Source: Ophelia neglecta
Taxonomy: Eukaryota
Assembly: GCA_965285935.1 (NCBI GenBank)
Contig: OZ260661.1
Span: forward strand, 132,184,001 to 132,248,000
Length of the DNA stretch: 64,000 nt
Direction: 5' to 3'
Shown: positions 1 to 64,000 of the stretch, piece by piece
Layout of the letters: each line of letters begins with the position of its first letter
Numbering within the stretch: the stretch's first letter is position 1
Translations under genes and position numbers: made by a program
The notes under the pieces: generated by a model
Databases searched by the model: none
Told to the model about the DNA's origin: nothing
The model's input: the letters and a program-made list of their open reading frames with translations, nothing else

Positions 1-157
1 AGACCGCCCAAGGGACTGGAAAATACTGGTCTGATTATGGAGGTGGTCTGTTTAGACAGGTTATTTTACATTGAAAGTTTGCAGTATGGTCTTTTAAAAG
101 ACCTAATTTCCAGGTGGTCTGAATATAGAGGTGGTCTTTAAGGCAGGTTTTATTGTA
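1..157. mobile_element. Right end of a Tc1/mariner(pogo)-like MITE, truncated by the window edge
   Basis: Repeated 'aggtggtct' subterminal motifs ending in 'aggcaggttttattg|ta'. The reverse complement TA|CAATAAAACCTG resembles the TA|CAGT-AAACC termini of common invertebrate TA-TSD MITEs. The left TIR is outside the window. Confidence 0.5.
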
Positions 158-160
158 CCT

Positions 161-549
161 TAGGAACAGGTCCTTAGAAGGTTAAGGACAGGTCCTTAGA
201 AGGTCAAGAACAGGTCCTTAGAAGGTCAAGAACAGGTCCTTAGAAGGTCAAGAACAGGTCCTTAGAAGGTCAAGAACAGGTCCTTAGAAGGTTAAGAACA
301 GGTCCTTAGAAGGTCAAGAACAGGTCCTTAGAAGGTCAAGAACAGGTCCTTAGAAGGTCAAGAACAGGTCCTTAGAAGGTTAAGAACAAGTCCTTAGAAG
401 GTCAAGAACAGGTCCTTAGAAGGTCAAGAACAGGTCCTTAGAAGGTCAAGAACAGGTCCTTAGAAGGTCAAGAACAGGTCCTTAGAAGGTCAAGAACAGG
501 TCCTTAGAAGGTCAAGAACAGGTCCTTAGAAGGTTAAGAACAAGTCCTT
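161..549. repeat. 22-bp minisatellite (caagaacaggtccttagaaggt), ~17.7 copies
   Basis: Directly visible: 'ggtcc' recurs every 22 bp (e.g. 191, 213), with only a few variant bases. Confidence 0.97.
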
Positions 550-1674
550 GTGGTGACCAGCGGTAAGAGGGCTGAGGTAGAGTGCTACAAGCAGGCTATC
601 GTGACAACCAGCGGTTCCATGGCGAAGCTGAGACCATTTTCTCAGCTCCTGATCATCACATTGTCGGATTTCTGCACGGCAAGATTCAACAGAGGAACAG
701 TGAGGTTTGGTATTAAAAGCTGGAGTACTGAAGAGTTTATAAGCTGTGCGGAAATCTCCAGTTTATAAGTAGTTTGATGGCAGTTTGCGAGGACAGTGTA
801 ACTCATTTATATTTAATTTAAAGACATGTTTACTTCAGAGACTCTCCTTTCTGTTATTAAGAAGGTCAATGAGTAATGTTTCAATGAAACCATAGAAAAA
901 GATCTACATGAGAACATAGAAGCTCATTTAGATATCTACCTTTTTATAAGCCAATTGGTTCTATAATCTCATCTGCATAAACACTAGTACTGCTGAACAG
1001 CCTGTATGGTACAACTTAGGTTAATTCAATTACACGTGTCCAAAGGAAATATTTTAGGGGCCTAAATTTAGTTTTTGCTACACGTCTTTCTATAGAGCAT
1101 ATACATATATAGCATAGGTTATATGCTTGAAGTCTGACATTTTGCAATTTATGTCGCAGGGTCTCCAGTCTAACATATCTAATACACTGTCAACTGGATT
1201 GGAAAATTATTACTTAATCAATATTGTCGTATTAATCGATGTGAAAACGTAGGCTTTTATCACATTTGAGGGCGTTAATCTTTATTTAAACCATAATTTA
1301 ATAAGAGGATAAAAGGGAAAACCGTTGTTGAACGGATGGGATAAGTTGTCAACCTTGATTGTACAAATGCCAAGTTTAATACCGAATCCGCACCGAACTT
1401 CCATTGAATTTACTAGATACGGTATATATATGTGTATGTGTGGAACGTTTGTACACGTGTAGCCTAGTATTACATTAAAGGAGCAACTCGCACTCTGCAC
1501 CTTAAAACATAGGTCTGTGTCCTCCTTATGACCTTGTACCGGTTGACAATGCCGCAGTATAAATTTACTACCGTTCTCGGGGGTGCAGTCTTATTTACTC
1601 AACAAACGTTGTCACTTTGAATAAGTCGACGATTGTCAACTGACCCTGTGTCTCTTGAAGTCCCCCCCCCCCCC

Positions 1675-1736
1675 CTCGCCTCTCCATAGGTGCTCTTTTT
1701 GGCCACAAGCCAAAGAGGGCAGCACATGGAGACGAG
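1675..1736. repeat. Imperfect palindrome, possibly a mini-MITE
   Basis: Left arm ctcgcctctccataggtgctctttttggc pairs imperfectly with right arm gccaaagagggcagcacatggagacgag. Confidence 0.5.
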
Positions 1737-4700
1737 TGTCGGCTTCGAAGGACTGGGAGTCAAATTATGATGCGTGGGTATTTTTCAACTGCTCGCATGA
1801 TGTTGATTCTTGTTTGTAGTGACAAGTCCTGTTTGCAGGTACAATACCAAATATTACAGAGATGTAAAATAACTATACCCAGCTCATCGACTGTGCTGTA
1901 CGATTACTTAAGGGATAATGGACACTACCCCCAGAGTTGTTCTAAAACCTGTCTGCATTAACAGTCTTGCTTCTGGTGGTAGGTGATAATGAAAGAAGGG
2001 ACCATCAGTCACGTGACTATTAAATTACCGATAATCTCCAATCGATTGTACATTGTTCAGAGGTGGTCTTGATGCCTCTGGCTCAGCAGGGTCGGCACAG
2101 CTGAGCACGATACTAGCCCATGATTGAGTTCGTCAATGACAAGTTGCTACTCAATCATAGCCTGACCTAAATTCTCAAGTATTTACTAGTTGCATAAGAG
2201 GATAATTGTGTCATAGTTTCTTATGTCATTCATCGAAGCAAAGACTTATACTTATAAACAATGTAGTTATAAAACCTGAGGTCTGGAGCTGTTAGGCCCT
2301 ACAATTAATGCTGCTCTTGGTCTGCCGTGACCGCCTCGCGATCGGGCTGTCAGTTTCTAATGGCTGGAGTTTTTGCGAACAATTAAGAATCCTTCACAAT
2401 GACGCTACCACATTTTTTTTTGAGTATTTTATCCCAAGTAGTTTTTTTCATTTGAGGCTACTATTCTATCTTTAAACACTGGATTGCAATATATATAGGT
2501 GTCAATAAAACCTCATTTGACCGCGAATGACAAGAACAGCACCCGCTCTCTGCGACTCAGTACTGCAGGCTTTAGGTATAGTTATAATAAATACCTGAAA
2601 TTCTGAAATCAATGAATGGACATTTTGCCAAAACATATCTAACCATCTGATCAAAAGTTTTCTGAGGCAACGAAAATTACGGGCCTTTGAAGCTCTGTTT
2701 TGCTGCAAAAAAACTATCGTCAATGTATGAATTGCTGAAAAAGTATGGACTTATTTAATGAATTGACCAGCCACCTTGATAAAATGGTTGAAAGCAGTGA
2801 CGTCTGGAGCCAGGCGTGCTAAATGGACACCTAATGACTTCCTCACAAAATAAATGGAATGTCGCGAAAGAGTCTATGGACGCCGGCATTCCAAAGGTCA
2901 GACGCCCTCTGGCGTAAACCTTCAACGAGCGCGGCCTACAGTACGCATCAACGGTAGGCCATATACGAACAGTCATATATTTATATGAAACTTGATAAAC
3001 ACATGCTCCCTGTGTGTCGTTTATGCCGCAAGCGTAAGACATAGTCAAGGCGAGATTTACGACAAAACCGCCATTTTTCGACTTCACAGGACGAAAGCCT
3101 TTCCTACGCAAACACCCTTCTAACCAGATGCGCCTGAGCGTCAGCTACAATCGCAGCTGATAAAAGTAAGACTAAACGCCGCGGGCATCCAAGACAACAT
3201 TAACCGAGCACATAAGTTGGACTTTAAAATCAATAAGCTTTCATGGTCGCTGAACGACGCCAATGTCAGATAAGAAGGTGTCGTGATACGCTGGTGTATT
3301 AACGGTTACAGGGTCCGGATTATAGGGGGTCGATGATATACGGGCTGACAGGCACTAAACAACAGATTAGTTCCATGAGAGTCCTGTAGGAGGTGTCTTT
3401 GGCACTAACCGCTCAAGTCGCAGGTGATCTGAAGAAACGGCGAATAGAAAGAGGGGGGGGGGGAGGGAGGGGGGGGGGCTTCAAAGACTCATCAGGTAAA
3501 ATGGACAAACACATGCACATTCGAAGGTGGTTATAGCTTCTTTCCTTTTGAATTGAATAATTAATCTAGCTTTAAGTATGAGAATGTACTTAATCACCGC
3601 CGTATAATGACGGCCTGGCTAAACTGGGAATGAAAAAGTCCAGACAATATCGCTTTTACTGTGGGATGTAATATTGTTATTTTCTCAATAGCACTGATTT
3701 CTCTTCCCTTTAACTTTATCTAAGCTGAAGCCTTGCACTGAACCGGTGGTCAGATAGAATTATACGTTAGGCTTGTTGTTGAATTTGAAATCATTAGAGG
3801 GCATTTAATCCTGACCGTTGCCTAGTGCTATTGGTGAACAAGTGACAAAAATATAAAATCAACAAAGAAAAAAACTTGATATCAAGCTTTACACTTACGG
3901 ATGTTTGTTTTTTCTAGTAACCAGCCCAGGGACAAATTCCCAAAGCACACTGTTTGCGAGACCACGGTCATTCAAAGTTCCTTGGCTTATTGCTATGACG
4001 CGATATCAAAAGACCTAGGGGATGGTTATCCTCTCGGCTGCCTTTTGGCGCCAAAATGGCAGCCGACACCCCTTAAAGCTCTTAAAATCAGGAAAGTGGG
4101 AATATAGCGCTGCCAGGCTTCCTTTTATCACCCTGAATTTAATAATTAAGGTACTTTTCCTGACATAAATGTGCCTAGGCCTCGCAGGTAAGGTGCACCG
4201 GCGTACTTACAGCTTCCCGGGAGGTGTCTAGGCCAAAGAGCGGAAACGCCTCCCATAAAAAATAAACTGTCAGAAGGCGCAACAGCAATGAGCCTACCAG
4301 TGCGATATGCGTAATATCGTAGCATATCTCTGTAATATCTAGAAAAACCAGCACATTAATGTTGAAATATGAAGGTGCTTGACTATACCACTGACCTACT
4401 TTTAATAAATTTAAAAAATGAAACGCTAATTAAGGTTAAGCAGTCACTGAATCGTGCGAGGATATTCGACCAAAAAGGTTCTTTTTCCTAAGATGTGTTC
4501 GTAGACATCTCTTGCTTTCAAAATCGGTGAAGTAAGTTGCCATGCTAGTATGTGTGGGTTGTGTTTGGGGGGGGGGGGGATTTCGCTACTTCCTGTTGCT
4601 TTCCTGTGTGTCGTCTGCTATTGTGAGTCAGCGTATTTACGGCAGTACAACCTTCCGCCAACGCCTGGCGTGATTCAGGTTCAATAAAACTCCAGAAAAT

Positions 4701-7700
4701 GTCCAGTCAAATAAACTTTGCGAGATGAGACTCTTGACAATAATGGACGCTATACGTACCAGGATAATGACACCCATTGCGATGGGTACCCGGAAACTAT
4801 TATTTGCCACCGCGTCCCTAAAGCGTCCTTCAAAACTTCCGGCACGTGATCAAAAGGCTTGGCCTCCGTTTTTCCTGTTAAAGGTTAATGGGCCCTACCA
4901 GCTAAAATGTGGCTGAATGTAGCACTTGGGGTTTCAACGAAACCACACCTTACGGGTAATGTGTCAATCGAGTTCAACAAACCGATATAAACTAGGCTAC
5001 ACTCCACGGAATCGGCGAGGTACACCAAGTCAGACGACACGTACCAAGGAAAAAGCCGTACGCGTCAATTACTTGCCGTCAGATTACCCATTTGAGACAA
5101 TCAGAAATTTTACCTTCAAGTAGCATTCAAAACATTCAGTGAGTGAACTAATACATAATTAATATTAAAGGTTATATTATTTGGGGCCATTAATGATGAT
5201 AACTTCACACTTATACGTCCGGCGTATTTGCCACACAGATCAATATAAAAACTACCGCGGGCGTCGGACTTTTTTTCTGAACAAGCGCACGTCAAAACCA
5301 ATAAAGTAGATCGCTGCCCTACGAATATCAAGTATCAACTTTTATTATTTATCAGTTTGTTTATAGTCAACTAAAACAGAAGTACTTAAGTAGCTGAGAT
5401 AATGAGTAACATAGTGTTACACGATGACAAAAAAGTAAGGTATTATAAATTCAAATCATATAGCAAATAAAGGGAATATTGAACAATTTATGAATTAATT
5501 TAACAAGAATAAAAGCAGATACAAAACTGTAAAAGTAAATAGCAAATTATAGTAATAAGTACAATAAATATAAGATGTGTAGACAATATTGCACTACTAA
5601 GCGGTTTCTAAATGTGTCAGATTGACGTTCACGGCTCCAATTTTGCGGCAAAAATTGCTTCATATTAGAAAAATCAATCAAATAAGCCATAAGCTCATCC
5701 CAAGTCCTATATTTGTATAGCATCGATGGCTGGAGGTTGCATATTCAAGGCTCATTTATCCTTCTTTCATTGACACACATTGTTATTCACCATTTGAAGT
5801 AAGAATATATTATTACATGATTACTGAAATTCGGAATTGAGTCATTGCATCGTAAAAAAGTGCAGGTATAATCTAAAAAAGAGCTCTCTGACAACTACAT
5901 TTCTTCAGCATGCATGCAGTTTCGTTTAGCAGAAACGGTCTGCCTCTTCAACACCACAGGCCCTTATTCATTGTTTACCATCTACTACGCATAAATAAAT
6001 TGATATATGGTTACGAAATAGATAATACATATAAGCAGTGGTAGGTAAAAAACACACACAGAAAACTGACTCGGATGACTGCCGTCAACACCCGCTCATC
6101 TGCCCGCGTATTTCTCGCGCTGCCCTTAAAATCTTCACGCTCGAGTATATACTTCTTGTACACATTACCATTCTATTCAAAATATATTCATAAAGGGGTG
6201 GTCATAGGGAACTTAGCCGATAGGTGGGCATATATCCATTACAAGGGGAGCTGGTTTTCGACCACATAGAAACTAAGTCATGATGTCAAATAAACACATA
6301 ACCATAATATTAAGATTAAGGCGTGCGGGGTGGGCGGGTTGGGGTGGATATCGGCCCCATAGGCCTACCCTCATCTGTATTTTATGCATGGTTGAGTGGA
6401 CTGGGCTTAACTGGTTTTCTAGTAGACACTTTAAACTTTCGTTCAGCCGACAGAACGATATAGGGGAGGGCCGGCTAATTTTGCGCACGTTTTAATCACC
6501 CAGAATGTGGGCTTATTCCGCGACGTCCGAAGTTTTTTTCAACCGTTCGTCTCCGTTTGCATGCGTTTCTTGTCCTATTCTAGATCGGGGAATGCGTGTC
6601 TTGTCGGGCAAAGTCCGGAGAGGTCCGTTCAATCCGACAGAAGCTTTAATGCAATAAATGCATATACAAAACCTGGTATGGACACCACCGGGCAAAGCCG
6701 TCCGCAGGTTGAATTGCGCTAAGCGCAGCGCCAACTCTTCTACTACCTGCGGGACGTTAGTTCATTTCTAATCATAGATGCGGACCTTTTAAATTACATA
6801 GTAAACACTTTTCATCATTCTTTTTTTAGTTGCCGAACTTTAAGGTATATATTTAAGCACAGTTTTACAATATATCGTTTTTGCGTGTTTGTGAAAATAG
6901 TAACCGGACTTTTATCCTATGAAATCCAGGTGGAGATGACAAATTCAAGTAATGCCTATATATCGGTGTATGACTAACGATTACTGCAGTACGAGTACGA
7001 GATATCAGAAACTACACAAATCTATCCCTGATCCCGCAATACACAGATCCAAATGTTAACTGAGGCCAATTTGCAGGAAAATAAGAGAGAAAGCTTGGTG
7101 TGATAGTTTAATAAACTGCCCCGTCTAAACCACAAGAAGTGTTCGACCCGTGGGGGGATCTACAATCTATGATTTTTAAGTTATATTCCACACAAATTGT
7201 GCTCGAAAAAAGCTAGTTACTTCGCGGATTTAAGCTGTTCGTGAAAGAGCCTGACACTTAACCAAAATGGCACCGTCCAACTTGGAATACTACCGCCGGT
7301 CGAAATGATTTACTTTGTGAAAGTCAAATAATATCTTTGGGGATTAAATTACACCTCTCCTTCCGCTTGGCTAACCAAGTGGAACGTAGATTAATAATGC
7401 CCATGCTCACTGATCTGAAATCACTAAGGAAACTGTGGGCGTGTCGCAGAGTAGGTTTTACTAAATAAATATCAATATATTGCTTGCCGGAAGAGAATGC
7501 GGAAATCTAAGAAAAAAAAATGAAAGAGTAGGTACATTTGTTTAGGTAAAAACGTATGTGCTGGTGCTGGTGGGTCTTGCTTTAGTAAAGTCGATCTAAT
7601 GGTAACATAGAGTCCATGAATGGCTACCTGAAATCAGCCAAAGTCTCATCAACTATATGTATACCTTTGTAAAAACCTAAACTAGAACCCGATTTGTAAC

Positions 7701-10306
7701 TACTGAATGTAAAATCTCATGTCTCATTTTACAACGCCTTCATTGGTAAACAAATAAATGTTGGAATTGAGGAATTTCATGTAGGTCTTATATTCAAATA
7801 TATGTAAAGTAACAATATCAATATGGGGACCCGGCCTATAGAGGATAACAAATTTTGCCGTCCAGTTTAGCCCTTTTTGATATATATTCTAAATAAATCA
7901 GTTGTGGATTGTAACAGAGCGGACATTGAAAGTTCAAAACATCGCCTCTCTGCTAAAATTACTAAGTATTTTCACTCGAATATTTAAACAAGCCCCCCCC
8001 CCCCCTCCCCCTCTCACTCTGTAAAAAAACACAATAAGTCTAATATAATACTGACCATTACTCATGAATTCAAAATGTTTACGCCCGAACAAGCAAGGGG
8101 AGGAGACGGTGGTATATGGAACCGATAATCTCTAGTCGAACCCGAGCCACATAATGCCACAAATCCCGCGAGGGTATTTGCATGCCCTTAATTGGGATAA
8201 TCTGTCAAATGGTGTGTGCATGTAACTGTCTAGTGTTACTTACTATTTATAATGTATATTAGTAATAAAAAATTTTCGGAAAATAAGTGGATACAATAAA
8301 CGTGGAGGACGATACGATGAAAGGAAACACAGTTGGCTTATCACGTCTGCGTCAAGAGCAACTCTAGAACTTTCTTCGAAGAATGTTATGAACGAGGAGC
8401 CGGAGAGTTTATCTAGTTTTCCTAAAATTATTTTGACATATCCTGTTGCAAAATCCTAAGGAAGATGGTTACAATAACAACATGTCTTTTCGTGTTTAAA
8501 AATGTTCCGTTGTCCCTAAAGGATCTTTTTTTTTCTGTGAAAAAGTAAGTGGCCTCCGTGATTCGCCCGCAGACATTAAAATAAAAGTTCGCTAGGGACC
8601 TTTGGTGTCGGAATTCGGTCCAGGGCGCGGATTATCGTCCAAAGGTGGTGTGAGTAATTTGGTCTTCAAAATTAACGTTGTAATAATTCTTTCCCTTGCG
8701 ACCGACCCTTGACCGTGGGGTTTCAATTGCGTGAAGGATCACAATAGACTCTAGATAATAAAAACTGCTTACGACTTCGGAGCCACCTATAATGTCACCT
8801 GGGGCGTCACTATAGGATTATGCGCTTAAAATTGCCAGTGAGATTACAGAGAATATATCAAAATGCGTTTTATTGAGTTGAAAACAGCTTGTTTGTCCAT
8901 GGGGGTGGAATTGAGCAGGTACGACTTAACCGTTTGAGACAAGGCTCGTCCCTCTCTCGGGGTAAAGTACCGCGAGACTTGGATATATACGAGAACACTA
9001 ACGAGATGTTACGAGATACACAGGCTTTGAGTGGTTTACATTAAAGTACATTGTATATTGACTTTGGACGTGATTACAAGAGTGTCATCTATCTCGAAAG
9101 CAATTACCGTGCATTGATTACATTCTTAAAACACACACTTCAACTTCAGCCAACCAGATTCAAACGACCTAAAAAAATGGCCCCTATTTATAAGGGTCAA
9201 ATTGTTGATTTTATGTCGTGCATTTTTCATTGCAGCTTAGTTTAATTACTAGAAGCAAGCGTATTGCGTATATTATTAGCGATATTTATCATTAAAAATA
9301 GTAATTAAAGCATTTCTTGTAAAATGCAGGTAAAGGCAATGATTTCGTGAAGGGACTACATAATCTAGGCCTATAAAGGTTTCATTTTACGCAGGCCGCG
9401 TTCAATTTAACGCTTTTCGCATTTCTCATGCCCCGTTCATGAAATTTTTCGTAAACTATTACAATTATCTGTGGTGGGACAAAATATCAATACTAAAACA
9501 TGTTTATTTCTTGAATAAACCAGAAAGCGTGCTGAAGATTAAATTTAGGAACGAGTAGACGCTTTCATTATATGATAAATTTGTTTTTCCAGCATAATCC
9601 CTGAATTGGGAGACGATTTGTTTTATGAGTGGATGGATCGCAAGTATACCCATGTTTTCTCATCCTAACATTTATTTAAATATGACTCTCTATTCCTGCT
9701 CCGGGTTCTTGTGTTAGGTTTGCCTTTTCCATCTTTTTCATTCGCACTTAAAGTTTCTTGTACACATCTTTTTTGTTGCGCACATGCCTATTTTGCTATT
9801 ATCACATTTATCGACGGTTTAGGCTCTCTCTGGTTAACATTTCTAACATCAATACACCAATAAAGAAAAAGTTAAACATAATTCTATTCTTTGTGTTAAA
9901 TTCAGTTATTTACACAAAGTGACTTGCGATGAGGATTCAAAAATCATTATATTATAGCGAATACCGTAAGTAAGAAAGTTGCATGGCAGTTTTTCCGTGC
10001 TTTTGCAGCAAGAGTTTAATGTTTTTCCAATTAAGCGGTTGCTCGGAAGATTTACATTGTTTCCTGTCCAGATAAATTTCCCTAATTTTCTGTAAGTCAA
10101 ACCTTTATAACCGGACGATTATTTTACACTATATATAGTGAAACACATCATGCCAATACTGAATAGGCACATATATCGGAGGTGAATGGGTGTAAGAACC
10201 ATAGCGATTGTGAACAATTTATAATACCCAACGACAGTAAAAAAGAGTCTATGCACTTACCACGAAGGTATTTAATAAGATTCGTTAGGTAAAAAACAGA
10301 ACTCAC

Positions 10307-10520
10307 CTTTTAAGTATTTGAAAAGTAGCTCCGGAGTTTGAAGAGCTGTAGTCCCTTTACATACCACGGCGAGCAGACGACCTCGAAGTTTGCGCGCTCC
10401 AATATACAGTGTCGTCTGGCGTCATTCGCTAGAGACTAGCGCGTGGCGTCCCAGAACGCACGTGCCGCGCACATGATACCGAGGGTGGAAAGAAAGACGT
10501 CTGTGGCTGCGCAAGCACCG
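10307..10520 (-). promoter_or_regulatory. Putative CpG-rich promoter and non-coding first exon of a minus-strand gene
   Basis: Local GC/CpG enrichment with a CACGTG E-box and GCGC motifs. A perfect donor AAG|GTGAGT lies on the minus strand (intron starts at 10306). Downstream exons were not identified. Confidence 0.45.
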
Positions 10521-11035
10521 GGAGAAGACCAATTCTAACACGTATATACGGTATCTGGGCAACTTTAATGACAAAACATAAAATGTTGTTCAACTAAACT
10601 ACAAAAAGTATAAAATATCAATCAGGCAATAAGCACAGTTTGCCATGTATTTCAAACTTCAGTGTTTGGATTTATATTTCTTAGAAGGCATATAGGCCAA
10701 TAGCGGAGAGGGCGGCAATGCGCAATAGCGGGCCAGATTTTCTAGTTCGCTCCAGATATTGATACCGCAAATTTTCGACTCCACACTCAGTTTGATAATA
10801 ATATCAATGCCGAACAAAGGACTTCACTACTGGGTGGGAAGAGTCGATTGCTCTTCGATAGGGCAAAAATTCCTTTTTAGATCCTTTATATCTATTATCT
10901 ATTTTCCACCAATTTCTGTACTGATTTCGTTGTGAAGTTTATAAGTAATAAATTACTAACGAAATGAATCCGATCAATGTCACCTTTGTTGTTTATCCTT
11001 AGGGTCTTTTGGGTACAATGTTAAAAGCTATATTC

Positions 11036-11268
11036 ATAACATTTGGGACGTGTTCTACATATCAGATTTAGCCGAGGTGGCAGAAAGGGTAGTGTCTATG
11101 CGTCTGGTGCCTTCCGCCAATGTCTCTATCTCCACAACCACAGGTTTCGGCCCTCCCTGTTGTTCTCCGGCTTTCTGTTAACGGCGAAAGCGAAAGCTGC
11201 GGCGAAAGCAGCTGGGCCTACTAAAATGAGCTTGCATGATCACAGTAATAACCCTACCCTAACCCCCT
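11036..11268. repeat. Left copy of a 233-bp target-site duplication
   Basis: Identical by eye to 13138-13370 (offset 2102). The two ORF-track translations starting at 11043 and 13145 are identical over the duplicated part. Confidence 0.95.
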
Positions 11269-12972
11269 GGCCCTCTGCAACACTGTAAGAAACAATCAAA
11301 TAACGTACTTTTATCATACAACGTACAGGAAAGTGTTCGTTACTTCACAAGTCGGGGTAGCAAGGTATATTCTGCCTTTCTAGATATTGACAAAGCATTC
11401 GATCGTGTGTGGTGGGATGCGCTCTTGTTAAAATTGTTTAAATTAGGCATACAGGGGCGATTATGGAAACTAATCCGAGAGTGGCTGATTGGGTCTAATA
11501 TGTGTGTTCTCGTCAATGGGACAAATTCTGATGGGTTTGACATTACACGGAGTATAAAGCAGGGGGGCGTTTTATCTAGCCTCTTCCTTGCTGTGGCTTA
11601 CTATGACTTACACGAGGTGTTGTTACGTACTGGAGATGGTCTCCAGGTGAGGGATATAGATGTGAGCAGCCCCACTCTTGCTGATGACACCACTCTCCTC
11701 TCACCCACTTGCGCGGGCCTGCAAAGAATGCTAGATGCGGCTAACCAATATGGTCGAAAGTGGAGACTGCAGTTTTCTCCAGCGAAATGTGAAATAGTCG
11801 TTTTCGGGGAATCCCCGTCACAATATAATAGATATAAGAACATTCGACGGTGGCATCTGGGCAGTAATGAACTAAAACAAGTTTACCGTGTAACCCATGT
11901 CGGTGTTCAACTGGCTGGTAACTTTGCCTCTAGTCAGCGTACTGATGATATGTGTAGTAAGGGCCGTCGACTACTGGCTGGACTTTCTGGCACAGGTGTT
12001 ATTAATAATAGGTTAAACCCACTGACCTCTTCAAAATTATGGACTCAAGTCTGCATTCCGTCTATGTTACACGGAGCAGAGGTTTGGAACGACCTTACTG
12101 CCTCAGAAATAAATCAGATAGAAACTGTGCATAGGTTTGCAGCAAAATCTATACAAGGTTTGATTCCCCGTACGCACACAGACATTGCTCTTTCGGCATT
12201 AGGCTGGACTTCAGCCGAAGGTATCATAGACAATAAAAAACTCGCATTTCTTTTGAAACTAGTCACTTTGCCAGTTAACCATTTGGCGGTCTCACTATTT
12301 CGTGTACTGTTGGACGATTACCAGAATACTGATGATAAGAGTCAATATAAAGGTTTTATTCCTGATATCATCAGGGTCCTTGGTAAATATGACCTTTTAG
12401 ATATTTGGTCACAATATGAAACAAGTATATCTTTTCCGGCGAAACACTTATGGAAGAACCTTGTTAAATCTGCCATTAGTAAAAGCGAAACTGATCGAGC
12501 GAACAATAACATTAAACAAAATTTGGACTGCTTGCTCTTTATAAATATCCACCCACAGCTGTTTGAAGCCCCATTGAAATTGTACTATATAGCTAAGCGT
12601 ATTCCTTCAATTCTCAACCATATAAAGAATTTATTGTCACTTTTATCTCTATATAACTCGTGTCTGGAAATCAAGTGTGTTTTGTGTGATTATCAAGTTA
12701 TTGATCCTCTCGGTCACATGCTTTGTGACAGTGGCTGTGCTTACTTGTCTGATCTCCGCAATGTTATGTGGGAGGATATTGTCAATTTACTGGATCCTCC
12801 AGATTTTGTTAAATTGTATAACCTTTCGCACGATGTAAAGTTCATACCTGCAGTACTTGGAAATGAACAAATTGTTAATATTGATGGTAGTAGGTACGAT
12901 GACTTGGTAAAAATAGTAGTGGAAACATTTGGGCCTTTTTCAAAGGCCATATATACATATTCTTACTTATAA
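11269..12972 (+). CDS. LINE ORF2 fragment: reverse transcriptase plus C-terminal Cys/His region (no endonuclease, 5' truncated)
   Basis: The frame is open upstream of the annotated GTG at 11407 (PLQ..SYNVQE..FLDIDKAFDRVW). It continues with KQGGVLS, LADD, FSPAKC, SMLHGAEVW and a C-terminal CVLC..H..C. Confidence 0.9.
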   Translation, partial: GPLQHCKKQSNNVLLSYNVQESVRYFTSRGSKVYSAFLDIDKAFDRVWWDALLLKLFKLGIQGRLWKLIREWLIGSNMCVLVNGTNSDGFDITRSIKQGGVLSSLFLAVAYYDLHEVLLRTGDGLQVRDIDVSSPTLADDTTLLSPTCAGLQRMLDAANQYGRKWRLQFSPAKCEIVVFGESPSQYNRYKNIRRWHLGSNELKQVYRVTHVGVQLAGNFASSQRTDDMCSKGRRLLAGLSGTGVINNRLNPLTSSKLWTQVCIPSMLHGAEVWNDLTASEINQIETVHRFAAKSIQGLIPRTHTDIALSALGWTSAEGIIDNKKLAFLLKLVTLPVNHLAVSLFRVLLDDYQNTDDKSQYKGFIPDIIRVLGKYDLLDIWSQYETSISFPAKHLWKNLVKSAISKSETDRANNNIKQNLDCLLFINIHPQLFEAPLKLYYIAKRIPSILNHIKNLLSLLSLYNSCLEIKCVLCDYQVIDPLGHMLCDSGCAYLSDLRNVMWEDIVNLLDPPDFVKLYNLSHDVKFIPAVLGNEQIVNIDGSRYDDLVKIVVETFGPFSKAIYTYSYL

Positions 12973-13137
12973 TCTACATTACATAATCATATACATTAAT
13001 CAATTGTACCAATGAACTATTATCTAATTGTTGTATATAACTTTGTTTTGTTTTTTGGGTTTTGTTTTTTTGAATTATGTACTATATCTTTGGCTGTATG
13101 CTGCTCCGATTAAGTTCGGGATAATAAACCTATAATA
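11269..13137 (+). mobile_element. 5'-truncated non-LTR retrotransposon (RTE/RTEX-like LINE)
   Basis: Open RT frame from the junction to 12972, a short 3' UTR and a (taa)n-like tail 'aataaacctataata'. Flanked by a long perfect direct repeat. Confidence 0.9.
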
Positions 13138-13370
13138 ATAACATTTGGGACGTGTTCTACATATCAGATTTAGCCGAGGTGGCAGAAAGGGTAGTGTCTA
13201 TGCGTCTGGTGCCTTCCGCCAATGTCTCTATCTCCACAACCACAGGTTTCGGCCCTCCCTGTTGTTCTCCGGCTTTCTGTTAACGGCGAAAGCGAAAGCT
13301 GCGGCGAAAGCAGCTGGGCCTACTAAAATGAGCTTGCATGATCACAGTAATAACCCTACCCTAACCCCCT
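13138..13370. repeat. Right copy of the 233-bp target-site duplication
   Basis: Identical to 11036-11268 and begins within the LINE (taa) tail. Confidence 0.95.
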
Positions 13371-13495
13371 TGTATCAAAAAGAAAACCGAGATGTTTGGG
13401 TAAGGGTTTGGCTATAAAATGACGGATATTATAAATAATTGCTCTACCAATGCTGCTTTCGCCACACCTTTCGCTTTCGCTGTTAACACAAAGCC
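13271..13495. mobile_element. MITE with GGC...GCC TIRs, 9-bp TSD and telomere-like core (Merlin/MULE-like)
   Basis: TIRs ggctttctgttaacggcgaaagcgaaagctgcggcgaaagcagc / gctgctttcgccacacctttcgctttcgctgttaacacaaagcc. Flanks ttgttctcc (13262-13270) and ttgttgtcc (13496-13504) match at 8/9. The interior has ccctaccctaacccc and gggtaagggttt. Confidence 0.8.
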
Positions 13496-13919
13496 TTGTT
13501 GTCCCTATAGGCGAATCGTCTTCCAGGCGAACTGACAGCAGAAGGCCGCGGCCTCCTTACGGTCAACACAAACACCATGGCACCAACACCCAGGTGCCCG
13601 AGATAACACTGGCTTTCACCTGGACATTTCCCAGACTCGAGGGAACTTATACATACTGTCTTCGAAACCATATTGACAGCTAGGAGAATACGGCCAGTCT
13701 AAGTCAGCCTCCCCCCATTGAGAAAGCGTCCTCTTAACATTAGGCCATCTCTCTCTATATGGTTGGTTGAGATATCAAAATGCACCAAATTTACTGCTTG
13801 TGTCCTTCTGTCACGTCTGAAACTTGTTACTGATCCCAGCAGATGGTTTCTGTGAGCTTTGACACCTTCGGACAGCTTCGCAAAGACGTCTTCGTCCTAG
13901 CTTCTTGTCTGGGTCCTTC

Positions 13920-14213
13920 CATATAAGGCTAGTTCGGGCATGCGCGGCGGTTTCGACCCCCCCCCCCCCCTGATCTCGGCATTTTAGAAACCCAATTTTG
14001 CGAAATAGGATATTATTATAGACCCCCTTATTCTAGACTCGATCCCTAGACCCCCAATTTGCAATATAGGGATCCCCAAGAGCCCCTTATTCTAGGGAAC
14101 TCTATTCTAGTGGGATCTTTTGACCCCATTTTTCTCATGGCAGCAGATCTTGTTGGTAGTTGCTGCGTCACACCCTCGCCCTATATTGGGCCTAGTAACC
14201 CCCCCCCCCCCCA
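13920..14213. mobile_element. Partial non-autonomous element with C-tract ends and 'gacccc(c)ttattctag' subrepeats
   Basis: Repeated gacccc/ttattctag motifs, ending in a poly-C run. It resembles the CCC/GGG-terminated repeat families common in marine invertebrates (recalled, not verified). Confidence 0.4.
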
Positions 14214-15589
14214 CCTCACCAACGGCTGTTTGCCGTCCTACCGGCCAGCAAACTGCCGTCTTTTGTCATTATTCAATGAAGCTTGGTCCTCTAGACGGCC
14301 TTCTCCATCCTCCTCTCCATAGCTGGTGTCTCTGTCAACCATTCAGCATCTCCAGAAGCTTTCTCGTTTTCTTCCTCCTCCTCACTTGACTCCCCCGACA
14401 AAAAAGTTCTGTCTTCTGAGCGAGGCTGCCGCAACACAACTCCAAGGGCACCGTGGTTAAAGGTGAAACCTGCAGAGCACTTTAGAACTTCAGAAGGCTT
14501 GGAAGTTGATGGGCTCTCCTGAATTCGTTGTAATTATGTATTCCGCCGGGTTTTCACGACATTGCTCCCCTTGAGAACTGGTATTTTGCTTATTTTTTAC
14601 ATTTTCAAGTGGATTTTGCTTTAAAAAAGAACAACGGTTTGGCTGGGCATTTTCCAATGGGGTGAAGGAGTGTGGGAGGGGGGGGGGGATTCTTAGCCAT
14701 CGGCCTTGGTTAATCAGGAGCAGCCCGGAGTTCGGGATAATTTTTTCCTTGGGCATCTTTCCAAAAGTGAAAAATACTTTGGGGTTTGTGGGTGGCTGGT
14801 GGGGGCTTTCCTACAAAATATCTCGCCAACAGAGCAATATTTCCCTTGCAATAGAATGGCTCTTCTTATATTCTCTACCCAGTGTTGAATAGAAGTTACT
14901 CGGCTTAAAAACTCGTCCTGAATTCGTCATTTGTCTCTGTCCCATATCTTTTTGAATGAATCTTCTTATTCGGGGTAATTTTATAAACATAGTATTTTTT
15001 CCCTGGTTCTGACTCCCCCGTGACGCCAGCTGTAGCCGCTAGGCTGTTATTGCTGGACGCCCCTTGGTGTAGGGGTTCAAAACAAACAATATAATACTAA
15101 ACGCAACATTACATTCAAAATAATGTAGCAATATTAAAATCTATAAACAAATAAGGAAATATGCGAAGACTAACAACAATTCACACTGGCATAAGCAATA
15201 TTAAAACCATCAATAGCATTTTTATTAATCTGAAGACCATGATGTCATTCAAAATTGATTATCAAGCGCGAAATTATCATGGATGGCATATTTCCATGGT
15301 GCATTGAAAGCAAATGGTTTGGTCTTTACATAATACACGCTGGTCTATTCATAGAGTTCATTACTGACGGGTCAGAATTAATGCATATAAAATGGGACTC
15401 ACTTTCTGAAAAGAGTGTTTTGGTTGCTTGTTGTTCTTCCAAGAACGTTCTTTGAAGCTGTGATGATTATCAGAAAATGGGTGTTTTATAGACATGTAAG
15501 ACTAGTTAAACACGATTTTTGATAGTTGACTATTTGCATTAGTGTGTCAATAACGGGTATATTCTTACAATACGATTTCCCCTGTTATT

Positions 15590-15900
15590 GTACATTCCTG
15601 CATACGAACGATTCGTCACGCAGCGCGTGTGAGCGCTCCGTCTGGCCGCTTATTAATCCTGGACATCTCACGACTTTCCCGTCGGCGGAGTGATATCCAT
15701 GCCACGGCACCGTCTTTCATCCGTAATCTTCGGACACTACACAAACAAACGCAGAATTCACTAAGAATAATATCAGAATCGGACAGTCGGCAAATCAATA
15801 AGAAAGTCTGGGGGGCTTTTGGTATAATCTTGTTTGAAGCCATAGCACGCTCATTTGGATGCTTAAATTTTTCATTACGCGTTGCATAAATAATTCGTTC
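15590..15900 (-). pseudogene. Decayed THAP-domain fragment (DNA transposon relic)
   Basis: Minus-strand translation has KFKHP near the start and RRLRMKDGAVAWI, resembling the THAP C-terminal 'LK..AVPTI' box, followed by an Arg-rich stretch. The Cys/His ligands are not clearly preserved. Confidence 0.35.
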
Positions 15901-16959
15901 ATACTAAGCACGCTTTTCAACGTGTTATCAATGAAGAAACATAACAAGTCAATAAATCAACTGTCAGCAGCTTCAATTGCGCGTTTAAAATTCTAAGCTT
16001 GCTACCAGTCTTTGGCAAATATTTAATGGTGGCCGAATTTTTCGATTTATGTGCCTGTTCTGCTTCCATTTGCGTTTTTCTTGGAACGAAAACTGCAAAG
16101 GAATATATATTAGGTTGGTAGTCCTAATGTGGTGTATCCATCCTCGAATGCTAGGCGGCGGGGTTTCTCGAGAGCATAAATTAATTCGGCACAAAGACTT
16201 CACGGTTTTTATGTGTGACAATATTTAGGATTCGGCGAAGGGGAGTTTATTTTGCCCCCTCTAGAGCGAGAAGCAGCAGTTGGTGTTTTATTCTAATTGA
16301 ACATATATTTACAAACGTTTATATTAGTGGAATCAAAATAGTAGGTGGGTGGGGGGGGGGGGGAGGGGGGTTCCCCGCACATCATTTTATCAACTTTTTA
16401 ATAACGCATCTAAAAGCCGAAAAATGAATCGCCCCTCTGTGAGTTAGGCAACAAAATTACCCCACCCCTAACACCGACGAGGTTTTTGTTTAAAAAAAAA
16501 GGTCATTCCCTCAGGAAAAGAGAAATATCTGTGGCCGTTTTTGGCAGGTATATGGTTTTTTTTAACAATATCAGCCTCTCTTTTCTTCGTCCGAATTGAT
16601 TGGTGTTTTAGTGACTATGTCAGGAGCTTTCGCTTTCTATGTCACGCAAGTGTACACCATAGTATGGTCAGTGTAGACTGGTTCCAAGCTGCATATTTAG
16701 CAGGTTTAATATTTAACATGGTCAAGGGTATAGCATAGACTAGCGTGTTTAATTTAATATATATCAAGCTTTATGCCAAACAATTATAAATAAAACGATT
16801 TATCCCCGTTTTGATTCAATGTAATATAAACATGTTGCAGACATTTATCCACCAAACATGAGCTCCGCAAGTTATGTCTGTTGCTAGGGTGGTCACCATG
16901 GCTACACCAATGTGGTATCATACAGTTCCATGTTCCTGTGGCTCCTTGACGGAACCAGC

Positions 16960-17700
16960 ACGTCCCTCTTTTGATGACATTGAGTTGTTTGAGGAAGCGG
17001 CCTAAACAATCTCTCGCCTTGAGCAGCTCCTGTAACCGCGCGCCACTGGGGGTCATCTCATAATAGAAATCGATAAATCTATAACGTATGTGATCAAGGG
17101 AACATACCAGAACATGGATGTAATCCATCGCCAGCATCTTCACAAATTTCACGCCGGTCTTGTTCTAACAATTCTGCGCCTTTAAGCGTATTGGTATCAC
17201 GAACCAAATAGAAATTTCTCAGCCTGGATTTGAGTATTTCCCTATCATTGTTTGGTATTAATTACTAAAATGTCAAGCTCCTTCCGTATAAACTTTGTTC
17301 ATACACAGGTAACTGTATGAAATACACGTACTATATAGGCCCCTACAACATATTGAATGCCGGATAAGAGGTTATGTTTAAAGGATACGCCTTAACCGCG
17401 TCCATGAACCACTCATTCGTGTTCACGTCTTGCGATACCCAAAACTGAGAAACACCATACTTATTGAGAGCTTTCTTCACTCCCATACACTACTGAACTT
17501 ATACTACTTACACCCAGTGGTATACGCAATTACTAATAAATCGGCGATTGTTTGAGAAGAACTCTTATTAAATCCCAATACTAAATCCATTCTGGCCAAT
17601 TTCTAGTTATAGCCCTGTTTCGTTACACTTGAAATCAGAAAATAGGCTTTTTTAAATCCTGTAAAAATTGAGTACCAATTATGTTAACTTCGGGTTATCA
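16960..17700 (-). mobile_element. Decayed 3' end of a LINE ORF2 (frameshifted)
   Basis: Fragments VYGVKKALNKYGVSQFWVSQDVNTNEWFMDAVK, CEICEDAGD and HVLVCSLDHIRYRFIDFYYEMTPSGARLQELL are typical of the C-terminal CCHC region of RTEX/Daphne-type LINEs. Confidence 0.6.
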
Positions 17701-17719
17701 CAAGATGGGAGCGTACACT

Positions 17720-19290
17720 GCAGGGGAAATAACGAAGTGTAACTGGTTAACATTTAAAAGAAATACGTTTTACATGATGAAATATTGCAATTAAAAGATA
17801 AATCATTTTACAAAAACGTCACAGACAATACAGATAAAATAATAAAAAACAAAATTGTCAGCTAGGTATAAAGCAACAATTAAATCGTGAATTCACCTGT
17901 AAGAAGCTTATTAAGACAAAAGGTTGCTACAACCATGACAGTTATTTGAATTTGTGTTCAAAAATAACGTGCCTTACACGGTCTATAAAAACACAGTAGT
18001 TGTGTTTGCTGCCCGCAATTCACTGGGGAGACAATTCCAAAGGTTTGGAGCTTGGTTTTCAAAAGATTTATTAGAGAAATTACGTCGAATTTCATATGGC
18101 ACAAGCTTATAAGTCACACTGTCTCTGGTAAACATATCGTGAGACGCTCAGACAGAGGTAATTTTATCAGATAGATAATCGGGCCATATATACATTTATA
18201 TGAAAGAAGTGATGTAAAATAGTCCCGTCGTTGCCTTATTGTCATAATACCGAGACTTTGAAGAAGGCCAGATGCGCTCGTATTACAATCAAAAATGCGA
18301 GTTATACACCGAGCAGCTCTATTTTGCATGCTCTGTACCCTATCAACATTTGACTCTGTGAAATAACCACAGATTGTTATACAATAATCAAAGTGCGGTT
18401 GTATTTTAGATTTATAAATTGTTACAAGAGTTTCCCGGCTCACCCTGTGGCGCCACCTATGCAAAACACCTATCTTAGGTGACACCCTTTGGCAAAGAAG
18501 GTTAATATGAGATTCCCAACCTAGAGTTTCATCGAGAGTGCATCCAAGATATTTAGTTCTGCGCACACATTCCACAGGGCTATCCTGAATGTAAATTGAG
18601 AGATCATTAGACCAGTCCACTTTATAAGAAGTACCAATTTTCATCCTACAGCAATTTGTTGGTATGACTGTTAAGTGATTGGAATCAAACCATCTTCGTC
18701 ATAACTGTCTCTCATTATATAAAGAGCATCTTGTCATCAGCCAAAATGTTACGAAAAGCATGTTTTACTGAAAAGGGCAGGTCATTAATGAACAATAAAA
18801 ATAAGATTGGACCCAAGACAGAACCTTCTGGTACTCCACAGTATATTTCCAAGAACGGAGAGAGTGTACCATTAATAAGAACAGCTTTTTTACGCTTATT
18901 TGAATAACTGCTGAACCATGAGTGGACATTTTTTTCTTAAACCATAATGTTCCACCTTTTCAAGAAGAATAGTATGGTCAATAGTATCAAAGCATTTTTG
19001 TAGATCAAAACGAAGATTCCCGCAACCAGGTCATCGTTTACACCATCAAACAATTCAATTAGGACTCTATGTAGTAAAGTTTCTGTGGAGTAATGTTTCC
19101 TCTAAGCCGATTGGTCAGAGCAAATAAAATCTTGGCCCACGTGATATTCTTTTAACTGTTTTTGGACAGTTCTTAAAAGTAATTTGGCAATATGTGGAAT
19201 TACGGAAATAGGCCTATAATTATCAGGTGAATCTCTGGGGCCTTTATTTTTATAAATAGGGGAAACGCGGGCAGATTTCCAATCGTATTC
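17720..19290 (-). mobile_element. Decayed CR1/L2-group (Crack-like) LINE, 5' truncated, with stops and frameshifts
   Basis: Motifs WKSARVSPIYK..DNYRPISVIPHIAK, QSA*RKHYSTET, DLQKCFDTIDH, GVPEGSVLGPILFLLFINDLP, ADD, KYLG, YKSKIQPHFDYC and QNRAAR. Confidence 0.9.
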
Positions 19291-22200
19291 ATGTTGATAT
19301 TCTTGATATATCACTCCTCGTCCGATTGTATTTTGTATGCATCGCAGTTGAGTCTTTAGAACTGTTAATCTAGTTTTTAGGTTTCTTTTTAAAACAACTA
19401 GAGTACTTAGACCTTTCATTTTCTAACCTACCTACATAAGCCATAATTAAATGTGTCATTAATGTATTGAGTCACATGACATTACTTTGAAACATCACAG
19501 AGTACGAGATCGGTACAAACCATGGGTAAATGCTGACATCATATACCAAATGTATGAACGTGACAAATTGCATGACATGGCCGTGAAATTAAGTGTCCGA
19601 TTTTAATGAACCAGTACAGAGATTTAAGAAACAAAATTACAGCGAATATTACAACACTCATGACAGTACCCATCGAGCGTCAAGTCAATGAAAATAAATT
19701 TAATCAATAGCGCATGTTTGCAAACCCTCCGTCAGATTATCGGCACTAGTTAAGATAAGACACCATTACCAAATAATTTACATGCCACTAAATTAAACAA
19801 ATTCTCTGCTTATATTGGTAATAACTACCTCAATTTAACTCTTTGTATTTGAATCGAACCTAAATACCTCAGATGTTTCAATTCTGGTTTTTATAAAAAC
19901 TTTATGTTATTTTTTTGTCATGCACATCTTGTTTAAATGCATTCTTTTTGGGGTATACTGTATAATGTATGTCTCACAGACTTCATGTTGGCAATGAGCT
20001 CTTATCTAGTGAGGCACGGCAACCTTCGGCTATACAAAAATATCTGCTATGGAATACACCCAGGGGCGCTTGTAACAACTCTTAAGATAAAACGAATGCT
20101 GGTAGGCCGATGCATTGGTTACGTCTGACAAAGAGGAAGTGTAATAGACACTGCCTCCCCCTGGGAGAAATGGATTACACCTGCCGCCCTGGGGAAGAAA
20201 CCAGCCACCCCACATCATGAAGACGCTATCTTGTGTGACACAGGCCAATTATGTTGGCCCTAAAAGGACCTTGAAGACCCCAAATCCGACCATGAATATA
20301 ACGTTACCTGATACATAATGGCTATGAAGCACAACAATGGCAGGTCGTTCGCCACCACCTTGGCCGGCGTGACGGTAAAAAGGGCCCCTCAGCGCCACAG
20401 CATCAAACTTTCATGAAATCATGTTACGTAGCACTGCCGGTAAGACTCTACGGCGTATGAATAACCTAATCCGATTAAGCGCGCAAGGATAATGATGTTA
20501 GCCGGTCACTAGGGACGCAGGACCGGCTTACTACGCGCCATGAAGGCCATGGTTAGAAGAGGAACCCACTCATATCGGTGGGCGATAATCAGGGATGATG
20601 GACTTAAGAAGAATAAAGGTGACAAAAAGGAGGCAGACACCACACAACTCTTCTTGTTTTAAGAACATTTTTATCCATGTTGTGTGAAAAGTGCCACGAT
20701 GTCAGTATATTTTCTTTGTACTTAAAACGGGATTTGAGCAGGATGTTGCTAATGCGTATCAATAGAACATTCGGAATTCAACTGTAGACTGAGTTTGTCT
20801 ACTGTGCGGTTACGTAATAACTGCTTCGTTTAGTCGTCTGGCTTTCTCCATGAGATACATATTTCTAACGGGCATCTGTGGTTCATTCTATTAATGACCC
20901 ATAATCAATATCGGTAAATATTCTTGTCAGATTTCAAAAAAAGGACGCGAAGAATATCGATTATTAAATTCATTTATACTGATGGAATTGGTAAGAGTGG
21001 ATATAGAAAACAGGGATCTGATGTTTTCAAAAAAATGTACTCAATGTAATTAAACCACCAATAAATACCTGGGGGGGGGGGAGGTTACTAAATGATTACT
21101 TTCGAATTGAAAACACTTTTTTCTTCTATTTATCTTGTCGTATACATGAATTTTCCGTCCATGTTTGTCGTGCAACAAACGAAATTTGTTTACAAGCTTC
21201 GCCCCTAGCAAACTATCTTTTCACAATAGTTTGAAAAACAGAATTTTTATTTCAGATATAGTCATCGCATTTTTTCTTCAAATATTTCCGCTCGCTATGA
21301 CCACATCCCTTATGCATTCCAACTGTAAAAATTTCCACTCAGTACCCAGCAGGAGGATACAAATATGGTCTGTTTAAATTTATGCGTTATTCTGTAACGT
21401 ATTCAATGTACTTCATGCAATGCTTTTGTTGTTTCCAAAATATTGTGTTTATTGTTTTCTTGTCCATTCCATTCGATTAGAAAATAGAAAAAATCTTGCA
21501 ATTCAACGTTTATCACATGATGAGGAAGGATTTCTATTTATACGACATGAATATACTCCAAAACTTGCTAAACCTAACACGAAACAGACTGTTCGTTGGT
21601 ATGTGGATTAACCTGAGCCATTTTGATAGCTGCCCACAAAATGCGTGTGGATACACGGCAGATTGAGCGTTCTTTTTTCAAGAAAAGTGCATTAAATCGA
21701 CCCAGAATCATCCCTAACCGTCAGCTGCAGGCACATAAAAACAAGTACCCCGGTTTCATGAAATCCATAAATGAACTTGTAATGAATTAAAGTCTAAGTT
21801 TGAGACCCAGCTAATGCCGAAAAGGATGACAAAAGGATATCCACAAAGGGTACCTTGGGCTCCAGAAAATTTCAGGAGGAGAATTTCCATTGACTAAATC
21901 TATAAATATGTCTTATATGACATAACATACCTCCTGAAACTGGGGGCCTGCCGCTTACGGTTGCTGGTGATTTTCGGATCGATATAATACACACCTCTCT
22001 TTTATTGATATCGCGTTTTCTGCCGAGTGTCCAGTCCAGTTTTATCCCCCAAGTGTTTTCGATCAATCAAATGGAGAGGAAGACATGTTAAAAGGAGGAG
22101 GAAAGACTGGCGCGAATTTTACATACTTGCTGAATTAGAAATTACTCATTAATTACTATTCCATGGGCAATGCACAGATTTGTTTGTTTTCTGGTCTGAC

Positions 22201-25200
22201 TCGCGTAGTGGAAAACTTTGGACCAATTCTCATTGCAAGAGTTCGATATATTTTAACACTGTCGTCAGTGTCCAAAGAAAAACGGGAGTGGACACCCGTA
22301 ACCCAGGGCTAATTCATTCAACAGATGTAAATAATAAAGTCGGTCTGAAATCTCCAAGAACCACCAGCTGAAGGCCCACAAACACGAATCGGCAACAGCC
22401 CAAATGTAGATAAGCTTGTAATACAATTGTCTTCTTCTAAGATCGCAGAGGTTTTCAAAACAATATTACACTGATAACACGTTTTTAACGACCATGAGCC
22501 TGAAAAATACTACATGTATATTAATAGAATTCTTTTTTATAAAGCTTGGACTATGCAATAAATAATTATTTAACCATAGAAAATGTTCTTTTAGGCAGTT
22601 AACTGATAGGGGATATTTCTATTATATTCGCCGATACCCGCTTGGTTGCTGTATCAAAAGTTGGATTTTGCATATAGATCCATAGCTATATGTAAATTGC
22701 ATACGCCTTATCCGTAAATACGTCATTGAGAAATACTAGTTTAAATCAGTGTCGGAAAAATTCAATAATTAACTTACATCTATCGTGTTTTCAAAGCATC
22801 CTGCATAATTGTTGGCTGTTGCAATTATCTGAGGGAATACAAGCATTCAAACTCGCATAAAAACTAGGCATACATACCCAAGGGATATACCCGGATAATG
22901 AAAGGGACAAAATCTATCTAGAAACTGGTAGGCTAAGAACAATAACAAAAAATGTTTTGCGACAGTATTGGTGAAGTTGTATCTAGATGTATAAATGCTA
23001 ATCCATATATGATGTGAGAACAGATGAGACTTAAATGGCATAAAGTCACGTAATCTTTAGTTTGGTAAATTATTAGCTACCTTCTAAACGTATGATCTTA
23101 ACCTAATATCACACCTGTCTTATTTTGGGGTAATATTTATAGTTACGTGCCGCAGTGACCACGATTGTAACTATCTTCTAACCAGAATGGACTATTGAAC
23201 CCCCCATCCTACCTTTACCTTTGAGTATTGGGGGTCAACCTTACTATTCGGCATGTCTTCGGTATTCGCGTTATATATGTCCTTGTATTGAGTTCCTTTT
23301 TGTTTCTGTATCTTTTGTTCTGTTGTATTGAAAACGCAATCGGACAATAAACAAATTTGGGTTGAAAACCATGCTCCTCAGAATATACCGACACTGTATA
23401 ATGTAAAACTAATACCCTTACCATCCATGACCCACATATCTCACCTGGGTCGGCTAGTTATTATACATGCAACGGTTTGGTAAATGTACATGATGCGACA
23501 TTTAATGAATGAAAACAATTCCCATTAAAACTCGTCACAAACTCCATAGGCATCTCACAATTTCAATGTGCCTAATTCAATTACTATAACAGGGTGGAGA
23601 AGGGGGTTATTGCCACAGCTTCTCACTTTACGAACTATGCCGCCAGGGTGAGCCAAAGGATAGTTCAATATACTACTACTCTTTTAACCAGTTCCCAACT
23701 AATATAGAGCAGCATACATAGCCCAATCCTGATTTGCCGTTCAGTGTTGATACTTGACTACTTAAATGCAACATAGCCAATGTACTGGAGCGAGTAGTAG
23801 GTCACACTGATGTACAAGCAACCGCTAAGTCTTTAAAACATTTATACCCATCAAACGAGCTCAAATCTAAGGCGTGTTGTAGAAGGCAATCACCTTTTGA
23901 GGTCGCCTATTAAAAATGCTGACCCATCCAAATACTAAATGCTTCGAAAAGTGTAGCCATTGAACCAGCGCACCCCTGCACTCGGCGAATGCAAAGTACC
24001 CCTTCCAGGGCAAAGCCAACCTGGCCCTGCTCCCCCCTCCCGCACTCCCCCCCCCCCCCACACACACATTCCCACCTCCCTAAACCCAACCTCACCACAC
24101 CAACTCATTGAACACTACAAAAAAACCCTAGCATCGTGTCAGAACTGCCCCCAACTAACGTCCAACCGGTGTCAGAATAATATGGGCCACCACGACTTCG
24201 GTGCCATAAGTACAAGCATTTTACCATACTCACTACTGGTAGGTAACTATAGGCTACAAACACAAGCACTAAGCTTGGAGCATCCTGTCAGCGGCAAAAT
24301 ATAATGTCACAAACTATTGATACTTTTGTTCTAAATTTGTTAGGTGTTAAAGCCATAATACTTATACTATATATCTCGCAGACTAAAACAGGATCGTTTG
24401 TATATCAATGGGTCTTATTGGTAGTGGCATATTATCCGATTTGATGCACGTTTAAAGGCGAAAAAATACTCTCAATTTGACCATTGACACAAATATCAAC
24501 TTTTACATTTGCTTAACAGAATACGATCTCACTGTATACAAAATTGTAAAAAACGTGAAAACTCAAAGTTGCTTGATATTTTTTTGAAGGACATTATTCC
24601 ATTAGGCCAGTAATTGCTCCGTCAAAGAATAATTGTTAGAAAGGAGCAAAATGGAAACTCATGAACGAGCACGCTTTCCTTAGGAAAATGAACATTACAG
24701 GACGGCTGGATCTGACAAAATATGTGTGCATCAAATTGTGTTGCATGCTGATGTATTTATTCCTTATACAAATAAATGAAACAATGGTCTCTTGGTGCAC
24801 CTCTGGTATGTGTATCTTATCGGTTAATTAAAACCGTAGTCATTTAAAGACACATAAAATTTTATGAAAGAGAAGCGTGTTCCTCCACATTTGTTTCTCT
24901 TTATTAGCCTCTCAGTTCTTCTTGAGCTCTGCTTTTACGGTTCAATGGTTGATGTTGTCATGGTCTTTAAGTAGTATTATATTTGAAAATCTCTTGTATC
25001 TTCCATTACAAATAGTAGTACATAAGCGAATTGTGGCTACAAATACTTGTAATTCATATTTTTTAAGCGGGTTGGCATATGCCACAAGCGGTTATTTCAG
25101 AAAGGTACGCAATATTTTCAAGAGAAGACATCTTGGCACAACTTCAACATTTTAGGATGGAATTCAAGAATTAATTTAGTCAATTTCGGCACCTCACATT

Positions 25201-26535
25201 TATACAATCGATTACTTCAATTAATTCATTTTTCATCCAAGCTCGACCATCATTGTATATGAAAAATAATTTTTAGAAATTTCATAAACTTAGGTTTTGC
25301 TTCTCGGCATGGAAAGTCTCACAGTCAAGACTCTTGCATCAGCTTCATTGACCTTATTGGCCGCGGGTTGCCTAAATTGATTACGTGCTGAGCGTTAAAT
25401 AAACAAAGGTTGAGCTATAGAAAATACGAACACACTCACCCCCAAATTCACGAAATAGTTCTGACATAATGTATTTCTTTAGCATTTAAATAGTATATTT
25501 CATATCCCTTTTTATTATGTTTTGGATGATGGGCCGCCTTGTATCGTGTTTATTTTATTTTTTTGTTTTATCTCTGATAACAATATTTCTGGTAGTACGG
25601 TTGGAAATGCTTGTCTAAAAAACGAGACGCCTGCCTAGACGTATCTAATCAATGAAGAACTACGATAATCTTGCTTTAAATAGCACTGCTTATTATTTCT
25701 TGTTTTCAATTAACAATCCGGTAAATGGTATTAAACGGAGACATTCAGGACACATATCAGGGAAATTATCAATTAATCAACTTAAGATATGTTTATAAAC
25801 TCGCAAAGCAGATAATGTTTATTTCCATGTTTACTGATGTGTCATGCCTTACGACTTTTTTTAAGAGGTGTAAAGCCCGAGCCATAAAGGTTTCTTTATG
25901 TGGTACATGTTCACTCATGATAACATTCAAACCGGCGTAGACTCTTTAACATGACACAGGGTGTGTATATATTACTCGTGGTGATATTGAGAACCACTTG
26001 CATAACGTTTAATGACACACGTTTAACAAATTATCACATCGTAAAATTCGAAAGTCTCAACAATAACAACAACAAAATGATCTTATAGTTTGCGAAATAT
26101 AACAACAGCTGGTAGTATTCGGACCATTGAGCCTCCTCCACAGCTTTCAATGTGAATGTCCCCCCATGCCACTTTTGAGAGTAGTAATAATAGTAATTAT
26201 CCTCGGAGCAGGCTCTACTACTTTCTCATCCGCCGCTACCATTATTCCATGACGTGTCTTGTTTGGTCAGCTGATGGCTTGACCATTTGCTCATTTTGAT
26301 ATTAGAGCGCATTAAGCAGATGTCAATGTCGTAGGCAAGAGTCAGTTCTTTAATGTTTAAGTTTTGTCGGATTTCAAAGAACTTATGTGGTTGTTTACAT
26401 CAACATCAATATTAGACAACAACAATCTGCAGGTTATTATATACAAATACAGGCACTTCACTCATAATCAATAGCACTGATTAGTAGGTAATTATATCAA
26501 ATCCAGGTATCCATCTTGAATCTAGATGCTTAAGG

Positions 26536-29500
26536 CTAGAGATCAGAGTAATGCATGCCTCTTGTGGGTCCAGCAGCTACTGGTTTCATCACTCCCATGC
26601 CCCCAGGTCCCGGAGCTTTGACATGCGAAATCGGGCCTGATTTGGTGGGTGCGAAGGCCGATTTTCCGGGACTGAACGACATCACTGGACCACTAGCTGG
26701 TTTGACGGGGCTGAAGCCTTGTCTGGCTTGGGACACTTTGGATGGCATTCTGGGGCTTATGGCGGGTTGGGTTTGCTTGCTAGGACTAAAGGCCGGTTGA
26801 GCAGGCCGAAAAACCTGCTGTGATGACTGGGCAGGCCTAAAAGCCGGTTGTGCTGCATGTGTTGGTCTAAACACAGGCTGTGATGGCCCTGCTGGCTTAA
26901 ATGCAGCCTGGGTCGGTTTAGCAGGACTGAACGAAGCATGTGCTGGTTTGCCAGGGCCATAGGTTGGTGGAGCTTGTTTACCTGGGCTATAGGCAGGTTG
27001 TGCAGCAATGAATGCCGGCTTGCTGGGGCTAAACATTGGTCGAGGACCCTGGCCAGGGCTTTTGGGGGCCATTTCAGGCCCATGTGTTTTCTTCTGAAAG
27101 GTTCCCCCGGAAACCGGGGCGTTCTCTACAGGTGGCGGGTGCTGCTGCTGTTGGGCACCTCCAAATTTGGGCTTGGAAGAAACCAGGTATGGAGCCAAAC
27201 TATCGCTTTCAGTTTCATCTCTGGCTTTGGGAGGCTGTGTCGCTACGTGATCAGGCCCGAAGAAATTTTCATTTCCTCTAACAAAATCTTGTTTAAGGAC
27301 GAATCCTCTAGCTTCCAGAGATCGGATTCTGGACAGCTGCCAGGGTTTCAAGTGACTTGTATCAACATCTTCGCCTGCTGGTCGCTGCAGGATCGCTGAC
27401 GAGCTGTCCACTTCAGATGTGCCATACCGCTCTTGCCATGGCTTTGACTCGGCGGGTACGTGGCCCGTGTGTACCCCGAAAGGTCTGGCTCCGCCGGCAA
27501 CCGGCTGGTTCTGTCGAGGGGCTAGTGGTGTTCGGTCACCTATCTTCACTGCACTGACATCGGGAATAAACTGACCCGGCTCGCGGCGCACCCCTGGCAC
27601 AAACTCTCCGGTCGTCCGCTGAGGAGAATGAGGGCCGTTTGTTGCAAAGCTTGGCGCAGGTGGTGGAGGGGCGTAGTGTGCTTTTGGCGTGGTCGGTGCT
27701 GTGGGTGAAGGAGGTGCTTGTGCCCCCGATGGGGGTCCATGAGGAGCCTGACCGCCAAGAGCGGCTAGTCGGGCTTCCTCCTGGTCTTCCGCTCTTACAG
27801 CCGCGGCTAGGGCAGAAATATATTCAATAGGTTCTTGCTCCGGCAATGAAGTTTCCTGTTCCAGTTGCTCTTGATCTTCTTTAATTTCCTCTTCCCCTTT
27901 CAACCTCTCCTCCTGCTCTCCCGGCACGGGGTCGTGTACAGGAGAGGGTGGGGGTGTTTTTGGTTTAGGGGATGGTTGAGGCGATGGGGGTTTAGGAGGA
28001 GGAGTTACAGGCTTCGGGGGCGGAGTTGGGCTCTTTGGCTTAGGAGGGGGAGGCGACTTCGGTTTTGGTGGCGGTGGAGGTGGTTGGGCGATATTGTAAG
28101 GATCTGGCATAGGCATTTTCTTAGCAAAGATTCGGTCCATCCCAGGGAGACAAGGCACAGCACCTGCCGGGAGCCCCTTGGGTAGTCCTTGGGCCATCCC
28201 GGCTCCTTGGCCTGGTCCAAAGCTCTTCCCGGTACTACCGAAGCCAGTCCCTGATTGAGAGTCGCTACCAGGTTTGTCAGACATGATTCTAATCCCTTCT
28301 GCAATCTGCTGGTTCCATGGTGGAATCTCTCCTACCAACTCTTGCTTGGTGTGCAGTGGAGGAGGCCTGTGCTTGTGCCCAGCTTGTCTGTGTTGTTGTT
28401 GGAAGTGCAGACCTGCTTGAAGAGGTCTATCTATGCCTTTCGAATCTATAGGCTTGCCATCCAGGGTGTCAGTAAAGCTTGGCATACCGTCAAGCAACGC
28501 TCGAAGGTGATTCAGCTCCACAGAGAGTTCCTGAGCCTGTCCACGAGCAGTCAAAACAACGCTTGGCCTGCAAGACTTGGTCTTCTTTTCGTTATCGGAT
28601 TTAATCTTTTCCACGTCTTCCTCGTCCAATGCTGCGTGCTGTGTTTTTTCGGGCACGTAAACTCCTTGCGACATTGCCGAACCGACCACAGATCCCATAC
28701 CGCTGAAGTAAAAAAGAGAGTTATAGAAATCGTCAGGCAAAAGACCATAGTCGGGACGGCGGATGTACTCGAACTTGGTTTTGGGGATTTCTGGCTCGGC
28801 TGGTTTCGGTTCCTCTTTCGGTTTCTGATTCTCCTTCTCTTCCAGGATTTTGGACACCTCCTTATCCTCTTCGGCCTGCTCGGAGACTTTTTCTGGAGGC
28901 GTCTCGGTGGGCTTAACATGTTCCTCTGGTTTTTGTTCAGCCGGTTTTTGCTCTGTTGTTTTTTGTTCAGTCGGCTTTTGGTCAACTGGTTTCTGCTCTT
29001 GTGGTTTTTGCTCTATTGGAGCAACAACTTGGGCCACTGGGGCTGGTTTGGACTCTGGTGTCTTTACTGGCTCTGCTGTCTCAGCCTTAGGCTGCGCATC
29101 CGTCTTAGCGGCTGCCTTTGGCTGAGCAGGCTTATCAGCAGCTTCCTTTGGCCCTTCCATATCAGAGACGTCCGAAACTACGTCGATGTTGGCCTCCAGA
29201 CAAGACGAAAGGTCAAGGTCTACATCACCTGCAGATTTTATGGACATAGTGGGAGCCTCAGGCTTGCTCACTGTAACTTTGCCTACTGTTTCTTCTTGTT
29301 TTCTTTCAACTGTCACAGTAGCGGTCATGGTTGGGGCTTCCGGTTTCGATACAGTAACTGTGCCTTCTTTGGCCGCTGATTGAGCGGCTGCCTGTGGCTT
29401 CTCTTGTTCTACTTTTTTGGCCGGTTCTTGGGGTTTTGCCTTTTCCCCCTCACCTTTCTTAGAGTCAGGCTGCTTGACTTTCTCAATCGGTGGTTCTGTC

Positions 29501-30898
29501 TTTTTAGCCACTTCAGCCTTTGGTTGTTCTGAAATTTTGGTAGCATCCTTCTTTGGCTCTTTTGTTGTCGGTTCTGCCTCCCCTTTCGATTCTAACTTCT
29601 TCGCTTCGTCGATTTTCGGTCCCGGCTTTTTGGCTTCTTCTGTCTTTGGTTCTTGCTTTTTAGCTTCTTCCTTTTTTGGTGCTGGCCCTTTTTCCTCCTC
29701 TTTCTTTGGTTCTGGCTTTTTAGCTTCCATTTTCGGTTCAGGCTTTTTATCTTCTGCTTTCTTAGCTTCAGGTTTTTCGGCCTTTTGCTTTTCAGGCTCA
29801 GGTTTTTTAGCTTCTTCCTTCTTTGCCTCTGGCTTCTTAGCCTCCTCTTTTTTGGACTCTGTTTTCTTCTCTTCTACTTTTTTTTCTGGCATTTTTGGCT
29901 CAGGTGTTGCCACTGGTTCTTTCTTAGCTACTGGTTTAGGTTCTGGCTTCTTTTCAGGTTCTTTCTTTGGGACCGGCTTTGTTTCAGGCTTCTTCTCTGG
30001 TTCCTTCTTCAGGGCCTCCTTAGGTTCTGGCTTCTTCTCCGGTTCTTTCTTTGTAGCCGGCTTAGGTTCCGGCTTCTTTTCGGGTTCTTTTTTAGGGGCT
30101 GGTTTAGGTTCAGGCTTCTTCTCCGGCTCTTTCTTTGGAGCCTCCTTAGGTTCTGGCTTCTTTTCTGGTTCTTTCTTCAGAGCCGGTTTAGTTTCAGGCT
30201 TCTTTTCCGGTTCTTTCTTTGTCGCCGGCTTAGGTTCTGGCTTCTTTTCTGGTTCTTTCTTCAGAGCCGGTTTAGTTTCAGGCTTCTTCTCCGGCTCTTT
30301 CTTTGGAGCTTCTTTAGGTTCTGGCTTCTTTTCGGGTTCTTTCTTCAGAGCCGGTTTAGTTTCAGGTTTTTTTTCTGGTTCTTTTTTCAGAGCCGGTTTT
30401 GCCTCTGGCTTCTTTTCCGGTTCTTTCTTTGCAATCGGTTTAGCTTCTGGCTTCTTTTCCGGTTCTTTCTTTGCAGCCGATTTAGGCTCTTGCTTCTTCT
30501 CTGGTTCCTTCTGTGGAGCGGACTTTGGTTCCGGTTTCTTCTCCGGTTCTTTCTTTTCCTCTACTTTTTTGGCTTCTGGCTTGGAAGGAGCCTTTTTCTC
30601 TGGTTCTTTTTTTGATGCTGGTTTTGGTTCAGCTGGTTTTCCTGCCGCTTTCTTTTCCTCTGTCTTCTTGGGCTCTTCCTTTGGCTTTTCTTCTTTTTTG
30701 TCCACCTTTTGCTCTTCCTTCACTTCCGGTTTTGGTTCGGCGTGTTTCTTGGCAATGGGTTTTTTCTCTTCAACTTTGTTGTCTTTTTTGCCGCCAATAT
30801 TCAGTTTCCCAACTCTTTTTGGACCATGGGCGTCTTTTTTCGGAACTTCCTCTTTTGCTCCTTTGTTTTGGAACATTGCCATCCGATCCTTGGCACTC
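26536..30898 (-). CDS. Giant terminal coding exon of a Lys/Glu/Pro-rich (PEVK-like) repeat protein, ~1457 aa with the upstream exon
   Basis: 4363 bp without a stop. Acceptor 'ttattacag|G' at 30898; the ORF-track start at 30954 is AT-rich intron. Repeats vary mostly at synonymous positions. Stop TAG follows ...GMHYSDL. Confidence 0.9.
29884..30555 (-). repeat. Coding 42-bp (14-aa, KKEPEKKPExKxxx) tandem repeat, 15 full units plus 1 degenerate
   Basis: Seen directly in the translation. Confidence 0.95.
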
Positions 30899-32513
30899 CT
30901 GTAATAACATAATTGGGAATCTTTGATATAACAAACAAATAATCTACATGGCAAAGGGACTCTTTAGTTTGGTTTATAGATTAAAAAATAAGCTTCCCAT
31001 ATTACATTTATCGTCAGAAACTTTTTGTTGTGCATTAAGCACTTCATTGATGGAAAGATAAATATCGTTCTGCCTGTAGGTCAGACAAAGAAATTCAATT
31101 TCTCGGAGATAAACGTTTTCTTAAAAGCAGGCTAATATACTAATACATTTATGCTAATTCAGTGTTATGGCCATTTTAATATTCTAGATTTGCAGCAAGC
31201 TTTAACTTTCCAATTGCAAAGTGCGAAAACAGTCGCCATAATAAAACATAATAAGACCAGCACTGTAAGGGAGAAAAAATTATATTAGATCTTCATACAA
31301 AATGCCATCCAAGCAGTCACGTGTAGACCGCATTGGCCCTGAAACATGGAGAGCTGAGGGTCAAAGAAAGAGAAATAACACAAGCTTATTGCATGAAATT
31401 AAGACGGCAACACACTGGAGTAACTACAATAATTCTAGACAGGCTTTCCTTCTGAAAACTTATTACTTCATTCGTATTGTAAAAATGTAGTGTAGTGAAT
31501 AAAACACTTTTATTTGAATATAAGAAAGTATATTCATGAAACAGAAGGCAAAAAAAAAACTGAGGGATTATTTCTAATCAGTGACGAAACAAAAGACACA
31601 CAAATAACACAACACAAGGCGAATTATGGACATAATGATAACTTTAGTGGCACATGCGGTGATTTTCTTTGGTCAAATGCTTTGACCCGCAATGTCGATT
31701 TTTAGATGCAATACTTGTAAGAGTCAAACCATTCAATAAATCGACTTATAAGACCTGGTCCATCCACATTGACCACGTTCTCTTGTGGGTAGCTTTTGCT
31801 TCATTCGAATAATCTATGCATATAGGGTATGTTGTGGAATAGGGTATTTGCCAATGTTTACAACCAACTTTCAAGAGAATGAAAATTTTCTTCATGATAA
31901 GGTGTATAAAACATGAATGTTTTTTATTGGTGCAAATTTGAATGGCGGTTTTGGGTTGGCCAAAATTGGGGCATGTGTGTAATGAAGAATAATGCATGCC
32001 GTGGGACAAATATGGTATCATTAATTGCGCTTTATATACCATTAGTTGCGACACATCAACACGATATGATGCGCGTCTAGGTTTGACCCATCCACGCTCA
32101 GCATTCGTTAAGTCTTCTGGCTTTTGAAAGTTCAAATGAACATTCTATGGCGTTATCATTTTCTTGAAAGTTGGGCGTAAAGAAATATGGCGACAAAGCT
32201 CGTTACTTCAGGTAGACGGTCATCATGATAATGAAATAAAAAGGTGCAATGCAACTATTTTCTTCAGTTCCTTCTCTTAAGCCGTTCTATAATATGCTAC
32301 TTGCAAATCTCATACTTGCATAGTAAAAGCAGTACAACAAGTGTGACGGACGGCAAACGTTTGATAGATATTTTGTTGTTTGCTGAACCTAGTTTGATCT
32401 ATATTCTACATAGAATGAATCAAAAGCTACCTTGACAACAGACAACGTGGTCACCTCGTGAACAAAGCCTCGAAGATTTGGCGCCAATCGGCTGAAACCT
32501 GTTTACTACTTAC

Positions 32514-32524
32514 ATTCCATACAT
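32514..32524 (-). CDS. Start-codon portion of an 86-nt exon (32514-32599) of the repeat-protein gene
   Basis: Minus strand: acceptor 'tcctccttcatgtatggcatttcag|' at 32599, an in-frame TAA shortly upstream, then gccatc ATG TAT GGA AT|GTAAGT. The phase-2 donor matches the phase-2 acceptor at 30898, giving MYGMSAKDRMAMFQ. Confidence 0.7.
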
Positions 32525-34390
32525 GATGGCAGTTTAATGAGAATCGGCAGAGGGGGTGACAAACTGATCTTGGGCGAAGCCTAAGTTGTGTGCGCTAATC
32601 TGAAATGCCATACATGAAGGAGGATATTGCTATTACTACTTACGATCAACGCTGGGCGAAATTACATTATGTTTACAAAGAGAGTATTACCATGGGAACA
32701 ATGTGTAGCAGCTATATAAAGGAATAAAATCACTAAATCTATGTTAAGGGTGATTGCACTTAATACATATTGCAGGAAAGAAAATAAGCTCTAGTTTCAT
32801 ACTGAATTTATGATTGGCGGCCAAATATTGGCTTTGAGCTTGTGAAGACTTGATTTTTGATAACAAGATACACAAATGTAAAATTACGTAGGTATCGGAA
32901 ACCAATCTCGCATACACCGAGCATTTTCAAATAATGTATAAAAATAATCAAAAGAATAATTTACAAGATGCAATAGATATATGATTTAGGTAGCCGCAGG
33001 TGAGGGATAGGCAAATGTGCGGTATCAGTGGATCAGATATCACACATTTGAATGTGATCTCCCTCTCTCTTAGTCCATATCAACAAAATAGCATCAATAA
33101 AACAGCACAGAAGGGATTACAATTGAACACGATCAAAATATACTATATGTATATCTATTGTTTACATATTTACATAATAATTGCCTAGAAATCGACTACC
33201 GAGCTACGCTAATACACCAGAAAAAACTGCCTCCTACCGAACTGATCTAATTTAAAATCTTTTCTATTGATACGGGATTGATGATTTGGTCTCTTGGGTA
33301 AAAATAGATTATATATAAGACTGTGCTATATCGAGACTGTACCTTTTTTCCCGCCCGACACTCTTGTTCTCCAACCCAGGTGGACTCTGAAAAAAAGCAT
33401 GGCAATTTTATTACGACATCATAACACTTGTGCGCTCCTGTGGCTACTAATCTTTCGATCGTTTGAAAGAGACTTTAAATCATACAAGTATCAGGACTTA
33501 TCGTAGGCGGTTGTTCCTACAAATAAGCCTCGTACCACAGATACATTTGAAAGTGTTCAAAATTACAGGGAACAGAGAATAATCTCATGAGAAACAGACC
33601 GCCAAATTATATAAGAAGATATTCACAAAGATGCATTGGATATGGTTAAGCGGTTTAAAACTCTTTAATGTGCAAGTGATATGACAATGCAAGTGATATC
33701 AAATTTACGTTTTCATTAGTTATTATTTGGATTGTAAGTTCATTTACTAATTGGTAGCTGGAGATTAGTAGATGCCGTGGCTGCTGGTTCCTGATGATTT
33801 CAAACAGATTTAATGGATTGTTCTCGACTAATGGTTTGGCCTTGTCTTCCGGGTATCCACTCCCGTTTTTTAATGAGTTTGTGAGGATAATAATTACACT
33901 TTGCAAACTAAAAAATAGTCTGATACATATTATCCATGGAAGATTATTTGCGCCCTCTGGCTTTGTCATTGTGACTGCAACCCGTATTGAGGTCAAATTT
34001 CCAACCCGTTTGTTCTCTTCACTTTCGTCAAGACATCACCATTCTCAGGAGGGGTTCAGATTCAAGTTCAAGTTCAAATTCTTTAGATTTACAATTAGAA
34101 TATTGATTAATTCGTCAATAGAGACTGAAAACCAAACCAAATAACATTTTCTTTCATATATTTGGATTTCAGATATGCATAGTTCCCATGTAATATCTAA
34201 CAAAGCTTTCTACATGCCATTATTAAAAGACCGACACACCTACTTTTCTGGAAGAAGAAAGCAACTGTCTTACATTTGAAGTTTTTATCTTATTATTTTT
34301 CTTACAATTTCTGATTAATAACATTGTCAGGCGGCTAGATCCCAAAGCAATCCCAGTGGCTAAGAAAGACCTACAGTGTATGTAACTAAC

Positions 34391-34570
34391 CTGAGAACAG
34401 GTGATTGTGTAGTGACGTGAAAGAAAATAGCGGCCGAATGAAGCTGACGTGCCCGTCTGCTAGTATCCTAGTAGTACTAGTATCCCTGCCTAGTAGTGTA
34501 GCTAGGCGACTGCGTCTCGGGATCTAGCGTACTATCGGCTGTCCTTTGGTATGTCTAGAGCGTCTAAATA
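34391..34570 (-). promoter_or_regulatory. Candidate core promoter and non-coding exon 1 of the repeat-protein gene
   Basis: Donor CAG|GTTAGT (intron starts 34390) and a GC-richer block. A TATA-like 'tatttaga' at ~34562-34569 lies about 30 bp upstream of an Inr-like 'tagt'. There are two TGACGT half-CRE sites. Confidence 0.45.
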
Positions 34571-36890
34571 CCGCTAGACGTCTCTGCTAACAGGACATTT
34601 TGGCACTGCAGCTGGAACGGAAAAGAAACATCATTAAGACTAATGCATGAATGTATCCAACCAGGGCTTATTTTTCTTTTTGCAAATATAATATACATTT
34701 TGACTTTCTGAAAGTAATAATGCATTTCGATTAATTGAATCTGAAAAGGAAAAACGGTTAAAAGCGCATATGCATGAGCCATTTTCATCGCACTACGCAA
34801 TAGTCAATAGTTTCATTGCCACATCAGCGGCAGGTTTAAAACCTGCAGCGGGATAACCATCACATGAAAGCATACACAGCGCGGTTTATCGTTTTAAAAT
34901 TTTTATTAATAAGAAATCTCAGCTTTTCTCCGTTATTGATTAGTATTCATAGAGGCTTGTAGAAAGCGCATTAGCCTGAAATAAATTACCGCAAATATTA
35001 CGAGGATAAATGACCGTCCGCCTTGACAAACTAGTTTACCCTTTTTGTTGTTTAAATTCTCGACCGATGATTCTATGATGTAGCACCTGGAGTAATATAG
35101 TATGTAGTGTGAACATTCATAAAACATACCCTTTGGTGTAAGAAAAGTTAAGTTGTGTTAAAGCAAAAGGTGTGAAACTTTCTTGGTGTTGTAGCTTTAT
35201 GCTCAAGACGATCCACTTTATTGTTGATATCTAAAGTAACAGTGTAACAGCGGACATTGCGGGCGCACAGCTTGTATGCTTATTGTTATGAACACGTCAC
35301 CTAATGTAGAGAACGTTTTCAGGTAAGTGATTTTATTGGAAAATCTTTATGCAGCGCGATCTTATGTTTCTCGCTGGGTGGCGCTAATGTCGATAACTGT
35401 TCGTGCATATGCGCTATTTGACCGGTTGGCGCGGGAAAAATCATCCTTGGGCGAAGATGAATAAATGAAAGAATGTCCTAGTCTTACAAATGTGCTGGAT
35501 ATAAAAACACACGGGAACAGTATCGAGCGGTCTGCTGATTGTAGATCCTGAATGGTTTCGTACACGATATACGTCCGAGCATTCAGCGCATGTTGGGTTC
35601 AGTACGGCTGCGCAAACTACGAACTTTTAAACATGATAAAGGAAATCATGTAACTATGCAGAAACGTTTTCTGTTGAGAGTGGTTTTACAATCGTTTCGA
35701 CCACCACAAAACGTTTTGCTACCGGTTATTGAATATACATAACATGATTCTGTACGCCGTAGATTCATGCCAGGCAGTCCCATAGCCTAACATGTATTGA
35801 TCACGTGAATAGATCATGAATAACTTTCACTATCTTAAGCCCGGACCTAATGCGATGTAGACCAGCGAATTGTGAGAGCCAGGTATAAATCAGATACTAC
35901 TAGCCTATGCATTTAACTTGTTCGAGTCGAAATAAGCTATGACCAGATGAAAATAGTTCATAGTTCATTATAAGTTTTATGCACGTCCATGGGCTAACAC
36001 ACGTATTCTTACTAGTGAAATCCATCATCTGACTGATATTTGTCGCCCCAGCCAATGGTTTCCACATCAGCCTTCGGAATGCCAGGGTGATACGAGACAC
36101 ACCGTATACACGGATCAGCCATACTGGCGAGGCTATTCTGGCGGCAATAACACAGGTATCAGAATAGATTTACAATAATCAGCAGGTGGTACAGGGGAGT
36201 ACAGGAACTTATTCCAACAGCAGACATGCAAATACTATTAAGACTCACAGAATCCGTACTCAATAGTTCTAAACAGTTTCAAATATTTGGATAATAACCG
36301 TTGCATTATTATTTGCTGTGGCTTCCTTTTGGATGTTTTGTGGAACTTGTTAAGGTTTTCCTATCCCGCTGTGTTTCCCCATTAGATTAACTATAGATAG
36401 CATCTGAGTATCGTGCATCGTTTCGTCCAATTAAGAAATGATATATAAAAAGGGATAAGTAGGAGCTTGACTGTATCAGTTTGGTCTCAGTGGAAGGATA
36501 AATGAGGGTATTTCATGCCCGAGTTAATCATTTGTGTGTTAAAAGTTAGATAGTGTAAATTAAGTTGCCACGCCTCTACGGACAGGATGCCATTATTAAA
36601 TATAAGCAACACCTAATTCTAATATAATTATAACCACAGATATTCACTTAGCATGTAACGTTTGAAAGCAATTATACATGTTGGTTATATTGGGTTCGTA
36701 TGCAGTTCGGCAAGGAAGATATGACTGGAGCACATTCCGAGTGAAGGTCGAATTTTAGACTGTTCACACCCATGCATTACGTAAGCCATTACCTAGAATG
36801 CCAGAACAATCAACGCAGGCCATTTTACACAGATATTCACAGAGGTATTTCATTCAACCCTGATGAAAACAGCCTTCTACTCAGTAGTAG

Positions 36891-38957
36891 TATATAGAAC
36901 ACTACAACTCTGGGCTGCAATGTATTTTGGATAGGCATGCCCCAGTCATTGCGAAAACTTTCACAGTCAGGCCTCATAGCCCATGGTACACCGACGACTT
37001 GCGTGAAACTAAGCGTGAACGCAGGAGGGCTGAAAGAGCTTGGAGAAAGTCTGGCCTGCAGGTGCATGCTCAGATTTTCAGTGACATAAGTGCAAAAGCC
37101 AACTACCTCTTAGACAGGGCCAAGCAGGACTATCTGCGTGACAAGGTGGATCAGGCCTCTGGCAACAGCAAGGAACTTTTTAAGGTGACAAGAGAGCTGG
37201 CGGGTGACAAGGGTGACATTATATTGCCTAGTCATAGCTCATCGGAACACCTTGCAGAAAGATTTAGTGATTTCTTTTTGACCAAGATTGTCACTATCAG
37301 AAATAAACTTGGTCACTCAAACTCCCAGAGAAATTTTTTGCCATCTGAATATGAAACTGTTTTTGATGGCTTGCCTCTGGTTTGCTTGGACCCAGCAACA
37401 CCAGAGGAAATACAAAAACTAATTATAAAATCACCAAATAAAGCATGTGAGGCAGACCCTATACCCACTTGGATAGTGAAGGACTGTGTAGGAGAGCTTG
37501 CTCCAATGATCACCGAAATAATAAATAGATCTTTGTCATCGAGTCATGTCCCAGCTTCTTTCAAAAGAGCTATAGTGCGCCCCCTCCTTAAGAAGTCTGG
37601 AATGGACAAGGAGCTACTTAAAAACTACAGGCCAGTGTCAAATCTGCCTTTCATCTCCAAAATACTGGAGAAAGTCGTGGCGAAGCGCATAGATCACCAC
37701 ATCACTAGTAACTCACTGGCTGACAACTTGCAGTCAGCATACAGGAGTGGCCACTCCACAGAGACTGCTCTTCTTAGGGTGCAGGCAGACATAGCCTCGG
37801 CCCTTGACCAAGGGTCAGTAGCAGTGCTAATCATGTTGGATTTATCTGCTGCTTTTGACACTCTGGACCATAAAATAATGTTACAGAGGCTAGATAACAT
37901 GTATGGCATTCGGGGTGCTGCTTTATCATGGATAGCATCCTACCTTGAGAAGCGCAACCAGTGTGTGACTATCAATGGAACAGAATCTAGGGAGAAAAGC
38001 TTTTGTTTTGCAGTACCCCAGGGATCAGTGCTCGGTCCCAAGCTGTACACCCTTTACTGCAAACCTGTTGGTGCTATCATCAAAGACCACAACATGAACT
38101 ACCATAGTTATGCAGATGATACCCAAATCTACCTTGTCCTAAAATCCAGGTCGGAGGTTTTGAAGAGTGTTAATGAGATTGAGCAGTGTGTTGCTGAAAT
38201 ACAGGCATGGATGGAAGTCAACATGCTTAAACTGAACCAGGACAAGACTGAAATAATGTTCTTCTCCCCTAATCAAAACAAATGTGTTCCCGAAGGCTTG
38301 ACTTTCTCTCTAGGAGGCTGCGAGATCAAGCCGGCCACATCGGTCAAAAATTTAGGCTGCGTATGGGATCGCTCGCTCAGCATGGAGCTGGAAGTACAGG
38401 CTAAGGTTAAATCCTGCTTCTGGCAGCTTCGGAGGATAAGCCGGATTAGGCGTTTCATGTCGGAGGATGTGTGTAAGACACTTGTTCAAGCGTTGGTGAT
38501 TTCCCGGCTGGACTATGGCAATATTTTGTTGGTCGGCTTGTCAAAGTGTCTCCTCCAGCAGCTCCAAAGCGTGATGAACTTTGCTGCGCGTCTCATTACA
38601 TTCACGCCGCGGCAGCAGCACATTACACCAGTGCTAAAACAACTTCACTGGCTTCCTGTCAACAGGAGAATAGAATACAAAGTTCTCTTGATGACATACA
38701 AAGCGCTCAATGGACTTGCCCCTCAATACATCACCGACCTTCTACAGATATACCAACCACCTCGTCTGTTAAGGTCAAGCACCAGGTCACTGCTCACCGT
38801 TCCTCGCATGAGAACTGAAACCTACCGTCAGCGATGTTTCATGTATGCTGCACCTCACTTTTGGAATGAACTCCCGAATGGTTTAAAACATGCAAAAACT
38901 GTGATGTCTTTTAAAAGAAGCCTGAAAACCCATCTTTTTATCAAAGAATACAATTGA
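36891..38957 (+). CDS. L2 ORF2 fragment (reverse transcriptase, endonuclease missing)
   Basis: The frame is open from 36891 (EHYNSGLQCILDRHAP). Motifs include NYRPVSNLPFISKILEK, QSAYRSGHSTET, LDLSAAFDTLDH, VPQGSVLGP, YADD, KLNQDKTE and LHWLPV. Confidence 0.95.
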   Translation, partial: YIEHYNSGLQCILDRHAPVIAKTFTVRPHSPWYTDDLRETKRERRRAERAWRKSGLQVHAQIFSDISAKANYLLDRAKQDYLRDKVDQASGNSKELFKVTRELAGDKGDIILPSHSSSEHLAERFSDFFLTKIVTIRNKLGHSNSQRNFLPSEYETVFDGLPLVCLDPATPEEIQKLIIKSPNKACEADPIPTWIVKDCVGELAPMITEIINRSLSSSHVPASFKRAIVRPLLKKSGMDKELLKNYRPVSNLPFISKILEKVVAKRIDHHITSNSLADNLQSAYRSGHSTETALLRVQADIASALDQGSVAVLIMLDLSAAFDTLDHKIMLQRLDNMYGIRGAALSWIASYLEKRNQCVTINGTESREKSFCFAVPQGSVLGPKLYTLYCKPVGAIIKDHNMNYHSYADDTQIYLVLKSRSEVLKSVNEIEQCVAEIQAWMEVNMLKLNQDKTEIMFFSPNQNKCVPEGLTFSLGGCEIKPATSVKNLGCVWDRSLSMELEVQAKVKSCFWQLRRISRIRRFMSEDVCKTLVQALVISRLDYGNILLVGLSKCLLQQLQSVMNFAARLITFTPRQQHITPVLKQLHWLPVNRRIEYKVLLMTYKALNGLAPQYITDLLQIYQPPRLLRSSTRSLLTVPRMRTETYRQRCFMYAAPHFWNELPNGLKHAKTVMSFKRSLKTHLFIKEYN

Positions 38958-39139
38958 AACAATTTGCATTTTAAATAACTAGATTATATTTTACACATTA
39001 TAGGTAAATTTTAATATTTTTAGCATGAAATTTTATACCATGGACTTACTTTTATTTAATCATGTTAATGTAACTGTAAATTGGTCATGCTTAAATGTAA
39101 AGCGCTTAGAGCTTTGTATAAGCGCTGTATAAGTACATG

Positions 39140-39140
<1 letters not shown>

Positions 39141-39206
<66 letters not shown>
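39141..39206 (+). repeat. (TAA)n microsatellite, the L2 3' tail
   Basis: Directly visible. Confidence 0.97.
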
Positions 39207-42200
39207 TAAGAGGTCGCTGACCAAACTTATATAGCTGTTTATAAGGAGGGGCCTATAAAAAACAAATTCAGTATAAGACAGAAGTAATCCTTAGTGGTTA
39301 AACACACAGACAACTCAGAAGAGAGGTATCCACCAGAAAAACAACGGAGTGGATACCCGTGACTACATCATAAGCAGAAATTATCGATAAAATATACCCG
39401 AATTCATAAAAACATAAGTTGCATACCGCAAATGCTGCTAGTAACTGCCTCCAAATGACATTTACACTGATAAACGCAAAGCAATAGTCTTATTTCAATA
39501 GCCAACTGGCAGAGAGAAGGAAATTGGACACCAGCATTAACTTCACATTATTGTTCCAAATTCACAAGGAACCGTGAACAGCAAGCTTAGTAATCGCCAA
39601 TATGGAGCTTCGCAACTGGAGATAATGCTCAATTGATAATGCGATAAGGTGTTGGCAACCGGTTTCTAAGATTGTGCCTAACCACAAACAAACGTGCCAA
39701 TGGTAAAATACGAATAAGGATGGAATCTGGGAAGTCCGAAATATACAGACCAATTATATAAATAATTGGAGGACACTGAAATAAATCATTCCTAATGGCA
39801 TTTATACTGAAGGAGATAAGAGGAATAGTTTGAAAAGGATATGTAATAAGAAGTTGATTACCCTTCTCGATCATAAGGATGAACCCGATATGACAAATAG
39901 TACATAATGTGACATTAAATAAGCCTGAAAGGTAGATATAAGTTGAAAATAAAAACTAGAAATAGCTTATGTTTCTGTCACTTGAGGAGCTGCTGGGTTT
40001 TGTCGATCTAGAATTAACACTCTACTACTGGCCCAGAAAATTATGACCGTAGCTTTTATGTCTGAGCAGGTTAAAACTGTATCTGTCTCTCTGTCTCAAT
40101 TATGTCACATGCCAAGACCTAAAACCTTGTGTGAGGACATCTACTTGACGTCCGCAATAAAGCCACATGTTCCGTATCAACAGCTATATGTCTACCATGT
40201 GATGACCCATGTTCACATGTTCTTTCTTTCGCTAACAACAGAAAGAACAAACGGCACCGTAATCAGGCCATTCCCAAGGAAAGAGTCTAAAAATAGAGAG
40301 ACAAAGAAGCATAATGCGGTTATTTCAGAGCGCAACGTGTTTTTTATAAGATGAGCTTTACACAATGCCTTTGTGTTGTTAAAGTTGGTGGTTTTGTTTT
40401 TTTCTGCCGGGCATCTATTCCAATTTACTCTCACTTTTTGTCGTTCATCATGTCAGCAGTGGATCTCTTCCCACAATTCATGCTTTGGTTTTTTTGTTGA
40501 GTACAGATAGTTCAAGAATGATTCCAATTTGACTGTTGCTGAAAAGGGAGGTTAAGAATGTAACGCCAAAAAATACTGTGTGAATAATGAGCGAGTGCAC
40601 CTGTTGAGTTCTTATCAATGTTTCTCATTCTTGTGTACTCCCAGGAGGAAGAAAGCACAGGTATTTCAACAAAATTGTCAAAAGTCTTTTCACTTTCAAG
40701 GCCAGGAAATCAATATATCTTACATTCATAGCCTTTTAAGAATGGGATGATACATCACGTTATATGCTTATGGAATGCTATAGAATACTGCTAAGCGTCA
40801 CTCCTTAGGTGTTCGAGGACTTCTCGAAAACACAAGAAATAAGCAGTAATTGCTTCTCTTATCTCCTAAATCTAATGGTATGCCTTTCCGGATGTCATTA
40901 GTCTGCCGTCCAGGTAATCATAAACAAGAAAAAATGATGTTTTTACAAGATTTGTTGTAAAAATAAGTCTTAATAATGTTTTAATAAACAGAATAGTTTG
41001 ACAAAGATCCATACTTAAGTTGAAAACGTATTTATTCCCAGTAAGACTTAGTAAACTAGTCGCAAATGTTTGTCCTAAATATATCAATAACTAAGCTTTT
41101 AAAATAAGAGCAACCATTAGTTTGTGCTACAAAATTCAAACTAACGAGGCTTAGAACACAATATCACCAGACAGGATGGAACGGAATAACAAGAATCAAG
41201 GGGGGGGGGGGGACGGATGAACGGAAGTACTAGTTTTCTACTGTTTTAAGGGTAATTCAAAATTACTGCAAACATCTTAAGACAGATGAGATGAACTTCC
41301 CCATAACTAACATAAGTAGTACATGTCATATTAACATAAAGAGCCGTAGTATATACGACGGTGTATTATATCTAATGTTTTTGTTGAAATGAAATTCGTT
41401 GTACAGTGATTATTCCTCTCGACTGAAGAATAACAGACACACCATCCATCGTCAATGTAATTTTTCTAATGCCATAATCATATAAATTATCGGCAGTGCC
41501 CAAAGCTAATGCACATCGTGGGCTTTTATCCTCAAATATGAATTGGCCGGTATATTATTACAGGTTGGGTCGACTATCTTTTAGATGCAATGAAAGCCAC
41601 CAGGCTCTGTAAGGCTCCTAGCGTCCACTTAATATTATACTGTCAGAAACCAGCAGTAAAATGTTAGAAAATAGCCCTAAACTATTGTGCCTGTTCTTCA
41701 GGAACAGTGTCTGACGTAAAGTTGATGATTATCACACCAGGGGGCAAGATTGCGCCCTGTGAATATAAATACTTTCTCACACAAGTACCATTTATTAAGA
41801 TACATCAGACTGGTGTAATATGGTACAGATAACGTTTCAGCGGCAGAGAAGGCTTCGTTTCGGACAAGAGGTTACTAGCAAGAAATATTGGCTAATCCAA
41901 ATTCAGTTCATATTAACTCGTCAATGAGCTCTTACAATTCAATGATCTCGTTAAAAGCTGGTTAAATAATTTCCAAAATAAGCACAGTGTAAATATTACT
42001 TAACCTAACGGGCTTTTCGCGATGTATATTCAAATATTCATGTATCGTTAATTGCTGAGTTTACAGTAGCCGTGAGAGTGATGGGTAAATGTTTCAATAT
42101 TGGCTGAAGTAGGCTTAACGTGCAAACAAAACTGTCAGAAACATAACCAGCCGACATCTGTTTTATTTTTTTCTAAAAAATACGTATATTTTGGAGTCGT

Positions 42201-45200
42201 TTGCGACCATCGCATCGCACTGCTAATTGGATGATATTTTAGTGTTTTATTTTCAGTACACATGTTGGAGGAAGCTACATGTTGCTCATCAGCCTTATAT
42301 ACTTTATTTGTGTTCAGCATCTAAGGCAATGTTACCTAGCTCCGACATAACTATCAGAATGTTGTTTACTTCCCTCTTTGATATTTACCTTTGAGTGGTT
42401 GAATAATCTAGAATAATGATAGACGTATTATAAGAAGGGTAATCAGACAATATGTCTAATTTTATTTCTTGTGGCAGGCTAGTTTAAACTGACCTGTCTC
42501 TCAAATGTTGACATTTGAAAGATTATGAAGTATCAGGTATTAAACGTGAGACTAGAACATGCAGTGCAAGTTACAGAAATGTCATAGCACGCTTGTTTGC
42601 TGTCAGTGATCGATATATATGTTTATCTAGCCTTTTTACCATCTAAGAGTCAAAGCAAAAAAAAGTGGTAACCTAAATTATCGGGGTAGGGGTAAGGATG
42701 AAAGTGGGAAGATTTGCACTTAGGAAAAATCCAATCAGTATATGTTTAACTCGTATGTGAAAAACTATGTCGGACTCTGCAGAATAAAAATTGACCGATA
42801 TGCTAGCAATCAACATCTGATTGGCCAAATTTTCTTATAACCGCCGAGCCATTTGCCACTGAATTTGGACAAGCTGGTATAAGCATAACGACTAAGCAAA
42901 ATGTGATCCGCTATACTTAGAAATCAGTAATATATAGCTAAATAAAAGGGCAACATATACAGCACACGGTAAACATTATCGGTCTTCTCCTTATGTATTA
43001 ACTTAGAAGTGAGAACCAGTACGTAATAAGGGAACTTACTCTGTTTACAACTTAAATATATCATATCAGCTTTCAGGTTTTTGCCGGCAGACTGTCATAA
43101 AGTACACTTATTGATTTAAGAAAAGATTACCAGGTGCAAAGTCTTATTCCGATTTATTTCATTTCTGAAGGTATGTTGACATGCATGCATTGACTAAATT
43201 ATCGCCGCGCATATAGTTTTCCAACCTTGCCACCCTTGAATCCATATCAAAAATGTATAAAATCACACAGACACCACATAACTCTAGAAGATCCAGAACC
43301 ACACACTCAGTCTGAAGAGTTCCGAGGTCAATTCGTAGCAGGCAATAACTGACTCATCGCATGGACTAAATCTGAACCAGTGCGTATAACGGCTGGGTTT
43401 TTTATGTAAGGAATCAATCAGGAGCAGACATCATAAAGTAAACGAAGACATAACCCCCCCCCCTTTCAGGAAGGAGATAATTATTCGTGCTTCTTCTACG
43501 TACTTCAAACAAGGGTGAATTCCAGGCAGAATAACACAATTGAGCCCTGGAAGCGTTCTAAGGTTTTGGGATTAGATTGGCGTATTGCTGATTACCTGAG
43601 AACAAATCAATCGGAGTTTCAGACCAAATACATCTTCCAGAAACCCCGATAAGCAAGTTAACACCGATTCAGCACTTTAATCCTGATGTAAATCAGATAA
43701 GTCAAGACCACCTCCAGAAACCGGGCTTCCGTGATACAGTTTAATCAAGATATATTGAAGAACCGCGGGCTGCAGGATCATTCACATCAATCCTCGATCC
43801 TTAATTGTTAATAAGCTGGTAACAAAATTATGCCACCCAAAACATTCAGTGATGATACCACTTGCAAGAAGTTGTCAACAGTTTCACGATGTGTTTTAAC
43901 ATATAATTTAACGAGACCACTGTTAGAATTAAGATGGATTATGCCCAGAACAGCGTACGGCGTTCACTACTTATAAATGGGAAACTACGAATGACCCCCA
44001 AAGGGTCCCCGACATAAGAAAGGATTAGTAAATCGGGGCTGGGAGGGGGGTAGGGGATTTTGTTGGTATTTTATAGTTCTAGGAGAAAAGAATGTTTGCC
44101 AGGGTCAGGTGTCCTCTATATTGTATTTCTGCTAGAACAAAAGCAGGTCAGAGGCAATGCTTGCCTTCCCCCCCTTCTCACAACCCCCCCCCCCCCAAAC
44201 CCCACAGCCATACCCCTATACATGCAGTGATGAAATCTTATGGTCCTTGTTATACAAACTCAAGGTAGGAAATACTGATGCACAATACGTTAAAAGAATG
44301 GCCTACCATAGTCGCAGAATGAATTTACCAATCTGTCAACTCCAATGGCCTTAGTGTTCGGATATCCAAATAACTGAGACTATCCAAGACCTGAGAAGAT
44401 TTGTACCTAAGCCTTGCGAGTATTAACCACACTGAACTAACCCTACATTGGTGCTCTACCTATTTGCCGCTCTATACCTGAGTGTGCGCAGCTGGAATGT
44501 GCGTCTGAAACCGAGTCTCATGTAGGTCGACCGCACTCGGGCGGTGTAATGTTCCTCGCCGCTCGTCCTTACCCAGGACCACGAATGCATTTCTAAACCA
44601 GGCAACATGCTTAATCCATGCTCTACGCCTTGAGATGAAAGGAAGTGTCCGACCAAGCATAGAATACATGATACGCTGCCCCTTTCTTTACGTTTACTTG
44701 TGGTTTTCTCGCGGGCAATTCGATTGGGTATAAATATTAGCCAAGAAAGCCATGCTTATATCTTGGCTTTTGAGAAAAGGAAAACATACCCGACAGACAA
44801 GACCAGCCCTCCTACAGATTCAACAGGGTTTATCAACTGCAACACAGCAATCGGAAAAGTCATTCTAGTTCAAATTCTGAGCTTTCACAATATTGTTTTT
44901 TTTAAACAAATAAACCACGGATAAGAGCGCTAAAGATGGACGACAGTGCACAGAGTTCTACGACATCAAATAACACATAACGCAAATGTAGCACTGGTCA
45001 AGAATGAATGAGGATGAAATATGTCGCCGAGGAACTTATATCAGTACAACGCTCATTTTAGAGTCAATCAAACTAGAATAAATACAAAACATGAAACTGT
45101 AATATAATACTGGGCAAGTATCAGAAATGAAAACAACAATTTGCTTGATATTTTATCCTGACGATGTATGATAATATTCAGTTTTGCTGGGTTTAACAAA

Positions 45201-47786
45201 TGAGTATTTCATGTGTTAACAGTTACTACCCACATGATACTGTAACGTTACGCTATACATCTATTCAAATAAACACCTGATTTAGTTTCTGTGTCAGCTG
45301 CGGTTTCGCGAATCACTCCTCCCAGCGAACATGTGTTTATTGTGATGTCCATCTGAAACCCGTAATGTTATACTCATGCAAAACACGTATCAAGAAATTT
45401 TAACTGACTAGCCAATTGTCGCTATCAGAAATCGGGAAACATGACATCTGGCATGGATTTGTAAACTGCAAGGGTTGTCTTTATTACCACCTGGACGCCT
45501 AATGCACTTACCTTGTACAACATTCGGATGGATGTGTATACAGTAATTACCTGAGCCGCGTTATAAATTTACAAACGGTTATATAATAGACAATCACTGG
45601 TTGCTAAACATGATAGTACGCTAGTACATGTCATACATGTACACTGAACGAAATGTTTTCGAGCTTTCTATTATACTGGACTCAAATGGTGTAGGGATGT
45701 TTCTGGAAAACGAAATTTGATAATACTATGTGATAACAAACCACAAAATGCAACCAATTCCTGGGAAGAAATCCCGTGAAAATAACAATAGCAAAAATAT
45801 ATATTCTAACACGTATGTCTGACCTGCTTGGCAGGGCGGTGAGCGATAAATGGGTAATGACCTGCGCAAGATGACAAAAGAGGTATTTGCACGAAACTGC
45901 GTCACACAAACAATCGTTGGAATGAACAGAGCCCCAGGCTATATCTTGCCAGAGTTTAAAACACCTTGGCCTAATAATGCTCTTTTTCTTCGAAAAATGA
46001 ATTAAAAACCGGGGTGAATACCATTATTAATCCAGAACAGTCCATTAAATCGTTGTGACATAACCATCAACTAGCAGCCACAGGCCCACATACATCAATA
46101 CACTAATAACCAGCTTTATATAACTAAATAAGCGTGAAGACAATTTATATGGCAATAATAATTGGAATCAGTTGGACCAAAACAAGTCAATTATGATACA
46201 AAGTAAATTGTTACAACATCCAGGCGAAATTTCTAGTATAAAATCACATGGTAAGCAATGCTTTCATTTTGGATTTGCATGTTGAAATCTTTTTAAAAAT
46301 AATAACATGTTCTCTAACCAAATTCAATAATACGCGGGCTTTCATAAGATATAATGGTATGATTACCTTAATATTTCAATACTAAATTCAGGCCATCACC
46401 AGTAAACATGCATGAGTCGCAATTCACAATCTTAAGTCCAAAATTACGCACAACATGTAAATGTATGAGTCTAAACAGGAACGTGCCACTGATAGTATAT
46501 TTTAATACAAACCCCTGTTATGTTTCACCCGAAGCCAGGTGTGTTTACGCCCTAGGTGCCATATGCCATATTCCTCTTTTAAACTGATAAAATAAACTAA
46601 CTTTCAATCGGATATATATCAGCTGATACAATTTCACCTGCGTAGATTCTTCAGAGGTCAAGAACTGCACATTGGGCTAACTGGGCGCCAAAGATAAGCA
46701 TTGGAAACCTGACCTCTGGTTATCAATCTAAAGAATCTTAACATTTCCTTCCGAATCTATAGTATATTCATACACTGAGGATTTGTATGAGTACATGGTA
46801 ACTAAATTTAATCAGTGAAACTGTTTGTAAATCATACAATAACTGCAATGATGTAATGAATATCATTTTACAACTAATTACTATAAAATAAAGCTATACC
46901 TTCCTGTATATTGAATTCCTTGTTAAGGTATACAGGGTGAGTGAGCAAGCCGATAAAAATTTCGAATGGCAGTTTATTATAATTTAAAAGATTCATTTAA
47001 TTGAAATAAAATGAAAGGTAACTTTAAAGAAAGTCTGTATACATACTTTGAAGAATTTAGGATGTCTAAGTTTACATTTGTCTTATGTTCCTTTATTACA
47101 TGCCTGTCAGTACTCCTAAAAATATTTTTTCGCCAATTAGAAGAAAACCAGCGGTACAACTGTTTGAAACCGCAAGACCCTGTAAACTATTCGAGACACC
47201 CGGTATGCGTGTTGACCAATCCTTGGTGGGCGTCTGCCAGCTGTCAAAACTCACGATTAACTTATCAATGAGCATGAGAACCCAAGCTACATTTGTCAAT
47301 GTTACCAATGTGGCCACCCTCCACCTTTCACCACAGCCTCAAATTAAAAAAAGCGGTTGAATTACTGGTGCAGTCTATCAATTATTGCAATAATTGCTCT
47401 ACTTATTACAATAATAATTCACAAACCGCAGATTGTCCATGACAAAGCCGCCTGGCAGATATAGCATATATTATGACATTACAATGGAGCGACAAGCCTC
47501 ACTCTGGCTGCCTTTGAAGTACGATTTACATCTTACAGTCTATGGTCGGTGTTTCCTAGCGGCCAACACTTTTAAATCGGCTGCTGCTCGTATTTATTTG
47601 TCATCAGACACTGTCGACACACTGCCCCCCCCCCACCCCCAGCGCCGAAGGGAGGCACGGTTTAGTATCTTTTACAAACTTGTGGTTGCATAACTCTATT
47701 GTGGAGGCCGTGCACTATTTCCACCAATGCTCGCCCAGTGTTTTAAGTTAAATAAATTAAGCGCCACCGTCCTTTCGTTGATCTAA

Positions 47787-48175
47787 GGGAGCGTTCATTA
47801 TTTATGGCCGGGGGGGGGGGGGGTGGTAAATTTTTGAAATGAGTACGTCAAAAAAAAATTGCCCCCCCCCCTGGAAATAGGTGGGAAAAAAATTGCCCCC
47901 CCCCCCTCAGAAATAGGTGGAAAAAAATTGCCCCCCCCCCACCCCCCATCAAAGACAGAATTTGGCTAAGTTTTATCAGTTTCACTACACACTTTTGTAC
48001 AATATATATTTCTAAATAAAATTGCGCACCCCGTGAATAGACTAAAAAAAACTGTCCCCCCCATAGAAATGGGTTGAAAAAAAACTGTCCCCCCCATGGA
48101 AATGGGTTGAAAAAAAATTGTCCCCCCCAAATTTACCACCCCCCACCCCCCCGGCCATAAATAATGAACGCTCCC
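47787..48175. mobile_element. PIF/Harbinger-type MITE with TAA TSD
   Basis: ~45-bp TIRs gggagcgttcattatttatggccggg...ggtggtaaattt / aaatttaccacc...ccggccataaataatgaacgctccc, with TAA on both sides (47784-47786, 48176-48178). Internal A7-ttg-C9-gaaat subrepeats. Confidence 0.9.
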
Positions 48176-48803
48176 TAAAGGCGCCTCATACTTATACTAC
48201 TACAGAGTGATTACATTTTGGCAACACTAAAATATAACGGAAGAAGAGTCGAGCACCTTCTTTGCTCCTCCAGTTAATGCCTTCTTCTTTCTTCATTAGA
48301 AAACTACATGAATTAAAAGCAGGCCTGGCAAATACGAACATAAGTGTTGGATGACATCCAAGCCGCTTGGTACCCTTTGAAAAGTGAAACTATCCGGTCT
48401 GAGATTCAACTATTATAGATCAGCCTGTCCCCTTGCCCAGTTGCCTACCACAGATACATCATTCGTTAAATATGTAGCTAAGCTGTCATCTGGTTTCTAT
48501 ATTTCGAGATGCCTAGAAATTTGATTATTAAAACACAACATGGTTCAGATGTTTAGTAGCTTTTAATTGGCCCTCTAGGAAAGTGCCACTGGGTAAGTGG
48601 CCGAGTATTATTATAGCTTCACGTCTAATCTGTTTGTGTGTTATCATACTGTTATGTAGGCTGAATCAGACCCGAAGGGTTACAACAAGGCATTTAGGAG
48701 CGGGGGTGTTCGCAGAGCAGGTGATGACAGAGTGTAACAGTGCCGAACTGTTTGCAAGATATAAACCGTATCAGGAAGACATGGTCTTCACATACTTCTA
48801 AGA

Positions 48804-49047
48804 GGCATACTGGAAAACCTGATACGAAATACGAAGGAAATACGAGATACACAGATACGAAAAATTAAGATTGAGTTGGATTATGACAGGGTAAGGGGTA
48901 GGGTTAAGCTAGCAACCTAACTAAACCATAACTTACTTTATCCTTCACCCTAACCCTAACCTAGTCCATATGGCTACGTTTTAAACACCTCGTATCTCGT
49001 ATCAGCGTCTCGTATCTGGTATTTCGTATCAGCTTTTCCAGTATGCC
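48804..49047. mobile_element. MITE with GGC...GCC TIRs, perfect 9-bp TSD (cttctaaga) and telomere-like core (Merlin/MULE-like)
   Basis: TIRs ggcatactggaaaacctgatacgaaatac / gtatttcgtatcagcttttccagtatgcc, with TSD at 48795-48803 and 49048-49056. The interior has ggggtagggtta and ccctaaccctaacc. Confidence 0.9.
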
Positions 49048-51479
49048 CTTCTAAGACCGTCTGGTTCCGGGCAGATGAATCTGCAGTGTGCCTTCCAATT
49101 GGCAGTGAGAGGACATAGACAAGATTTTACCAATCGATGTGTTTACCAATCCTGATAATATGCAGGTGAATATGTTCTGCAAAAAAAATTGCCTTCGCTG
49201 CCAATGTAAGCGGCTGAAAGACATAAATTTCTAGACTATCATACTGTTTGATAAGGTATTTCCTGGCGGGTTATACAAAAAATAGATGGTTGTTCCAATA
49301 GCCACAAGCAAACAACTCTGCATCGAAGCTTTGAAATGCTACACCAACAAAACTACTGTTTTTAATCATCACGGGGTCTAAATCTTTCTATATTCAAAGG
49401 GCACTTCTGCTTCTAATCATCACGGAGACGTAGAGCAAATAACACTTATATTTAACACAGCGCAACAAACTAGCAGCTACCACAGAAATTAAACGCTATA
49501 TAACAAGGCATATGTGGCGTTTATCCACATGGCTAATGCTGGCCTAGGCTATTTCGCCAAAACTGAATACAGGCATAAAATCGTAGAATTATCATATAAA
49601 GCATTTCTCAGAGTTATTCCTGTTAAGTCCTTTGCCCGCCGCGCCTTTTGTTTGGCATTAACTTGTATAGGCATGTGACAAGGCTTATGTAAGGCAGAAC
49701 GGCGCCGAACAGAGGGAGACTACACGAACCGTGTTGAAACAATAAAAGTTAAAAGAGTTAAAACGAAGCTTGAGCAACAGCCCAGGACTTAAAGTGACAA
49801 ACGAGTTGAACACGTATTCAAATGACCGACCAGGTCCCAGCAGCTGAAACAACCGGACGCATCGCTTTGAGAACGCGGGACCAAATTAACATATATGTCG
49901 AGCAGTGTTGTTGCTTCCCTTTTATTTATAATAGGTGGAACTGTTTGCTTACAATGGATAACTGATATGAAATGTTCCTTGAAATATAATCATCTGTAGA
50001 TATTGATACAAAATACATCATCTGTGCTTTTTATATAGGCGTGGCTGCACAAGCGACAAAAATGCCAGTCCGTTCTGCAACTTTGGTTACGGATGTCTTC
50101 TAACCTGTTTAACGGACTGTTGATTTGCAGTGTTTATCGATATCCCATCCTATCACACCCACCCAGGAATAGTAACCATACATACTTATAAAGGAGACAC
50201 AATGAACTCCTTTCAGCGTGCTTTTTTTTACCAGTTTTGGTTGTTTAATGCTGTTCAATTAGTCTCCTTTCTTTTAAGCCTTCTACATGAATACAGCTTT
50301 TAATATGATATTCATGTAATGCAAGGACACTCAAGGCTTGCTTATTATTTAATTGTATTTGGGGATACAGAAATGTCAATTCAATATATTCCAATTGTGT
50401 GATAATCCCGGTTTCAATTGGTATCTCTGTTGTGAATGCTTGCAAGAGTTATCAAAGACATTGCAATATAAATAGGTTACCAAAGCATTTTCGGTAAAGG
50501 AAAAAAAATGTTGCATCGAAATAGTAATTTGTTATCCCATGTGTAGTTTTCAGTTGAAAGTACATTATTAACATATTATTCCTTCAAAACAAGATTTACA
50601 CTCGTTTAATCAAGCACAGCCACTAGTTTAGTTTTTTACGTTGAATTAGTGTTATCATAGACCCCTGACCGCAGTTCCTTATTAAAGTAATGATTCGTCT
50701 CTCCGGGCATTTTTCATCCCTATCAAGTTGCCCTACACTGAAACATTCTTATTTTTACCAGTTTTTGCCAATACTTTATCAAAAATATGATTAATTTGTG
50801 CAATTAACTTTTTTGTAAACTGCAGATTTGCCGATGCGCTCTAGAAAATACACATTAGAAGCTCTCAGTATGAATTAGAAACATTAACGTTGTATTTTGC
50901 CTTGAATTTATCATGAATCACTTTTAGACCAAAATTAATCTTTGAAAAAAAATTCAGAGGAAGCTTATCACCTCTGTAAGTATGTATTATATATATATAT
51001 AACTTATAAAACAAAAACAAACAAGAGCCCAGAAACATAGCTCTCGCAAGTGTATTCTTTTTGAACGATTTTTTATGAATGTACATGAACACTATATATG
51101 TGTAGTGCTCTTTAGCAAATATATTGCATTCAACCGTACCTATACAATAGCAAACCGATTAAATGAAATTGAATAAGCATATCAATTTGCAAAAATCCTC
51201 ATTGGAGTGGAGAGATATAGAAACAACCCACATGACAAAAAGACTATTGCGAATAAGAAGCCCATGACATTTTATCTGTCCTTAAAATAATAGAATTAAA
51301 ACAACCTTTCGAAGCCAACGGCATGTTCATGTTATCTATGATTAATTCCGTATTTCAAGGCAAGCACACGTATAATTTACACGCCTGAACTATAGCTTCA
51401 ATATCACTGCTGGTGATATAGCAGCCATAATTATGCATTATATGAAATGTCGGCAACCCATGGAGGGGTTTTTATTCCT

Positions 51480-52880
51480 AAGGGTATGGCATATCGGAGG
51501 AGTTTATGGGGTAAAAACAGAATGCGTCGGTCGTTAATCCTCATACAATGTCAAAATATTTGCTTCTGTGATGTACCCTGCCTGGCAAAGATATGGTTTC
51601 CACCATCAACGTTGCATGAGTCTGTCAGAATCCAGCAGTGAGGGGTCGGAAGCTTGGTTCTTCCTCACACTGGAGGCCCTTCACATAATAAATGATTATG
51701 GCACTTTGCTGCATGGGTGTTCTGATTTCGAAACTCCAAGTATCATAGTTTTTGTGTCAAATAAAACTGATTCTGAATTGAAACTGATTTTCTCAGTCGT
51801 ATCTGGCGTTGTTACCAGACAAGTCTTACAAATAGAATAATATCATCTAGTCCAGTCTCAACACATTTACAGTATATTTGTTAATGCTCTTTAAATTATC
51901 CCCAGAGCAATTACTTCATATTGTATTTCTTCAAGGTTGTTTTATCATATTCGAAGGATAATGAACGGATGAGATAACCAAAATGACTCGCCTCTTTTCA
52001 TCTGAGCCGCGATTATACTTTGTGTCGGATACGATTATCTTAACACATTCTATTCAAGGATCTACCTTTATAAAATAATATACCACTGCGCAACATTTCA
52101 TCCCAATCCGTTTATACTTATATTTATATTGTGACATTTAATTATATTTTTTAACACGAGAATGTATTTGAATAGGTAATAAGTGATCGTTTTATCAAGG
52201 GTCAACCTGGCTATATAACCCCACCTTATTGTGACACAATGATATAGGACAGTTCACCAATTCAGTTTGATGACGACATTGTGTAGTTGAACAGAGGCAT
52301 TTGGCTCTATGAACTCTTCAAACCGAAATAATCTAACAAAACGACTCGGTGTCTGTGTGTCTACCTCAAACGGACAAGTCTTATACACCACAATTTTCAC
52401 TTCTTTATTTATCCTTCGACGTTTGGCATTGATTTAAATCATACATAATCTATAGGCCGTAAGGTTTTAATCCCAGCTGCGCACTTATACATGCAAGCGC
52501 GGCATTTATCAATCCATGACGTATACACTTTACATTGAGGAAGCAGACGTTGAAAGGATAGTCTATCTATTGGTTCAATGTCAACCTGTCAAAACGTATT
52601 CTCGGTATTCAGTAATCTAGTCTGAGACTATCGACGTCACAAGGAAAATTTGACATGCGATGGGCATAAGATCAGAAATATAAGAAGACTACCTTGGGGT
52701 TACACGAATGTTGCACTCTCTGCGAGCTGGTAGGGAGACCGGCTGGGCTATATTTCATATTGTTCACCCCAAGCACATCATGTCTTTTGGTAACTGACAC
52801 TCTGCCGGATTCTAAGTATTTCATAAGCTCTGAGATGAGAGTGGGATGTGAGTAAAGAAATATCATGCGTTGAGGATTCT
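51480..52880 (-). pseudogene. Heavily decayed, internally deleted DNA-transposon ORF (AcademX-like)
   Basis: Collinear minus-strand fragments HPTLISELMKYLESGRVSV, RFEEFI, CPISLCHNK, IALG..LFV, NNARYD and HPCSKV..RAS resemble recalled motifs of XPG-containing Academ proteins (HP..G.FSV, VPLSLCH.DG, VNEARY, LPPC..RA). Confidence 0.4.
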
Positions 52881-53143
52881 TTCATAGATTCTAATAATAG
52901 TCATCTGGTAGGCTCGGTGAAGATGTAAATCGCTGTTGATGAAATTATCGAAGAAGGAAATGACAATAAGATATCGCTTTGTATTTATAGGATGAAAGCA
53001 AATCGAGTTTGCTAATGTAAATGTGCACACATCTTAATACATTGATATTAGGGGGTATATGTATCTATATGTGTCTAAGAGCAGTGACGCCCGATTCGTG
53101 TCCAACCCTGCTTAGCTTGGTCACTTTAACTATAGGCACACCT

Positions 53144-53389
53144 GGGGCAGGTTATTAAAACAGTCTTCGACGCCAAACCAAGTCCAGATATTCTGACTTG
53201 GCTAAGATTATGCTTCGACTGAAGTCCAAGACCATTGTTAAAAAAGTCAAAGTTTAAAATCGGACTTGACTTCAAGCTAAGAATTCATTAACAACTGGCT
53301 AAAAAGTACAAGTCATTTATGTTAAGTCAAAACTTGAATCTCATGAAATCCATTGGACATCAAGTCAAAAGTCCTTAAACAACTGGCCC
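53144..53389. mobile_element. Old Harbinger-like MITE with aagtc/gactt subrepeats
   Basis: Degenerate TIRs ggggcaggttattaa / ttaaacaactggccc, and many internal aagtc/gactt motifs in both orientations. Confidence 0.55.
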
Positions 53390-56300
53390 TAGGTTTGTCT
53401 GTGTATATTAAGAGCCATAACCATACATATATTTAAATGAAAACACATAAACACGTAAACAAGAATTCTAACTGATTCCCAAGCGGTCACTGGCAGCTAT
53501 ACAATAAATATATACCTGTCGCAGATTGGATAAATTATGAGGTATTTTCGAACATGGCCAATATTGCCTTTTATATACCGCGTTTCGTTCGGTTAAACTA
53601 TGATGCAGAAGTACTGAAATCACACAGTATTGTGGAGGTGTTGCTTCCATTTGATACACATGGTACTATTTTAGTAAGAGGTGTGTCTCAATTCATTTGT
53701 ATCTATTACAAGAAGGAAATGCTCGGCATGTAGTCTTTGGGAGAAAGAATGCTAACAAAAATATCTGTTATCGTCTGGGCAGCCGTGCCCGTCGTAAAGA
53801 TTACTGAGCGATAAATAAGAGGTATCTACAATACGATTACATAGGAAAATTCGATCAAGAACCAGCTGTATCTCAATGGTAGATAAGGCTCATATTCCAG
53901 AAGGGGTTGAGCTGCTGTCAAGTATCTTCATAGTACTGTATTCTAAAGTCAGAACACATACTTTCCGAATACAATTGTATCTTGCTTTCAGTAGGAATAC
54001 ACGAAATTTCCCACAAACTTCTGTCATCCAATTATGTCACATCACCATTACGTTTTAAAACTTAGGTAAAGCAACAATAGAATAAATTAGCTAACACATG
54101 ATGTCAGAAAACAATATGTTATATTACCGATATCCGAGTAAGTGTAACACATTCATCTTAAACTGCTTTGTATCTATCAGTCTTATCTGCCGGGTATCCT
54201 CTCCAACCTGAAGGACCCATCGTCACTCGAATTATTGCATAATAAACAAACATAATAACTTACGTTTAGGACAAGTAGTGTGAATTAACATTTAAAGAAA
54301 AGCTTGGGGTGACAAATATATGAGGACGTTTTCTTCAATTTCTAGGCCGAGGCGTATTTTTAAATCTCGTCTTGGTTATGAAATATGCACCCCAAGTAAT
54401 TAATCTGGAGTTACCATCTGCTGTATTACACGCTCCCTATAGCAGATGTTATAAATAAACGGAATGGCAATCTTCTATGTTTCTGCTGGACGAATTTCCC
54501 CTGCGTAGATAATTTGGAGGACATGAAATTGTCTATGGTAAAGCTGGATTATTTCTCTTGTTAACTTGGCATATTTAACTTATCTGAAAACTTTCAACGG
54601 CGACTTCCTCAATGCTATTTCGACGCAACATTGTCCTAATAAATATAATATCATCTGCTGTATATGCTTAAAGCACATCATCTCTGAGCATGTGCAATGC
54701 AGTACTTGGCAAACTAAAAAGTCGAATTCAAAATATTTAAGCAATGTAACTTTATCTACATTTTATAGAGACGAATCAATTTAGTAGTGTGCCAAGTAGA
54801 ACGAATACTTAAAGGGTAAAACGCATATGTGTTTGTGTGTTGTAAGAGATATAGCTGTCACATGTGATGCAATTTTCAACGTCTGGTTTATTGGCAGAAA
54901 ACAAAGTGTTTTATTCCTAAAATTACTTCCTCGATGATCCTAACATTACGAGGAGCAACAGGAGGTCCCCGATTATAACGACACATCAGGCATCCCCTGT
55001 AATGCCTTCTAGAAATATCGAATAGTGCAATTTAGTGCATTTCATTTATTACCGCTATTAATATATGTGTTTCTTACCACACATTGGTAAAAATCTAGCA
55101 CAGTGTATATAGCCTGCAGGACAGGTACTTGAGGATAGACATATAAATATGCATATAAATATGCATAGCTCCACGCAAGAAATAATCTTGTTTTCGAATA
55201 TTCCTGTTTATTATGACTATGCATATACTCTGTATTAACCATTCGGGTAAATTCGGTTTTCACGCCCAGAAATGTGCCTAAGGCCAAGAAACCGAGTATT
55301 ATCGTTGCTAGAACTCTTGATCTGTTGACGCGGTCTGGAGGCTACTTAAACAGGCGCCGAAAGGATACAACCGGTCTGTATTCAGAGACGCCGTGTAGGA
55401 GGGCTTGTGATGAAAGAGTGTAAGTGCACATGAATGTTTACTTGCTATAAACGATCCCAAACACACGTGATCTCCACAGACCTCCGAGATCGTCTGATTC
55501 CGGTCGGAATCGTGTAGTCGGGTCGCAATGGGAGAAGTAACAGGTTTGAAAGATACAAGCAAGGAACAGTGAGAAAGTGAAGCAATTTAAATAAGCATCA
55601 AGATGCATAAGAAAATCACATCTAATCTGAGCCAAAACCTGAAGGTTAATATCAAGAAATCAAGACGGAAGGTGCCACACGAAATAGGACGAAAATATGT
55701 TCTTCAATTGGGTAACTATATGTGTACGAGTTTGATGCTTGTCAATTTACACAAGTGGATGCACATGTGTCTCCTCTTACCGACAATTTATTTTACTTCT
55801 CTATTACCTCATGAAAACATGGGTCTGCAAAAGCGTTCTTTGGGTATCTACTGGCTGGTACATGGGGATATGCAATAAATCTTCACGGAAACACAAGTAA
55901 ACACGGTACTTGGAAAATAGGAGGCCCAGACGATACATATGCAATGACATAGACATAGTAACGTGTTGATTTAATATTTGTTTGGCCAAGCCATCTTGAT
56001 TTATGAAGAGTTGGAACCTATATATTGATATTATTCTATATTCTATTTATCTTCCATGTAGAGATTCAGGTCATGACTCTGGTTTTCATAAGATAGATAA
56101 GCATGAATCTGTCAATATCGATAAATAAACTAATTTGTAGATATGTAAAGTGTGACTCATGGTCCAAATAATCTAGATCCAATTTTTTAGGTTCTGCTTG
56201 ATAGCACGATCATACTGAGACATCACCCTGATGGAGTGGTTGTTTACCCAATATTGACGCGCAGCGATATGACCTAGAAGCGATGAACCTATTTATCAAT

Positions 56301-57439
56301 AGATCCGGTAATATGGCTGGAATTTGCAGTCTGCAATGGTACTGTCGACGCTTCTAAATCAATCTGTCAAAGTAAATGTCACTTTTCCCAACAAAACGGT
56401 TGGCGATAAACATAAGACAATAACCAACTTTTGATTAAAAGCGGAGGTAAATTCTGAAATTAGAAAAGAGCACTAGACATATTACACCTGTCGCTTGCCC
56501 TTTCCCTAATTCTAAAATGAGCTCCCAGCTGTAACCGTAGCCTTGCTGATGGTTTTTTGCTTGCATCTCCGCATTTAATCAAGACCCCAATAACTTTCAT
56601 TTTTGTCAGATTGAACCCTACAGCCCTTCATTTTCTGCTACGTCTATATAAATACTACTTTTCTATAATAACGCATAACAAATAAAAATGGAGCAGGATT
56701 GGGCAACGAAATTATAAAAAAAACTATTACTGGCAATAGAGCCGAGTTAGGATAATTTGTCCCAGATCCTGTGTACTGCTTCGAGAAAAGCAGGAAATGC
56801 TCACAGTGCAATAAAAAACTTTCGTCTGGCAAACGCTATCACATTTAGGTTAACAAATTAAGATAGCAATATTTATTGTGGGTTGCAGTTTATATTCATC
56901 ACTGCTTCTGCTCAAAGACAATAGTTCAAATAATATCATTTCTCAAGTGCTCATTTCTTCAAGCTCTCTGTTTCCAGAATTAATTGCCGTTGTAGCAATC
57001 ATTTTTTGCCATTATTTGTGACTTTTGCCAGCAATCAACGTGGGAAGGATCTTCGATCTTATATGTATTGCAAATGTCAGTTTAAATTAGTGTGCACTGA
57101 ATAAGCGATGCATATTATTTGGACTTTTTAGTTAATGATTCAAGCCTATTTAGAACGATAAAAATTACATTGAACGCATAGTATAGCTACCAAGCATAAT
57201 ATCTGCCCATAATCCATGCACGCAAGATACAAGAGTTTAGACAGTCTAGCTAGTAGTTCTCTGGACATATATATTCAAAACTCATAAGACTTGCGAAAGG
57301 TGTATTGCAGATAAGTATCACAATAAGATAGAATAAGATTGCTTAAATAGTATCCAATTTGCCTGTATAGTGTGCACACCCTGACGTTTGAGCTCAGGCT
57401 GGACCCAGATAGGCCGACCCCACACGAGCCTTGTTATTT

Positions 57440-57503
57440 TTCACAGCGTTGGTCCGAACCCAGGACCTTGTCCACACGTTTCAACTAAGCAACAGATCCT
57501 GCC
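57440..57503 (-). mobile_element. Possible decayed tRNA-derived SINE head
   Basis: Minus strand ggcaggatctgttgcttagttg...gggttcggacc contains A-box-like and B-box-like motifs, but there is no full cloverleaf. Confidence 0.3.
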
Positions 57504-60500
57504 AACATCCAGGGATAGTACTCTAGGGGATGAAAGAAAGTATGGGGTCAGGTTTAGAAAACACGATACGCTGCCGCCTCCTTTCACCAACTTCTCGAGA
57601 TATTCTCGAACAGGGATTACACTTTAGCATAAATAAAATCCCAGGTACAAAAAGGTAGAACATGCTTATGTTTATTCATGATCAAAGCCAATCGATTTTG
57701 TTTTGATCCAGCCAAATATTTTTGTATTAAAATTTCTGCCGAGGCCATACTCGGTTTCTTGACCTGGATTCTCAGACACGTGTTAACCTATCAAACCTTC
57801 ACGTGAACTAAAAAAAGGTTTACAGATTGATCCAAATGTATATTACAAAGCCTACATTTCAGATACAGTTATCAAAGAAAGCATAAAGGATAAGACGCTT
57901 TATATGTTGACCAGTATGAACCAGACAGTATCCTGTCTTTACTATGGCCACCTGAACGTTGTATCTTGATCTGTGCTGTGTATTCAGCGCCGTGACATAC
58001 ATCCTACTCACCTTGCTCACCTTGAAGCCTATATTTAACCCGGTTTTACCCCATGGGTTACAAGCCAGGCCAATACCATTCAAATAAACAACTGATTTGG
58101 TTTCTATGTCAACTGCAGTCCCTAAAATATCTCCAGCATATCCACCAACACATTGCCATGGGATTTTTTTATTTATTTTAGTACCCAAAAAAATATTGGC
58201 CGTGAAACTCAAACTGATAACCCGATGTTCAAGATCGCTGATCGGAATAAGAAACATATGGCATGGATTTGTAATCTATGTAGGCATTTCTATTATTTCT
58301 ATATCTGCCGTATCCATATATTATTAGAAAACTTGATGGATACAACGATTGCTCGAGCAATCTGGCAATTGCGCTGACTTTTATGCGATATATACTTCAA
58401 ATAACTAATTCTGCAGGTTCTAGCTGTTGAAATCAAATAACCTCCAGTGCAAGGAAAATAAAATCGGAGATCATAAAGGTTCTTTGTTTTCTTTTCTGGC
58501 TAAACTATCATGCTGATATGCCGATATTTTTCCACATTCAGCATGGTATTATAAAAGAGAGGTTCGTCCTTGTTCAACTGTAGTTAGTATGTGAAGTATC
58601 GGTAACTAAGCTATTGGCGGAAATAACTACGCCAAGACAAATATGATAAGATCTGCCCTATAGGCGCCCGATGGGAAGATTGCTGTGCGATATGGACGAG
58701 GCGTCTTGTCGTCTTGAAATTGGAGGTGTCGAGCGGCTTCGACCAAACTAAACCTCAATCTCTTATATCGCACCCATGTCTGTGGTAAAAACGGTCACAG
58801 AACCGAAGCGGAATAACGTCATATCAGTATGATCGAAACTTCATTTTAGGGGTGCTAAAGCCGTACATCTTCACAATATATATATAATATATTCCACCAA
58901 CTATCTCTGTGCTGCACAGTGTTACAGCTAGTCAATATATATTACGTTGGGTTTGTTAACGGTTCAATAAGAGTATCTTCTGCATATGTTTTGCCAGTAT
59001 CAAGGGTCCGCCATTTCACAGGTAAGTGCATTTTCCACAGACATCATAACTCACCAAGTAGGATGAATGCGTCAAATGACCAGCAGGTCATAATTTCAGG
59101 TGGGTTTAAGGTGATTTATAGCCATTTCTGTCCCATCAGATGTATATCAATGGCTCGCCTTGTTGAAGCTTCGGCCATACCGAAGCAACATTTAATCAAG
59201 AGTTGCCATCTGGTATATACTCTCTCTCAACCTTCGTGCTCCATCAGGAGTATTTCAATGTCTCTATGTTTATGATATAACTACCTCGAGGAAATGTTGA
59301 TACAGGAGGCGCCATCTGACATATAACACCCTGTATAGAACTAGCTTTCTTAACAAATAGAAATCCTATCCTTTATATACCAACCGAACAAAATTTGCAT
59401 GTGTAGGTGTCGAGAAATAAAGGCCTGGCCATTTGTAACTGGGGTTATATAGAAAACTCGAGAAAACGTTTTGCCTCTTATTTAAAAAAGAAGATTGATA
59501 CCTGACCGACAAATTAACAGTTACCACAAACAATCCTTTATCATAACTCATAATCTACCAGGATCTTAATATAAGCAATGTGCCGTTAAAATGCAACAAG
59601 CAAAACACATATAAATATATATGTATTTATAATTCATCCAAGATATTTGTAAGTGCACTTAACATCCAAGGTAAAGTGGAGGTAAGGTTCCTGGGGACAC
59701 ATCTCGCATATGACTTGTATGCGAGATGTGAAGAGTAATCATAGTCAGAATGTTATAATTCATAAACGAGAAGGTGTTATGAATGTTAGCACCGCCAGAT
59801 GATTCGTCTGAAACTCCGTTAGAAAACTACGAAAAGCAAAAATAGACACTTCTCATATGATCACATAAACAGTCATTTATGATAACATGCAGTTCGTGAA
59901 ATATCTCCAGAAAAGCATTAAAGCATTTTTTACGAATAAGTTAGGTACACTTTGCCTTAGATCCAGTGAATATCCCTGGCAGTGAATGGATTATTCTTGA
60001 GCTAGGGACTGATGTATGCGAGCTTGAGGCTGCTGGTTCCTGATAATGTCGGACAGAATTAAAGTACTTTCCTTGACTATTGATTTCGCTGTGTCCTCGA
60101 GGTATCAACCACCGTTTTGTTTTTAAGAGTGTGTTAATACTGTAAACTAAGAAAATTTAGCGTGAAGGGCAAATTTCGCCAATTAGATTATCGACAAGGA
60201 ATTTCATCGCCTATTTGTATGAGTTTTCCAGAGGGAGATAGTGGCCGAACTATTTCGAGATTATCGCACAATGCGCGAAAATGTCTAGTTCATTTTCTAG
60301 TTCAAAGGAGACCAAATTACTGCTATAAATCAATATAGGTTGATAATCAGCAATCTGGCAAATAAACAGACCGTTTGGTAGGTACCTCGGTGCAGACGTG
60401 CACTTATTATTGCTAGATATAAGGAGCAGGTTAGCGCCAGCCCTCGAGCCTTGTCATAAGTATCTGTATTCACCTGGTTACAACATCGCAAACAGGCTTC

Positions 60501-63500
60501 GGGTTTATTCCAATATACATATATCCAGACACCGCTGTACACACACCTGTGTTTTATTATTGCTTGACGGCTAATCTGTTTATTTGCCTGGTGAACCTTA
60601 ACAAGCGCTGAGACAATACAACTTGTCGGTACACAAAGAGGCATGTCTTAAGAGCTTGTGATGACACTGCTTACAAACAACGGGACTGCCTACCCGGCAC
60701 ACAATGCAAGCTCACTTATCGGCAATAACCAAATAATTATATTAAGATACGAACTCGTCAGATACCGACTTGACATGTACCAAATATTACCCATCAGGTA
60801 AACACGTGCTAATTACACCCCTCCAAGCTAGTCTGCAAGTGGTCAGTACGATATGAATATGTAGTTAAACAGGTAGGGAAGGTGCAACAGGTGGGGAGAC
60901 ACATCTGGAAGATTAGAATTTCAAGCAATCGACCATACACTGAATGAATGTAGAATAGCCCAGGTTAAGGACTAAACATGAATGATTTTCACAGTTGCAC
61001 TCCTGTACCATTGATTTGGAGACACGCATCTGTAGACAAATGTGTCATACAATATAGGAAGACACTTTTTTGTCTATTAAAGTACTGTGTATTAAACTTG
61101 ACTTTTTTTTAATGAAGTTAGCCGAGCCATCTTAAACTCTGCTTGACCTGTGGACAAATTAGGTTTAAAAATATATTCGTACTGTACAGTGCTTGATTTA
61201 AACGCTATGAGTATGATTGGCAAATTGTGCGTTGGTCACTTTTATCCTGGCTGGTTGCCAAGGCCTGTTCCATCCTGCTATGCTCTCGGCGCCGTTAACA
61301 CAAGCGGGAGTTACTGGACTTAGGTAGAATAATGATGATTATGCAGCAGGTATGAGGATCTGGTGTGTCTCACCAGAAAAGTCCCGCTGTGTAAGTAACC
61401 GTGTATTATTATTGGAAACCAATTTGATCAGTGCATGCACCCTATAGAACTGAAAAGGCACCGAACGCTTACAGCTATCCCAGTGGTTACAGATGGGTCC
61501 TTGAACTGCGCTCTGCCGAATCATTACTTACAGACTTATGCTTTCGTTTTCACGTTTACAACGGTAAGTGACGTTGAGCGTGTGACCACTTGGGTGGTTC
61601 AGTTACAATCTTCACAGGGCTATTCAAACGAGACTTCTATAAACCTAATTTTGAGATTCTGATTGAATCCGAAGTATATCTGTATTTCAAGCTGGTGGCA
61701 CAGTCGACTCAGGTACACAGTATGCACCAAGATTGTTTAGACCAAGAGATCGTTTTCTGGGTGTCAAGTGATGTGACCTCGGCGTAAGTAGTTCTCGGGT
61801 AGGTAAAGTAGGCCCAATTATTTTGTAAAGAATAGTCTACTGTGCTGCCACCTGTTGACAGGTCATCAACCATAATCAGACCACTAAGAGTTGATTTTTC
61901 AAACGAATTCCTACATAGGTCCTATTTAATGTAGCAAGCAACTCTAAGTCAATCCTACAATACACAGAAATACAAGATGCTTCTGGCATTCAGGCGAACA
62001 AGTTTGGTTTGTAGATCATGCCAGATTAATAATGTATGCTTGAGAACCGAACGTTCAATCATCATGTCGTCTAAAATAAACATCATCTTATTGCTGTGGG
62101 GGCAGACGTGATCAAGAGACTCTAGCCGCATACATCTCCAAACCTGAAGTGATAATATATATTTCCATACGGCAGATAAAACAGCAAATACGAAAGTACA
62201 TAAACAAATCAGCTTATATTTTGTTAATAGATAGTGAGTGAGTTTATTTAAACTCATTGATAACTGGTGCTTTAAAAATAAATCGTGTACTCCCACAATG
62301 CGCGCATGACCATTTAGCACCACAAACCCGAAGGTTAATGGCCCATTAGCACATCGTGGAATGGCCGTCTGCAAAACAACAGTTACATTATCAACCCATT
62401 AATTGACACTTATATCGTATGACCTAAATAAAAAAGGTCAGTGAAATAACTTATCGAATGTGGGACAATAGGGCCACCTTAGTAACACCTAATACATCAA
62501 CCTGAAATGAAGGTTAGAGGGTTTCTACGGCTTTCTGCTTGGATATATGTGTATATAAAATCGCACAATATACGTAGAATGCTAGCCTTAACCTCGGACA
62601 CGTAATATACCAGTATTTTGAGACCTATAAATACTAGACTTTCTAGACAGGCGGATTTAAAACTACTAGTGTTTAAAGACTGGGGGAGTCCCGGGTTGGG
62701 GCGAGGGAAAGTAAAAGCAGCCCGTGGGATGGGGGGGGGGGGGGGGTTCGGGGAGTTACATTCCCACCAGGGAACTCCAGGTAATTTAAATCCCGGATGT
62801 TCTCAATGCGACCGGATTTTGACTTCCTTTAAGTAATGCATCTATGAATTTATGTGAAATCAGATAATTGCAAGATATGATAATATGAATTGGCAAACAG
62901 GCAAAGGCAGGGATAAAAAAGATAACCCTTGAATAATTAAGCCTTGTTCATTGCATTTCTATACGTTTAAGCTTGAGCTTATGCCCACACGGTGTACCGG
63001 TAATTCTATTTCTAGCGAGGAATGTATGATAGAGGTGTTTATTTTTCATACACCAGCCGAAAGTGGATCATATTCTAGTGGAGTGAGCAGATACATCCTT
63101 CTAGCATCGGAGCAGAGAACGAGGGCCACTGCGTATGATAAATTATATAAGGCGGCATGTACATTTTCTCTTACATGTATACTTATCTGAGCCTTATCTA
63201 CAATATTATCAGTAGCAATGTTACGTTTCAGAAAAGAGAGATATTGCACATTCCGTTTCTTTATGACATTTTTTTATACTTACTGATTGCTACCTGGTAT
63301 AAAATATCTCTGATACTATATATTAACGAAACGTTTTGACTTATAAGAGCAGTGCGACACAAACTCGAGAATATCTCAATTATCTAAGTTCCTTCGTTGA
63401 AAAGCAAATTATATAGTAATGTAAATTATGGCAGGAAATATTGTATTCGTTGTGATCAATCCCATCAACGTATGTCCATTTGTTTGAACCAAATGTGTTC

Positions 63501-64000
63501 ACAATGTTTTTTATGGTATTCAGCTATACTTTATATCAATACGCGCTAATTTAACCTGGTCATCATGGTTTTTTCCACCAGGAAAACAACAAATTTCAAT
63601 TCTATTCATTATTATTCAATGCAAAGAAAAAGTAGCTTTGTTCCAAATGTTAAACGAATATCAAATGAAATATTTTTTATCAATAGGCGATTCCTGTTCC
63701 TTATATGCACCGAATGTGCAAGCAACATATATCAGTTGTTATATGTAACATTGGCAACCGCAGGTGACATTCAGAATTAATTGCCGACAAGCAACGCCAA
63801 AAAGGAAAAAATCGTCCTATTTTATATAGTTTTGTCATATACTTAAGATATAAATCACTATAAATGTCAACAAAATGTGCGACAAGCCTCGCAGTAGGCG
63901 ATAGAGATTCGATAAAAATTGTGAAGTGACCTGACCCAAATAATTATCGTATTGCGATGCGCAAACCAGGAAATGCGACCTCATTTAGTAGGAGAACAGG

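Follow-up and report, generated by a model that had tools for sequence, protein, structure and literature searches.

A truncated LINE between identical repeats

Sequence analysis of the window, by which we mean the entire 64,000-nucleotide stretch of Ophelia neglecta DNA studied here, located a 5′-truncated LINE copy between two identical direct repeats. The features of the locus are as follows.

11036..11268, + strand: left copy of the target-site duplication (exact match to 13138-13370)
11036..11168, + strand: host DNA within the left duplication copy, with no other match in the genome search
11169..11268, + strand: opening 100 bp of a MITE (~225 bp) interrupted at the LINE 5′ junction (matches intact MITEs elsewhere)
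11263..12972, + strand: open frame encoding the C-terminal half of ORF2, with RT, thumb and CxxC-H-C knuckle
11265..11268, + strand: 4-bp microhomology between duplication end and LINE 5′ junction (LINE contigs of three runs align from 11265)
11269..13137, + strand: LINE copy truncated at its 5′ end, comprising the final ~1.9 kb of an element of ~5.77 kb (96.6% to positions 3877-5779 of full-length L033)
12973..13137, + strand: 3′ UTR with T-rich tract, (TAA)n tail and small predicted stem-loop at 13105-13120
13138..13370, + strand: right 233-bp duplication copy (exact match), its first three bases continuing the LINE tail
13271..13495, + strand: intact ~225-bp MITE that predates the LINE insertion; its terminal inverted repeats measure 44 bp

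The repeats agree at every one of 233 bases (11036-11268 = 13138-13370) and enclose 1869 bases; identity breaks at once at both ends. This confirmed the sequence-only reading, which had described perfect 233-bp repeats bracketing a 1869-bp RT insert, and the length could be refined. The (TAA) tail merges with the ATA that opens the right copy, as had also been claimed, so that three bases are common to element and repeat at the 3′ junction; the last four bases of the left copy (11265-11268) match the element as well, and the true duplication is thus 226-233 bp. The frame at 11263-12972 matches RVT_1 (E=4e-18) and has neither a start nor an endonuclease in the window copy.

Among the best 40 of 1603 candidates found in the 762-Mb genome, the first 133 bp of the repeat matched only its two places in the window, and all remaining matches were confined to bases 128-233. 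Only the right-hand MITE (13271-13495) is complete, the left-hand one breaking off at its base 100; the complete MITE is 86-92% identical to all eight other copies compared. MITEs of this ~225-bp type are abundant in the genome, some with apparent 8-9-bp target duplications. Removal of the insert together with one copy of the repeat leaves unique DNA and one intact MITE, which fits a target duplication and not an LTR. A very recent event, as originally suggested, is supported by the absence of differences between the 233-bp copies and with the 0.24% substitutions separating the LINE from its nearest sister, L024.

An RT frame bracketed by perfect direct repeats could also be explained by an LTR-like element of which the 233-bp repeat is the terminus. 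However, no other copy of the family carries the 233-bp repeat; the copies are flanked by different sequence, the repeats differ at every locus, and full-length copies show LINE anatomy. An LTR retrotransposon was therefore rejected, its probability being negligible, and the locus only mimics one, as the first reading had it.

Three sequencing runs of one sample (X1, X2 and X3), which may be the source of the assembly, hold the region as contigs. X2 and X3 each have an upstream contig ending at 11065 and a contig of 163 nt whose first base is 13138; in both, a contig of 53 nt spans the 3′ junction without any difference, with 23 letters on the element side, below the tool's 31-letter bar. The depth of the junction contig was ~0.6 of that of the flank (7 vs 11.2 and 12.2 vs 20). 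No junction record was present among the eight records of X1, one contig of which extends from the flank upstream past the start of the duplication. An empty allele had been proposed as a check, and this contig is compatible with one but is no proof, since contigs drop variants and all runs come from one sample. The window differs from the single flank contigs by 4, 16 and 15 letters in 1.6-1.7 kb, roughly 1%. These data fit a window insertion that is real and possibly heterozygous.

Two further features were noted in the window. On the minus strand, 26536-30963 contains a 1475-aa open frame rich in Lys/Glu/Pro repeats, which is probably a single very large host-gene exon. A second LINE (36891-39200, plus strand), which we take from its motifs to be L2/Crack-like, has an open RT frame of 688 aa and ends in a long (TAA)n tail; no flanking repeat of more than 10 bp was found in the range checked.

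Copies and anatomy of the family

A pattern search of the genome for the 3′ end of the element found 20 copies. As L036 and L037 have their flanks in common, these copies represent 19 independent insertions. All 20 share the 3′ end with its simple-repeat tail, and their 5′ ends vary from reference position 1 to 5707. Full-length copies of ~5.77 kb encode a 565-aa ORF1 (present in L025, L027, L031 and L033) and a 1170-aa ORF2, in which APE and RT motifs are followed by a C-terminal CxxC-H-C knuckle; the L033 frame matches PF03372 (APE, E=8e-12) and PF00078 (RT, E=6e-24) in Pfam. The best fold match of the ORF2p model (pLDDT 81) is L1 ORF2p (E=2e-35). The distance to the nearest sister is 0.24-2.3% per copy (13 copies compared). 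Judged by these sequences, the family is a young APE-type non-LTR retrotransposon (LINE). Both frames are full-length and open in L031 and L033, two of the five near-full-length copies, so the family looks active, as had been proposed.

Apart from APE and RT, Pfam found no second nuclease domain in ORF2, and in the model the C-terminal 300 aa are predicted to be helical apart from the knuckle. A single loose PD..D.K match in L033 is not conserved across 16 aligned homologues. Membership in Dualen/RandI was rejected on these grounds, there being no restriction-like endonuclease after the RT by Pfam or in the helical C-terminus of the model. ORF1 gave only sub-threshold coiled-coil matches in Pfam, with no esterase domain, and no match at 0.9 in the protein atlas, where the matches below 0.9 are unnamed.

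An ORF1, an APE-RT-CCHC ORF2 and a microsatellite tail make up the layout of Proto2 and RTEX elements; the ORF1 of RTEX carries an esterase domain, although not in all members. With its ORF1, its APE-RT ORF2 with CCHC knuckle, its microsatellite tail and its ~5.8 kb, the window family is Proto2/RTEX-like and likely belongs to one of these two clades, but this layout is shared with other clades and alone does not decide membership. The first reading had compared the element with the RTE group and Rte-1 of C. elegans, which reportedly makes a ~200-bp TSD. This comparison was not upheld for RTE proper. According to the literature, the RTE clade shares the APE-RT and TSDs starting with tail-like bases but has a single long ORF and no substantial ORF1 (43 aa in RTE-1; PMC1291365), unlike the window family with its 565-aa ORF1 and C-terminal CCHC. 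TSDs are given there as mostly 7-15 bp in the RTE clade and 7-18 bp in L1 (PMC6007223), and mean lengths of curated bivalve elements as 5675 bp for Proto2 and 4937 bp for RTE-X (PMC10294476).

Two observations concern the 3′ UTR. The pairing of the stem-loop is kept in sister families by a G-C to C-G double change, which suggests a conserved RNA signal. Four of the shortest copies (L039-L042) start inside the T-rich tract, a possible preferred point of truncation.

Long duplications at family insertions

Measuring the TSDs of other genomic copies had been proposed as a check on the window insertion. An own junction-to-junction duplication was found at 10 of the 19 independent insertions, with a median of ~1.25 kb:

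L035: 37 bp
window copy: 233 bp
L041: 516 bp
L032: 690 bp
L025: 858 bp
L033: 1653 bp
L024: 1730 bp
L028: 2780 bp
L030: ~2850 bp
L031: ~4800 bp

Nine of the 19 insertions have duplications of more than 200 bp and ten of more than 30 bp, and the ten duplications amount to ~16 kb of host DNA. The TSD of this family is thus long against the usual 5-20 bp, as had been stated, but 233 bp lies at the short end and understated it; the suggestion that host DNA is duplicated at each insertion proved true of these ten and not of every one.

The repeat sequence is different at every locus, and the 19 sites are all different. Each repeat starts at the tail and ends at the 5′ junction, with at most ~15 extra bases; at the 5′ junctions there is either microhomology of 0-4 bp or a small number of additional bases. 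The repeat starts are tail-like, scoring 65 against 38.5 ± 3.8 for random positions (11 loci including L027; 0 of 10,000 draws), which supports the proposed TAA-like priming site and ties that end to tail-primed reverse transcription. Substitutions between paired copies range from 0 to 5.5% and increase with the divergence of the element (Spearman 0.69, p=0.04, n=9), as expected if the copies were identical at birth. No correlation was found between the length of the duplication and that of the insert (rho 0.44, p=0.20, n=10).

Eight of the 19 insertions are without a repeat; their best short junction matches are of eight bases or fewer, and none is of 9-20 bp. L026, L029 and L040 showed no distant duplication, their flanks being single-copy genome-wide apart from common repeats, and L036/37, L038, L039 and L042 were searched for repeats over ~7.6 kb upstream and 12 kb downstream. 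At L034 the downstream flank matches a place 245 kb upstream at 99%. A 245-kb duplication was rejected here: homology with that place also covers the upstream flank, and the far end that such a duplication predicts does not match. L034 sits in an older segmental duplication, and the empty paralogue shows a ~40-bp target deletion.

Arrays host three of the 19 insertions, namely L024, L027 and L038 (periods 1291, 706 and about 870-1170 bp). In the 1291-bp array of L024 only the 1730-bp register has no mismatches (12 at 439 bp and 52 at 3021 bp). In the 706-bp array of L027 registers of 563, 1269 and 1975 bp fit about equally; this locus was considered ambiguous and stands outside the ten. TRF detected no array at L028, L031, L032 or L033.

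These arrays, and the segmental duplication at L034, raise the question of whether the repeats are tandem duplications that predate the element, or assembly errors, with the element simply lying between them. Read contigs support the 3′ junction of the window copy, the kilobase duplications being known from the assembly, and at one locus of a sister family (D9) a 99.9%-young element is flanked by a repeat of only 89% identity. Against such an origin, the repeats end exactly at both junctions in DNA that is not arrayed, the cut MITE shows the direction of the event, and the divergence of the pairs (0 to 5.5%) tracks the age of the element. Furthermore, the youngest pairs differ by 0-0.4%, below the roughly 1% between window and contigs, and the window 3′ junction is present in contigs of two of the three runs. 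We regard pre-existing repeats or artefacts as very unlikely.

As a control we surveyed a very young unrelated family, presumably L1/Tx1-like from its motifs and poly(A) tail, with 21 copies that are 97-100% alike and a full length of ~5.6 kb. A short duplication of ~10-20 bp was called in 13 of the 21 copies and a 434-bp duplication in one; of the others one lies in an array and six gave no call. The control copy with the 434-bp duplication, which includes 29 bp of family-copy tail, interrupts the tail of a window-family copy at L029/L058 (G000:C5:28.265-28.270 Mb). This case shows that the host can produce such a structure for any LINE, and long duplications are known as rare events elsewhere, for example at one of 25 ZfL2-2 insertions (1228 bp; PMC2666801). 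It could therefore be argued that repair in this genome yields long duplications whatever the element. The frequencies speak against a host trait, long duplications being present in 10 of 19 insertions of the window family versus 1 of 21 control copies (Fisher p=0.001; one control family, 6/21 no call, one in an array), which makes the long duplication a family trait as far as one control family can tell. An explanation by the host alone is accordingly given very little credence.

In sister families, with ORF2 46-53% identical, repeats adjoining the junctions were found at 4 of 21 loci (tblastn lines cover 12 of the 21). These repeats of ~37, 140, 190 and 270 bp are rarer and shorter than those of the window family; the long-duplication trait is common to the lineage and strongest in the window family. 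One very young sister family (L120, L124, L126 and L130, that is D9, D11, D12 and D14; ORF2 46% identical) has copies 99.0-99.96% alike, and D14 has a perfect 190-bp duplication. The 89-90% repeats around the young elements at D9 and L141 were treated as older repeats; the 89% repeat at D9 probably predates the 99.9%-young element. Among metagenome relatives no flanking duplication was found at 54 loci, on contigs mostly no longer than the element.

Proposed origin of the duplications and their meaning

The only comparable family that we found in print is Dualen, with routine ~1-kb duplications. As described in PMC9977147, more than half of Dualen-4b_cRei insertions in Chlamydomonas reinhardtii have duplications of over 50 bp, with a median of 900 bp, which the authors attribute to a pair of endonucleases, APE and RLE. 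The footprint of the window family is alike, about half of the insertions being duplicated with a median near 1 kb. The window family differs in having APE as its sole endonuclease, in its ORF1 and (TAA)n tail, and in residing in an animal-type genome; moreover, Dualen duplications were seen de novo, whereas those of the window family are known from assembly copies. The window family works like Dualen in footprint and is not a Dualen. A Dualen-type footprint in a one-endonuclease family makes the two-endonuclease explanation unnecessary.

Other reports of long duplications describe different situations. R9 of bdelloid rotifers has a 126-bp TSD as a family trait (as cited in PMC9977147); this length is fixed and the element is specific to an rDNA site, in contrast to 37-4800 bp at 19 different dispersed sites here. 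Rare duplications of 1-10 kb at L1 sites, for which break-induced replication was proposed (preprint 10.1101/2024.12.14.628481), have the same structure and size range, as does that of ZfL2-2. In those cultured or cancer cells this is a rare outcome, whereas here it is seen in about half of inherited insertions. For Proto2 and RTEX no report of long duplications was found in the openly accessible literature, including PMC12477816 and PMC5753468; Repbase and subscription papers lie outside this search.

The observations could be explained if this young single-endonuclease LINE makes only the first-strand nick, the target being copied by host synthesis ahead of the joining of the far end. We consider this reading probable (about 0.6). 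The APE domain would nick a TAA-like site, where the (UAA)n tail would prime reverse transcription, and no second nick would follow ~10-20 bp away. The upstream host end would instead be freed, likely when a replication fork meets the nick, and break-induced or strand-displacement synthesis may carry it tens to thousands of bases over the target. Microhomology-mediated joining would then link the extended host end to that of the cDNA. Were the host end resected instead, a blunt join or a deletion would result, as may have happened at L034.

The standard model for TSD length is classic TPRT (PMC2666801 and PMC9977147), in which a second nick, here a distant one, would be made by the element's own endonuclease or by a second ORF2p, with the staggered region unwound and filled in. 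The first reading chose this model, placing second-strand cleavage 233 bp away, and it is also the one given for Dualen. Its final structure is the same, and the family-specific nature of the long duplication points to the element's protein. Finished insertions look identical under both schemes, and it is from such insertions that we infer the steps above. Host extension was preferred to a distant nick on account of lengths that range across two orders of magnitude, the lack of short TSDs, the occurrence of deletions, and the demanding requirement that up to 4.8 kb of duplex be unwound between nicks. In addition, no shared far-end motif was seen by eye, and ORF2 has no second nuclease domain. 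A distant nick thus seems rather unlikely, while deserving serious consideration. Counting against host extension are the eight of 19 family insertions without duplication and one that is ambiguous, the rarer and shorter repeats of the sister families, the 434-bp duplication in the control family, and the missing correlation between duplication and insert length.

More tentatively, the same may hold for a widespread Proto2/RTEX-like lineage of invertebrates, whose elements would make no nearby second nick and rely on host replication restart, with kilobase duplication as a routine footprint. A published TSD search accepts 10-49 bp within 200-bp flanks (PMC6007223) and with these limits could not see duplications like those of the window family, whose truncated copies would also be miscalled as LTR elements. 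If the proposal is true, pipelines seeking TSDs of less than 50 bp have missed this footprint, and the lineage would be an unrecognised source of small segmental duplications. Pieces of the size duplicated here could carry exons or enhancers with them. Cleavage and synthesis of the second strand form the half of LINE integration that is understood least, and the intact copies of this family offer a direct assay of that step.
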